Positions 1 to 64,000 of a stretch of DNA of 64,000 nt are shown piece by piece. The DNA is taken from assembly GCA_965112155.1 (NCBI GenBank), contig OZ218115.1; one strand, 5' to 3'. Each line of letters starts with the position of its first letter. Within the stretch, counting starts at the first letter, position 1. The notes beneath the pieces were generated by a model. The model did no database searches and had not been told where the DNA came from. It was given only the letters and a program-made list of their open reading frames with translations. This DNA is from Podarcis liolepis (taxonomy: Eukaryota). The position numbers were made by a program, and so were the translations under genes.

Positions 1-1059
1 AAAGTCCTATTTTTTAAAAAAACAGAAAATCCCAACAGCCAATAGTTGGTAAATCTTGTAAGAAATAATAGGGTTCCACCTACTGGTGAAAGGAGGTACA
101 TGGTTTTATTTCCTACAGAACTTTTGGGGCAGAAGTGCATTTTGTAAGGTGGATGCTGATGCAGTAAAAGCCCCAACTGGAGGCTTTTATAGATCTTGGT
201 TCATCATCATACAGCTTTTGAAGTGCTACATTTTTTAAAATAGAAAAAGATATAGAAAAGTAGTGCAAATAAAAAACAAAAACCACTACCAAAAATACTA
301 ATAGAATTAATAGAGTATGGAGTCCTCCCTTACCCCCCACAGAAGGTAGTAGCCCCTCCTGGCTCCCACCTTGGATCTTTCTCCTCCCAGCCTCTTGTCC
401 TGGCAGACCAGCGTTTCACTACCTCCCACCCAGGGTCCTCCATCAACCATCCACCACCGCCATGAGTAAACCATCCCTGGAGCTTAATAAAGACTCTGAG
501 TAGAGGGTGCCAAATAAAAAGAGAAGAAAACAAAGAAGAGACACGGCTTTTGAAGTGCTACAATTTGAAAATCTGTCCTGCAACATCTTTGGGATACAGG
601 GCACCAGTTGCCATTTGAAGCTGAGAGTGTGTGATTTGCCAGGGGTCACCAGAATATCTGTACCTGGGCTGGGTTTAGATTAGACTTCCAAGCCCAGCAT
701 CCTAGCCAACGGTTAACATCCGCGTCTTTAAACATGGCTTTTGCCTTAGCCTTGTCGTGGATAAGTCTGGGAGGTTTTCTAAGTGGTGACTGATGCTAAC
801 CTGCAGCTCCCATTACCCAAACCATTGACCAGGGGTGTGTTGTCAATACTTGTCAAGATGTTCCTGCATTGATTGCTTGTGTGTTGATATTAATCCTGCC
901 TGCTGCAGGACACTTTTTCTCTTCCCACTATTGCACGAGTGCTGGGACATGAGGAGGCAGACAGGACACTCAGGCTGAGAAATCAAAGGAGGGCAATGTG
1001 GTGACAGCTCCTGTTTTGGGAGGCTATCTAACATCTTTTCTCACTTCTTCTTTTTCTAG

Positions 1060-1251
1060 GGCATCCACCACCACCACCTGCAAAGCCCAGTGCGTTGTCT
1101 TCTCATTTTCCATATGCTTCCCCTGAGCCACCGCCTTCCCTACCTGAGCCCCCACGTGCTGCGCCTGCCCCAGATCCTGGCAGCCACGGCAGCAGCAGGG
1201 CCAGGGAATCAATTTGGGAGCCCCACAAACAAGCTTCCTCACCTGCACCAG
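1060..1251 (+). CDS. IRAK1: IRAK1 exon (ProST region, about exon 3)
   Basis: tttttctag|GG CAT CCA...CCA G|gtaaaa; (W)HPPPPPAKPSAL...ASSPAP matches the human exon-3 start WHPP; 192 nt, phase 1-1. Confidence 0.8.
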
Positions 1252-1840
1252 GTAAAAATGCATGCCATGGCTAGGGGAAGCCTTTATTTATTGAGGATAG
1301 TAAAGGTGTAGAATCTGCTTTTCTCCTCTGATGCAGGCATCTTCACCCTTTTCAGACCCAGGCCCTACGTTTAACCCAAACATGCATTTCTTAATCTTTC
1401 ACAATATACTTGTATGGTGGCAGCGACCCACCTTGGATCAGGCTGTGACCCACTGGTGGGTCCTGGCCCACCAGTTGAAGACCAGGGCTCTAGTGGAAAT
1501 GCTTAATGACCTTCTCCCCACCCCTGTGGTCTGAAAAGCTGACTGTGTTCCAGACTGCAAATAAGTGGTAGCCAATATGGTTTCCTCCAGATGTTGTCCC
1601 ACCACCCTTGACTTTGCACCATGCTGGCTGAGGCTGATGGGACGTGGGCTGCAGCTCCCATCTGGAGGGTAGCGCATTATTTGCCTCTGATTTTAAGCCT
1701 CTCCTTTCCCAACATAGCATCTCATTATGGGACTTCTGGACAATGAAAGGGGGTGGGGCATATTGGAAATGGTTTGTGCTTTTTTAATTTCCTTGCCAGA
1801 ACTGTGCATTCTGCAGTTCTGTGATGATGCTTTTCAAGTA

Positions 1841-2696
1841 CAGTGGTGCCTCGCAAGACAAAATTAATTCGTTCTGCGAGTTTTTTCGTCTAGCGAATTT
1901 TTCGTCTTGTGAAGCACGAAATCCCATAGGAATGCATTGAAATTCAATTAATGCGTTCCTATGGTCAAAAAAAGTCCAAACAAAGCCAAATTTGGTATAA
2001 CAAGAGTTTATTAAGTGCTCTTTAAAGTCACACATACTGTAAAGAGCATTTCAAAAATTGAAGGAACAATAAATTAAGTTTCTAAACATGACAGAAAAAC
2101 ATTTAAAAATCAACAAAGTGTACAGTACATTTTCTAAGACTCTGGGGGACAACTCGAAGAAGGTTCCTCTTCCACTCTTTGCTTCTTGCTGAAGAACCCC
2201 CTCCCCAACTGTTCCCCCAACCACCCACCACACAGAATTTCAAATCCAGAATTTTTTTAAAAAAACAGCAGAGTGGCCCAATGGTCACAGAAAATCATAA
2301 AAATGCAGAAAAAAAACACACAAGCTTCCAGATTCTTGCAAACCCCTCCCCAACACCAAGTCCTTGAATTCCAAACACCCCAACCCAAAATCCAAAACCC
2401 CCCAAAAAGTTTTAAAAGTTTAACTTACCAAATGGCTGCAAAAGAAGTTTTGGAAAAGCTTCAAAAATCACCAAAGTCTTCAAAAACCTCAAAAAAGGCT
2501 ACCACACCGCGTTCTATGAGTTGCTCCTCGAAGTCAAGTCGCAACTGTATTAACGGTGTTAAGAAAAAGGAAACAAACTTGCAAGACGTTTTCGTTTTTC
2601 GTCTTGCGAAGCAAGCCCATAGGGAAAATCGTCTTGCGAAGCAGCTCAGAAAACGCAAAACCTTTTCGTCTAGCGAGTTTTTTGTCTTGCGAGGCA
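1841..2696. mobile_element. Non-autonomous Tc1/mariner(pogo)-type DNA element
   Basis: TA|CAGTGGTGCCTCGCAAGACAAAA at the left; inverted TTTTGTCTTGCGAGGCA at the right (tip eroded); internal CGTCTTGCGA/CGTCTAGCGA subterminal repeats. Confidence 0.75.
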
Positions 2697-3442
2697 TTTT
2701 ATTTATTTATTTACAGGAACTGGTGGCGGCTGTTGAATATGGCTTTCCAAGAGCTTCTCATTTCACTTGAACATATGTTTCTAGCCTTTAAAGTAATGGC
2801 TCTGGGCCTGAGAGTGTGGAAGGGGTGGGGTGGGCTGAGTAGGAGTCCTGTTTTGTGGGGTGGAGGGTGTATCTCTTGGCTCCTTCCTTGGCCATCAGAA
2901 GCAAGATTACGCAGAAAGGAAAATAATGTGCACGCATGCTTAATATGCACAATTTATGTAGGCTGCAGAATTTGGCTTTCTTGGTGTACACTCTCTTTTA
3001 CAAGAGAGCATATGCATCCCCACTGCTGGGGCCGGGCTATTCAGAACAGCATCAAGTTCAATTCCCTGCTCTCAGTTGGGAATCCCCAGAGAAAAAAAGG
3101 GACTTCAGGTTCTAGCAATATATGAGAAGCGATGAAATTCCCTTTCCATGGTTCTTATACTTTGCATTGTAGTAGAAGGGGGCTCCTGCTGTGTAGTTTA
3201 CAGGGGTGGGGGAAATTGGGCCTTTAGCCTTTTATCCTGGGGGTTTTACAGCCCCTTGATTACAAAAATGAGGAACAAGAATACTTTTTCTCATTTAGTA
3301 AGATTTTCTTCTTGAAATAGGCAAGCCAGAACTATGCAAAATATGAAAACTCCCCTGTCCAGGAGTCATCTATGGCACTATAGAGAAGGATCTTCAATTT
3401 TGTAGTGCCACAATTATGCTGGGGGGGGGGGGAGGAAGGGTC

Positions 3443-4500
3443 TGTAGTAATGCTGGGTCTCACCCACCCTCCTCACCTGTCCTACAATCCAGCGGGACCC
3501 GGCTAAGAGAGGGGAGGTGGTGCCACAGCATTTACTTTTCAGGACAAACACAACAGAAGGGGTAGTTGCTGCCACCACTCCCTTGTCCGGGGATAGCCCA
3601 GAAGATTAACCCAAGGGAGAAGGTTACTCTTCCTTGTTGCCGGCTGCCCCACCCTGCATTGCTTTAACACAAATTGCAGGCAGAAATTCAACAGGTTCAG
3701 TAGGAGGCTAAGTGGTCAGACATTGGATTCAGACTTTCCCCCAGAAAAGCACACAGAACAAAATAGGAAAAGCCTTTTTAAAAAATTATTTAAAAAACAA
3801 GATTAAACATACTTAAAAGTAGGCACATCTCTTACAGTCGTTTCAGACAGGAAAATAAAAACATTGTAAAGCATCTCTAGCTAAACGTACTTACAAAAAC
3901 GAGAACAAAAGAAGAGTTAAGGCAGTTCGTAAAGTTCTCGGCTGAATCCGCATCTCAGGAAGACAATAGGAATTCGTCATCACAAAGAACACACATATGA
4001 ATGTAGCAAGGGGACTGTCAGCATGCTGGTAAGCCGGACAGAAGGGCGGATGCACTGCACACTGCAGGCTCGTTCCTAAGGTTTTTATCCCACATGTAAG
4101 CGGACCCCCAAGGACCAATCAGAATTTCTGATTAATTCAAAATTTACCAATGGTCAACTAGTTGGGTAATAACTCAGCTTGTGACAGCTGAAGCTCGTTT
4201 GTTCTTAAGACCTTGGGATCAAAGGGTTCCTCCCAAATTCTCAAAGACGATTAGGGTTGATGGCTCATTCACACACAGGCAGCATCTTAGATACCAGGTG
4301 TTAAAACACCACTAATCAGCTGGAAGTTTTCCTTCCTGCAGATGCATGAGATAAGTATTCACACTCCCAGAGTCAGTCAGTCTACAGTTTAAAGCAACAA
4401 GGACACATTTCCCATAAATCCTTTGGCCTTTGGTTCTCCCACAATGCTTCTCTCAGCTTGACCAAAGTTTGGCTAACAAAAATCTCCTAACTTCACTACA
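3443..4500. mobile_element. Solo LTR (1058 bp)
   Basis: Starts TGTAGT and ends ACTACA (perfect 6-bp inverted termini, TG...CA); exact 5-bp direct repeat GGGTC at 3438-3442 and 4501-4505. Confidence 0.8.
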
Positions 4501-5137
4501 GGGTCAAAGTGGAAACTTAAAATTTTCCTCAGCCCTTCAGCTTGATCTCTCCATACATCACATCAAACAAAGGGGTGACTTGATGTCCTGAGTATTATTG
4601 TAAGCCACCTGTAGTGTTTTTACTGGAAGGGGAAGTGAAAACATATTCAAAATGCTACTTTTTCTTCAAATCAAACTCATAGGTCCTGGCGGGAACAAAA
4701 CTGGGGAGTTCAGATAGAAGAATAAGATTGGATAAAGCACTGGTCCAAGGTGCAATATGGACCTCTTTCAGCTCAAATCAATGAACTCCCCCTGGAAAAT
4801 AGTATGTTGCTGGTTCACAATACCACAATTAGTTTCTTTTGTACACAGGGCAGCTTCCCCCTTATGTTGGAGGGGGTGCCAGGATACTGGAACCTACTGG
4901 GATATGTGGTGGGCCTTCCCCAAGGCAAAAGAGTTCTGGATAAAAGTATTTTCTGAGATCTCATTCATAGCAAACCATTCTTCCCCCCCCCCCTTTTTTG
5001 ACTCTTTTGAATTTGTTTGTAGATTCGGATCAAGACCTGAATATCAAGAAACTGATTTTGCTTAAGTGTCAAGTTTTGGAAAACTTTGATTTAAATAATC
5101 TGGATTATTGGTATTCCAAGCCTTCTTGAAAATGTCC

Positions 5138-5212
<75 letters not shown>
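5138..5212. repeat. (TTA)n microsatellite
   Basis: About 25 ATT units with one interruption. Confidence 0.95.
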
Positions 5213-5213
<1 letters not shown>

Positions 5214-6083
5214 TCATAAGTTAAAAGTTTCCAGGGCTGAAAGTGCTCAAGATTGAGTTAATTTTGATTCAGCACTCAGGAGCACAGGTTTATGTGATGA
5301 TCTTTCTTGCACTTGGCCCCCCTGTGATGATAATGCACTTTCATTATTGCTTTCATTATTTTTATTTTTTACTCTGGCATTGGCAAGCAGAGTATTAATA
5401 TCTAATAGCCAGTACCTTATTTTCCTACACAGCAACTTCAGTTTTCAGAGTAGGGAGGCAATCTGACTTTATTGGTTGATTATTATTTTTAAAAAGCATA
5501 CTTATCTCTGTTTGCTGCCTTTTTCCTTTTCCTTGCCCCTGCCTTCCCCATTTTTGTAGTATGAAAGTAACCTACTGAAGTAGAGGCACACACTTCTGTC
5601 TTTACCAAAAGAATGTGCACAAGTTCTGCCTGTGATGCATTTGCTGCTCAAGGTGGGGCGTGCAGGTGTGTCTGAAGGCCAAGCCATTCATACAGAAATA
5701 GCATCCTGAAATACTGTACTAAAATATGAACTCTTCCTTGTAACCACCACCACCCATAATAAAACTGAAATTCTCCCCAACTAGCTCAAAGAAATAGATA
5801 ACAAAAGCTGTAAGAGAGTTAAATTTTGATTTGGACTAGTGTATATATATTACATGTATATATTACATATATTGCATGTATTTGACTTCTCCCTTTCTTT
5901 TTCAAAAGGAAAAGCATTCAGGAATGGCTGGAATCATGGGGGGAAACCTAACCCATTGCAGGAGAGCAGTAGGCAGAGGAGAAAGAGGCAGCTTAACCTA
6001 TTCTTCTCTGGCTAATGCCGTGTTCACATTTCCCAGTTTGCTCTTTTGTTCCCTGTGGAGAAAAGAGGTGGGGAGATTTCACT

Positions 6084-6104
6084 ACACACACACACACACA
6101 CACA
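6084..6104. repeat. (CA)n microsatellite
   Basis: Direct read. Confidence 0.9.
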
Positions 6105-7181
6105 CTTGTAAGGGACAGAATCATGCAACCACAGACCCTGTTTCCATTGAGAGGCGAGAAGACTTGGGGCGGTGGATTATCCACTGAGAATTTTTCCTAT
6201 GTAGCTGCAGAATAGAACAGGGACTGTGGAAAAAGCATCTTTTCAGAGGAGGCCAGTGGTATGCCATCTGGATTTGTTTAGGTTGAAGCACCAAAATGCT
6301 CCATGCTGACCCTGTTGGGAGCCAGAAAAAATGGAACGGTTATTTTTGCAAGCTGTGTATGAATGTGGTGCAGAGTTAGGGTAGTGAGTTGATCTTTTGA
6401 GACTGATAGGGGAGATAATTATTTCCGTGCCCTATTTTTAAAGGTATACAGGACCCACTTGGATACGTGTTCAGCATGAGTTGCTTCGTGCACAAGTAAG
6501 ATACCAGGGCTCTGTGAACCATGTGCTAAAGGAAAATTCAAATTCTATGCCAAGACTGCCCAAAATTATGCACCAAGGAAAGCTGAGTTCTGCATCTGGA
6601 ATAAACTGTGTACATTTTGCCTCTCTCCCTCCAATGCTGCTTCTGCCACTCACAGGAAACACCAAGGACCATACACAAAGGGCGTCGAAGGCACTGGAGA
6701 TTCTGTGTGCGTCCACACATAAACTAGCTATTGAAATTTCATCAAGCATTGCCTGCACACTTTTCAAGTCTTCCTTGTATGTTGTGAAGGCTAGAAACGT
6801 AATTTTAAAATGAAAGTAGAGGTTCTTGGGATGTTGGATTCTGTGCCCACCCAGTTGCCTGTCACTTCCTTCTGCAGGCTCTGTGCCATCTAGAGCAGTC
6901 TAGATGTCTGTCGGAACCCGCAGCTCTGTCACTTATTTCAGTTTATTCAGGTGGTAGAATTTCCTTTCATGTAACTTCTTAAGCAGTGCTGAGGAAAAGT
7001 GGTGATTCTCCCAGTCTTTTCTGTATCTCCTGCCGCTTTTCAAAACGTTCTATGTTTCCCACTCTTGCTTCCACCACCTTGAGCAAACATCATTGAGGGG
7101 GCTGGAAATTGGAGGAGGAGGACCCATTTTTGTACCCCAGCTATAACGGCATTCATTCCCACTTCTTCCCCATGCAAACAG

Positions 7182-7288
7182 AGCCCTCCTGTCCTCCGCT
7201 GTCTCTGCCAGGCCCCCCTCCCAGCAGCCACCTTAACAGTGTCGGCCAGAGAAACCCACCTTTGCCTCCCACCCGCCTTGATGAACAG
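7182..7288 (+). CDS. IRAK1: IRAK1 exon (about exon 4)
   Basis: aaacag|AG CCC...GAA CAG|gtatgg; EPSCPPLSLPGPPPSSHL...RLDEQ; phases 1-0 bridge the flanking exons. Confidence 0.75.
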
Positions 7289-7940
7289 GTATGGACCTAA
7301 TTCTGCTGCTGCCTGATGGAACAGTTGGGCTCTGACTGTGTATGTGGTGGGGGGGGGTGTATGTGGGAATTCAATGTGCAGGAAAACATAAGGAAAGCTG
7401 CCTGGTGACCAGGGTGGTGTAGGCTGGGCTACTGAATGATGGAACTAAGTATCTAGCTCTTGAGAATCTCAGCCTTGAGCATTTGTCTGCTGTTAATACT
7501 TCTAGTCCTCATGGTTTGCAACACGCTTATTCTTTTACATGTAAAAGCAGGTAGTGTCTGTCACAGTTATGGGGCTACCTGGGCTCCTTTGGAAAGTCAA
7601 GATCCAAATTCAATAAATAAGTACCTGTTTCTTCCTCAGTCATATTTTTGTACTGCTTAGTTCCCCATTGTGCACCTGCCGTCCCTCCTGCCATTTTTCG
7701 ATGGTGGCTTTTTCTTTCCCCTTACTGTTTAAGCCCTCTTCTGATCCCCCTCATGTTTGTACTCTGCACCCTTCCTTTCTCTTTCTGCATCCTTTCAGCA
7801 TTATCACTTCTGGGCTGATGCCGGATAGTTGCTTCTCTCCAGCAACTCGCTGCCAGCAACAAGACCTCAAGGAGCTGGAACCTGATGCCCTCCTTCCATG
7901 CAGTTAGTGGAACTCGACTGTCTTGAGGAGCACATGTTGA

Positions 7941-8159
<219 letters not shown>

Positions 8160-8704
8160 TAACCAAAGAGTACTGGGCTGGGGGCCTGACCATTTTACTT
8201 TGCATTCCCCTCCACCATCCTGGTATCCTCCTGGTGTTTTGAACTCCCATTACTCCTGTCCACACTGGATGGGGTGGATGGAAGTTGTAGCCCAACAGCA
8301 TATGGAGGACACCAGGTTGGGAGGGGCTGCCTTCCACAGCCTTCCTGCCTCTCCTCCATCTGGTCCATGGAAGGATGAATCAGTTAGCATTCGCTTTGCT
8401 CATGTAAGGTCTCAGCTCAAATTCCCAGCATTTCTGACTGAAGGGCCTTCTAGCAGCTTGAGTCTTTGGAGTGCCCTGGCAGCAGAGCTTGTGGGACCCT
8501 TGGGGTGACTCCTCATCTCCTTGTGTCTCTCCAGTCTCCTTTGTGCTTGGCTGTGGGGGGTTGGAAGGGAGCCACCTCAGTCCTCTTTCATTCCCACCCC
8601 ACAAGCGTGGCCTTGCCAGTTCTTCTGAAAGAAGGTGTGCTCCTAGTGGTGATACTGATCATCTTTATCTATTCTCACCCCCCCCCCCCTAATCTGACTG
8701 ACAG

Positions 8705-8769
8705 GAAGCAGAATTGGATTGGACTGTAATAAAGAACAGCTTTGTCACAGAGGTGGAAAAACTTTCCCG
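8705..8769 (+). CDS. IRAK1: IRAK1 exon (alphaC helix)
   Basis: EAELDWTVIKNSFVTEVEKLS(R); acag|...|gtgag. Confidence 0.93.
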
Positions 8770-8789
8770 GTGAGACCTGAAAACTATGA

Positions 8790-9053
<264 letters not shown>

Positions 9054-9124
9054 TGAACTTCTATTCTTCTTCTCAATACTTTTATCCAGGGGTTCTTCAG
9101 AAGGTGGCACCAAAGACTGTTTGA

Positions 9125-9265
<141 letters not shown>

Positions 9266-10621
9266 TGAGAGAGGAGGAGAGCTACTCTCCCAGGCTGCGA
9301 ACAGATGAAAACGGGGCATGATGTTAAACCAAACTGGAGGATTGTTGCTTTGTGCATGAGAAGGAAGAGTTCTGCTTTTCACATCTTCTGCTTTGACTTG
9401 GGGAGGAGGGAATCATCACAAGACGTGTGTTGGCACACGTGCTGCGATTCCGCAAGGAAATTCATTGCAGAACTTTGCTTTCTAAAAACCCCATATTTTT
9501 TATTTATTTTTTGAAAAGTGTGAGCCAAGTCTGCTGAAATGGAAGCAGCCAGAAGGGTCTGTGTATGAGATTTCCCAATGGTGGGGTTTGGGTGCTCTGC
9601 TTCACCAGTTGTCCCTCTCTATGATTAACAAAGCCAGAATAAATTACTCAGAGTTAGAGAAATTAGGCAATTTACTAAAACTGCATAATTCAAGCAGGTT
9701 GCAGAATTTGGGTTGCCTGAGTGCAGAATTCCAGTTTTCTTGTTCTTAGCATATAAAAGTGTATTAAAAACTCTGGACACATCCTTTGCAAAGGATAGAT
9801 CTGTTATTGAATGGGAAAGGCACTAAGTAGAAATTCTTCCATATCGGTAGTGCTGTTGTGTGCTACTGTGATGGGCCTTTAATAATTAGCAGGGTGCAGA
9901 CAGTAGAAGCAGGTCAGGGTCATTTCGACGGGTAGAATAGCCAAGCTTCTGAAATCTGTAGCTTTTGTAATCCAAAACAATCTGCTCACCATCCACAAAT
10001 CTTCATGCTTTTCCCAACACACTGTGGTTTCCTGTCTTCAGCAAGCACAAGAGAACTCTGCTGTTTTTTGGAACATACCTGCCCCAGTAAAAAAACCCCA
10101 AAAGCTATATCTCTTAAAGTTCTTTTTTTTGGGTGTGTGTGTGGAAATGTTACAAATCTCCATTAAAAGCAGAGTTGGGGCTATGATTCCAGAAAAAGCA
10201 CAGAATGTGATACTGAGCCCAGAATTCAGCTTTCCAGAGATCTCATTTTTTGTTTTTCATAAAGCAAGCTTCTGTTCCTTTTAGGATTGTAAATATACAC
10301 TTAAAGGTGTGTTTGCAGTGCCTGGTGAAATCTCAGTAGCCAGAGGAGTTGCTGGATTAAAGTATAAGTGGTCAGAGAGCAGGACTTTGGTGCTTTGTCT
10401 TAGCCCTCATCTTCTGGATGATTAACTGGAGCAGAATGGGCAGTGCAAAATAGGCTGAACTGGGATTGATTTCTTTTTTTCTGGGCTCACAATGTGGATG
10501 ACTGGAACAAAATTCATAGCAACAAGATGAAGAACGTATGCTGCTCAAAATGTAATTGGTACACACAGGAGATTTTGATGAGGCTTATTTTGGAGAATGG
10601 AATGTGAGAGGCTGTGTATAG

Positions 10622-10963
<342 letters not shown>

Positions 10964-11026
10964 TGAGATTTTATTATTTAAAAAATTGATATATCACTTT
11001 TCATTTATAAAGGGATTACTCTCAAA

Positions 11027-11141
11027 GCGCGCTCTCTCTCTCTCACACGCACGCGCGCGCGCGCGCACACACACACACACACAGTTGTAGACTTGGGACC
11101 CAAGGGTCATCTGGTCCAACCCCCTAAAGTGCAAGAGTAGA

Positions 11142-11187
<46 letters not shown>
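11027..11187. repeat. Two compound (CT)n/(CG)n/(CA)n microsatellites
   Basis: ctctct-cacgcgcgcgcg-cacaca at about 11030-11082; (CT)n(CA)n at about 11142-11187. Confidence 0.9.
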
Positions 11188-11795
11188 GTATTTCATCTGG
11201 GCCTGCAGCTTCTTTGCCTTTTGAGCACCCATCCTAGGACATCAGGAGTGTGGGGAGGTTGGCACAGGGAGAATATGATGAGTTAGGAAAATTCCCTCTT
11301 TTGGTGTGTTGGAAAGAATATGCTTTGTTTGGAAAGCTGTTCTTTCCAAGAATTCAGTGCTAGGTGAAAATTCTGGCCCTTTGAAGGCTTGTTATCTTGC
11401 AGGAACACTTACAAGGACTTAACTGTCATAGGATATGTTGGAGCTATGCCCTTGTTCATCTGTCTAGCTCATTCAGAGACAGAAAGTACAAACTAGGAAT
11501 TGGCAACTTGGGGGGGATGGGGGTGCCCCTTGACCACTTGATCGTCTAACACACTCCAGCCCAGCAAGAGCGCATCTTTTGGGGAAGACTCCTTCCCTGC
11601 TATGCACTTTGCCTGTCCTGTGTGTGAGACAAGGCAAAATGGAAGTGAGCTACTAAGGGGTGTGAAGGGGGGGAACCCTGCCAGTGTCTCAGTGCCATAA
11701 CTAAATCAGGCCATGAACGTTTTTCTTTAATTTGCAAATATCAATTGGTATGTTTTAATAGTACCCCTTGACCTTTCTAAGGGTTACTATATTTA

Positions 11796-11964
11796 CCGTA
11801 TTTTTTGCACCATAACACTCACTTTTTTCCTCCTAAAAAGTAAGGGGAAATGTCTGTGCGTGTTATGGAGGGAATGCCTACGGGTGGCATGCCTACGGAT
11901 TTTCCTCCTCTAAAAACTACGTGCGTGTTATGGTCGGGTGCGTGTTATAGAGCGAAAAATACGG
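11796..11964. mobile_element. Tc1/mariner-type MITE
   Basis: TA|CCGTATTTTT...AAAAATACGG|TA terminal inverted repeats with TA duplication. Confidence 0.85.
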
Positions 11965-12299
11965 TACATATCAGACAAGGGAGTGTGTGTTGCTGATTAT
12001 ATTTTAGGCTCTTCTTCAAATGCAGCATTACCATTCAAGAGCCTTGACAGAGTCTGAAATGGTGGGCCACTCCCAGGCTGAGAGAAGGCTGCAATGGACC
12101 CATCAAATTGATTGTAATATCAGACAGATGATGACCACAGACAAACTTCAAAAGCTACATCAGCAAACTCTAGAAAGGACTTGGAATATTTGTGCGCTAC
12201 ATCAGGATATAACCAGGGAATGTAGACCATTTCTGATTCCTACTTCCCACCCTAAAATATCCAAGCACATGGAGTCGGTTTGATAGGGACTGTAAGTCC

Positions 12300-13830
12300 A
12301 AGAAAAAAGAACTGTCCTAATAAGACAAGTTCAGTTTGCCCATTCAGGTGAGGCTATTTCTCTTCTACAACAGCAATGGCGAGAATATAAAACATTGTTA
12401 AGGGAGGAAAAAAGGGTACATTATGAAAATAGTTGAAAATCTTTGGGCCTCGCTCCTATTGAGAAGAACAAATCCAAATTTTGGAACCTAATTCAAGGAG
12501 GCTCTGTGGATAAGCTTTTTGAGTCTTTACTCGCACCCCCATAATACCTGAAATTTGAGTTGCCCATTCTAGTGCCATTTTTGGAAGTAAAATGAATATA
12601 AACCCTCCAAGACAGAGAACCCTTTAACTCTCCCTAACTGGCTTGGGAAAGCACCAGGAGAAGATGTTTCCTCCGGCGGTTTTCTCTTTGGACGTAAATT
12701 GCTGCTCTCCAATTTTGGCAAAACTATTTACATGCATAAACACGACTGGCAGCATCTCTTTAGGGTGCTGGTGTACCAGTATAGTCCTTCCCATTTTCAA
12801 GAAAGGAGACCTTTCAGACCCTCACAACTATAGACCTATGAGACTGCTAGATGTGGCCTCCAAATTATAATCAGGTTATTTATTAAATAAAATCCAAGAA
12901 TGGGACAGTAATCAAGCCATCATTCATGATGAACAAGCAGGATTTAGGAAGGATAGATCAAGTTTATGTATTGTATAAGCTAATTTGTAAATTTATCAAA
13001 AGTCCATATAAGACCCTCTATGCAGCTTTTAAATCCTGCCCTCAATATCTGTGTGTCAAAGAATACTGCACCAATGCCTTATAGGGCTGAAATTTGATGA
13101 ACTGGTGTCAAATCTGAACGAGAAGTCCTACAAAAGAAATTTATGAGGCAGGTATTGGGGCTTCCTCCTGGGACTCTGTTGGCTCATCCGAGAGCTGAGT
13201 TGGGTCTCCCCTCAATAGCGGCCAGAATTGATCTAGCCTATCTTAGCTACTGGCATAGACTTTGAGGACCATATTCTCACCAAGCTCAGCTGGTTGGAGC
13301 AACTGAGGACAGGAGGTTGGGTACAAAAGTGTCAAGATAAGCTTAGGGCTTGAAATCTCCCAGAGGGGAAATATTTATCCCTTAGTGAACTTAGAAATTG
13401 GATATTTGACCATGACTCCAAGCAAGCCAGAGCATTCACAATCGCTGCCTGTTATTCTGTTTGGGACCCTCAAATTAAGGACAACCATTCAAGGCCCCAC
13501 TACCTTCCCCACAATTGCATAGGGCCTTTGTTGAGCTTCGGCTTCAACAGATGCCCTCAGCATCCTTAGAGGGGAGATGCCTTGGGATTCCTCAGATGGC
13601 ATGGAAACGCATTTATGGATGTAATCAGGTCGAGGATGTCTTGCACCAGTTGTTGATTTGCCCCTTATAGACGGTGCTCATAACATTTTTAATACTCTAT
13701 TCTTTATTGGTCCTCTGATAGATCCCCCAGGAAGTGATAGTTGAACTCTTAGCTGATAAATATCTACAAATTACACATCTGGTAACCAAATTTGCCCTGG
13801 CAGCTAAGAAGCTTTATTCCAGTTATGTTA
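12300..13830 (+). mobile_element. Degenerate non-LTR retrotransposon (LINE) ORF2 fragment
   Basis: IVLPIFKKGDLSDPHNYRPMRLLDVASKL and EQAGFRKDRS (RT N-terminal motifs); later a C..EDVLH.LLICP zinc-knuckle-like remnant; many stops; boundaries approximate. Confidence 0.75.
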
Positions 13831-14489
13831 ATGCATTGTAATTTTAAATTTTATGTTGCAGACTTTTATGCTGTAGAGTTTTATAGATTTGCATTGTGTG
13901 GTTTTAGAGGAATGCCTTGCTTTTGCCCTCTGTCGTTCATTGTGAAGGCCTTAGACTATACAGGCAGTGACTATTTTGTGTGGGGATTCTGTTCCCTGGC
14001 CCCCACATGCATCAGAGGAGTGCGCATAAGCTTGTTCCACTTCCATTCTGCCCTCTTCTGGGTGCAGAAGGACCCATGCGTCAGTGGCCGCGCTTCCACT
14101 GGACATGCACAAAATTGTCGCTGGCTGTATACAATAAATTGAATTGACTGACCATGTCTCAGTTGCCTGCTCATAATACTGGGGAGGATGGCGGGGGGGG
14201 GGGGGCTTGAGGGGGTCAGGTCAGTGTGCAGAGTTGATGCTACTGGCCCTGCAGCCCAACCCATGTTGACAACAAGCTGCTGGCTTTCAATTTTAATACA
14301 CAAATTGAGCATTGGAAGTGAGCCCAAGGGATGCGATCCTCAGAGTGCCTGATCCTGTCTGGTTGGCTAAGCTAGAATGTGGGGAAAGAAGGGAACCCCC
14401 CACCCCCGTTTCTCTTTCCCTTCCTTGCTATGCATTCCGCTTTATTTTAAGTGCAGCTCCTTTTCCTCCCACCAACCCACCCCTCCCAG

Positions 14490-14558
14490 GTCCTGTTGGA
14501 AATCTTGACGGGGAGACGATCTATGGAGCTGGATTCACGTGGACACAGCAAGTACTTG
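14490..14558 (+). CDS. IRAK1: IRAK1 exon
   Basis: VLLEILTGRRSMELDSRGHSKYL; cccag|...|gtgag. Confidence 0.94.
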
Positions 14559-14727
14559 GTGAGAAATTATTCTGTTCTCTCCCCCTCCCCCCCGGCCTGC
14601 CACTCATTTATTAATGTGCAGCTTGTTTCCTTTCTGACACCGAACAGTCAGTGTTGATGCTGCTCCATCCTTGCTGGCTTTCCCACCTCCTCTTTTTCCA
14701 ACGGATTATCCCTCTCTCTGCCTTCAG

Positions 14728-14949
14728 AAAGATCTTCTGAATGAGGAGGAAGAGGAGCAGGAAGGCCAGCTGCCCTCGGCCACAACTTCTTCCAGCCCGT
14801 CCCAAGTTGCTCAGCTTGGCACTCATCTATACCAGAAGCACGCAGACCCGCGGGCCGGGCCCTGTCCAGAGCAACTGGGCACAGCACTGGGCAGCCTGGC
14901 TTGCCGGTGCCTCCACCCAAGGGCCAAGCACCGGCCCCCAATGACAGAG
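14728..14949 (+). CDS. IRAK1: IRAK1 exon (kinase C-lobe end)
   Basis: KDLLNEEEEE...LGSLACRCLHPRAKHRPPMTE|gtaggt. Confidence 0.94.
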
Positions 14950-16805
14950 GTAGGTGGCATGAAGGGGGGAGCCGGAGCATTTTGGCCAAGGATGGGGAAC
15001 CTGTGGCCCTCTGCTTGTTGCTGGACCACAGATCCCAGGAATGATAGAAGCCGTCCACCAACAACTGGAGAGCCAAATGTTCCCCAGCCCTGATATAGGC
15101 CTATTCTCTGGGAGCTCCAGTAAACTAAGCTGGGTTTGGCTTGGACAAATCCCTGCCTTGGACCCATCTGTGAAATAGGAAAAAGAAGTGGGACACCAGG
15201 GTAAATCTGTGATTCTGGTTTTGTGTGTGTTTGCGTTTCACTTCCAAGTTCATTCCCCATTCAGGTTCACATTACTCTTGCATACTATTTGCTGTTCTGT
15301 CTCTGTAGTGTTTGGTTTTTTATAAACGAACGCACAGATGACACAACATTTACATACTGTTGGTCCACTGCTTCCTTTTTTTCTAAACCCCTTCCCTCCA
15401 ACAGCACACAACTCCATCTTTCCATACAGCTTTTATGCTCATTTTTAAAACCTTCTTAGCAGTTGGGATGTTTTTCAACAGTCCATAACAGAGGAGCCAT
15501 TCATTAGAAAGGACTTAAGTCAATCAGTTGGAGCTAGATCTCTTACAGCCAAAAGCTATATAAACATCAAAGATTGCAGCCTGCAGTTACATATTTTTCT
15601 CTCTCTTATGGTGAAGAATTTGCAAAACCACTTGGTGTGTCTGCAAGTTTTTAATGTAATACTTCATCTGCCTATTTTGGACCGCAATAAATGTCCTAAA
15701 AGATGGATATGCAAAGCTTGCTTTGACATTACAAATAGGTCCTCAATAATAGTTAGCCATGTTTCATGTTTGCTGTGAGGAAAACTGACACTGGTGGTGC
15801 TCACCCTCTTACCAAAGCCATTTGGGCAAGCAAGGGTGTTTATGTATTATTTGTGCCCCCACAATTACAGAATCCCACTCTCAAAAGTCAAAGCCTGGGC
15901 ATTGTTCATAATTGTTGGGAATCCTCTCTGTGCCAGCTACTGGTGAGCTTGGAGCTGAGCCAGTAAAGAGCTGGGGGTTTTAAGATACTTTCCAGTCCTG
16001 GCTGAATTTTAGTCTGTGAATTGGAATATATGTGTTTCTTCCTTACCTGCGCATTTCTGTGAGCAGGCCATAACATTTTAAATAGGTGGGAAACCACAAG
16101 CAGTAATGGAGTTGGAGGAGACACATACTTATTCCACAGGGCAGGGCTAGGGAACCTGCTGCCTTCCGGAGGTTGTTGGATTCCCATTCCCTCAGCCCCA
16201 GCTGAGGGGGGGGAGGGGTGTGTGCCACAGAGGAGCTTCAGCCCCAGGAAGCTGTTCTGGACAAGTCCTTCTGTCCATCAGTCCTGACTGGTCTAACATC
16301 CACTGTAACGGGGAGTGCAGGCAGCAGCCAGTGGTCTAGGAACAGCGAATAAGTGTTTTGGGCTCCTGCTTCACCTGCTGTCATATTTACTGTACCTTGC
16401 GTTTTCTTTTATACCCACAGCTGTTGGTTCTATACTGGTACTGTGGTTTCTGCTGACTCTAGGCCTCTGACTCCAGCTTGATGCTCTCCAGATGTGGTTG
16501 CACTCCAGTTTCCAACATCTGGGGCTGATGGGAGCTGGAGTCTAAAACCATTTGGAGGGTCCCGGCTGGGGGAGGCTGCACTGTATGTACTGCCTTCTGT
16601 CCTTTGGGCATTACCAGTGCCCTGAGTGTTAAGGCCAGCAATGGGGTAGGAGCAAATAGATCCAAGGAAAGAATGTGACTTTCTGTCTGCAAGGGGGTTG
16701 CCCCCAACTTTTTTTTTTTTGCCTTGCTGGGTATTCTGGGAAATTACTGTGCCTTCTTATTTGAGCCCCCCACCCTGCCAACTTACTCCTCCTCCTGTCT
16801 TTAAG

Positions 16806-17019
16806 GTATACCGAGAGCTAGAGAGGCTCCAGCTACTGCTGTGCAAAGAGTCTTTCCCCACTTTGCAACCCCTGAGACAGCTGCATACTCCACAAGAGGA
16901 TTCATACACCTCCAGGCCTCTCAACCAGCCTGAGGAGAGTGATGAAAGCCTGGAGGGCAGCCTGAGGCTGCTGAGCTACAGAAGTGTGCCCAGAGGGAAT
17001 ATCTCTGTAGGCCAACTAG
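16806..17019 (+). CDS. IRAK1: IRAK1 exon (C-terminal TRAF6-binding region)
   Basis: VYRELERLQ...PQEDSY...PEESDE...GQL(G)|gtaagg. Confidence 0.9.
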
Positions 17020-17301
17020 GTAAGGCACTGCAGGCGGCTTCAGTCCCTCCCCCACGCTTCAGGGAGGATTGGCCAACTGACTGGACATGTATGGGCAAAT
17101 AACAAGCATTTTTCAAGAATTGTACTTAATTGAACCAAATATTGAGTAACTGTTACAGAACAGTGACATTCCAATTCTAAATTTTCTATGTTTTTAGCAG
17201 TTCTTATTTTTATCTGTAAGCTGCTGTGATAAATGGCATCAGCTCATAACCTTGTGCAAACTGAACAGTTCTTCTTTACCATTTTATTTTGAGCCCTAGG
17301 G

Positions 17302-17409
17302 CAGGCATAGGCAAACTCCGGCCCTCCAGATGTTTGGGACTACAATCCCCATCATCCCTGACCACTGGTCCTGTAAGCTAGGGGTGATGGGAATTGTAGT
17401 CCCAAAACA
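17302..17409. mobile_element. Truncated palindromic hAT-like MITE
   Basis: CAGGCATAGGCAAAC start; internal hairpin GGGACTACAATCCCCATCA...TGATGGGAATTGTAGTCCC; related fragments at about 16130, 22340, 29855 and 46930. Confidence 0.6.
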
Positions 17410-17715
17410 AATTTTTTTAAGCAAAAGTTACAAATTTGCCTGAAAGGGATGAATAAAGCACACACAGCAATACTAAGACAAAAGTTATATTTAAATGGGG
17501 TTGTGACCATAGTACAGGATAGGGGACAGTTGATTCTAAAGCAGGTGTGCAGATAAGTGTATTACACCCAATTCTGCAAGCCTGGAAGGCCCTTCCTCCT
17601 TTTTCTTTCTTTGTTGGTTTCTTGCTTTCAGATGTAGAAATCATAAAATTAAACAGATGGGCCACTACCTGCAAAAGTGCACTCTTGACTTGATAGAATG
17701 TTTGAGGGAAACTGT

Positions 17716-17812
17716 TTTGCATGCAGGAGGTCCCAGGTGCAATCCAGGGCATCTCCAGGTGGGCCTGACAGAGGCTCCTGTTTGAAACCCTGGAGATCCG
17801 TTTCCCATCGAC
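17716..17812 (+). mobile_element. tRNA-derived SINE fragment
   Basis: TTTTGCATGCAGGAGGTCCCAGGTGCAATCC (box-B-like); related copy at about 58780-58940. Confidence 0.45.
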
Positions 17813-18192
17813 GAAGATGTGATAAAAAGCAGATTCTAATGTAGCCACAGGACAGCTATCTGAACCCTGAAGTGTTCCTCTTAGTTGCACCTGAAGAACT
17901 ATGACATGTTCAGCTACCCTCTTTGAAACCTGTTAACATGCTTCTTTTTTGACATCTCTTCCCCCTACCCTTCCACATTTCAGACCAGATTGTTCTGTGG
18001 TATCACCACCAACTAGAATTTGATAATTCCTGCCCTATTCTTGATTTTAACTTCATTAGTCCATTTCTCTCTTTTTTAAAAAAATAACTTTCTTTCGGTG
18101 CAAGATTCTTAAGACAGCTTCCACCACCAAGTTAAAAGCCCTCCTGTATGACTAACAAAATAACAGTAAAATAGCAGACAAACCTAACAACA

Positions 18193-20540
18193 AAGAATCA
18201 TAGAGTTGCAGTGTCATCTAGTCCAACCCTCTGCAATGTAGGAACCTCAATTGAAGCATCCATGACAGACAGATGGCCATTCAACTTCTGCTTAAAAACT
18301 TAAAAGGAAGGAGAGTCCCTCCTGAGGGAGTCTGTTCCACTGCCAGAAAGGGAGTCCATTGAACAGTGTCAGAAAGTTCTTCCTGATATTAAGCCAAAAT
18401 CTCCTTTCTTGTAACTTGAAGCCATTGGTTCAAGCCCTATCCTTCAGAGCAGGAGAAAACATGCTTGCTCCATCTTCCATGTGACAGCCCTTGAGATATT
18501 TGAAGATGGCTATCATCTCTATTTTTTCCCCAGGTTAAAGTTACCCAGCATCTTCAACCATTCATGGTTTCCAGACCCTTGATCATCTTGGTTGCCCTCC
18601 TCTGCACACATTCCAGCTTGTCAACATCCTTCTTAAATTGTGGCACACAGAACTGGACACAGTATTCCAGGTGTGGTCTGACCAAGGCAGAATAGAGTGG
18701 TACCATGACTTTCCTTGATCTGGACATTGATGCAGCCTAGCATAGCTTTTGCTTTTTTGCAGCTGCATCACACTGTTGACTCTTGTTAAGCTTGTGGTCC
18801 ACTAAGACCCCTAGATTCTTTTCACGTGTACTACTAGTAAGCCATGTGTCCATCATCTTACCTTTGTGCAGCTGGTTCTTTCTGCCTAAGTGCAGAACAT
18901 TATATTTATCCATATTGAAATTCATTTTGTTAGTTTTGGTCCTTTACCCAATCTGTTAAGGTAATCTTGAACTCTGATTCTGTCTTTTGCAGCATGAGCT
19001 ACCCCTCCCAGTTTGGTGTCATCTGCAAATTTGATTAACATCCCTTCAATTCCTTCATTTATAAAGATGTTGAGTAACAATGGTCCCTAGGGTGGCGCTG
19101 TGGGTAAAACCTCAGTGCCTAGGACTTGCCAATTGTATGGTCGGCGGTTCAAATCCCCGCGGCGGGGTGAGCTCCTGTCTTTCGGTCCCAGCTCCTGCCC
19201 ACCTAGCAGTTCGAAAGCACCCCTAAGTCCAAGTAGATAAATGGGTACCGCTTTATAGCGGGAAGGTAAACGGCGTTTCCGTGTGCTGCGCTGGTGCAGG
19301 CTCGCCAGAGCAGCTTCGTCACACTGGCCATGTGACCCGGAAGTGTCTCCGAACAGCGCTGGCCCCCGGCCTCTTAAGTGAGATGGGCGCACAACCCTAG
19401 AGTCGGACACGACTGGCCTGTACGGGCAGGGGTACCTTTATCTTTAACAATGGTCCCAGGATAGAACCCCGCTTGTAACTTTTTCCCAGGATGACAAGGA
19501 ACCCTTAATGAGTACCCTTTGGGTTTGGTCAGTCAACCAGCTACAAATCCACCTGACAGTTACCTTGTTCAACCCACATTTTACCAGCTTCCTCACAAGA
19601 TTTGTCAAAAGCCTTATTGAAATCAAGGTACACTATGTCTGTAGCATTCCCCTGATTCACCATGCTTGTAACTCTTAGCAGTAAAAGAAAGAAGATTTGT
19701 CTGGCATGACTTGTTTTTGGTAAACCCATTCTCAGTCTAAGTAGTCACAGCATCCTTTTCTAAGTGCTCACAGACCAGCCATTTAATTAATCTATTCTAG
19801 GACCTTTCCTGGTATTGATGTCATACTCACTGGTCAGGAGTTACTTGGATCTTCTTTTTTCTCCTTTTTGAAGATAGGGGTCAACATTTTCCCACCTCCA
19901 GACTGCAGGGACCTCACCTGCTCTCCAAGAATTCTCAAAGATTATAGACTGAGGCTCTGAGATTATATCCGCAAGCTCCTTTAGTATCCTTGGGTGCAGC
20001 TCATCAGGCCTAAGAGATTTGAATTCATTTAATGAAGCTAGGTCTTCTCTTACCACCTCTTTTCCTATCTTTGTCTGCAGTTCCCTCCTTACATCACTTA
20101 CTATGTTATCACCAGGTTGGGCACTGCTTTCCTTTTGGGTGAAGATGGAGACAAAGTAGGTGTTGAGCAGGTCTGTCTTCGCTCTGTCACCTCATAGCAC
20201 CCGATAGAGGACTCCATGCAGAGGACATGTTACTTGCTTCCTCTTCCTCTTGCTTCAAGGACAGCCAAAGAAACACTTTATTTTTATTATTTTTAGCCAG
20301 TCTTGCAAGCCTAAGCTCATTCTGAGCTTTAGCCCATCTGACCTCCCTGCTGTTGGCTACTCTTGGCTGCTTCTGTATACTTCTCCTTCGTGATATCCCC
20401 TTTCTTCCATTTCTTATACATGCCCTACTTAACTCTCAGCTCATGTCCCTTATGTAGCCACACTGGTTTCTATAGATGCCTCCCACTTTTCTTTCTTGTT
20501 GGAACTGTCTGCCTTCAACATTTCACCTTTATGAAACTGC
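18193..20540 (-). mobile_element. CR1 LINE (3' part, degenerate), interrupted by a SINE
   Basis: Minus-strand ORF2 remnants PDELHPRILKELADIISEP, DIVYLDFNKAFD, VLHLGRKNQLH, LGVLVDHKLN; CR1-type tail near 18195 (agaatcataga). Confidence 0.9.
19088..19445 (+). mobile_element. Near full-length Sauria-type SINE
   Basis: tRNA-like head (GGTGGCGCTGTGGG...GGTTCAAATCC), ACCTTT-type tail; 12-13 bp TSD (T)AACAATGGTCCC at 19075-19087 and 19445-19457. Confidence 0.85.
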
Positions 20541-20831
20541 CATCCATCATGGACTCCCTTCTCTTTACTTGAGTTTAAAAGCAGCAGTAAAACCATAGGG
20601 ATCTTTTTAAAAATCCTGGGCAAATAAAACTCTTCAATTAGCATTAGTCAGCACCAGCTAAACAGATAAGTAAGGGAGTCCCATAAATGTGGTAACACTA
20701 CTTAGAAGACCTTTGCCTTGGCAAGAACTGCCTCCCATCAGGAGGTAGAGGCACCCAGAGTTGGGCCTCTGATGATGGTCTTAACATCTGGGCCAGTTGT
20801 CACTCAGTGCTTGGCGCCTTTCTCTCTCCAG

Positions 20832-20954
20832 GCGACTCTGCCCCTCAGATTGTCATCAACCCAGCAAGGAGGCGTATGATGGAGCGGTTGGCACTCTACC
20901 GCGACGGAGAGCTTACCAGCCTGGAGGTGCTTGCTTCTACAGCGTCAGGGGAAG
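20832..20954 (+). CDS. IRAK1: IRAK1 penultimate exon
   Basis: DSAPQIVINPARRRMMERLALYRDGELTSLEVLAS, similar to human PQIIINPARQKMVQKLALYEDG. Confidence 0.93.
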
Positions 20955-21804
20955 GTAACCTTCCTGCTGCTGCTTCTGCGGATGGAGGGTGGCACTAGTC
21001 AATCTCCCAAATGACCCTGTTGGGTTAGGCAGATTAATTCATCATCACCCCTCCCTCTCATCCTCCATCATGGAATGAAAAGTCTTAAGCAGGTGTTGAG
21101 CTCTCTTTGTTGAACATATGTGTGGTGCAAGGGCACTCTGGCCTAAGCCATGCGCACTGGGTGTCATGTTTGTGTAGGGACATGTGTGCATAGAATCTGA
21201 AACAGACAGGATTGAATCCAGACATAATCCTACATAGAAGAGACCCATTGAAATCTAGCCCTTGTGAGAGTAGAGATTACAAAATCTCTACTTATTCAAA
21301 GTCTGCTGTTTGTATCCAGGGTGGCTTGCAGCCCTTTCTCAAGGCCTCCAGTCATATCTGCCTCCCCTTAGTTGCTTCTGCTCTTCATTATCTCTTTTCT
21401 TCTCCCTCCCCCCTGTCCCCCCCTGCAGCTGAACTATGCCTTGTCAAAAACGCCAACCTTTAAAATCTTGAGATACCTCAAACCAATCTGTCAAACTGAT
21501 TATAATATGTCAAGCAGTATTTATTTATTTTTACTATTGACATATTTTTTCTGTGTAGAATTTAGGTTCCCCACAGATGCTAGGATAGGTGAGGCTAGAA
21601 GGCTAATATAATATAGCCAACTGCACTTGAGAGTGGAGCAAATCACAAGAGGGCTTCAGGGTGAAATTGCATTTTTCTGGAGGGGCGTGCAGCCGAAATG
21701 GCGCCAAAAAAGAAAAACTTCTGGGTCAAGTACCCTCAGGCTGTACGCTTGACTTCTCTTTTCTCACAGAAACAGATCAAGAACTGCCTCCTTCTTTGAT
21801 AGAG

Positions 21805-21806
<2 letters not shown>

Positions 21807-21849
<43 letters not shown>
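21807..21849. repeat. (CA)n microsatellite
   Basis: About 21 CA units. Confidence 0.95.
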
Positions 21850-21851
<2 letters not shown>

Positions 21852-22848
21852 CTTCCCAGACTGTAGTTTTGGGCCACACAAAGCCTATGTTTCATGTGGT
21901 CTCAGCCACCCTGGGCTTTGCCATGCCTTCCTGTTGTGGACCAGGAAGTTTCTTTTTTATTTTAGAAGGGTTGGGGTCTGCATCTCGGCCTGCATTTCAT
22001 GTGAAGATGAGAAGAGTTAATGTGGCCAAGGAGGGCAGGAGGGGGTGTCTGCCCCCCACCAAGTCACCTCCTCCGCTACCTGGTGTTGGGAAGCGTATTG
22101 CGGAGTGAGGTTCTATACGGTTTAGTCATTGTAACTAATGGTTACTGAAATAGTGGTCCTTCATAAATTTGTTTAATCCCCCTTTAAACCATCATCACAT
22201 CTTGTGGCAGAGACTTCTATAAAACGTGTATTATGTGGAAAAAGTACCTTTTTGATCATTGGTATCTCTAACCTAACCTAGTGCTGTTTTCTATGCCTGG
22301 CAGTGTTCCTGCCCTCCTCCCTCAGATCCTGTAATTCAGAGCTGCCAGATGTTGCTGGACTTTCATCATCCCTGGCCACTGGCACTGCTTGCTGGAACTG
22401 ATGGGAGTTGTAGTCAACAACATACAATCTTATTTTATCTGTAAGCTGCCTTGAATCCCTGTCAGTGAAAAAGGCAGGGCATAAATATATATAATAATAA
22501 GTGGGGTGGTGAACTGGAGATTGAATGTGAGAATTCATACATGCAAAGCAATATTAATCTACCACTGAATGGGGGCCCCCAATTTTTTTCTAAGGGTGTG
22601 GGCCCTTTTGCCTCCCATAGCAGGAGGACTGAGAAATCAGCCCAGAACCCCTTGGCACTTATAGCAAGAATCATGCATGTAAGGCAATTCCATGGAGCAT
22701 GGCCAAGGCCAGGCAAATTCCTCCCACCCCATTACAATTTCTGTGTTCTAGCTTTAGGGGGTAGGTGCCAAACGCACTGTGCTGGCAGTGACCTGAGGGA
22801 TCATGTACGCTATAAAGGATCTCTAATGAATTCTATTCCCTCCTCCAG

Positions 22849-22901
22849 ATCACCTTGCAGAACCCCCTCGTGAGCCCGAAGAGAGTGATGAATTTGAGTG
22901 A
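22849..22901 (+). CDS. IRAK1: IRAK1 last coding exon
   Basis: ctccag|AT CAC...: (D)HLAEPPREPEESDEFE* (human ends PEESDEFQS). Confidence 0.93.
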
Positions 22902-23230
22902 TGAACTTGAGTGACATGGAAGGATTAAAGTTCTCACAGCGCTGCCGGCACTTTGCGTTTTACAGGGTCCCACCATCCCTTGGGGGGGTCACATTCCTTA
23001 GCTGGTACCACCAACCCTGTGGCACCCAGGGGTCCTGGTGGAATCCGGCATCAAGTTAACAACACAGCTCAAGCGGGGGGTGGCAGGGGCAATGGAGTCT
23101 ATTTGAATAGGAGATTAAAGTTTCTACCCCAAAAGGGCAGTAGGAGGAGGGGATTTGTGTAGATTTTTACCCCTATGACCCTCCCTGCAAACGTCTCCGC
23201 ACTACGTACTCCTTTTTCTTGAAGACAGTA

Positions 23231-23236
23231 AATAAA
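23231..23236 (+). terminator. Putative IRAK1 polyadenylation signal
   Basis: AATAAA about 330 nt after the stop, followed by a U/GU-rich tract. Confidence 0.6.
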
Positions 23237-24329
23237 ATATTTTATATATTTGTAACCTGTCTGTATCCTTTTGGCTTACAAATTGTACTTGGTACTGACA
23301 GAGGTCTGTTTTTTGTTTTGCTAGATTCATGTGGTATTAGGCTGAACAGCCAGCCTCTTAGGATATGGCAGTTTGTGACAAGGGAGAAGGAGAAAAACCA
23401 TTTTCCCCCATGTTCTCAGTGTGCTGTGAATTCTGCCTGCCTTCCTCTTCCTACTTTTCCAGGATGAGAAGATGAGACAGTCACAAAGGAAGAAGATGGA
23501 AGCCAAAATCCCAAATAGGATGGTGCAGACAGTTGCTTATTCTCTCTTTCTGACCCCTTTAAAGTGTGTCAAAGCAAGGGTAAAGAGGTGTCTGTAGGTG
23601 CTGCAGGTGGCCAGAGTCATGATTAAGAGTTGCTTGTATTTCCCCTGGTCTCTCTCCATGCAGAGCTGGCAGTGGAGCAGTCAGTTGTAGCACCAGCAAG
23701 CTGCCCAACTGAATCTGCATGGTGGGCTGGCATGCTGAAACATTTTGCTGCCTGAATCAGAAAAGCCAAAGGGCAGCTGCTTCATTCTAGAGTGGCACAG
23801 GACACACTGGAGACCTTTGCCTCTCTCACTCACTAGACAAATGTATAATGATCTTATTTATCCTATTTGGTTTTTCTGTATAGTCTGATCTATGAAGCAT
23901 CAGTTGCGGGCCATGGTGGGAATTCATGGAGTGGCTCCAGTGCCATTCTGAGAGCCCAGATACTGGTGAACTGCTTTATATGTGAGTTCCTGAATAGTTT
24001 GAATCTAATCACTTCACATAAAACCTAATTTGCAGTCATATGCTATCTGCTGCTTGGACATTGTGGGGGATGATGCAAGTGACATGATTAGAGGATGAAT
24101 CCAGACAAGTTTGAAGTAATTTATTTTGACTTGGGAGAGGACAAGGAGGACAGGAAAACCAGGATCTTGCTGGTGTCTCACAGCAATAAAAAGTCTATGT
24201 TCCCTGGCTGTTCAGCCATGCCTAACAAATCGGGTTGTCAAAAATGCGTTTGTGGCTGGTCTTAAAAGTTACTGTGGAACAACAGGGAAAATGTGGTCTC
24301 TGGTAGACAGAGCCCTAAACTTGCTGTGA

Positions 24330-24870
24330 ATAGGATCATGGGAAATGTCAATTCTGCACAAGAGCATAAGAGCCTGCTGGGTCAGGCCAAGGAGCCATCT
24401 AGTCCAGCCTCCTGTTCTCCCAGTGGCCAACCAGGTGCCTGTGGGAAACCAGCAAGCGGAACCTGAGCACAAGAGCATCTCTCCTCTTCTGTGGTTTCCA
24501 GCAGCTGGTATCGGGAAGCCTTGCTGCCTCCATCCTGGCTAGTCACGGAGAGCCCTCTGCTCCTTGAATTTGTCTAATCCTCTTTTACAGCCATCCAAGT
24601 CAATGGTCATCGCTGCCTCCTGGGGGAGCAAGTTCCATAGTCTACACACTGTATGAAGTACTTTTTAAAAATCTGTCTTGAGTCTTCCAGCATTCAACTT
24701 CACTGGATGTTCCTAATGAGCTCCAGTGTTATGAAGAGGAGAAAAACCTCTCTCTATCCCCTTTCTCCCTCCATGCATAATTGTATAAACTTTGATCATG
24801 TCGCCTCTTACTCACCTTTTCTCTAAAAAGTTCCAAATGCTGAAGTCTTTCTTCATTCCACTGATCATTT
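24330..24870 (-). mobile_element. CR1-type LINE 3' fragment
   Basis: CATAAGAGCCTGCTGGGTCAGGCCAAGG...CCATCTAGTCCAGC CR1 3'-end signature; reverse remnant EERLQHLELF...; boundaries approximate. Confidence 0.6.
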
Positions 24871-25146
24871 GGGTGGGTTTGTTTTTTGTTTTTAAACTCT
24901 TCCAAATACTTCTGCATGTGGCAGTAATGAAAAGGGCAAATGCTAAGGTTGGAATTATTGGAAACAGGATTGGAAATAAAATAATAAAGGTTAGCCATAA
25001 AAGAATATACGATAATAATGTAGGCCCAGAGTTGCAGAGGTGTGAATGGCAATTGCTTTATCTCAACCCAAGGGATCCTTAGAGGTGAGAAGATGACTAG
25101 CAACCAATAAACTCCGTCATCCAGAGGTGCCCATAGTTGTCTAGCG

Positions 25147-25381
25147 CAGGGGTCAGCAAACGTTTTCAGCAGGAGACTGTCCCTCAGATCTTGTGGGGGG
25201 CCGGACTATATTTTTTTGGGGGGGGAGGGAAGGAACAAATTCCACAAATAAGGCAGAGATGCATTTTAAATAAAAGCACACATTCTACTCATGTAAAAAC
25301 ATGCTGATTCCTGGACTGTCCGCGGGCCGAATTTAGAAGGTGATTGGGCTGGATCCAGCCCCCGGGCCTTAGGTTGCCTAC
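25147..25381. mobile_element. hAT-like MITE
   Basis: CAGGGGTCAGCAAAC start, GGGCCGGA/GGGCCGAA internal motifs, ...GTTGCCTAC end. Confidence 0.55.
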
Positions 25382-26630
25382 TAAGGCAACCATTATAGCA
25401 CTGACTTGGTACTATTTTCAAAGCTCAAAAGTACTGCTTTGGACTTACAGGGCCTGGACCCACCTTTCTATGGAGATTGGGAGTACAAAGGTGAAGATTG
25501 TTGGGGGAGATAGCAGATCCTAGAAGTACTTGGTAAGAAAGAAAAAGAAAAGCCTCTCACTAAATAAACTCCAGAGCAGGAATACTGACCTCTTTCCCAT
25601 CTATTTCCCAAACTTATTTATTATGCCTTTATTGGTGTCAGGCTTTCTATCCTCTACAGCACTGGAAAAGGAAAAATGTGTCCTCATAAAACAGTGGTCT
25701 AAAGGGGAGGGTGCATTTTCTGGGAGATTATCCCTTGAAAGCCATATGCCAACTAAAGGCATGCGTGCACACAGACACACACACACACACACACAGATTG
25801 CCACCAGTATTGTTTATGGAGAATCTCAAGTGAGAGAAAAATAATGTGGAGCAGTGATCTTTTAATCCCCCCCCCCTCGTTCACCTGTGTGAAAGCAGGC
25901 TGAGGGTGGCACAAACTTAGGCCAGAGGTTAAATTCTGGTGCCTGACGGCCCTTTGAGACCATCACCTCCCTGATACTCCATCACAGCTTTTCAAATCAA
26001 CAGCACACCTTCCTGATAGTACTATGTGTGTATGTACGTACACACACACACATTATCTCTGTGTGTGTATATGTAGAGAGAGAGGTGTGATTTGGGTGTT
26101 TTAATAAGTGCCTCATTGCCTGCCCTGACACTCTGTGGAGGTTGGTCCATAGGGGCAAATAGGGCTCTGGCCTAGCAACTTCAGCCTTCGATTCCTCCAA
26201 GCCCACCTGCCTTTACTTGCAATCAGTCTAGAGGGTGTTTCTGGCTGCCACCTTCCTCCTTGGTCTCAGTGCTGCCCTTGTAGAACTAGCAGGCTGGCAC
26301 TAGAATCAATGAGCTCTGTTTCTACCTACTGCTTCCCTATCTCCCTGTCTTCTGCCCTGCCAGTCCCAGTGGACACCAGCCTCCGCAGCTGAGACCTTTC
26401 TACTTGGGCAGGAAATAAACAGAACAAGCAACACTGTAGAAAGAGGTCCTTACCAACACCCCTGCCGGCCCTCTTGCACATGAAGTGAGGCTGGAGAAGT
26501 TTCTGTATGCAGCTTTTTATTTCAGATCCAGCAATTAAAAACCCCTCTGCCATTGCAGCCATAGCTAATGTTATGTACTTTGACTGTTAAGTTTATTTTA
26601 AAAATTGGCATGTGACGATTGTGGACTAAT

Positions 26631-27470
26631 TCACTGAGACCAGAGCTGGCGCCTGCTCAGCTGGGTCAAAAAGAGGAAGGCAAAATGGAACTGCAGCACA
26701 TCGCAGATCTTCGACCAAAAGTGGCCAGTAAGCCGGCGGAAGGGTGCCCATTGTGCCAGCTCCTGGTCCCACAGCTTGAGGCTCACAAAGCCCAGGCAAG
26801 AGACCAATCCTAGCACCAGGATCCAAGCCGACCGGGCATTACCCAAATGCCTCTGCGCCTTCAGTGCTCTCCAAACAATTATAAATATATGTCCACTCAA
26901 TGCCAGCTCAAAGCCTTGGGGGTGAAGCAATGCCAGAACATAGCTCGCCAGTGAAGCTGCTTCCATGGCCAGGAAAGTGCCTGGTTGCCACCCGTGCTCC
27001 AGAAAGTGACACCAGACAACACCCCAAGCAAAAATTGGCAATGTCAACCACTGATCTAAGACAGCGGCCCAGTGATGCTGTGTCCAGAGTCGCACCCATT
27101 GTACAGGCCCATATGCCAGCGCCATAAGGGCAAAGACCTCCTGGAGGTAGCCTGCCTGCCCTCTCTCATCACCTGAAGGCAGCCAGTGCCAGCCCAGAAA
27201 GATGTAGGCCAAGTTGACTAAACAATTGGCAGGCATAGCCAGTACGGGAGGCAATCCTGACACAGTTGGTTCAGCATAGTACTTGTACCCAACTTCCGTG
27301 TGAACACCGTCAAAGACTCCTGAAGCCACAAGTCCCACACACAGCAGGAGACCTCCAGACACCAGCAAGAGTGGTTCTCTGCCTCCTGGTTTCCTCACAG
27401 TCCTTTCCGAAGTTCTGGAGGATTCTTCCTGAATGACGGCTGAACTACAGCAACTGTTCTGCTGTGACAT
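26631..27470 (-). CDS. TMEM187: Transmembrane protein 187 (single coding exon, 279 aa from the first in-frame ATG)
   Basis: GYKYYAE, AMPANCLVN, YGPVQWVRLWTQ, AVLDQWLTLPIFAW, LTGHFWSKICDVLQFHFAFLFLT match TMEM187. The ORF-track start at 27509 is GTG; the first ATG is 27470 (MSQQ). Syntenic between IRAK1 and HCFC1. Confidence 0.95.
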   Translation of the reverse strand: MSQQNSCCSSAVIQEESSRTSERTVRKPGGREPLLLVSGGLLLCVGLVASGVFDGVHTEVGYKYYAEPTVSGLPPVLAMPANCLVNLAYIFLGWHWLPSGDERGQAGYLQEVFALMALAYGPVQWVRLWTQHHWAAVLDQWLTLPIFAWGVVWCHFLEHGWQPGTFLAMEAASLASYVLALLHPQGFELALSGHIFIIVWRALKAQRHLGNARSAWILVLGLVSCLGFVSLKLWDQELAQWAPFRRLTGHFWSKICDVLQFHFAFLFLTQLSRRQLWSQ

Positions 27471-28157
27471 GTTGCTTGCTTTGGCAAAAGCCTCCCAAAT
27501 GCAAGTCACAGGTGGTGAGAGGCAGGCTTCCGAGCCTGGTGTTTTCCTATCCCAGTGTGGACTTTGATTCTCCTTCCCCTACTAACAGCACAAAAAAGGC
27601 GGAGTGAATGGGCATTCATGACCAAGAGGGACAGCTGTGCTCTTATCTGGCAAGTTTAATGTATTATTGGCCTTTTCTCTTCTTCACTCCACCCCTCCCC
27701 TTTCCCCCCAGAGCAGAGATTGGTGCCTGTGTAGAACTACTTACATGCATAGGCCCTGTCTGTTTCCTTGGCAGCCGCTCCAGTCACGCTGCTTCCAGTG
27801 AATGTGGTTATGAAACAGCTGCAGCGGCAGGATTGGCTGCTGGTGACATCACGGCACAGCGGGGGTGAGGTTGCTTCCTTCCCAAGGTCTTGTGTTTTGT
27901 AACCATGGGGACAGCAGCTGCCAGCCTCTCGGTGGTCCCTTGGGTTAGGCCTGCAAGACATCCTGTAGCTGGATCTTTACCGCAGAGGCATTGCTCCCAC
28001 CGCCTTTAAAAGAACCTCTACAGCACCCGTGTCAGTTCTTCAAAAACGACATAATGCAAAACAACCCACCACACAAGAAGTACCGAGTCTAAATATCATT
28101 CAGGAAGTGTTTGGTTATCAAGTTTCTTTGGATATGAGGGCAGTATTAATGAGGAAT

Positions 28158-28335
28158 GTTATTTATTATATTTATAGCTTACCTTTCCGCCAAGAAGCTA
28201 AAGGCAGTTTGCATTTTATCCTTGCAACAGCCCCATGAAGCAGGTTAGGTACAGGAAGAAGGTGGCTGGCCTAGAGTCGCCCAGGCAGCTTCAGGGCTGA
28301 GAGCAGCAATTTGAACCAGGGCGAGTGGCTCCCTA
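28158..28335. mobile_element. Squamate SINE-like fragment
   Basis: TTTATT-rich end plus ACAGCCCCATGAAGCAGGTTAGG...GGCTGAG...TTTGAACCAGG pattern typical of lizard SINEs; family not determined. Confidence 0.45.
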
Positions 28336-29101
28336 ACAGTTTCTCCCCTGGACCTCTGAAAAACTGCTGAGGGTCTTAATGATTTTTCTGTAGCAACTGT
28401 AATGCGCTTTGCTAGATGCTGCATGGTTTTTAATTCTGTTTTCGTTGCTTCTTTTACTTATTATGTACAGTGTTCTATTTATTCTATTCCACAGAAGTCA
28501 AATTGTAGTGTAATAAAATAAGAAATAAAAGCAATAAAAATGCAATTTAAACTCATTATGAATATTTAACACAATGGATGTGTGGTCTTCCATTTTCAGT
28601 CACAAATCTAGAGACATGCAGTGGACCACCTGAATGAAGCTTGCGGGTAACAGTTTGGAAACCTCTGAACTAGAGTCTTTCTAGCTCCAATGTGTGACAC
28701 ACTGGCTCTCTTAGTTTAGGACATGTCCCTTTAAATGTGCAGTTTAAAGGGTCCTTTAAATGAGAGAAGGAATGAATTTTTAAGTCTTTTAAACAAATAT
28801 ATTCATATTTTAATTCATCATTAACAAAAAGGGAAGGGAAAACGAGAAGCATCTGGCTGAAATCCTGTACCCAGTTTCCTGGAAGTAAGCCCTATGCAAC
28901 TAAATGGGACATAGTTACATCTATAAGATGTTGATCTTATAACTATTATAACATATTCTTCAACATCTGTCATGACTCTTTTAACCGATGAACATGTCCA
29001 AAATATCACCAAAATCTGTTTCTCAGCAGTCCTAGTTTTAAGATAGCCAGCCTTTCCCCCCATTAAACCTACATCCCAACCAGCTCTGGATTACTGGAAT
29101 G

Positions 29102-29299
29102 CAGTGGTACCTCGAGTTAAGAACTTAATTTGTTCTGGAGGTCCGTTCTTAACCTGATGTACCACTTTAGCTAATGGGGCCTCCCGCTGCTGGTGCGCGA
29201 TTTCTGTTCTCATCCTGAAGCAAAGTTCTTAACCCGAGGTACTATTTCTGGGTTAGCAAAGTCTGTAACCTGAAGCGTCTGCAACCTGAGGTACCACTG
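29102..29299. mobile_element. Tc1/mariner-type MITE (copy 1, internally deleted)
   Basis: CAGTGGTACCTC...GAGGTACCACTG|TA; same family as 34110-34351. Confidence 0.85.
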
Positions 29300-30064
29300 T
29301 AGTCACAACTTTCCCCGTGCTTTTGTTAGACAGATCTTTGTTGCTAATTAGAAAAGCATGTTGTTCACAAGTTATATATTTTGAAAGGTGTCCTTTGGCT
29401 GCAGAAGTCAAGCCCGTGCACCACAAAACCATTGTCAATGCGCTTTCGGGGGAGGGGGCACCTTGAGTGAAAGGGATGCAACAGAACTGGAAAGTATTGC
29501 ACTGTGTGGGGGGCACACGACAAAAGTGTGTTCACACCATGACAAATATGAATAAAATACTACATGTGTTTAAACCCCCAAGGATGGTAACATACAGAGA
29601 TTTGTGACTTTCTGATTAATGTTCATTAATCATTGCTGTTTGTCAGATGGAATAATCCCCCTCTCCTCCCCGGCTCACTCTTCAGGGGGTTCTCTTGACC
29701 CTCCAGAGCAGATCTGTGGGAGGCCGGGAAAGTCTACTTGCATTAGCCAATGTTATTGTGCAGGCTTCCACTAGTGAACCGGGTATAAGCCCCAGGTTTT
29801 TTCAACTTTGTTGAAAATTATTTCACTTTCCCTATAAAATAGAATGGGGACTCTGTAGCCCCCCAGATCCCCTTGGACCCCAACTTCCATCACCCCAGAT
29901 AGCATGGCCAGCACTCAAAGAAGATGGGAGTTGTAGTCCAGCAATGCCTGGAAAGTTGCAGGCTCCCCATCCCTGCTATAAAAAATAATTCAAGGGACTG
30001 GCCCATGACATTTAAGAAAATTCCAATTAACACTTGCTCCCCTCCCAGCAAGTGGAAGGATCAA

Positions 30065-30695
30065 CCTAGATAGTGTCTTCTGCAATCCCCACTGAAATGA
30101 GTAGCATAGAGCAGTGCACAACCTCTTGAAGGAGGCTGTTCCACTGTTGAACAGCTCTTACTATCAGAAAGTTCTTCCTGATATTTAGTTGGAATCTCCT
30201 TTCTTGTAACTTGAATCCATTGGTTCATGTTGCACCCTCCAGAGCAGGTAAAAACAAGCTTGCCCCATCTTCCATGTGACAGCTCTTGAGATATTTGAAG
30301 ATGGCTACCATATCTCCTATTTGCCAGGTTAAACCTACCCAGCTCTTTCAACCATTCCTCAACAGGCTTGGTTTCCAGACCCTTGATCATCTTGGTCGCC
30401 CTCCTCTGCACACATTCCAACTTGTCAATATCTTTCTTAAATTGTGGCATCCAGGTGTGGTCTGACCAAGGCAGAATAGAGGAGGACTATTACTTCCCTT
30501 GATCGGGACACTAGACTTTTTTGCTGTTGAATCACACTGTTGACTCATGTTCAGCTTGTGGTCCACTAAGACCCCTAGATCCCTTTCACATGTACTACTG
30601 ACAAGCCAGGTGTCCCCCATCTTGTATTGGTGCAGCAGCTTCTTCCTACCTAAGTGTAGAACCTTGCATTTGTCCCTCTTGAAATTTATTTAGTT
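30065..30695 (-). mobile_element. CR1 LINE 3' fragment
   Basis: [25 protein letters not shown] and CERDLGVLVDHKLNMSQQC on the minus strand; similar to 18300-18930. Confidence 0.9.
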
Positions 30696-32689
30696 AGTGG
30701 ACTTCTGGGGAGGGACCATGGTGGATTAAATGTATCCTGTTGAAACTCCATCGACAGAGATAGTTATGTAGTGATTGATGACAGCCAAGCCATAAATCTA
30801 GGTTAATTCTCCGAAGAATAGACACAACAGGGATTAACTTCCAATGCTCTGAGAAGGCTGCTTTCTCACTGAGGGACAAAGAAACTTTCATGAGACTCAG
30901 ATGGGGTGAGTGACTGAGAACAGAAGAACCGTAATCTTGCCCAAACACCGCATAATAGCCCTAAGGGTCAATCCGTAGGGCAAAGATTGACTAAACCTCT
31001 CTTTCTTCAATTAATTTTGAATCTGGTATAAATTATCACTGAGACTATCTCTCTGCCAGTTAAAATGTACATCTGAAATATGACCCAACTGCTGTCTTAA
31101 GATGAGATGGCATTAAGGGGATGAAAACAAAACAAAAATTATGGTTTAATCAATAATATCTAAGAAAGATTCTAAACAGCTAAGAGGCGATCCAAGTTTC
31201 AGGAATTTTCATTTAATTTTGTTCTATTTTTAATCCTCCATTTCACTGGTGAATGTGCTGATTATAACATGAAACTACATGTTATAATCATGTGTTGCTG
31301 TGAGAGAGGAATGCTAGAAATGTATTTCTGATAAGCAAGGACTGTGTGGATCTTAGAGAAAGCACTCAGTATGATGAAATACTGGGGAAAAAACTCCACT
31401 GACTGTTGGTTTCATGCAGCAAGTACTGAATGAGTAATTGAAAGAGCTCAGAGCGGAGATGCATAAAATGGTGAATAAAAATGGAATGGACAAAGCTGAG
31501 GCTGAAGAAGCTACAGAGTGTTTTGGGGGAAAATACTGATGGAGGATTGCCAGAACAGGAGAATGGAATGGCAAAGCTGGAGGTAGTAGATGATGAAATG
31601 GAGAGGACCTCCACACAGGTGCCTGGATGAGTGAAACAGCCAAACGATGAAGTTATGATGTTGGAGGAGTAGAATGAAACCATGGACAGAGAGATTAAGA
31701 AATACCCAGAGCTGGCAGAGACATTGATGAGAAAGAAAAGACTGTGCATATAATTTGGAGTGAAATTAAGAGGGGAAAGCTCCTAAGCCTCTGGGAACAC
31801 TTTTGGAAAAAGAATGGAAGAAGAGGAAATGGAAGCCATTAAAAAAGAAGAAGATGGAAAACCTAAGCCAACAGTAAATGGGATTGGAAGATATGGATCT
31901 GGGTGTGAATTGGGGAATATACAATAAGTAAATAACTATGGATTACTGTCTCAATATATGAATGCAGAGAAGAGACTTCTGGGGGAATAAAAATCAAGGA
32001 TTTATTGTTTCTCAATATTGGATGTAAAGTCATTATGTTGGATTGGGGAAACAATATTGTTGACTTTTACCAATAATAGTAATTGGAAAACCTCTTTTAG
32101 ACTTTTTGTGTGGAAGGGAAAATGAATGAGCTTGAGATACCTGGACTTGAAAACTGGAAAAACATTGCCTAGCAGAAGGAGAAACAGCTGAACAGTTTTG
32201 TTTTTTTATGTTCTATGATCTGGGTTAATGAGGGGACTGCACACAGGTGGAGGTGATGGGCAGTTGGTGAAGGACCCTGTGTGAGAGGCAGGGAAAGGAA
32301 GATTTCCCAAGATGGGAGGCTGGGAGAAGAAACAGAAGCTCCCAGGTAGCAGCTGGAAGGGTTCACCTCTTTCTGTGTGGGACAAGAGCTAAGATCTACC
32401 CGTGAGAGAGGATTTTCTATTAAAAAAAAGAAATGAGATTCATCTAGCATGACTTGCTGCAGGATGCAGTGCCATGAGTAGAATTTCCCCACATGAGCAA
32501 AGTGATCTTGCAGTCTTCCAGGCAACCTGGTCCCAAGTTGTACAGGGTTTTATTTGTTAACGAGACCCCAAATATAGCCTGGTAGCTGATCAGCAACCAG
32601 TGCAGTTTCCTCAGCGCACATGTATGTGTGTGCAGGTATTCCATGCAGCCTCGCTGCAGAATTGTACACCAATAGCACAGAAAGACCGA

Positions 32690-33200
32690 AATAGAGTGCA
32701 TTAAAGTAGTCCAGTTGTGAGGACTATTACATGAATCACCGTGACTAAGCTATCCCTGTTGAAGAAACGGTACAACTGGCATGCCAGCCTAAGGTGATAA
32801 TAGGCATTCCATGTCACAGAGGTCACCTGAGCATGGCAGGAGATCAATTTAGTAACACCATCGCATTATGGGCCTGTTCCTCCAGAGGGCATGCAGCCCC
32901 ATCCAGAACAGGTGAACTTCTTGGGCATGGGAACCACTTACCCCCAGTGTCTCCATCTCACCAGGATTCAGCCTCAGTTTGTTGGCCCTCACAGTGTCTC
33001 ACTGCATGCAGGCACTGGTTTAGAACAGTCACAGCCTCTCCCGATTCAGATGTTATGGAGAATCAGAGGTGGGTGTCATCAGCATACAGATGACACTGCA
33101 CCCCAAATCTCCTAATGACTGCTTCCAACAGCTTGAAATCAATATTAAACAGAGAAGGGCTTTGCCTTTGTGCATCAAGCATGTTCAGATGGGGGACAAG
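32690..33200 (-). mobile_element. L2-type LINE RT fragment
   Basis: SPSLFNI...IRRFGVQCHLYADDTHL (RT YADD motif) on the minus strand; boundaries approximate. Confidence 0.8.
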
Positions 33201-34109
33201 AGATAATCTCTCACTGCTACTGGGGTGCTTCTCCCTGTATCTGTTCTCATGCCCAATTGCCACCTGCTACCCAGGAAACTGCCACAGCTGCAGGGTTTGA
33301 TATGCCTCAGCATCCACTCCCCACCCCACAAACCAGGGCAGGAAACCCACAGCTGATGTTGCAGCTGCAGAGATGGGTTAGCAAAACTGGAGGTAGGTCA
33401 AGGAGGCCTCACCTCACCACTACCTGAGGCTCAGCTTAACCTTTTCTCTAGCCTTGCTCCTGTGTTTGTAACTGCTGCCTGACATTTAAAAGACAGACTT
33501 TTTTCTAGCATGCATAGAGATAACCAGGGAGGAAAGCTTTGCCTACTGAATCACTGCCTACCAGGTGCAGTAAAACAAAAATACAAAATTTAGCAACCTT
33601 TGAGGGCAATATGGCAATTCAGAAATGCTGTGTGGGTATGCACTGGGCAGCTGCACATGGATTCCTAATCTCTCTATAAGACTCAGTGCCCAGCATTCTG
33701 TCACAGCATGACTATGAACCTTGAACCTCCACATGGGCCTATGCAGACACAAGAACCCCAATGGCATTCTCCAGTGTGCCTTTTAGTTTTCTCCTATATA
33801 AAGGAACAATTTCTGCTATGAGGAAAGAGTAAGAGACCCAAGGATATGATTGTTGTGAGAGCAAACACCTGCCCTGCAGCCCTGGCTCTCGGTGGCTTTG
33901 CCCTCATTTACAGAGACCTGCAGGAGGGACTGCACCCTCTCATGACTTTGCAGCAAACAAGCCCTCGGACCATCCTCACACTTAGCACTCATCCTGACAT
34001 TTTGCTAAGTACTGTGGTTTTTTAGCATCTGAAACTAGCAGGTGTTGAAACTGATTGAACTCCCCTTCTGCCTTTCTTGCTATTTCTTTTGTAATGGTTT
34101 TTAAACATA

Positions 34110-34351
34110 CAGTGGTACCTCAGGTTAAGTACTTAATTTGTTCCGGAGGTCCGTACTTAACCTGAAACGGTTCTTAACCTGAAGCACCACTTTAGCTAAT
34201 GGGGCCTCCTGCTGCCGCTGTGCCGCCGGAGCACGATTTCTGTTCTCATCCTGAAGCAAAGTTCTTAACCTGAAGCACTAATTCTGGGTTAGCGGAGTCT
34301 GTAACCTGAAGCGTATGTAACCTGAAGCGTATGTAACCTGAGGTACCACTG
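34110..34351. mobile_element. Tc1/mariner-type MITE (copy 2)
   Basis: TA|CAGTGGTACCTCAGGTTA...TAACCTGAGGTACCACTG|TA perfect TIRs with TA TSD. Confidence 0.9.
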
Positions 34352-34949
34352 TATATATATCAGCAACTTTCCCCCCAGTTCAGGGCGAGCATTTAGTTTT
34401 AAACACAGGATTGACTGTTAATGTATTTGTTGTTGTTGTAGATTAGGAAGAACACCACAGAGCCCATTGTGTATCACATTGGTTTTGCTTTATTCATAGC
34501 AATGATTGGATTTGGATTGCATTCCTATGTCTGCTGAGAGTAAGCGCAACTGCACTCAAAGGGACCTATTTGTGAGCAGACATAAATCAAACTGCGATAC
34601 AAATCAGATGCAACTTCTTGCCATGCACTTTCAGTCTTCAAAATGCTCTGATTCCCACTTCTTCAACGATATATCCAAATCTACATTTATGGGGGGGGTA
34701 AGCAAGTGCTGCTTATTTGCATGAAATGCTCCTCACACCGCTACCTTCCTAAAATAGCATACTATGGCCACAAAATATATATGTATTCTCTCTCCCCCCC
34801 AATTTACTGAGCGTCGTGTTTGCTACAGAAACAAGCAAACCTGGCGGCTCCCTGCCTGAGCAAGCGAATGTAGGAGGGGAGGATAGTCACAAATGCAGCT
34901 AATTGTGGATACAACATTTCCGCTCCACACACCCCCCCAAAAAAAAACC

Positions 34950-37700
34950 CCTGCCGGCGACTTTTCGTAAGGGAGACAACATCGAGGGACCCGTTATCAG
35001 TACAGAAGTATTATTGAAACCGAGACACAACACTTGGAGTCCTGGCCACCCCTACCTGGGCGCACTTACTTCCGTGTAAGACTGGGGGGGGGGGCGCGCG
35101 GTGCCGGGAACCGAACTTTTATTTAGGAAAGATTTAAGCGGCTGCAGCGCACCCCCTCTGCGTATTTACACGGAAGCAAATCCGTTCACTGGGGCTTATT
35201 CTCACCCGCGCATGCACAGGCTTGCAGCAGCAGAGGCCACGAGAGCAGCAAAAGAGCAAAAAGGGTAGACTGGATTTGGAGAGGGAAGCTCCATTCCTTG
35301 TACCAAATGGCGAGGCGCCGACAAGGAGGAGGAGGGGCTGCCGGGCGGGAAGCGGCTTGAGCCTGCGCGCCGGCTCCGGAACCTCCGCCTCGGAGCTCCT
35401 CTCAGCTGCTCGGGCGCCAAACCTTCGCCTCGCGTTGCGCGTCTTCCACAAGGCGGGCCGCGTGTTCCAATCGCGCGGATCTCGCGGTGCTCTGTATCCT
35501 AGCAACCGGAGGTGTCTGGGCGCCATCTTGAGTAGGCACATCCGGACAGCAGACAGCGGCCATCTTGAGGGACGGTCGCCCTCCCTCGAGAGCTTTAGGA
35601 CGCCATCTTGAAAAGCCCGTTCTTGGATCCATTTTGAGAAGTGCCAGAGCTATCGCCATTTTGGGAGGACCCCCCCCCCGCGCGTCATTGTATAGAGCAA
35701 CTCCCAAGGAGCGGGAGCATCAAGTAATTCAGCGCTGTGCCATGTTTATCCTTTCTCGACTACATCCGGGAACGTAGTACGGAGCCTTACTGGAAGTAGG
35801 GTGAAGCCATTTTTGGACAGTGTTCCGCCCATCCGGGCATCCCAAAAGCAGCCATCTTGGATGCGTATATGTCTGCAGAAGGCACATACGGGTATACGGC
35901 GGCGCCATATTGAATCCCAGAACGCGGGGAGAGCTGTATACGGGCATTTGAAAAAGACGCCATTTTGGTCTGGTGTTTGAAAAGGCGGAGGCACATCCGG
36001 GCCATTTGTGGCGCCATCTGTGTTTTCTGTTTTGTGACAGAATAGCAAAGGGGTGGAACCAAGATGGCAGCTTCCAGGAAAGCATGAAACCTAAAGTTTT
36101 GATAATTTGTACTCAGTACATAAGCACCGCCGGATCGGGGGTCGAGTAATTAAATGCAGAATGAGGTTCAGAAACGGGGAAGATGCAGCGAAAGCAAGAG
36201 AAGCATTTTTAAAGCAAAAGGCAGTGTGCCGGAACCCGGGCGCGACTAATGGTGGGTGGGTGCAGCAGGTGGTTGAGGGGACTGACATGGACCATTAGGC
36301 CTCAAAGGGCAGAGCCACGCCATGTATTTAAGCACGCGACCTCCCGCCCAAGGACTCTTGGGAGCTGTAGTTTTCCCGTCACGGTGCGGCTATCCTCGGC
36401 CCCCTTAAACTATGAAGTGCTTGGGAGTTGCGGGGTGGAGAGAATGCCACGCGCTTTATATGTGCACTGGACGTGCTTTAAACGTCTGGCGCGGATCCGC
36501 TGCATCCGCCATTGGCACCGCGAGCAGAAATTTCTTTTCTCATGGAGCGTTCACGTGCTTATGCAAGATAAGCCCTTCATCTTTATCGAAGATGGCGGCG
36601 CCCACAGGGTTGCTATAGGAGAGGGAAGCGTATGGAGCCTCCCTGCAGCATTCGTGGCCGGCGTAAGCAAGGAGGCCAATTGCAGGCAGGAGGAGGGGCA
36701 GTTGTTGTTTTCGCCCAAAAAAAGCAAAGAGGGCGGGGCTTCCTGTTCAAAATGGCGACGCCCACATAAACGTTTTATCTAGCTACACAACTTATTGTCA
36801 GAAGCGGCTCCGGCGACTCGCGTTAAATTCACAAATTATTATTATTATTAGTTTAAAGTGAGTAAGCGCGGTGAAAATGCGGCGCGCAGTCTCCCGCACA
36901 AACGAAGCGAAGCCCGCAAAAGAAAAGAGGCGGAGCCCGAATGTCCACCAAGATGGCGGTGTCCAGGCTGCCCCGCCCCCTCAACATGGCGGCGCCCTGG
37001 TGGGAGGGGTTCCGTACGGAGACCTCGCCGTGGCCCCGCCCATCGCCGCCGCCGAGGAAGAGAGACTCCTCACAGGCGCAAGATGGCGGCTCCCAGGGCG
37101 GCGTGAAGGCGCCTGGAGCCCGCAGCTTGCCCATCGGTGCCGTACAGCGGGGGTGGATCGAGCGGCCCGTTGCGCCTGGAAGGCGGAGGGAGGGAGGCCT
37201 GGCTTAGGGCTCCGGGTCGCGGGGGCAGGCAGGGTCGGAGGGGGAGACGCGGCGGGTGGGGGGGACGAGGGGGAGGCGGCTTCTCCCTCCCTGCGGCCGC
37301 CATTTTCCGTCCGGGCAACACAAGATGGCGGCTCCCAGGGCCGGGCTCTGAGCGGGGGCCGGAGGGGGGCGGCAGAGGGGCCCTGCTGCGGGCGGGGTGG
37401 AGTAACTGCCCCGCGCGGGGTAGTTCCCTCGGAAGGGCAATTGGTAATAGTTTTTCGAAAGTGGGGCGGCAACTAGGAGGCAGTTTTTGTTTCGGCCCCC
37501 ACCCCTCTTCCTGCCACACGGGGAGGGCGTTTGCCCCATAGGGAGGCTGCATTCCGGGGGGGCCGCGCCAGGCGATCCGAACTCGAGGAGCGGAGGGTTA
37601 GCAGCTCCTCCGCAAAGGGGCGCCTCCGCTCGCTCTCGGGGCAGCAACCTCCCTCCTCCCGCCACATAGGAAAGAAAAGAATAGGTATTTGCTTTTCCAA
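34950..37700. promoter_or_regulatory. CpG island; bidirectional TMEM187/HCFC1 promoter
   Basis: Sharp rise in CpG and GC; lies between head-to-head genes; many YY1 motifs, GC box (36731), CCAAT (about 36676), E-box CACGTG (about 36552), ACTACAnnTCCCA (36359-36371, minus strand). Confidence 0.9.
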
Positions 37701-38034
37701 TAGTTTCTTTTTTGTGAGGGTATACATTTCTCAGCATCCCATTTTCACAACTACTCCGAAGTAGTTTGTTGCATTAGTTCCCGCGGTGAGGGTTGTTGTA
37801 GCAGTAGTAGTCAAGAGAGGACTTGGGGGGTGTTGTGCCCCATTTAAGGCGGGTGTTTTGACCAACCACCCTGGGAAAAAAGTGAAGCAGCCGTGTCTCC
37901 TACTCCCACTCTTACCTCGAAAGAGGTAGAGTGCATGTGGGTTGGAAGAGTGCCCCCCCCCGCTTCTTTTTTAAACCACCTCTAGATAAAAACTGATAGG
38001 ATTGCCCCTTTGTTGCGCGCTTTTAGAGGACTGA

Positions 38035-38301
<267 letters not shown>

Positions 38302-41300
38302 TGAATGGGCAACAGCGTCTAGGGTGTTCATAGGGTGAGGGCATTACCCCCATTTGTAGCCAAATCATGAAAAGCTTGCCTATAATAGATCCCAGAAAGA
38401 CTTGTAATTCTCCATGAAAGCACGAAGTAAAAACTCTGATATCTTGTGAAAATGTATGTATTATATGTATGTATAACAACCCACTTTTGTTTTAGGTTTA
38501 GGCTGCTAAGATTGCTATATTGTTTAACTCTTGCTCCCCCAAAGCTGCAAGTTGATATAGTAGGTTGTGTGGTAATAGAGGGGGGAGAGCTAGAAGGGTG
38601 AAGTAGTTGTAAAGTCCCTCTTGTTCCTTCGCGGTTAAATTTCTTCCAGCCCTTCGGCTGTGATAATTGGCATGTGCTTGAGTCTTCTCGTTGTAGCAGT
38701 CTTCCGTTAGGTGGAAATCAAGGGACTTTACATTAGGAACTTTTCTTCCTCTGTGCTGGTGTCCGGAGAGGAGCAATTGAACTTTGGGGGTGCAGGAGGG
38801 TGTATCAGGGTATGTTGCCAGGGGAGCTCATCTCCCACTGGCAACATATCTTAAATGGATTATCTTGTTGCAGCCACATGAGCCCCAATCATCAGTCTCA
38901 GTGGCACTGGGGAGGCTGCGTGGTCTGGCAAAAACAGAGATGTGCCCCAGCTTGATTGAAAAAGACAAATTCCCGAGAATTGTCTCTCACGAAGCCAGTG
39001 CACCCAGCTTAGAGTGCTGCTCAGGGTGCCCTGAGGACACGAAGTGCTTTCCTACTTTCAAGTTAACCCTAGTGTGTTGGAGGTAGCTGTGAGATGTTTC
39101 CTGCCTCCTCCCGATGTCAACACCCTGGTTCCCACATGCATTCATGGGGGGGGGGCGCAGCTGGCAGAGAAGCTTTTCTTCCCCAAAGTGCTTGGCGGGA
39201 AAAATTCAACTTTCAAATGCTGCAGCTTTTAACCCCTTGTTGTCTGGTATCTTTGCTCAAATACAGAGCGCGCAGCAGTACAGTGCCTCTGAAAGTTGTG
39301 GTGGGTTCAGAGCAAATGCTGGAACATTCCACCCTGTAGCCATTTGGGAGGGGTCAAAGACCCTTATCTCCAGTGTCAAGAGCTGGAAACATTTACGCCT
39401 CATAGTGTCAGTTGTAGATTGAAGTTTGCTGAAACCCTTCCCAGGGCTGGCTTTAATTCCCACCGCCCCCAGTGAGTGCTAACAGAAAAAGTCACTTTTT
39501 GCAAGCAGATTCCCACCCATGATCTACTGTTCCTGTTCTTTATTGGGAGTCTGGGCTCAGGGTGGAGTCTGTTGGCTTCTTCAAACTAAGCTGCATGTGA
39601 GCGCATTGTGATGTGGGTTCTGTTTTCCTGCCAAAATGTAAGGATGGGGCAGGTGGGCCTCTGTTGTTCAGAAGCTCCTACTGCTCAGCTAGGGCATTAT
39701 ATATGCATTCTCGGAAGACACAATTGGTGTTCACTCTTTTTTTCCTTTTTTTACAAGGCAGCAAAGGGAGGGGGGGTGAATTCATTTCCCCAGACCCATT
39801 GTTCCAGCAGGCTTTCAGCCCAGGTGATATACCAGGATTAGTTTAGGGACATCTAGCCTGCCAGTGTAAGCTTGCAGCGTGATCTGAGTTCTTTAAATTA
39901 CAAAAATAACAGTAGATTAAGAGGTTAGCTCTAAAGATTACCAAATTGAGTATTAATTGGAAGGGTTTTCTAGAAGTAGTCTTCACCAATGTTTAGATTT
40001 TGAACAGTATTAAAGGTTATTTCCTTTTCTGGATCAGAAGGTCCCTATTTAGTCTGAAAGGGTTACCATACCATCATTGCGTCTTCAGCCTAGTTGTTTC
40101 CTGCACAGTATGGTGATTCCTCTGTCCCTGATCTATGAGTTATGTAGACTTCCTAGCTTAGAATGCACAATTTGGGATTAGTATGAACATTTTCTCTGCT
40201 ACAGTGAAGCAGATTTTGACACTTGTGCCTTCATTTGTGTTACTCATATGAAATAGAGAAGAGTCCTCATTTTAAACAAAAAGCAACTTTGGATATTTTG
40301 AAACACAGAGATCTGAGTGGAATCTATAACAAGGCTTAAGACATTTTTTTTCCTCTTGAAGGAAGAATTCTTCAAGAAGCTCAGGAAATGCAAAGTGTTT
40401 TTCCTTAGCAGAAGTGTTAAATTTAATTTCAAACTTTTTTCAATCCTAGTCATCTCATGCTACTGCTTCTTGTACTGCAAAATCAGTCTTTGCAGGCAAA
40501 CAAAATGAAAGTGATGTTCGGACACCTTCCTGGAAGCATTGGCTAGTTGTCAAAGCTAGGTGTTAAGAGTGGTGAAGGTGCTGGGTTGGTGTAACCTTCT
40601 TTGGGTAGTTCTGGTAGGTCTTCCAGCATAATAAGGTTTTGGTCATTGAGACTAGTTAAGTAGGGTTGCAGCTTAAATTCACTGCAGGAATAAATGTGTG
40701 GCCTGAAGCTGCATTGGGTTTGCAAGTGCATGTGGAAGGGAGTCTGTCTCTTCCTCCCGCTTCTAGAGCTGCTGTGACTGGAGTCTTGCAGTGTAAGGAG
40801 AGCTGGGCAGGAGGGGTGGGGGCAGCTTCCTGATTGGCAGTTGCCTCTTCTCTCTGATTTGCCTGATAGGCTGCTTCCTCCCGCTCTGCTCACTGTAAAC
40901 AGTTCCTCTGGCTGGCAGAAGCCTTGTGCTGCCGAGTGCTGCATCCACCAGGAGCACCACTGGGAAGGAATGCCTCCTCCCTTATTTTGACTTCTTTGCT
41001 TTTGTGGCCAAGATGTTTAGCTAGTAGAGTACTTCCTTTATTTCATTCTATCCAGACAGAGGTGAAGCCTCTTTGCTGAGAGGTTTTCCTGTTTCTGGGG
41101 TGTTTAGTGTAGGGCTTAAATGCCAGTTGAGAGGGCAAGGAAAGGGGTTCTGTTACAAATCATGGCATCCTCAGTCTGGAGACAAGAGAAGCCACTGCTG
41201 CAGTGAGTGCATGAAGACAGCTTAGGTCTTCAAACCAAGTGGTAATAGATATCTCATTACATGGTGGATTGGCAGCCAAGAGGGTGGAGAGATGAGCCAG

Positions 41301-41380
41301 ATTCGCACATCTGTGCCTCCGCGGCTCAAGGTCTGAGCCCTGCTTGCATCTGAGCACAGAATTTAAGGCAGCCCTTCTGA

Positions 41381-41647
<267 letters not shown>

Positions 41648-41885
41648 TAAGGTGTGGAAGTCAGACCCTGGTCTACCTTTTTGATTCACCCACATTATTT
41701 CCTGTAGCTACTGTATTGGGCCACTAGTCTCAGAATCAGCAGAGGGCTACCAAGCTTTAAACTTCCAGAAGTCTCCCTCTGTGCTCCTTTCCTTCCCAGC
41801 AACTCTCCCTGCTGCTTAGATGTTCTGCTTTTAAAATAAATCCTGCACTGCTCACTTGCTTTAACCACATGGCACTTTGTTTTAG

Positions 41886-42086
<201 letters not shown>

Positions 42087-42295
42087 TAGTGCTCCAGGTG
42101 CAACGACTTTTTGCCAATTTGGACTGGAGCTTCTCACTTGTATTTCCATAACTGGGACCTATGCAAGGGAACCACTGGTCTTGGGGGTGTTGTTGAATTT
42201 GAGCGAATTATTCATTCCCACCTCACTTTTCTTTAATTCTTGAGAAAATATTGCTTGTGCTGTCTACAGGAAGGGGGCTGTAAAGGCCTGGGTAG

Positions 42296-42628
<333 letters not shown>

Positions 42629-42785
42629 TAGATTGAGGTGGCGTTTGTGGTACTGACTTAGAAGAGAGTGGGTCTTTTGAGCCCTGACAGGGATGCTAGT
42701 TCCAGCCTCAGCATCTTGAAAGGCTGGCAGGCAGGATCAAGCACTGCAGGTGGAGTGATCTCTCTGCTGTGTTTTTCTCCCCCAG

Positions 42786-42870
42786 AATCTCTAACGTGGA
42801 ACAAGCCCACCCTGAGTGGGGTGGCTCCCCTCCCACGCAGTCTGCATTCAGCCACAACTATTGGGAACAA
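42786..42870 (+). CDS. HCFC1: HCFC1 exon 5
   Basis: [27 protein letters not shown]. Confidence 0.95.
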
Positions 42871-42934
42871 GTAAGACCTGTCTCTGACATTCTTTAGCCT
42901 GATTTCTCACTGCTTTTGAAAGCCTAATTCCTAG

Positions 42935-43453
<519 letters not shown>

Positions 43454-45049
43454 TAGGCACTGTTGGGGGAATTTCATGTTTGAGTGCTCTCTCCCTCTGC
43501 ATGTTTACTGTGGGAAGCAGGATTTAATCTTGCCTTGTTCCCAAGAAGCTAACTTTACACATGCAAGGAGCTTCTAATGTAGGGACAACAAACAGGTGGT
43601 GTGTATTGTAGTGCCATCTTGCATTCTGGAGTAATAAACATAATTCATCTGCTTGAATTCCCTCCACATGAGAAGTTCTTTGCCTGTGAACAGCTAGCTT
43701 TTTAGGAGAAGGTGACTATATTTTGACAAGCTAGTTTTCTGGCGGCGGGGTGCGGGGTGGAGAAGCATTCAGGCATGCTCTTCCTCCATTTGCAGTTGGG
43801 CGTGATCTGCAATATTACTTTTCTGAACATGTAGGTGTTGCCTTACTATCAGCATCTCTCTTGATTGTTGAGGATGTGGTGGTTTGCCCTGGTTCCCTCT
43901 TGTACTGCTTTACAGGGAGTCTGCAGTATATTTAGTTTGCAGTAGACTGAAAAGACAATCTGAATTTGGCTTCTTACTCTAGCAAACTACATTTAATCTG
44001 TACCTAGCACCCAAACAGTGGGCATAGTGACTCCACTCTCACTATTTTCCAGACCCACTGGTAGGTGGGATGAAGGAAGCTTCTGGCAACCTCCCTCCCT
44101 GCAAAAGTAGGAATGGAACTCCTCCTTCTTCCTCGGTTGTATGCCATTCTGTTCAGTATGCACATGTCAGGGTTCAGATCTTCTCTTACACTGATATCAC
44201 ACCTTCCCATACCATATCTTTTCCCCTGTAATCATTTCCTGAAGTGCCCCTCCAGCTTTCCCTCCTGTCCCTCAAAATCCCTACAGCAATAAAGAAGGCA
44301 GCAGCCCCTCCACACCCACTCCCTTGCACTTTCCTGAGCCTTTGCATGTCCCCTCCACCAGTGGATGCTCCGTGACTCAAGAGAGAATGTGCCATTCCCT
44401 TCAGGCACTGCTCCTATGGGGAAAGATCCAGATTACCACATCCCAGCCACTTCTGCCTAGGGGAGAGAGAGTTTTTTCCTCTGCTCTTAAACTAAATCCA
44501 ATATTTGCCTGGCATTATGTCGGATGTTGTCAACAAATTTTCACCAGTTGCTGCAGAAATGGGAAGGAGAGCTCCATTTCACTCAAAGGAACATTTTCCT
44601 GTATCCATAACTATCAACACAGTAGGAGAGGGACCTCTAGCTGGCATTGTTTTCTTTCAGCCTCCTGGTATATGCACTGTTATTCTCCCCCAACTTCCAA
44701 ATATGTTCACCTGAAAAGGGTCTTAGAATGGGAAAAGGTAAACAAGATTTAGACCATCGAGAGAAGCAAGCCGAGGCAATAATGCTGCTTACATGCTGGT
44801 GGCTTTTGTTCATCAGCACCTATGCTGCTGCTGCAAAATAGTCTGGGAAGAGCTAAAAAGAAAATGTTGATGGGCCTGGACTGGTTTGCCCTTGCTTTTA
44901 GAGTAGTGCCCAGGAATAAGTGTGTGAAATGGTATTGAATAGCTTTAGAGGAAAGGTTCTCTAAGAAATGTGATGGGATCGAGTTTCCTTTGCAGAGTAC
45001 CCGCAGTGTCCTCTTCCTAATGCCATCTGTTCTTATTCTTCTGTTCCAG

Positions 45050-45460
45050 AGAAACCTCCGTCGCCTTCACGGGTGCAGCTGGTTCGTGCCAACACCAATT
45101 CCCTGGAAGTGAGCTGGGGCTCTGTCCCAACAGCTGACACTTACCTGTTGCAGCTCCAGAAGTATGACATCCCAGCTGCCACCTCGCCGGCTGCCAATCC
45201 TGTGCCCTCAGTGCCTGTCAACCCCCCCAAGAGCCCCGCTCCAGCTGCAGCTGCCCCTGTCCCCACAGTGCAGCCCCTGGCGCAAATGGGCATTACCCTG
45301 CTGCCCCAGACCACAGCTGTTGCAGCTGCTGCTGGTGCCGTGGCTGCTGCCGCCGCCGCCGCCCCACCTACCACAACCACCATCCAGGTGCTGCCTACTG
45401 TGCCTAGCAGCCCAATGCCTGTGCCTGCCGCTGCCGCTGCCGCCACTCCTCGTCCTCAAG
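45050..45460 (+). CDS. HCFC1: HCFC1 exon 8
   Basis: [23 protein letters not shown]...ATPRPQ|gtaaag. Confidence 0.94.
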
Positions 45461-46232
45461 GTAAAGGGAAATCCTAGAGGGCAGCAGGGAGCACAGGACT
45501 CTTTATATTTTCAACTAAAACCCCATCCCATCCTTGCCAGGAATAGATATTTTTATGGTGCAAGCAGGCATCTTTGTGAGCACACACTTTCTTCCCATTA
45601 ACATCTGGTGAAAGAGCCATGCAGCTCCACCCGCAGGGCCCTCTTTACAGTAGCCCCAGGTTTTAGAAAGACCTCCCAAAGGAGGAACAGCAGAACACCT
45701 TCAACAAAATTAAAATAACATTTATTTTGTAAGATTATTAGCATGTGCATCTTTGAGCGTAGGGTGTGTTGGTCTAAATATTTTAAATGAAATACATAAG
45801 AGCCAAATCCCAGTCTGTATTTGGGGCTTTTAAGTCAATGTCTACCCCCCCCCCAAAGGGAGCTCTCAGAAAAATATCTGAGTATGTTTGCCTAACAGTG
45901 AATCACATAAGGGGACATAAGTTGGAAGCGGGAAGGAGCGGAGCTGCGTTGAACAGTGTGTGCTTTTAAGGCCCTCATTTTTGTTTTTAAAATAAGCTTC
46001 CAGTTCCCTATTCTTCATTGACGCGTATATATTTCCTCACCAGTTCAAGGGGGAGGACGCTGTTTTTGGGATTTTACTTACTGCACTTGGGGCAAGTGAT
46101 CAAGGGGAAACGTACACTTTCCATGCCAACTGTCTGCTTTTTGCGAGGGCAGCCAGCTTGAGAACCATCATAGTAACTAGGAATCTAGGACACAAACATG
46201 TCTTACTTGGTTTTTGTCCTCTTCCTTGGCAG

Positions 46233-46393
46233 CTGTCCCAGCTGTGCTGAAGGTGACAGGCCCACAAGCTACTACAGGGACTCCATTGGTGACGGTGCGT
46301 TCAGCAGGGCAGGCTGGGAAGGGGCCTGTGACAGTTACTTCACTGCCGGCCGGAGTGCGTATGGTGGTACCCACGCAGAACACTCAAGGGACA
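46233..46393 (+). CDS. HCFC1: HCFC1 exon 9
   Basis: [20 protein letters not shown]...PTQNTQGT. Confidence 0.94.
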
Positions 46394-46486
46394 GTGAGTA
46401 TCGCTTAAAAGAATGGGGGGGGGGCTGTGCTGGAAGGAACTAATTCTCTGTCCTAAGACAAGAACTTCAGGACATTAACTTCCTGA

Positions 46487-46852
<366 letters not shown>

Positions 46853-46855
46853 TAA

Positions 46856-47458
<603 letters not shown>

Positions 47459-47556
47459 TAACCCAGCTTCTCCTCAATAAGAATGAGAAGAGTGGTAAGA
47501 GAAAGTCCCTTCATTTTTGGACATGTCAGGAGCAACCCAATCTTGTTTTCTCCTGA

Positions 47557-47769
<213 letters not shown>

Positions 47770-48023
47770 TGAGGCTCACTCATTAATTTTCAACACACTT
47801 TTAGGCATATACTTGGAGGGACCGAAAGCAATATTAAGTTATTCTGATTATCACAAATTTTTCCATGGTGGCCTTTGTTACTTGCTTCTTGTGAACAATT
47901 TAGGTTCCTGCTCTTCTAGAGCTTCAGGTTTTTTTGTACGGCCTCCCTATTTGTTGAGTGTAAGGATATTGAGATGCTTGTTCTGCGCATCGTTTATTCT
48001 CTGTGTTTTCTCTGTTTCTCCAG

Positions 48024-48243
48024 ACCAAAGGGCCCCTGCCTGCTGGCACTATCCTAAAGTTGGTGACCTCAGCAGATGGCAAGCCCACCACAATCATCAC
48101 CACCTCCCAGGCAGGCGGGACAGGCACCAAGCCCACCATTCTGGGCATCAGCAGTGTCTCTCCAAATACAACGAAGCCTGGCACCACAACCATCATCAAG
48201 ACCATCCCCATGTCTGCTATTATTACCCAGTCAGGTGCCACAG
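48024..48243 (+). CDS. HCFC1: HCFC1 exon 13
   Basis: [21 protein letters not shown]...ITQSGAT. Confidence 0.95.
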
Positions 48244-48247
48244 GTAG

Positions 48248-48598
<351 letters not shown>

Positions 48599-48649
48599 TG
48601 AGAGGGCACTGAGTGCTGCGTTGTCCTGAGCTGCAACTCGAGTTCTTAA

Positions 48650-48898
<249 letters not shown>

Positions 48899-49033
48899 TG
48901 AGGGAAGGTTGCCTGTTAGGTAGAATGCTGGCTACACCTTGGCTTGTGCTTCCTGTAAATTGGTTGCCAGCTGTGTTTTCTTGCTGCTCTACTGCCTATA
49001 TGTCCCTAGAATAGCAGCCTCATGGGACACTGA

Positions 49034-49438
<405 letters not shown>

Positions 49439-50617
49439 TAAAACTGGTGAGCCAAGGATAACTTGTGGCGCTTACTATTGTAACAAGATGGTTGCTGGCT
49501 AAGGTGGCTTCAAAAGGGGAACAGACGGATTCATAGATTCTCTTGTTGGTTATTAGCTGTGATAGCCAAGTGGAACCTATGCGTGTCACTCAGCTGGTGA
49601 TAAGGCTTCTGTCTGCAAAATGCAGAGGGAAGCAATTATCAGTCCCTCAACTCTCTGGAGCATATTTATGGAGGTTGGAGAGGCGGGAGGGGGAGTTACT
49701 GGAAATTATTTTCTTCCCCATTGTGCTGACAGAAGCCTTCCCTTCAGCTGAACAACACAGTAGGATACAGCCCACTGTGTTCAGTGCAATGTAGTCCTGT
49801 AAACCAGTTCCTGGGAACTAAGCAGGGAGAAAACAGTTCTCTTTGGTTTAGTGGCCCTGGGACGAAAGTTCCCTCTGTTCTCATGGCCCCAGTATTTTAA
49901 TTTACAGCAGCTGTGGTCTAGCAAATACTTGTTGTCCAAGATCTGAAACCCCAAGGTGAGCTTTATGTCAAGTGTGTATGTGTGCATGAGAGAGAGAGAC
50001 AATATTCTTGTTTATAAAACCCAATAAAACCCTATTGCAGAATTCACTGTCCTTGGGTTATTATAGCCTCCCTGAACACTAGCCTGCTATTATATCTGTA
50101 AGGCCAAGCAAGAAGGAAGGCAGACTTTAAGCTCTGCAGCACCTTAACTTGCTTATTTGTGGTGCTGCAGGAAGGATCTGTAGTCTGTCTTCTCCGGGTG
50201 GAGGCTTGCAGACCATTGGTCACCTGAACTAGCCTCTTAACAGGTCTCATGTCCACTTTCCCTATGAGCAAGATCAAGGCTGTTATACGGCTTACACAAA
50301 ATGAGGTGATAGAACTGTGGACTGTAGTGCTTCAGATTCAAGGTGAGTTGGGGAGGTTATATTTTTGATGACTCCCCACAAACTAACTTTTTCTGTCTGT
50401 AGAGAAGAGTACTATGTTAAATAGTTCTCCGTTATATACTGAGAAGCATTCAAAAACAAAATTGCCAACTGCATCCTGAGCTGATGTGGTTCCACCATCT
50501 CATTCTGAGTAATTTGTAAAATTGTTCTAAGACTTATTTTTTAATGGTGCAGAAAAAGTCCCTGACCGAGGTGTTTATGCTAACGTGTGCGTATTGGTCT
50601 CTGCTTATTATCTCTAG

Positions 50618-52352
50618 CCTGTGTCCCAGCCTACTCAAGTCACCCTGATTACGACACCCAGCGGCGTGGAGGCCCAGCCAGTGCATGACTTGCCCGTCTC
50701 TATCTTGGCCTCGCCTACCACGGAGCAGCCCACAGCTACTGTTGCAATTGCTGAATCAGGGCAGGGAGACGCACAGCCAGGCACCGTCACTTTGGTGTGC
50801 TCCAATCCGCCATGCGAGACACACGAAACGGGCACCACCAACACAGCCACAACAACTGTAGTGGGCACTTTGGGTGGGCCGACCCAGGTGCAGTTTGTGT
50901 GTGAGGGGCAAGAGGGTGGTGGGCTTCAGCCCAATGGGAGAGTCGTGCGGGTATGTTCAAATCCTCCTTGTGAGACCCATGAAACAGGCACCACCAACAC
51001 TGCCACCACTGTGCGGAGTGCTGGGCAAAAGGTGTGCTCCAACCCACCCTGCGAAACACATGAGACTGGAACTACCAATACAGCCACCACCTCCAGGATT
51101 GAGAAGACAACTGCAGATCCGCCATGCCAAACTTTCCAGACTAGTGCCACTAGCACTACCATGACAGTGAAACCCATTGTGGGCACAGGTCAGCTAGTGT
51201 GCTCCAACCCACCCTGTGAAACCCATGAGACGGGAACCACCAACACAGCCACCACTGCCACCTCTAACATGGGCCGAGGGCAACCTGATGGTGAGCAGAA
51301 AGAACCAACCAACCCCCCATGCCAGACAAAGCAGACTAATACAACCAGCACCACCATGTCTGCAAAAGCAGATGTGCCCACTGAGCAACCATGTGCAGTC
51401 CGGATGGTGAGCTTTACTTCAGCTTCTGGTGTGCCCAGCGTTTCCTCTGGCACCACCACCACAGTGCAGGCCAGCGAAAGACTACCAGCCCCCAAAAGCC
51501 TACAGTGTGAATCCCATCACACCCACACCACCAATACTGCCACTACAGCTCGGTCTCTGATGGGCCGAGGGCAGCCTGACGGTGAGTGGGTGGGATCCGC
51601 CAACCCTCCGTGCCAAACGCAGCAGACCTGTTCCACCAGCACCACCATGTCTGCCAAAGCAGATTTGCCTACAAAGCAGCTGTGCACAGTGCAGATGGCA
51701 TTGCCCGATTCAGGTTCAACGCTGCCCCCCTCAAGCACACCTTGCGAGACCAGCAAAACGGGCGCCAAGGATTCAGGCCCCCAGGTGTGCTCCAATCCAC
51801 CTTGCGAGACTCACGAAACGGGCACCACTAACACAGCTACTGTATCCACGTCAAACCAGGGTACTTCACAGCCACTTTGCTCCAACCCACCTTGCGAGAC
51901 TCACGAAACAGGCACCACCAACACATCTACAACAGCCACTTCCAGCATGGGCGTAGGGCAGCAAGTGTGCTCCAACCCTCCTTGCGAGACTCATGAGACT
52001 GGCACCACCAACACAGCAACCACCACAACATCAAACATGGGCGCAGGGCAGGGTGAAGGTGCTGGGCAAACTCCTGCTGCTCCACCCTGCGAAACACAGC
52101 AGACGAGCTCCACCAGTACTACTATGACGTCCAGCACCGGAGGTGATGGCACCCACATTTCCAGCTCAACCTCTTTGCCGGTGGGGGGCTCTGAATCAGG
52201 AAAAGCCCCTGAGGGAGAAAGTCCAGGTACTGAAGGATTACCGCTTCAGAACCCAACCGCCAGGGTGTGCTCAAATCCTCCTTGTGAGACCCACGAGACT
52301 GGAACGACCCACACAGCCACCACTGTCACCTCCTCCATGGGGGCCAATCAAG
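50618..52352 (+). CDS. HCFC1: HCFC1 exon 17 (HCF-1PRO repeat exon)
   Basis: [16 protein letters not shown]...; eight [14 protein letters not shown] repeats; ends SSMGANQ|gtaag; 1735 nt. Confidence 0.96.
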
Positions 52353-53090
52353 GTAAGATCAGGCAGGAGAGGAACTCTGGAGAGGCACCTGCTCCCATCT
52401 TGCATTTGGATGCCTTGGGCCAGTGGCGTTCAGGTGGGGGGACGGACCCTGGGGATCTCTGGAAGCTTTACATTGTGACACCTTATGGTGTCAGAGTAAC
52501 CAGGAGCACTGCTTGGGTCCCTGTGTCATTTGCCCTAACTTTATACATTCAGTTTTCCTCAATCAAGTACCTCTTCTTGCTTGAGCAGGACTGGGCTCCT
52601 TGCACCACCTTTGGCATCCTTGTTTTCATGCAGTCAGTGAAATAAGTTCTGCATCTCTAAAGAGCAGCTGTTTTGAAAACTTTTGTCAGGGACTCAGGGG
52701 GGAAATAGTAATGGCAGGCTTCTCTTCTTCAGAAGAGTGTTGGGCTTACCCCAGGTCACATTCTCAGCTCACAGAATAATGCTTAGTCTATAGACTTGCT
52801 CAGTGCCTTGGAGAAACAGCATGTGTATTTTTCTAACTGCCCTGAAATTCTTTGCAACACACATAGAAATCATTGGCAGACAAGTTCATGGAAAATGTGC
52901 TTTCAGAATTCAGAGGTCTGCGAAAAATGCTCTGGAGGACACCAGCTTTGATGCAAGTTTGGCTGCCTTATCGGTTCTTCTTCTATAGGAACCTAAGTCT
53001 TGGTTTACTGCTGTCTGGAGAACATGAACAGGCAAATGGAATCTAAAGTTGTGGCTTTGCTCTCATTGCATAACCATTTCCTCTTTGCAG

Positions 53091-53257
53091 ACCAGCCACC
53101 TGCCACCAATGGCCAACAGGGGGAACCTGAGTCAACCGTGACTGAGAGCCCAGCTGCCAGTAGCCCCAGTACTGTTACAACCACCGTTGCCTCCACACTG
53201 CCCAGGGCTGTCACCACCGTGACACAGTCAACCCCCCCGCCAGGACCCTCTGTGCCG
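53091..53257 (+). CDS. HCFC1: HCFC1 exon 18
   Basis: [15 protein letters not shown]...[18 protein letters not shown]. Confidence 0.93.
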
Positions 53258-54314
53258 GTAAGAACCACGGAACGAGAACTGGGCTTGAAATAAAACTTGT
53301 TCTTCCACCCTCATCTATTCCATGGGATATGCCAGAAGTTGAGGCTCTAAGGCCCACAGCGGGCTTCGAGGGAGGGAGGTACTTCCAACACTGACCAAAG
53401 AGCCGTCCTCATCTGGCTCTAAACTAGCTGGGCTCACAAGGGAGTGGTCACTAGGGCAGAGCATGGAGGAGAGAGTCGCCTTTTTATTCCTGCTTCTCCT
53501 CTCCTCATTGCTCATATGCTCACCTGCTAATACTTTATACGCAGCAATACAAATGGAGTTTAGAGAAACATTTGTTTATTCGGCCTGTTGGCAGTGGCCA
53601 TTGAGAAGCGCAGCAGTAGCAGCACAGTTCCTCCTTGGAGCCTGCCTTGAACCTTGTCTCCCAGTGCATCATTTTCTGATCCTAGAGTTGCCCCTAGGTG
53701 GTTTGCTGATCCAGTCCCTGATCTTTCTCTCAGTTTGAACTCAAAATGAAGAGGAATGTGGGGAACTCAGCTTTAATTCCTGCTGCTTCCTTTATTTTTT
53801 ATCCTTCTACATGTTACATTTGTGTGAGAACAACTTAATATCCTGCAAAGCTCCATTTCTGGCTCCTCGTAACAATACACTCTACCCCAAATGCATGCCA
53901 AAAGATCCTTAAGGGGTACCAGCATTCATTCCTCAAAAGCAAGACAAATAAAATGAGAAAGAAATACATACCAGAGAACAGGGAGCTGAAATGCCTGGTT
54001 GCGACTGTTAAACAGAAATGCTGTGCTTGGGGCCTTTTAGGGACAAGTGATAGAATGGCTGGCTCCATCTTGCTCTGCTTCTAACCTTCCCAAAAGCATT
54101 TGGTTGACTAAGCTACAAAGTTCTGGGCCAGATGGACCTTCAGTCTGATCCAGCATAAGCAATTCTGCCTTAATGTTGCAAGTTGCCTAAAAGCTGCTAG
54201 CAAACCTTGTGAGGCGGAGACAGACTCAGTAAAGAAATTCTCCAAAGACGATGCCAAGCTTGCCTTTCCATCGCCCAGCCTTCTGATGCCAGGTCCAGCA
54301 TGCCCAGCATCTAG

Positions 54315-54893
<579 letters not shown>

Positions 54894-55091
54894 TGATCTC
54901 CTCTCTCTTCTGGTTGGCCCTGGGGTTATTGGGCAGGGAGTGTCCCGCTTGCAGTCATCCCTACATATTTATTCACCCAGCTGAGGTGGGGCACAGCCTC
55001 CTGCCCCTCCCTTCTGCTTTGCGTTAGCGGAGCATATATCTTTCCTGCAACCTTGTTCTGCCTCCAATTCCATCCTCTGGCATTTTTGCAG

Positions 55092-55454
55092 GTCCTGGAG
55101 AGGCCATGGATACATCTGAAGCAGCGGCAACCCAAGCGGAGCTCGGCCACTTGGCCTCGGAGAGCCCTGAGGGCCAGGCCACCGCCATCCCCATTGTGCT
55201 CACCCAGCAAGAACTGGCTGCCCTCGTGCAGCAGCAGCACCAGCTTCAGGAAGCTCAGGCGGCGGCAGTAGCGGCAGCCGCGGCGGCAGCTCAGCAACAG
55301 CCACCTCAGCACCCGCTGCCTTCCCACTTGCCCACAGAAGCCCTGGCCCCTGCTGACAGCCTCAACGACCCTGCCAGTGAGAGCAACGGCCTCAACGAGT
55401 TGGCTAGTGCAGTTACGAGTACAGTTGGGCTGTTACCCCCTACGCCCACAGAGA
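55092..55454 (+). CDS. HCFC1: HCFC1 exon 20
   Basis: [20 protein letters not shown]...LLPPTPTE. Confidence 0.93.
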
Positions 55455-55860
55455 GTAAGTAGTGCCATACGTGTCCTGTAGAGTGGGGGCGCTCCGCCTT
55501 CTGGTGGCAGGAGGCTGTGGACTGCTGCTTGATGTGGGGGGTGATCTCACACCCAACCTTTCCCTAAGCTGATGGCCTCCAAAGATGTCCCATCAGGCCT
55601 CACCCTTGGCTGCAGTGGTTGGGGCTGGTGGGAATCCAGCTTCCTCTGGAGGGCTCCAGGTGGGCGGAGACTAGTGCTTAGGATACCCTCCGCCCTTTTT
55701 CAGTCTCGGTGGTGTGGGTCTCTTGGTTAAGGTGGGATTAGGTTTTGGAACTTGTACTTTACTCTCCAGCTCTAATGGTGGAGAGATGCTTTGGAGGACA
55801 AATGATCAAGGTCTGAAATTTTCATTATTGTCTTCTCTGAACATGATTTTCCTCTTCCAG

Positions 55861-55985
55861 GCCTTGCTCCCTCTAATACTTTTGTGGCACCACAGCCAGT
55901 GGTGGCAGCGGCGGCCAGCCCAGCAAAGCTGCAGGCGGCAGCTGCTCTGACTGAGGTTGCCAATGGGATTGAAGCAGCGCCAGTG
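55861..55985 (+). CDS. HCFC1: HCFC1 exon 21
   Basis: [41 protein letters not shown]. Confidence 0.94.
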
Positions 55986-56999
55986 GTAAGCTAAGGAGGG
56001 TCTAGAGGGGGAGAGATTGGGGGGGGGTAGAGAGATACTGGTTTCTCCATCTGAGGGTGACCAAGGCATCCAGTAGGATAGGATGGTTTATGTCCCCCAT
56101 TGCCTGGGAAGACGTGTGAAAGGCTTTGGGCTCAGCGGGTCCTGCAGTCACTTCATCAGTTCTTTTCCTGCCTTTGGCCAGGGCAGAAGGGTTTCTGAGC
56201 AACTCCTTCTCTGTTGTTGCTTTTTTCTCTCCTCCTGCTTTCACAGAATACTATGCTGTATGCTCCTAGTGGCATTTTGCAGCCTCAGCTTGCATTAACA
56301 GGTGGTGGCCCCACAATCTGTCAGATGTGGCCTGCGAATAATTGGCCACTTTTTCATTTGGCCCGCTGGACAAAAGTGGTTCCCTACCCCTGCATTTGCA
56401 AGATGGATTCCTTCGCCTTTACAGATGCATCTTTTGGCACAAGCATGCTATAGGTTCTACTGCAGCAGATGCCATCCACAGCTCAAATTTCTCCCCAATT
56501 CCCTCCTAGAATAGGATAGCTTAGACAAATCCCATTTTATTGGATGCCTTTGTCATTCCAGGAAGAAAAGGGAACTTAGAGTGCTCACTGTGAAGTTTCT
56601 AGTCAGATTAATAAGGCATCCAAGCCATATTCTATATGAAATGCACTATACATTTTCAAACTCACAAGTCAATGTACCTTAGTCCTTCAGCTAGTGCCAG
56701 GGCCTTCCAGAAGTCCCTTTGCCCTTTTTCTGCTTTTTCTCTATGGTTTTTGCCTCAAAAGGGAGACAGTTTCAGCATTCTGCCTGTCTAAGGCTTGGCA
56801 GCAGATGGGAAGAGGAGCCTTGGGGATGGTTACTGAGCTAAAATCTAATTGTGCAGCTTCCCTGCCTTCCAAGGCAGTTGGGAGATATAACCCAATCCTT
56901 ACCTCAGTCACCCCAGACAAGAAAGAAGCCTCACAGAGAGTATTGAAAGTTCTTTTCCAGCTTTCCAGAACTCACCCTCTGTTCTCCCACCCTGTTTAG

Positions 57000-57137
57000 A
57001 AACCAGAACCTCCCACTCAGCCTCCAAAGGTGGTTGTGAAGAAGGAGAATCAGTGGTTTGATGTGGGTGTTGTTAAAGCAACCAACATGATGGTGACACA
57101 CTACTTCCTGCCTCCTGATGATGCGCCTGCCACAGAA
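57000..57137 (+). CDS. HCFC1: HCFC1 exon 22
   Basis: [46 protein letters not shown]. Confidence 0.94.
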
Positions 57138-57190
57138 GTGAGTGACCTTCACCTATCTTTTGCTTTCTTCTAATGATGCACATAGTTTGA

Positions 57191-57562
<372 letters not shown>

Positions 57563-57653
57563 TAGCTAATGCCTCTACCCCAGTGTGGCCGCTGGGAGCC
57601 AACTGTCCAAATCCTCAATCTATCTGTTGTGTGTGTGTGTGTATCTTTCTCAG

Positions 57654-57951
57654 AGTCCAGATGGAGCCCATTTGACTTGGGAGCCCCCTTCTGTCACCTC
57701 TGGGAAGATCACGGAGTACTCTGTGTACCTGGCCATTCAGAGTGCCCAGGCAGGCGAACCGAAGAGTGCAGCCCCCGCTCAACTGGCCTTCATGCGAGTT
57801 TATTGTGGGCCCAGCCCCTCATGCCTGGTGCAATCAGCTAGTCTCTCCAATGCCCATATAGACTACACAACCAAGCCTGCCATCATCTTCCGCATTGCTG
57901 CCCGCAACGAGAAGGGCTACGGCCCTGCCACACAAGTCCGGTGGCTGCAAG
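57654..57951 (+). CDS. HCFC1: HCFC1 exon 24 (Fn3)
   Basis: [19 protein letters not shown]...[16 protein letters not shown]. Confidence 0.96.
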
Positions 57952-58119
57952 GTGAGTGAGTGCTGTGATAGGAATTTGGGGAAGGGCTTCAGAAAGCATC
58001 TAGCCTGTTATCTTGTTTCTTCATGGAGAGGTGGTAAGGCAGTTTCTCTTAAATGTATCCCCATCTACAGAAGAAGGAACAATGAATTACCAGGACCCAT
58101 TGGTCTCTTTCAGTGTATA

Positions 58120-58368
58120 CAGTTGTACCTTGGAAGTCAAACAGAATCCATTCTGGAAGTTTGTTTGACTTGAAATGTTTGACTTCCAAAGCACGGCTTC
58201 TGATTGGCTGCAGGAAGCACCTGCAGCCAACCGGAAGCTGTGGAAGACCCACCAGACATTCAGTTTCCAAAAGAACGTTCAAAAATCTGAACACTCGCTT
58301 CCAGTTTTCAATCATTCGGGAGTCGAAACGTTCGACTCCCAAGGCATTTGGAAGCCAAGGTACGACTG
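58120..58368. mobile_element. Tc1/mariner-type MITE in HCFC1 intron 24
   Basis: TA|CAGTTGTACCTTGG...CCAAGGTACGACTG|TA. Confidence 0.85.
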
Positions 58369-59652
58369 TATATATGTACTATTATGCAAATGAAATATAT
58401 CTGCATTTTATCTCAGGTTGAGTATTTTTGCTGAGATGTTAGGGGGCATGAGAGTTTAGTGGTTAGTTTAAAAGGGACAGAAGGGTTTTGCAGAATTCCC
58501 ACCACCACTGCACTGTATTGGCTTCAATTGATTACCACCAGTGTGGCTGAGAGATATTCCTAAGGATGTGTGGGTGGGTGTTAAAAAAAGATCCCAGAGT
58601 CCTCAGGTATATGGCCTATGTTCCACATTCTGTTGTAAATGCATGACATATATAACCCAACATCTAGTGAGCAGTTTCCTCCTAGCTTGGGAGTCTTAAG
58701 GGCAGCTCAAGAAGTGCCACTTCAGACTGGGAAATCTAGATTGTAAACTGCTTGAGGCAGGACCTGTTGTTTTGCCACTTACTATGTGAAAGCTCAGCAG
58801 TCGAGTCCCAGGTTCCGTGCTTAGCATCACCAGTTAAAAACAGGGTTTTGGGTAGCAGGTGGCTTGAAGGGCCTCTGCCTGAGACACTGGGAAGCCACTG
58901 CCTGGCAAAATAGACAAGACTGGCCTGGGTGGGCAGTCTGACATGTGGGATATGTACAAAGTTAGACTCTATATAAAATGTTACGTTGTGGAACACGTTC
59001 CACTACATTGGTTGAACTGAGGCCAAGAATACTTATCAGTTGAGAGGATGGGGGGGGGGGAATCATTTGGGACCCGTAATGGAAAGGATTACTCACCATT
59101 GCATATTTCTGCCTATTGGGATGTTAAATTAGTCCTTTCTGAGGTTAGGTGATTCTTGGGGTTGGCCAACTAAAGGGTTGCAGACCAACTCCAGCCTGCA
59201 ATATAACCTTACTGGACCGCATTCTCCCGCCCCCAAGACTCTGCCAACCCATGAATTGAGGTTTGGGCAGACATTTTTGTCCCCCATTTCTCTTGTAATT
59301 CATCACATGTTTTGAGAATGGTTAAGCACATTTGTTGGCAAGTCACACTGGGTGGTGTTCATAGTATTGGCCAAGACAGCTCACGCTTTATAACTGTATA
59401 AAGTCCCTTCTTCTTTGGTATGCTGCAACATGGCTATGGATAATGGTCAGTTGTGAGGAGGTCTGTTGATGGCATAGCTAACCTCCAGCTTGTCTCAGGA
59501 GAATAGGGCTGCCCTCTGGACTAATAATCTCTGGCTATTTGCTGTGTGCAAGTACCTGAGCTGGAATCTGGTACCCAAGTTTGCTGTGTGCTCTGGCTCT
59601 CTGGATAGGGACTTGCACCTCCAGTATATGCAGCACATTCTTTTCTTCACAG

Positions 59653-59716
59653 AATCCAGTAAGGATGGCTCCATGATAAAACCAGCCAACAAGCGGCCGC
59701 TGTCCTCTCCCGACCT
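59653..59716 (+). CDS. HCFC1: HCFC1 exon 25
   Basis: SSKDGSMIKPANKRPLSSPD(L)|gtgagt. Confidence 0.93.
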
Positions 59717-60848
59717 GTGAGTATTTCCTAGTGGAAAGTCATGCAGTGTTTGTGTTTCAGGTCAAAGTGGGAGAGGGGAAGGAATGCGTACAGAAAGGGA
59801 CATCTGGAGTCTGTGGGTCCAATCAAGTTCCTATTTCTTAACCCAGTTGGTCCAAGTTCCTTTCCTGTGTGCTGTGAATGGGCAGAGCCTGGGTGTATGG
59901 GGTGCTAGGGGAAGGGTCGTACCTCTGATAGGGGCCAAATCATGCTCCTTCCGGGGTAGTTTGTTCACCTTTGGTCCTCACTCTGCAATCACCTGTGGCT
60001 TCTAGAAGCTGTCAGCATGAGACAGTGGCCACACCCCAGGAACTGCTTCGACTGGCCAACTAAATCAGGTGAGGGTAGTCGATGGGTCTCAAATCCTCAG
60101 TGAGTCAGGGACTTTCCCTGCATGCGAAGACAGGCTCCGGTGGATTGAGCAGATGAGCACTAGTGGGTCCAACAGTCAAGAAGGCGGTTTTTGCACGTGC
60201 TGTAGAGAGACGTGAGGGGTAGATGGGGCTTGTCCACCTTGGAAGGGAGCCCATATAGGAGAAGGAAAACTTTGTGGAATATATTTGGGAGAAGAAAAGG
60301 CTAAGGAGCAAACCCTGTACAAATCTGGAGTAGAGTCCCCAAGACGGTTGGATGGTGCTTGTACACTTCCTTCCGGCAATTCCTGCAGCCAAGCTGGTGC
60401 TCTGCTTTCCTTTGGACCATATCAGTGAGGCCAAGAGGGGGGTCTTGTCCTCTGGGCAGCCCAGGACCTCCGTACTTAATGGCCAGGCTTGCACCCTGAG
60501 GAAGTCACTTTAGTGCTGCTAGTGCAGCGGTGTGGCTTCACCCCTGGAGGCACACTCCATTGTCTTTCGAGACAGGTGGACACCAACAGCAACAAATGGA
60601 CAGAGCCTATCATGAAGGATATTTTTAGGTGGGAGGGCACCACAAGATGGGATCCTTGCCAAGTGGAAATGCTTCTTCCTGGAACGGTTCTGCATAGGCA
60701 ATCCAGGGTGAGAGAGATTCACTTTTGAGTGAGAGTGAGCACGCGTACCTATGCAGATGTGGATTTAGGGATTGATCTCTGAATCTGTGCATCAGGCCTA
60801 GCCTAGTATTTGGCTCATGAGCCCAACACATTTCTTTTCCTCTTTCAG

Positions 60849-60888
60849 GAAAACCGCTCCAAAGAAGCCCAAAGCAGATGGGCAGTGA
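60849..60888 (+). CDS. HCFC1: HCFC1 exon 26, coding part (NLS)
   Basis: KTAPKKPKADGQ* (human KSAPKKSKADGQ). Confidence 0.94.
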
Positions 60889-62304
60889 AGGGCATCCCCT
60901 GCTGTCCCCTCTTCCTGCCTGCTCCACAGCCTCCACCTGAACCCCCAGCCAGTCAGCCGCCCCTTTGTGTGGAGGAAGATGGAACCGCTGAAAGCACATT
61001 TCATACACCACGGGGCTGGACTCTTGGGGCGGAGGACGCAGAGGCTCAAGTGAGGGAGCCCCAAGCAGGGGCCATCGCTGTGCCATGCCATGCTATGCCA
61101 TGCCATGCCCCAGCCTCGGGAGGGGGAAGAAGGACTGGAGTTCCTCCCCTGCCCCCTGCTGCTGCCCCATTTAACATGGACGCTGATGTTAGGGGTGGGT
61201 TTGGAGGGGGGAATTGTTATGGGGGGAGGGGGGCTGTTGGGTTTTTTACAAGTTGCAGTTACAGGAATGAAGTTCTTTTTGTATACCCCAGCATCCTGTG
61301 TCTTGGGGGTGGGAGGGTTATTCTCCCTGCCTCCATTTCTTGCCTCTGTACAGACCCTCTCCCTCAGTTTAGTTTTTAGTGTCTGCGTTGGTAATGGAGA
61401 GAGAGGAGTCTCTGCTGTTTGGGGAGGGAGGGAGGGGCGGGAGGTGGTTGGACCACCAATGCAGCTACTTTTGGGGGTGGGTGGGGGGATGCAGCTCATT
61501 CTACAACAGCTGTTCAGATGCTCAGCCCAGGGCGCTTGTGGCTTCAACCCACCCCCTCTTCTCCACACATGCAGCAATTCCTCTAACAGCACAAGCTGAT
61601 TTTTCCCTCTGCTCTTCCCTCTCCAGACCACAAGGCGGCATGTCTAGGCAAAAATGCATTGCCATTCCTCTCCATCATTTTATATAAAACCCTTTTTTAG
61701 GGGGGAGGGGAAGACATCTTGGAGGGATGGAGTCTGACCCCACAAGGTCAGGGTGATAAGCTAGGAACAAGACTGCGGGACAATACTTTTGCCTGTTGAA
61801 GTACAGCTTTCCCTCTGGCTGGGGCAGGGATCTAGGTTCCCTCCCACTCCAGAGGAATATGTACACCCCCTCCACTCGCTGCCTCTCTGGACATTCCACA
61901 GAGGGGAAGGGAGAAGAGCAGTCAGGGCTTATTCTTCAGAGATGGTGGGGAATAGGCTATAAAATGAAAAGCAAACAGCTGCACTGACTGCTATGTCCTA
62001 CCTCTCCGTTGTCAAAGAGATTTGGCAGGTAAAGCAGGCCCCCTCCAAAAAATAGCAAACAAACCCAGGAGCAGACCCCCTTCCCCACCAACTTGCTCTG
62101 TGCCCTGGTCTTTTGTATTATAATGTATTTCGCTGTGTCCCCTTCCTGTTCAGACCCTAAGATTCTTCCTACCCTACTCTCCTACCCCATTTATTTTCCT
62201 TTGAGACAGGAACAGTCCTCCTAGGAGTTCCCCATGGCTGTCCACCCCTCCGCTCCCCCTCACCCTAGTGCTGCGTATCTGTCGTTTTTGTGCTATTTTG
62301 AACA

Positions 62305-62310
62305 ATTAAA
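62305..62310 (+). terminator. Putative HCFC1 polyadenylation signal (ATTAAA)
   Basis: ATTAAA followed by a T-rich tract, about 1.4 kb after the stop. Confidence 0.55.
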
Positions 62311-62483
62311 GACCTCCTTTTTTTGGAAACCAGGTTCTGTCTGTGAAACTAGATCTTTCCCTCATCCTCTTCTAGTACTAGGGCGTTTCTGGCTACCTTT
62401 TGGGAAAAGAGCCCTCTTACCCTCGTGGGAGGGCTGGGGCAGAAGTGTTTTCACCATTGAAAAGCACAATATTGGTATTCAGC

Positions 62484-62489
62484 TTTATT
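62484..62489 (-). terminator. Putative polyadenylation signal of the RAB7-like gene
   Basis: TTTATT on plus = AATAAA on minus, about 240 nt past the Rab stop. Confidence 0.6.
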
Positions 62490-62728
62490 TCCATGTGCTT
62501 GGGAAGAGTAGCCTGGGATATGATCCAGCTCTCCCAAGTGCGCTAGGCTGTGTCATCCAGAGAACAAAGGTCTACCTTGGGATCCAGCTCCAGAAGCTGT
62601 GTGCTGCAGCCTTGCCAAATGTCCTTGGGGCTGTTCTGTGGGGTTGCACTTTCACCCTTCGGGATTGCAGAGCATGAAGAGCCCACCCCCTTAGGCAGAA
62701 GGAATCTTCCCATCTGTATTTGGTCAGA

Positions 62729-62818
62729 TCAGCAGCTACACTTCTCTCTGGCTGCCCCTTCTGGTGGCCTGGTCTCCAGGTGAACTGAGTCCGGTTGTGG
62801 CTCTTCAGGTACCCTCCG
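62729..62818 (-). CDS. RAB7-like GTPase, last exon (hypervariable tail plus CXC prenylation motif)
   Basis: ttccacctcag|CGG...: RRVPEEPQPDSVHLETRPPEGAAREKCSC*. Confidence 0.88.
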   Translation of the reverse strand, partial: RRVPEEPQPDSVHLETRPPEGAAREKCSC

Positions 62819-63030
62819 CTGAGGTGGAACAAAAAGAAAAGTGGTGAGGGGGCAAGTGGTTGGTGCAGATGGGTAAAGGCATGAGATGCAGGCTGTTGGG
62901 AAGGACTTTGTCTTATAAGAAAGTTGAAAGCTGGGAAAGGTGTTGTTTTTTTAAGGGATAAAAGCAATCTCAAAGGTATGTGGTCTGTCCGGGGCCTTAT
63001 AAGGGCAGGGCTGAAAATGAGGTTTCTTAC

Positions 63031-63156
63031 ATTCTTTAGTACAGCCCGTATGGCCCACTCAAACACCTCCTGCACGTTGGTGGCTTCCTTGGCGCTGGTT
63101 TCAAAGTATTTGGCTTCATGAAGCTTGCTCCACATTTCTGCTTCCTCAGAAGACAC
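63031..63156 (-). CDS. RAB7-like GTPase exon (G5 box)
   Basis: VSSEEAEMWSKLHEAKYFETSAKEATNVQEVFEWAIRAVLKN|gtaaga; compare RAB7A YFETSAKEAINVEQAF. Confidence 0.92.
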
Positions 63157-63701
63157 CTGGACAAAAACAGGGCTTGGGCATACTCTGCTCTCTTCCCAAT
63201 TCCATCTGCAGCTCTTAATCAAAAAGCTTGTGGTCTTTTTAGTGTACACAATGAGAGCAAATCTGTAAGATAATATAATTCTTCCCCAGATACCAAATTC
63301 TACATCTCTGCTCAACAATTATGCCAAAGTCCTCTGGTGAAGCTGTTCATTAGGATACAATATTCCCTGAACTTTCTGTCCACTCCCCGTCTCCTTGAGT
63401 CATTGCAAAGAGAACTTTTACAGCCCCCTAACAGAACCCCTAAAGAGTTCTGACCCCTAACTACTCCAACCCAATATGTCTGAGAGCCACACAGGATGTG
63501 GACTTGTGCCCTGCACCTGGCTTCATATGTAGCCCTGCCCAGTGGCAGACTTTGGGCTTTAAAATTTCAGCAGTGCACTGTGCAATGCCAAAATCTGGAG
63601 GGTGGGGGTGGCGCCTCTCGCCTTCCGCTGTTTGCTATTGTTGCAGGGCCCCCTTAGCTTGGCAGCCAGTGTGGGTGGGTGTGGGTGAACCTCTGCCCCA
63701 C

Positions 63702-63920
63702 CTCACGGTTCTCCAGGTCCATCTTGTTCCCAATGACAGCAGTGGGGAAAGTGGGCTCTTCCTCTGGCTCAATCTGCAACAGGAGCTGCTTGTGCCACTT
63801 CTCCAGGGCTTGGAAAGAGCTGACGGATGTGACATCGAAGACGAGAAGGCAGCAGTCTGACCCCCGGTAGAGGGCAGTCCCCAGTGCTTGGAACCTTTCT
63901 GTACCAGCTGTGTCCCAAAT
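63702..63920 (-). CDS. RAB7-like GTPase exon (G3/switch II to G4)
   Basis: IWDTAGTERFQALGTALYRGSDCCLLVFDVTSVSSFQALEKWHKQLLLQIEPEEEPTFPTAVIGNKMDLENRE; 73 codons, aligns without gaps to the RAB7A exon IWDTAGQERF...GNKIDLENRQ. Confidence 0.93.
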
Positions 63921-63988
63921 CTAGGTGCAAGAAGGGATAGAAGCTGAGACCTTGATTTCAAGACATCCCTGGGTCCTTGGTGACTTAC

Positions 63989-64000
63989 CTCCATTAATCT
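63989..64000 (-). CDS. Possible 3' end of the preceding RAB7-like exon (cut by the window edge)
   Basis: AGATTAATGGAG|gtaagt strong donor; phase 0 gives ...RLME, but this implies a short 68-nt intron. Confidence 0.45.

Follow-up and report, generated by a model that had tools for sequence, protein, structure and literature searches.

An ancient vertebrate Rab7 paralogue in the lizard Podarcis liolepis carries threonine in place of the switch II glutamine

Introduction

Several natural small GTPases, among them RAB24, RAB25 and Rap1, lack the glutamine of switch II. A 64,000-nucleotide stretch of the Podarcis liolepis assembly (contig OZ218115.1 of GCA_965112155.1; G000:C18:3100001-3164000 in our coordinates, hereafter the window) ends inside a gene for a Rab7-like protein in which the glutamine of the DTAGQ motif is also absent and a threonine stands in its place. 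From the letters alone, it had been predicted that this protein hydrolyzes GTP poorly, escapes the kinases TBK1 and LRRK1, and has an altered choice of effectors. The prediction was based on three residues, Thr67, Ala72 and Leu77 (residue numbers are those of RAB7A; the equivalents in the lizard protein are T65, A70 and L75). Is the missing glutamine an artefact, a peculiarity of one lizard, or a lasting property of a Rab7 lineage, and what would it mean for the GTPase cycle?

Results

The lizard gene is intact and spliced

From position 63920, the minus strand reads IWDTAGTERFQALGTALYRG, and a 219-nt exon (63920-63702) is flanked by AG and GT. Together with exons 1 and 2, which were taken from the neighbouring sequence, the gene comprises five coding exons of 47, 127, 219, 126 and 90 nt, every intron being GT-AG, and encodes 202 amino acids with CSC at the C-terminus (Table 1). 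The protein is identical to a database protein labelled Podarcis (lacertid; P0179) and contains a Ras-family domain (PF00071, E 3.8e-54). An ungapped alignment to Rab7a from the PDB placed T67, A72 and L77 (codons ACA, GCA and CTC) at Q67, S72 and F77, in agreement with the residues and numbering originally given. The nucleotide motifs, F33, Y37, T40, F45, W62, C83/C84 and the CxC motif are all kept; GTP binding and prenylation are therefore expected.

An AlphaFold model (mean pLDDT 77.9) adopts a Rab fold, with Rab7A structures as its best match. Since the model contains no nucleotide and both switches were modelled with low confidence (blocks of 10 residues at 51 and 61), it is uninformative on the geometry of T67. 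The ESM Atlas returned generic Rab clusters only. We also observed that the alpha3-beta5 loop of the lacertid protein is acidic, and that intron 3 holds a short high-copy repeat (63539-63598) where contig depth in DNA run X15 is in the thousands.

Table 1. Coordinates of the lizard Rab7 gene and its neighbours. Positions are those of the window unless a contig or locus is named.
Feature	Position	Strand	Remarks
Coding exon 1, 47 nt	G000:C18:3167986-3168032		ATG; His6 aligned with RAB7A Leu8; past window end
Coding exon 2, 127 nt	G000:C18:3165847-3165973		GKS P-loop; switch I with K38R; past window end
Intron 2, last 80 bases	63921..64000	-	AG acceptor at its end; gene runs on beyond window end
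Coding exon 3, 219 nt	63702..63920	-	G3/switch II with T67, A72, L77; G4 NKxD
Thr codon ACA (Thr65)	63900..63902	-	RAB7A switch II Gln67; clade-wide
Ala codon GCA (Ala70)	63885..63887	-	RAB7A phosphosite Ser72; non-gecko squamates only
Leu codon CTC (Leu75)	63870..63872	-	RAB7A Phe77; clade-wide
Coding exon 4, 126 nt	63031..63156	-	G5 ETSAK; RNA-read joints CT..AC
Coding exon 5, 90 nt incl. stop	62729..62818	-	Hypervariable tail; CSC end (CxC prenylation motif)
3' UTR of the Rab7 gene	62484..62728	-	AATAAA at 62489; same-strand RNA coverage stops near 62484
HCFC1, Kelch_HCF exon frame	42935..43453	+	PF13854, E 1.9e-33; gene ~37-62 kb; downstream neighbour
TMEM187	26634..27578	-	PF15100, E 2.3e-102
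IRAK-like kinase exons	7941-10963	+	Motifs only; consistent with IRAK1 by position beside TMEM187
RENBP exon frames	L022:5418-5888	+	Beyond exon 1, past window end

The contig of one DNA run spans 63547-64000 with 0 differences, and none of the differences listed for stranded RNA reads (~9-22x in these bins; all but 10 less-supported differences) changes the Thr codon, which bears out the earlier judgement that a miscall is unlikely here. The one RNA-read change at 63885 is silent. In stranded RNA run X23, 20 reads join exons 3 and 4 and 11 join exons 4 and 5, while 13 reads continue from exon 3 into the sequence of exon 2 (loose ends at 63922). These raw reads, which carry no tissue labels, come from a close relative, as judged by fixed differences, and cover the junctions of exons 2-5. 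Although the gene is labelled Rab-7a, Rab-7a-like or Rab-7b in databases, we rejected a miscall or other assembly error, a private allele and a pseudogene of RAB7A, to which practically no weight can be given beside an open five-exon gene, spliced RNA, a DNA contig that agrees, a normal RAB7A elsewhere in the genome and orthologues in animals as distant as sharks and mammals.

The gene order at the locus is IRAK-like kinase exons, TMEM187, HCFC1, the lizard Rab7 gene and RENBP. Stranded RNA places the end of the Rab7 gene (near 62484) tail to tail with that of an opposite-strand transcript, HCFC1 by position (near 62300), ~200 bases apart. Searched against PDB sequences, the HCFC1 exon matched other Kelch proteins only. 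A Pfam scan of the 218 upstream stop-to-stop frames of at least 62 aa gave RENBP, a weak zinc-finger hit in a transposase-like frame and two further weak hits below cut-off. Past RENBP, an open frame of 679 aa has a weak zinc-finger hit (L023:6937-8973, minus strand); we take this frame to resemble a hAT-type transposase or a domesticated derivative.

A separate clade with a fixed change at the switch II glutamine

The same genome has a RAB7A gene on contig C2 (exons of 53/127/219/129/96 nt) and a RAB7B gene on C6 (53/127/216/126/81 nt). Both keep Gln, Ser and Phe at sites 67, 72 and 77, as do its three RAB9 genes. In the G domain, the lizard protein shares 56% identity with RAB7A, 46% with RAB7B and 50% with RAB9A. 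Two intronless RAB9B-like genes with open frames and a normal switch II lie on different contigs (G000:C4:80104146, L005; G000:C21:17419090, L006). Orthology to RAB7A was rejected, given the RAB7A gene on C2, and so was a recent RAB7A duplicate; a tree in which the squamate copies were constrained to group with lizard RAB7A had a p-AU of 1.6e-11. Orthology to RAB7B was rejected because RAB7B is a separate gene on C6. The original prediction had treated the gene as a Rab7-like variant and missed that it is an ancient paralogue beside a normal RAB7A.

Three homologue searches, of which the best 120 hits each of 188, 898 and 7800 were used, yielded 230 distinct cluster representatives at 90% identity. 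The query of the first search was exon 3, whose words include T67 and so favour T-bearing hits; the other two queries were whole proteins. Sorted by identity without columns 67, 72 and 77, 159 representatives grouped with the lizard gene and 71 with other Rab7s. Site 67 was Thr in 155 of the 159 (Ala in two, Ser in one, one gap) and never Gln, whereas no representative of the other 71 had Thr (Gln in 70, Pro in one). Site 77 was Leu in 155 (Phe in one, three gaps), while site 72 was Ser in 144, Ala in 13 and Cys in one, with one gap. At site 8, His (62) and Thr (48) occurred, and Leu was outside the six commonest states.

Site 67 is better conserved than 77% of the clade's columns, the median column being 85% conserved. 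Just five columns reach 85% fixation and yet differ between the clade and other Rab7s (I13L, T22S, K38R, Q67T and F77L), and four of the five fall in the P-loop or the switches. Exon 4 is one codon shorter than in RAB7A, a deletion found in 159/159 representatives. Across the 35 clade members placed in a tree (below), motifs G1-G5 are conserved, and all 35 have the C-terminal double cysteine (C205, C207; the lizard tail reads CSC).

Ala72 was confined to non-gecko squamates (13/159); geckos have Ser, and Pogona has Ser inside the Ala group. Q67T and F77L are therefore old changes, whereas S72A was added late. The three residues on which the prediction was built thus fared differently: T67 and L77 hold across jawed vertebrates and A72 does not, Ser being kept in 144/159. 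Likewise, the predicted loss of the TBK1/LRRK1 phosphosite applies to most squamates but is not a family trait, as S72 is found in geckos, amphibians, fish and monotremes.

Among the matches listed, named members came from sharks, rays, bichir, sturgeon, gar, teleosts and lungfish, and, in tetrapods, from all three amphibian orders, squamates, echidna, platypus, armadillo, tamandua, elephants and manatee. Turtles, crocodilians, birds, marsupials and boreoeutherians were without a named member in these lists, which also hold unnamed entries. The clade evolves faster than RAB7A: the lizard and echidna proteins of the clade are 65% identical, compared with 99% for lizard and fish RAB7A.

Placental copies, among the matches listed, were from Xenarthra and Afrotheria only and sit on a long branch (P0241, P0242, P0247, P0309 and P0313). 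Site 67 is Ala in elephant, manatee and tamandua, site 72 is Cys in armadillo, and the near-invariant W102 is altered in two members of the tree, that of the elephant being one. Such changes at near-invariant sites fit a weaker constraint, and those in placental copies may mark a gene decaying towards loss. Squamate copies have a long stem branch and changes of their own (E105Q, F106L, A110I, C143S and Trp at 168). Two divergent Rab7-like proteins of Drosophila were left outside the tree: P0237, the second of whose Rab7-like domains keeps the Gln within an altered switch II, and P0275, with Pro at site 67.

An ancient lineage of jawed vertebrates with a probable origin in genome duplication

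In a maximum-likelihood tree of 54 chosen sequences and 173 columns, from which the trait columns 67, 72 and 77 had been removed, the 35 clade members were monophyletic (support 96/88), and their inner order was near the species tree. RAB7B, on a long branch, remained unplaced. On this tree, one change is needed at site 67 (Gln versus a small residue), one at site 77 and three at site 72. Intact and spliced, the lizard gene belongs to an ancient Rab7 paralogue of jawed vertebrates.

Genes of the L1CAM family and PMCA genes, the two families tested, each occur on contigs C18, C2, C6 and C11. Three of these contigs, C18, C2 and C6, carry the three Rab7 genes of the lizard genome, at distances of 0.3-0.8 Mb on C18, 1-2 Mb on C6 and 7-10 Mb on C2. 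Because both flanking families share these contigs, the paralogue likely arose in a vertebrate whole-genome duplication, beside RAB7A and RAB7B; the sequences compared included none from lamprey or amphioxus.

Relation to the Rab7c of 2009

Mackiewicz and Wyroba described a divergent 'Rab7c' clade of two sequences, one each of Danio and X. tropicalis, that stood outside both Rab7a and Rab7b; they reported His at position 8, tied the clade to 1R/2R and inferred its loss in amniotes (PMC2693434). The present clade shares with it His8, in both the lizard and X. tropicalis proteins (P0317, NP_989167.1), and is likewise one divergent clade (96/88) with fish and X. tropicalis members; cyprinids are included, and no Danio sequence was retrieved. 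Unlike the 2009 description, it is present in squamates, monotremes, xenarthrans, afrotherians and sharks. Matched by description and not by accession, the clade is likely the Rab7c of 2009, and we use that name below; the lineage has thus probably been named once before. If so, the 2009 inference of a loss in amniotes is mistaken, and in humans the stretch between RENBP and HCFC1 would be the site of a lost gene. The main text of PMC2693434 mentions neither glutamine nor hydrolysis; its Figure 6 alignment or.doc supplements may show the threonine.

A zebrafish study reported three rab7 genes with a mutual identity of 88% (10.1101/2023.03.09.531857), so the divergent clade was apparently left out. 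We found no other paper on vertebrate Rab7c or on Rab7 Q67T in the literature searched, which covered few subscription journals, so that the clade may figure in later surveys of the Rab family; PMC11839130, PMC4728774 and PMC10527268 held nothing on the clade. Relative to that literature, what is new is the missing glutamine, the survival in amniotes including placental mammals, and the position of the gene. The annotation can also be corrected, since databases call the gene Rab-7a or Rab-7b.

To our knowledge, humans have no Rab7c gene. A table of the OMIM genes of human Xq28 gives RENBP, HCFC1, TMEM187 and IRAK1 in that order with no Rab between them (PMC5356410), and the paralogue was likely lost in humans.

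Discussion

How would Rab7c switch off? Our preferred reading, which we regard as evenly balanced between right and wrong, is that Rab7c is a membrane-anchored endolysosomal Rab with poor unaided GTP hydrolysis that would be turned off mainly by a TBC GAP. Having probably originated by genome duplication beside RAB7A and RAB7B, the protein would be prenylated and targeted to late endosomes or lysosomes, and would be loaded by Mon1-Ccz1, as suggested by the retention of F33 and Y37 (K38 being Arg). Basal hydrolysis would be slow, with the off-switch gated by a TBC GAP that supplies the catalytic residues. The effector set would be changed, with weak RILP binding predicted from the loss of Leu8 and from F77L, and in most squamates S72A would also remove the TBK1/LRRK1 site.

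TBC GAPs are reported to supply Gln and Arg in trans, so that Gln mutants are still substrates, up to tenfold slower (PMC6176412). Ypt7 Q68L was described as having lower GTPase activity while retaining GAP stimulation (10.64898/2026.01.23.701266), which backs the caveat in the original prediction that hydrolysis may persist in the presence of a GAP. Both observations favour slow basal hydrolysis with a GAP-gated turn-off. Against this stands the finding that basal hydrolysis fell more than fivefold in Rab5 when the switch II Gln was lost, but less than ~1.5-fold in Rab1 and Rab35; in the latter two the loss also reduced GAP-stimulated hydrolysis as well as activation driven by DENN/DrrA, and the Q67A form of Rab35 was inactive (PMC3919270). 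Since Gln mutants thus differ from Rab to Rab, it does not follow that Rab7c is GTP-locked; its low intrinsic hydrolysis is plausible by analogy. It also counts against the preferred reading that the published mutants are Q-to-L, A or E and not Q-to-T, and that the clade evolves far faster than RAB7A, its placental copies being further altered. Two base changes would be required to regain Gln, which makes its absence weak evidence for selection.

Three other readings of the cycle deserve weighing. Rab7c could be a tissue-specialised duplicate of near-ordinary biochemistry, in which T67 was fixed early by drift to little effect. We consider this unlikely: Gln stands in 70/71 representatives of other Rab7s and also in RAB7B and RAB9 of the lizard, and T67 ranks with the clade's better conserved columns. 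It draws support from Rab1 and Rab35, whose basal hydrolysis barely depends on the Gln (PMC3919270), and from the absence of a member, among the matches listed, in several major lineages; the fast evolution of the clade, together with the extra placental changes, keeps the reading alive.

Alternatively, T67 with T22S, K38R and F77L might tune Rab7c to a dedicated GEF or GAP, net cycling being ordinary. Rap1, which pairs a non-Gln residue with a dedicated regulator, offers a parallel. The concentration of four of the five fixed differences in the P-loop or switches speaks for such tuning, as do the reported role of K38 in the Mon1-Ccz1 mechanism (PMC6176412) and the effect of the Gln on GEF action in some Rabs (PMC3919270). 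However, Ala and Ser are tolerated at site 67, a pattern closer to 'any small residue' than to one specific contact, and we think this tuning improbable too.

Lastly, Rab7c might be effectively always on and GAP-resistant, in the manner of Rab24, with its control lying in expression, turnover or localisation. Loss of the Gln greatly reduced the TBC-stimulated hydrolysis seen with Rab1 and Rab35 (PMC3919270), F77L lies on a surface described as GAP-binding (PMC5902227), and the intrinsic GTPase activity of RAB24 has been described as very low (PMC4756281). By contrast, the nearest tested relative, Ypt7 Q68L, was still GAP-sensitive (10.64898/2026.01.23.701266), and both C-terminal cysteines are kept in all 35 Rab7c proteins of the tree, whereas RAB24 is reported to be poorly prenylated (PMC4756281). 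An always-on Rab7c therefore seems to us unlikely.

Besides the GAP-gated off-switch of the preferred reading, the effector face is predicted to differ. Phe77, replaced by Leu in Rab7c, is presumably a residue of the hydrophobic triad. This triad has been reported to shape the partner choice of Rabs (PMC5902227), and RAB7A L8A lost binding to RILP while keeping VPS35 and FYCO1 (PMC12697282). The loss of Leu8 is thus a further pointer to an altered effector choice, with weak RILP binding predicted from these residues. As for phosphorylation, S72 was described as an LRRK1 site in a switch region that TBK1 also phosphorylates (PMC12599248), and RAB7A S72A weakened the recruitment of retromer with the binding of RILP, PLEKHM1 and FYCO1 unaffected (PMC11828465). 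Given S72A in most squamates, Rab7c there is predicted to be without that phospho-control.

A wider picture can be offered tentatively, as possible rather than probable. Rab7c would be a third vertebrate Rab7, present since before the split of sharks and bony fish, with a rewired off-switch and effector face, serving in fish, amphibians, squamates, monotremes and elephants an endolysosomal route that has a GAP and effectors of its own, a route separately lost in birds, turtles, marsupials and the human lineage. In any case, the clade provides a natural, long-conserved test of the role of the Rab switch II glutamine, for which engineered Q-to-L mutants are reported to mislead (PMC3919270), and its function is directly testable in zebrafish, medaka or Xenopus.

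Among known Rabs, the lizard protein is closest to RAB7A, its best match in the PDB by sequence and fold, with which it shares intron positions, G1-G5, F33/Y37/F45/W62, C83/C84 and CxC. It differs from RAB7A by Q67T, F77L, K38R, T22S, L8H, D16N and a one-residue deletion at 146, and by lying on another chromosome. It has its exon layout in common with RAB7B, likewise a divergent Rab7 paralogue of vertebrates, and UniRef often uses the RAB7B name for it; true RAB7B, however, has Asp8, Gln, Ser and Phe at the three sites, a CC tail and a separate locus on C6. With RAB24, a Rab of a different subfamily whose intrinsic GTPase activity is described as very low and whose prenylation is described as poor (PMC4756281), it shares a natural change at the switch II glutamine.
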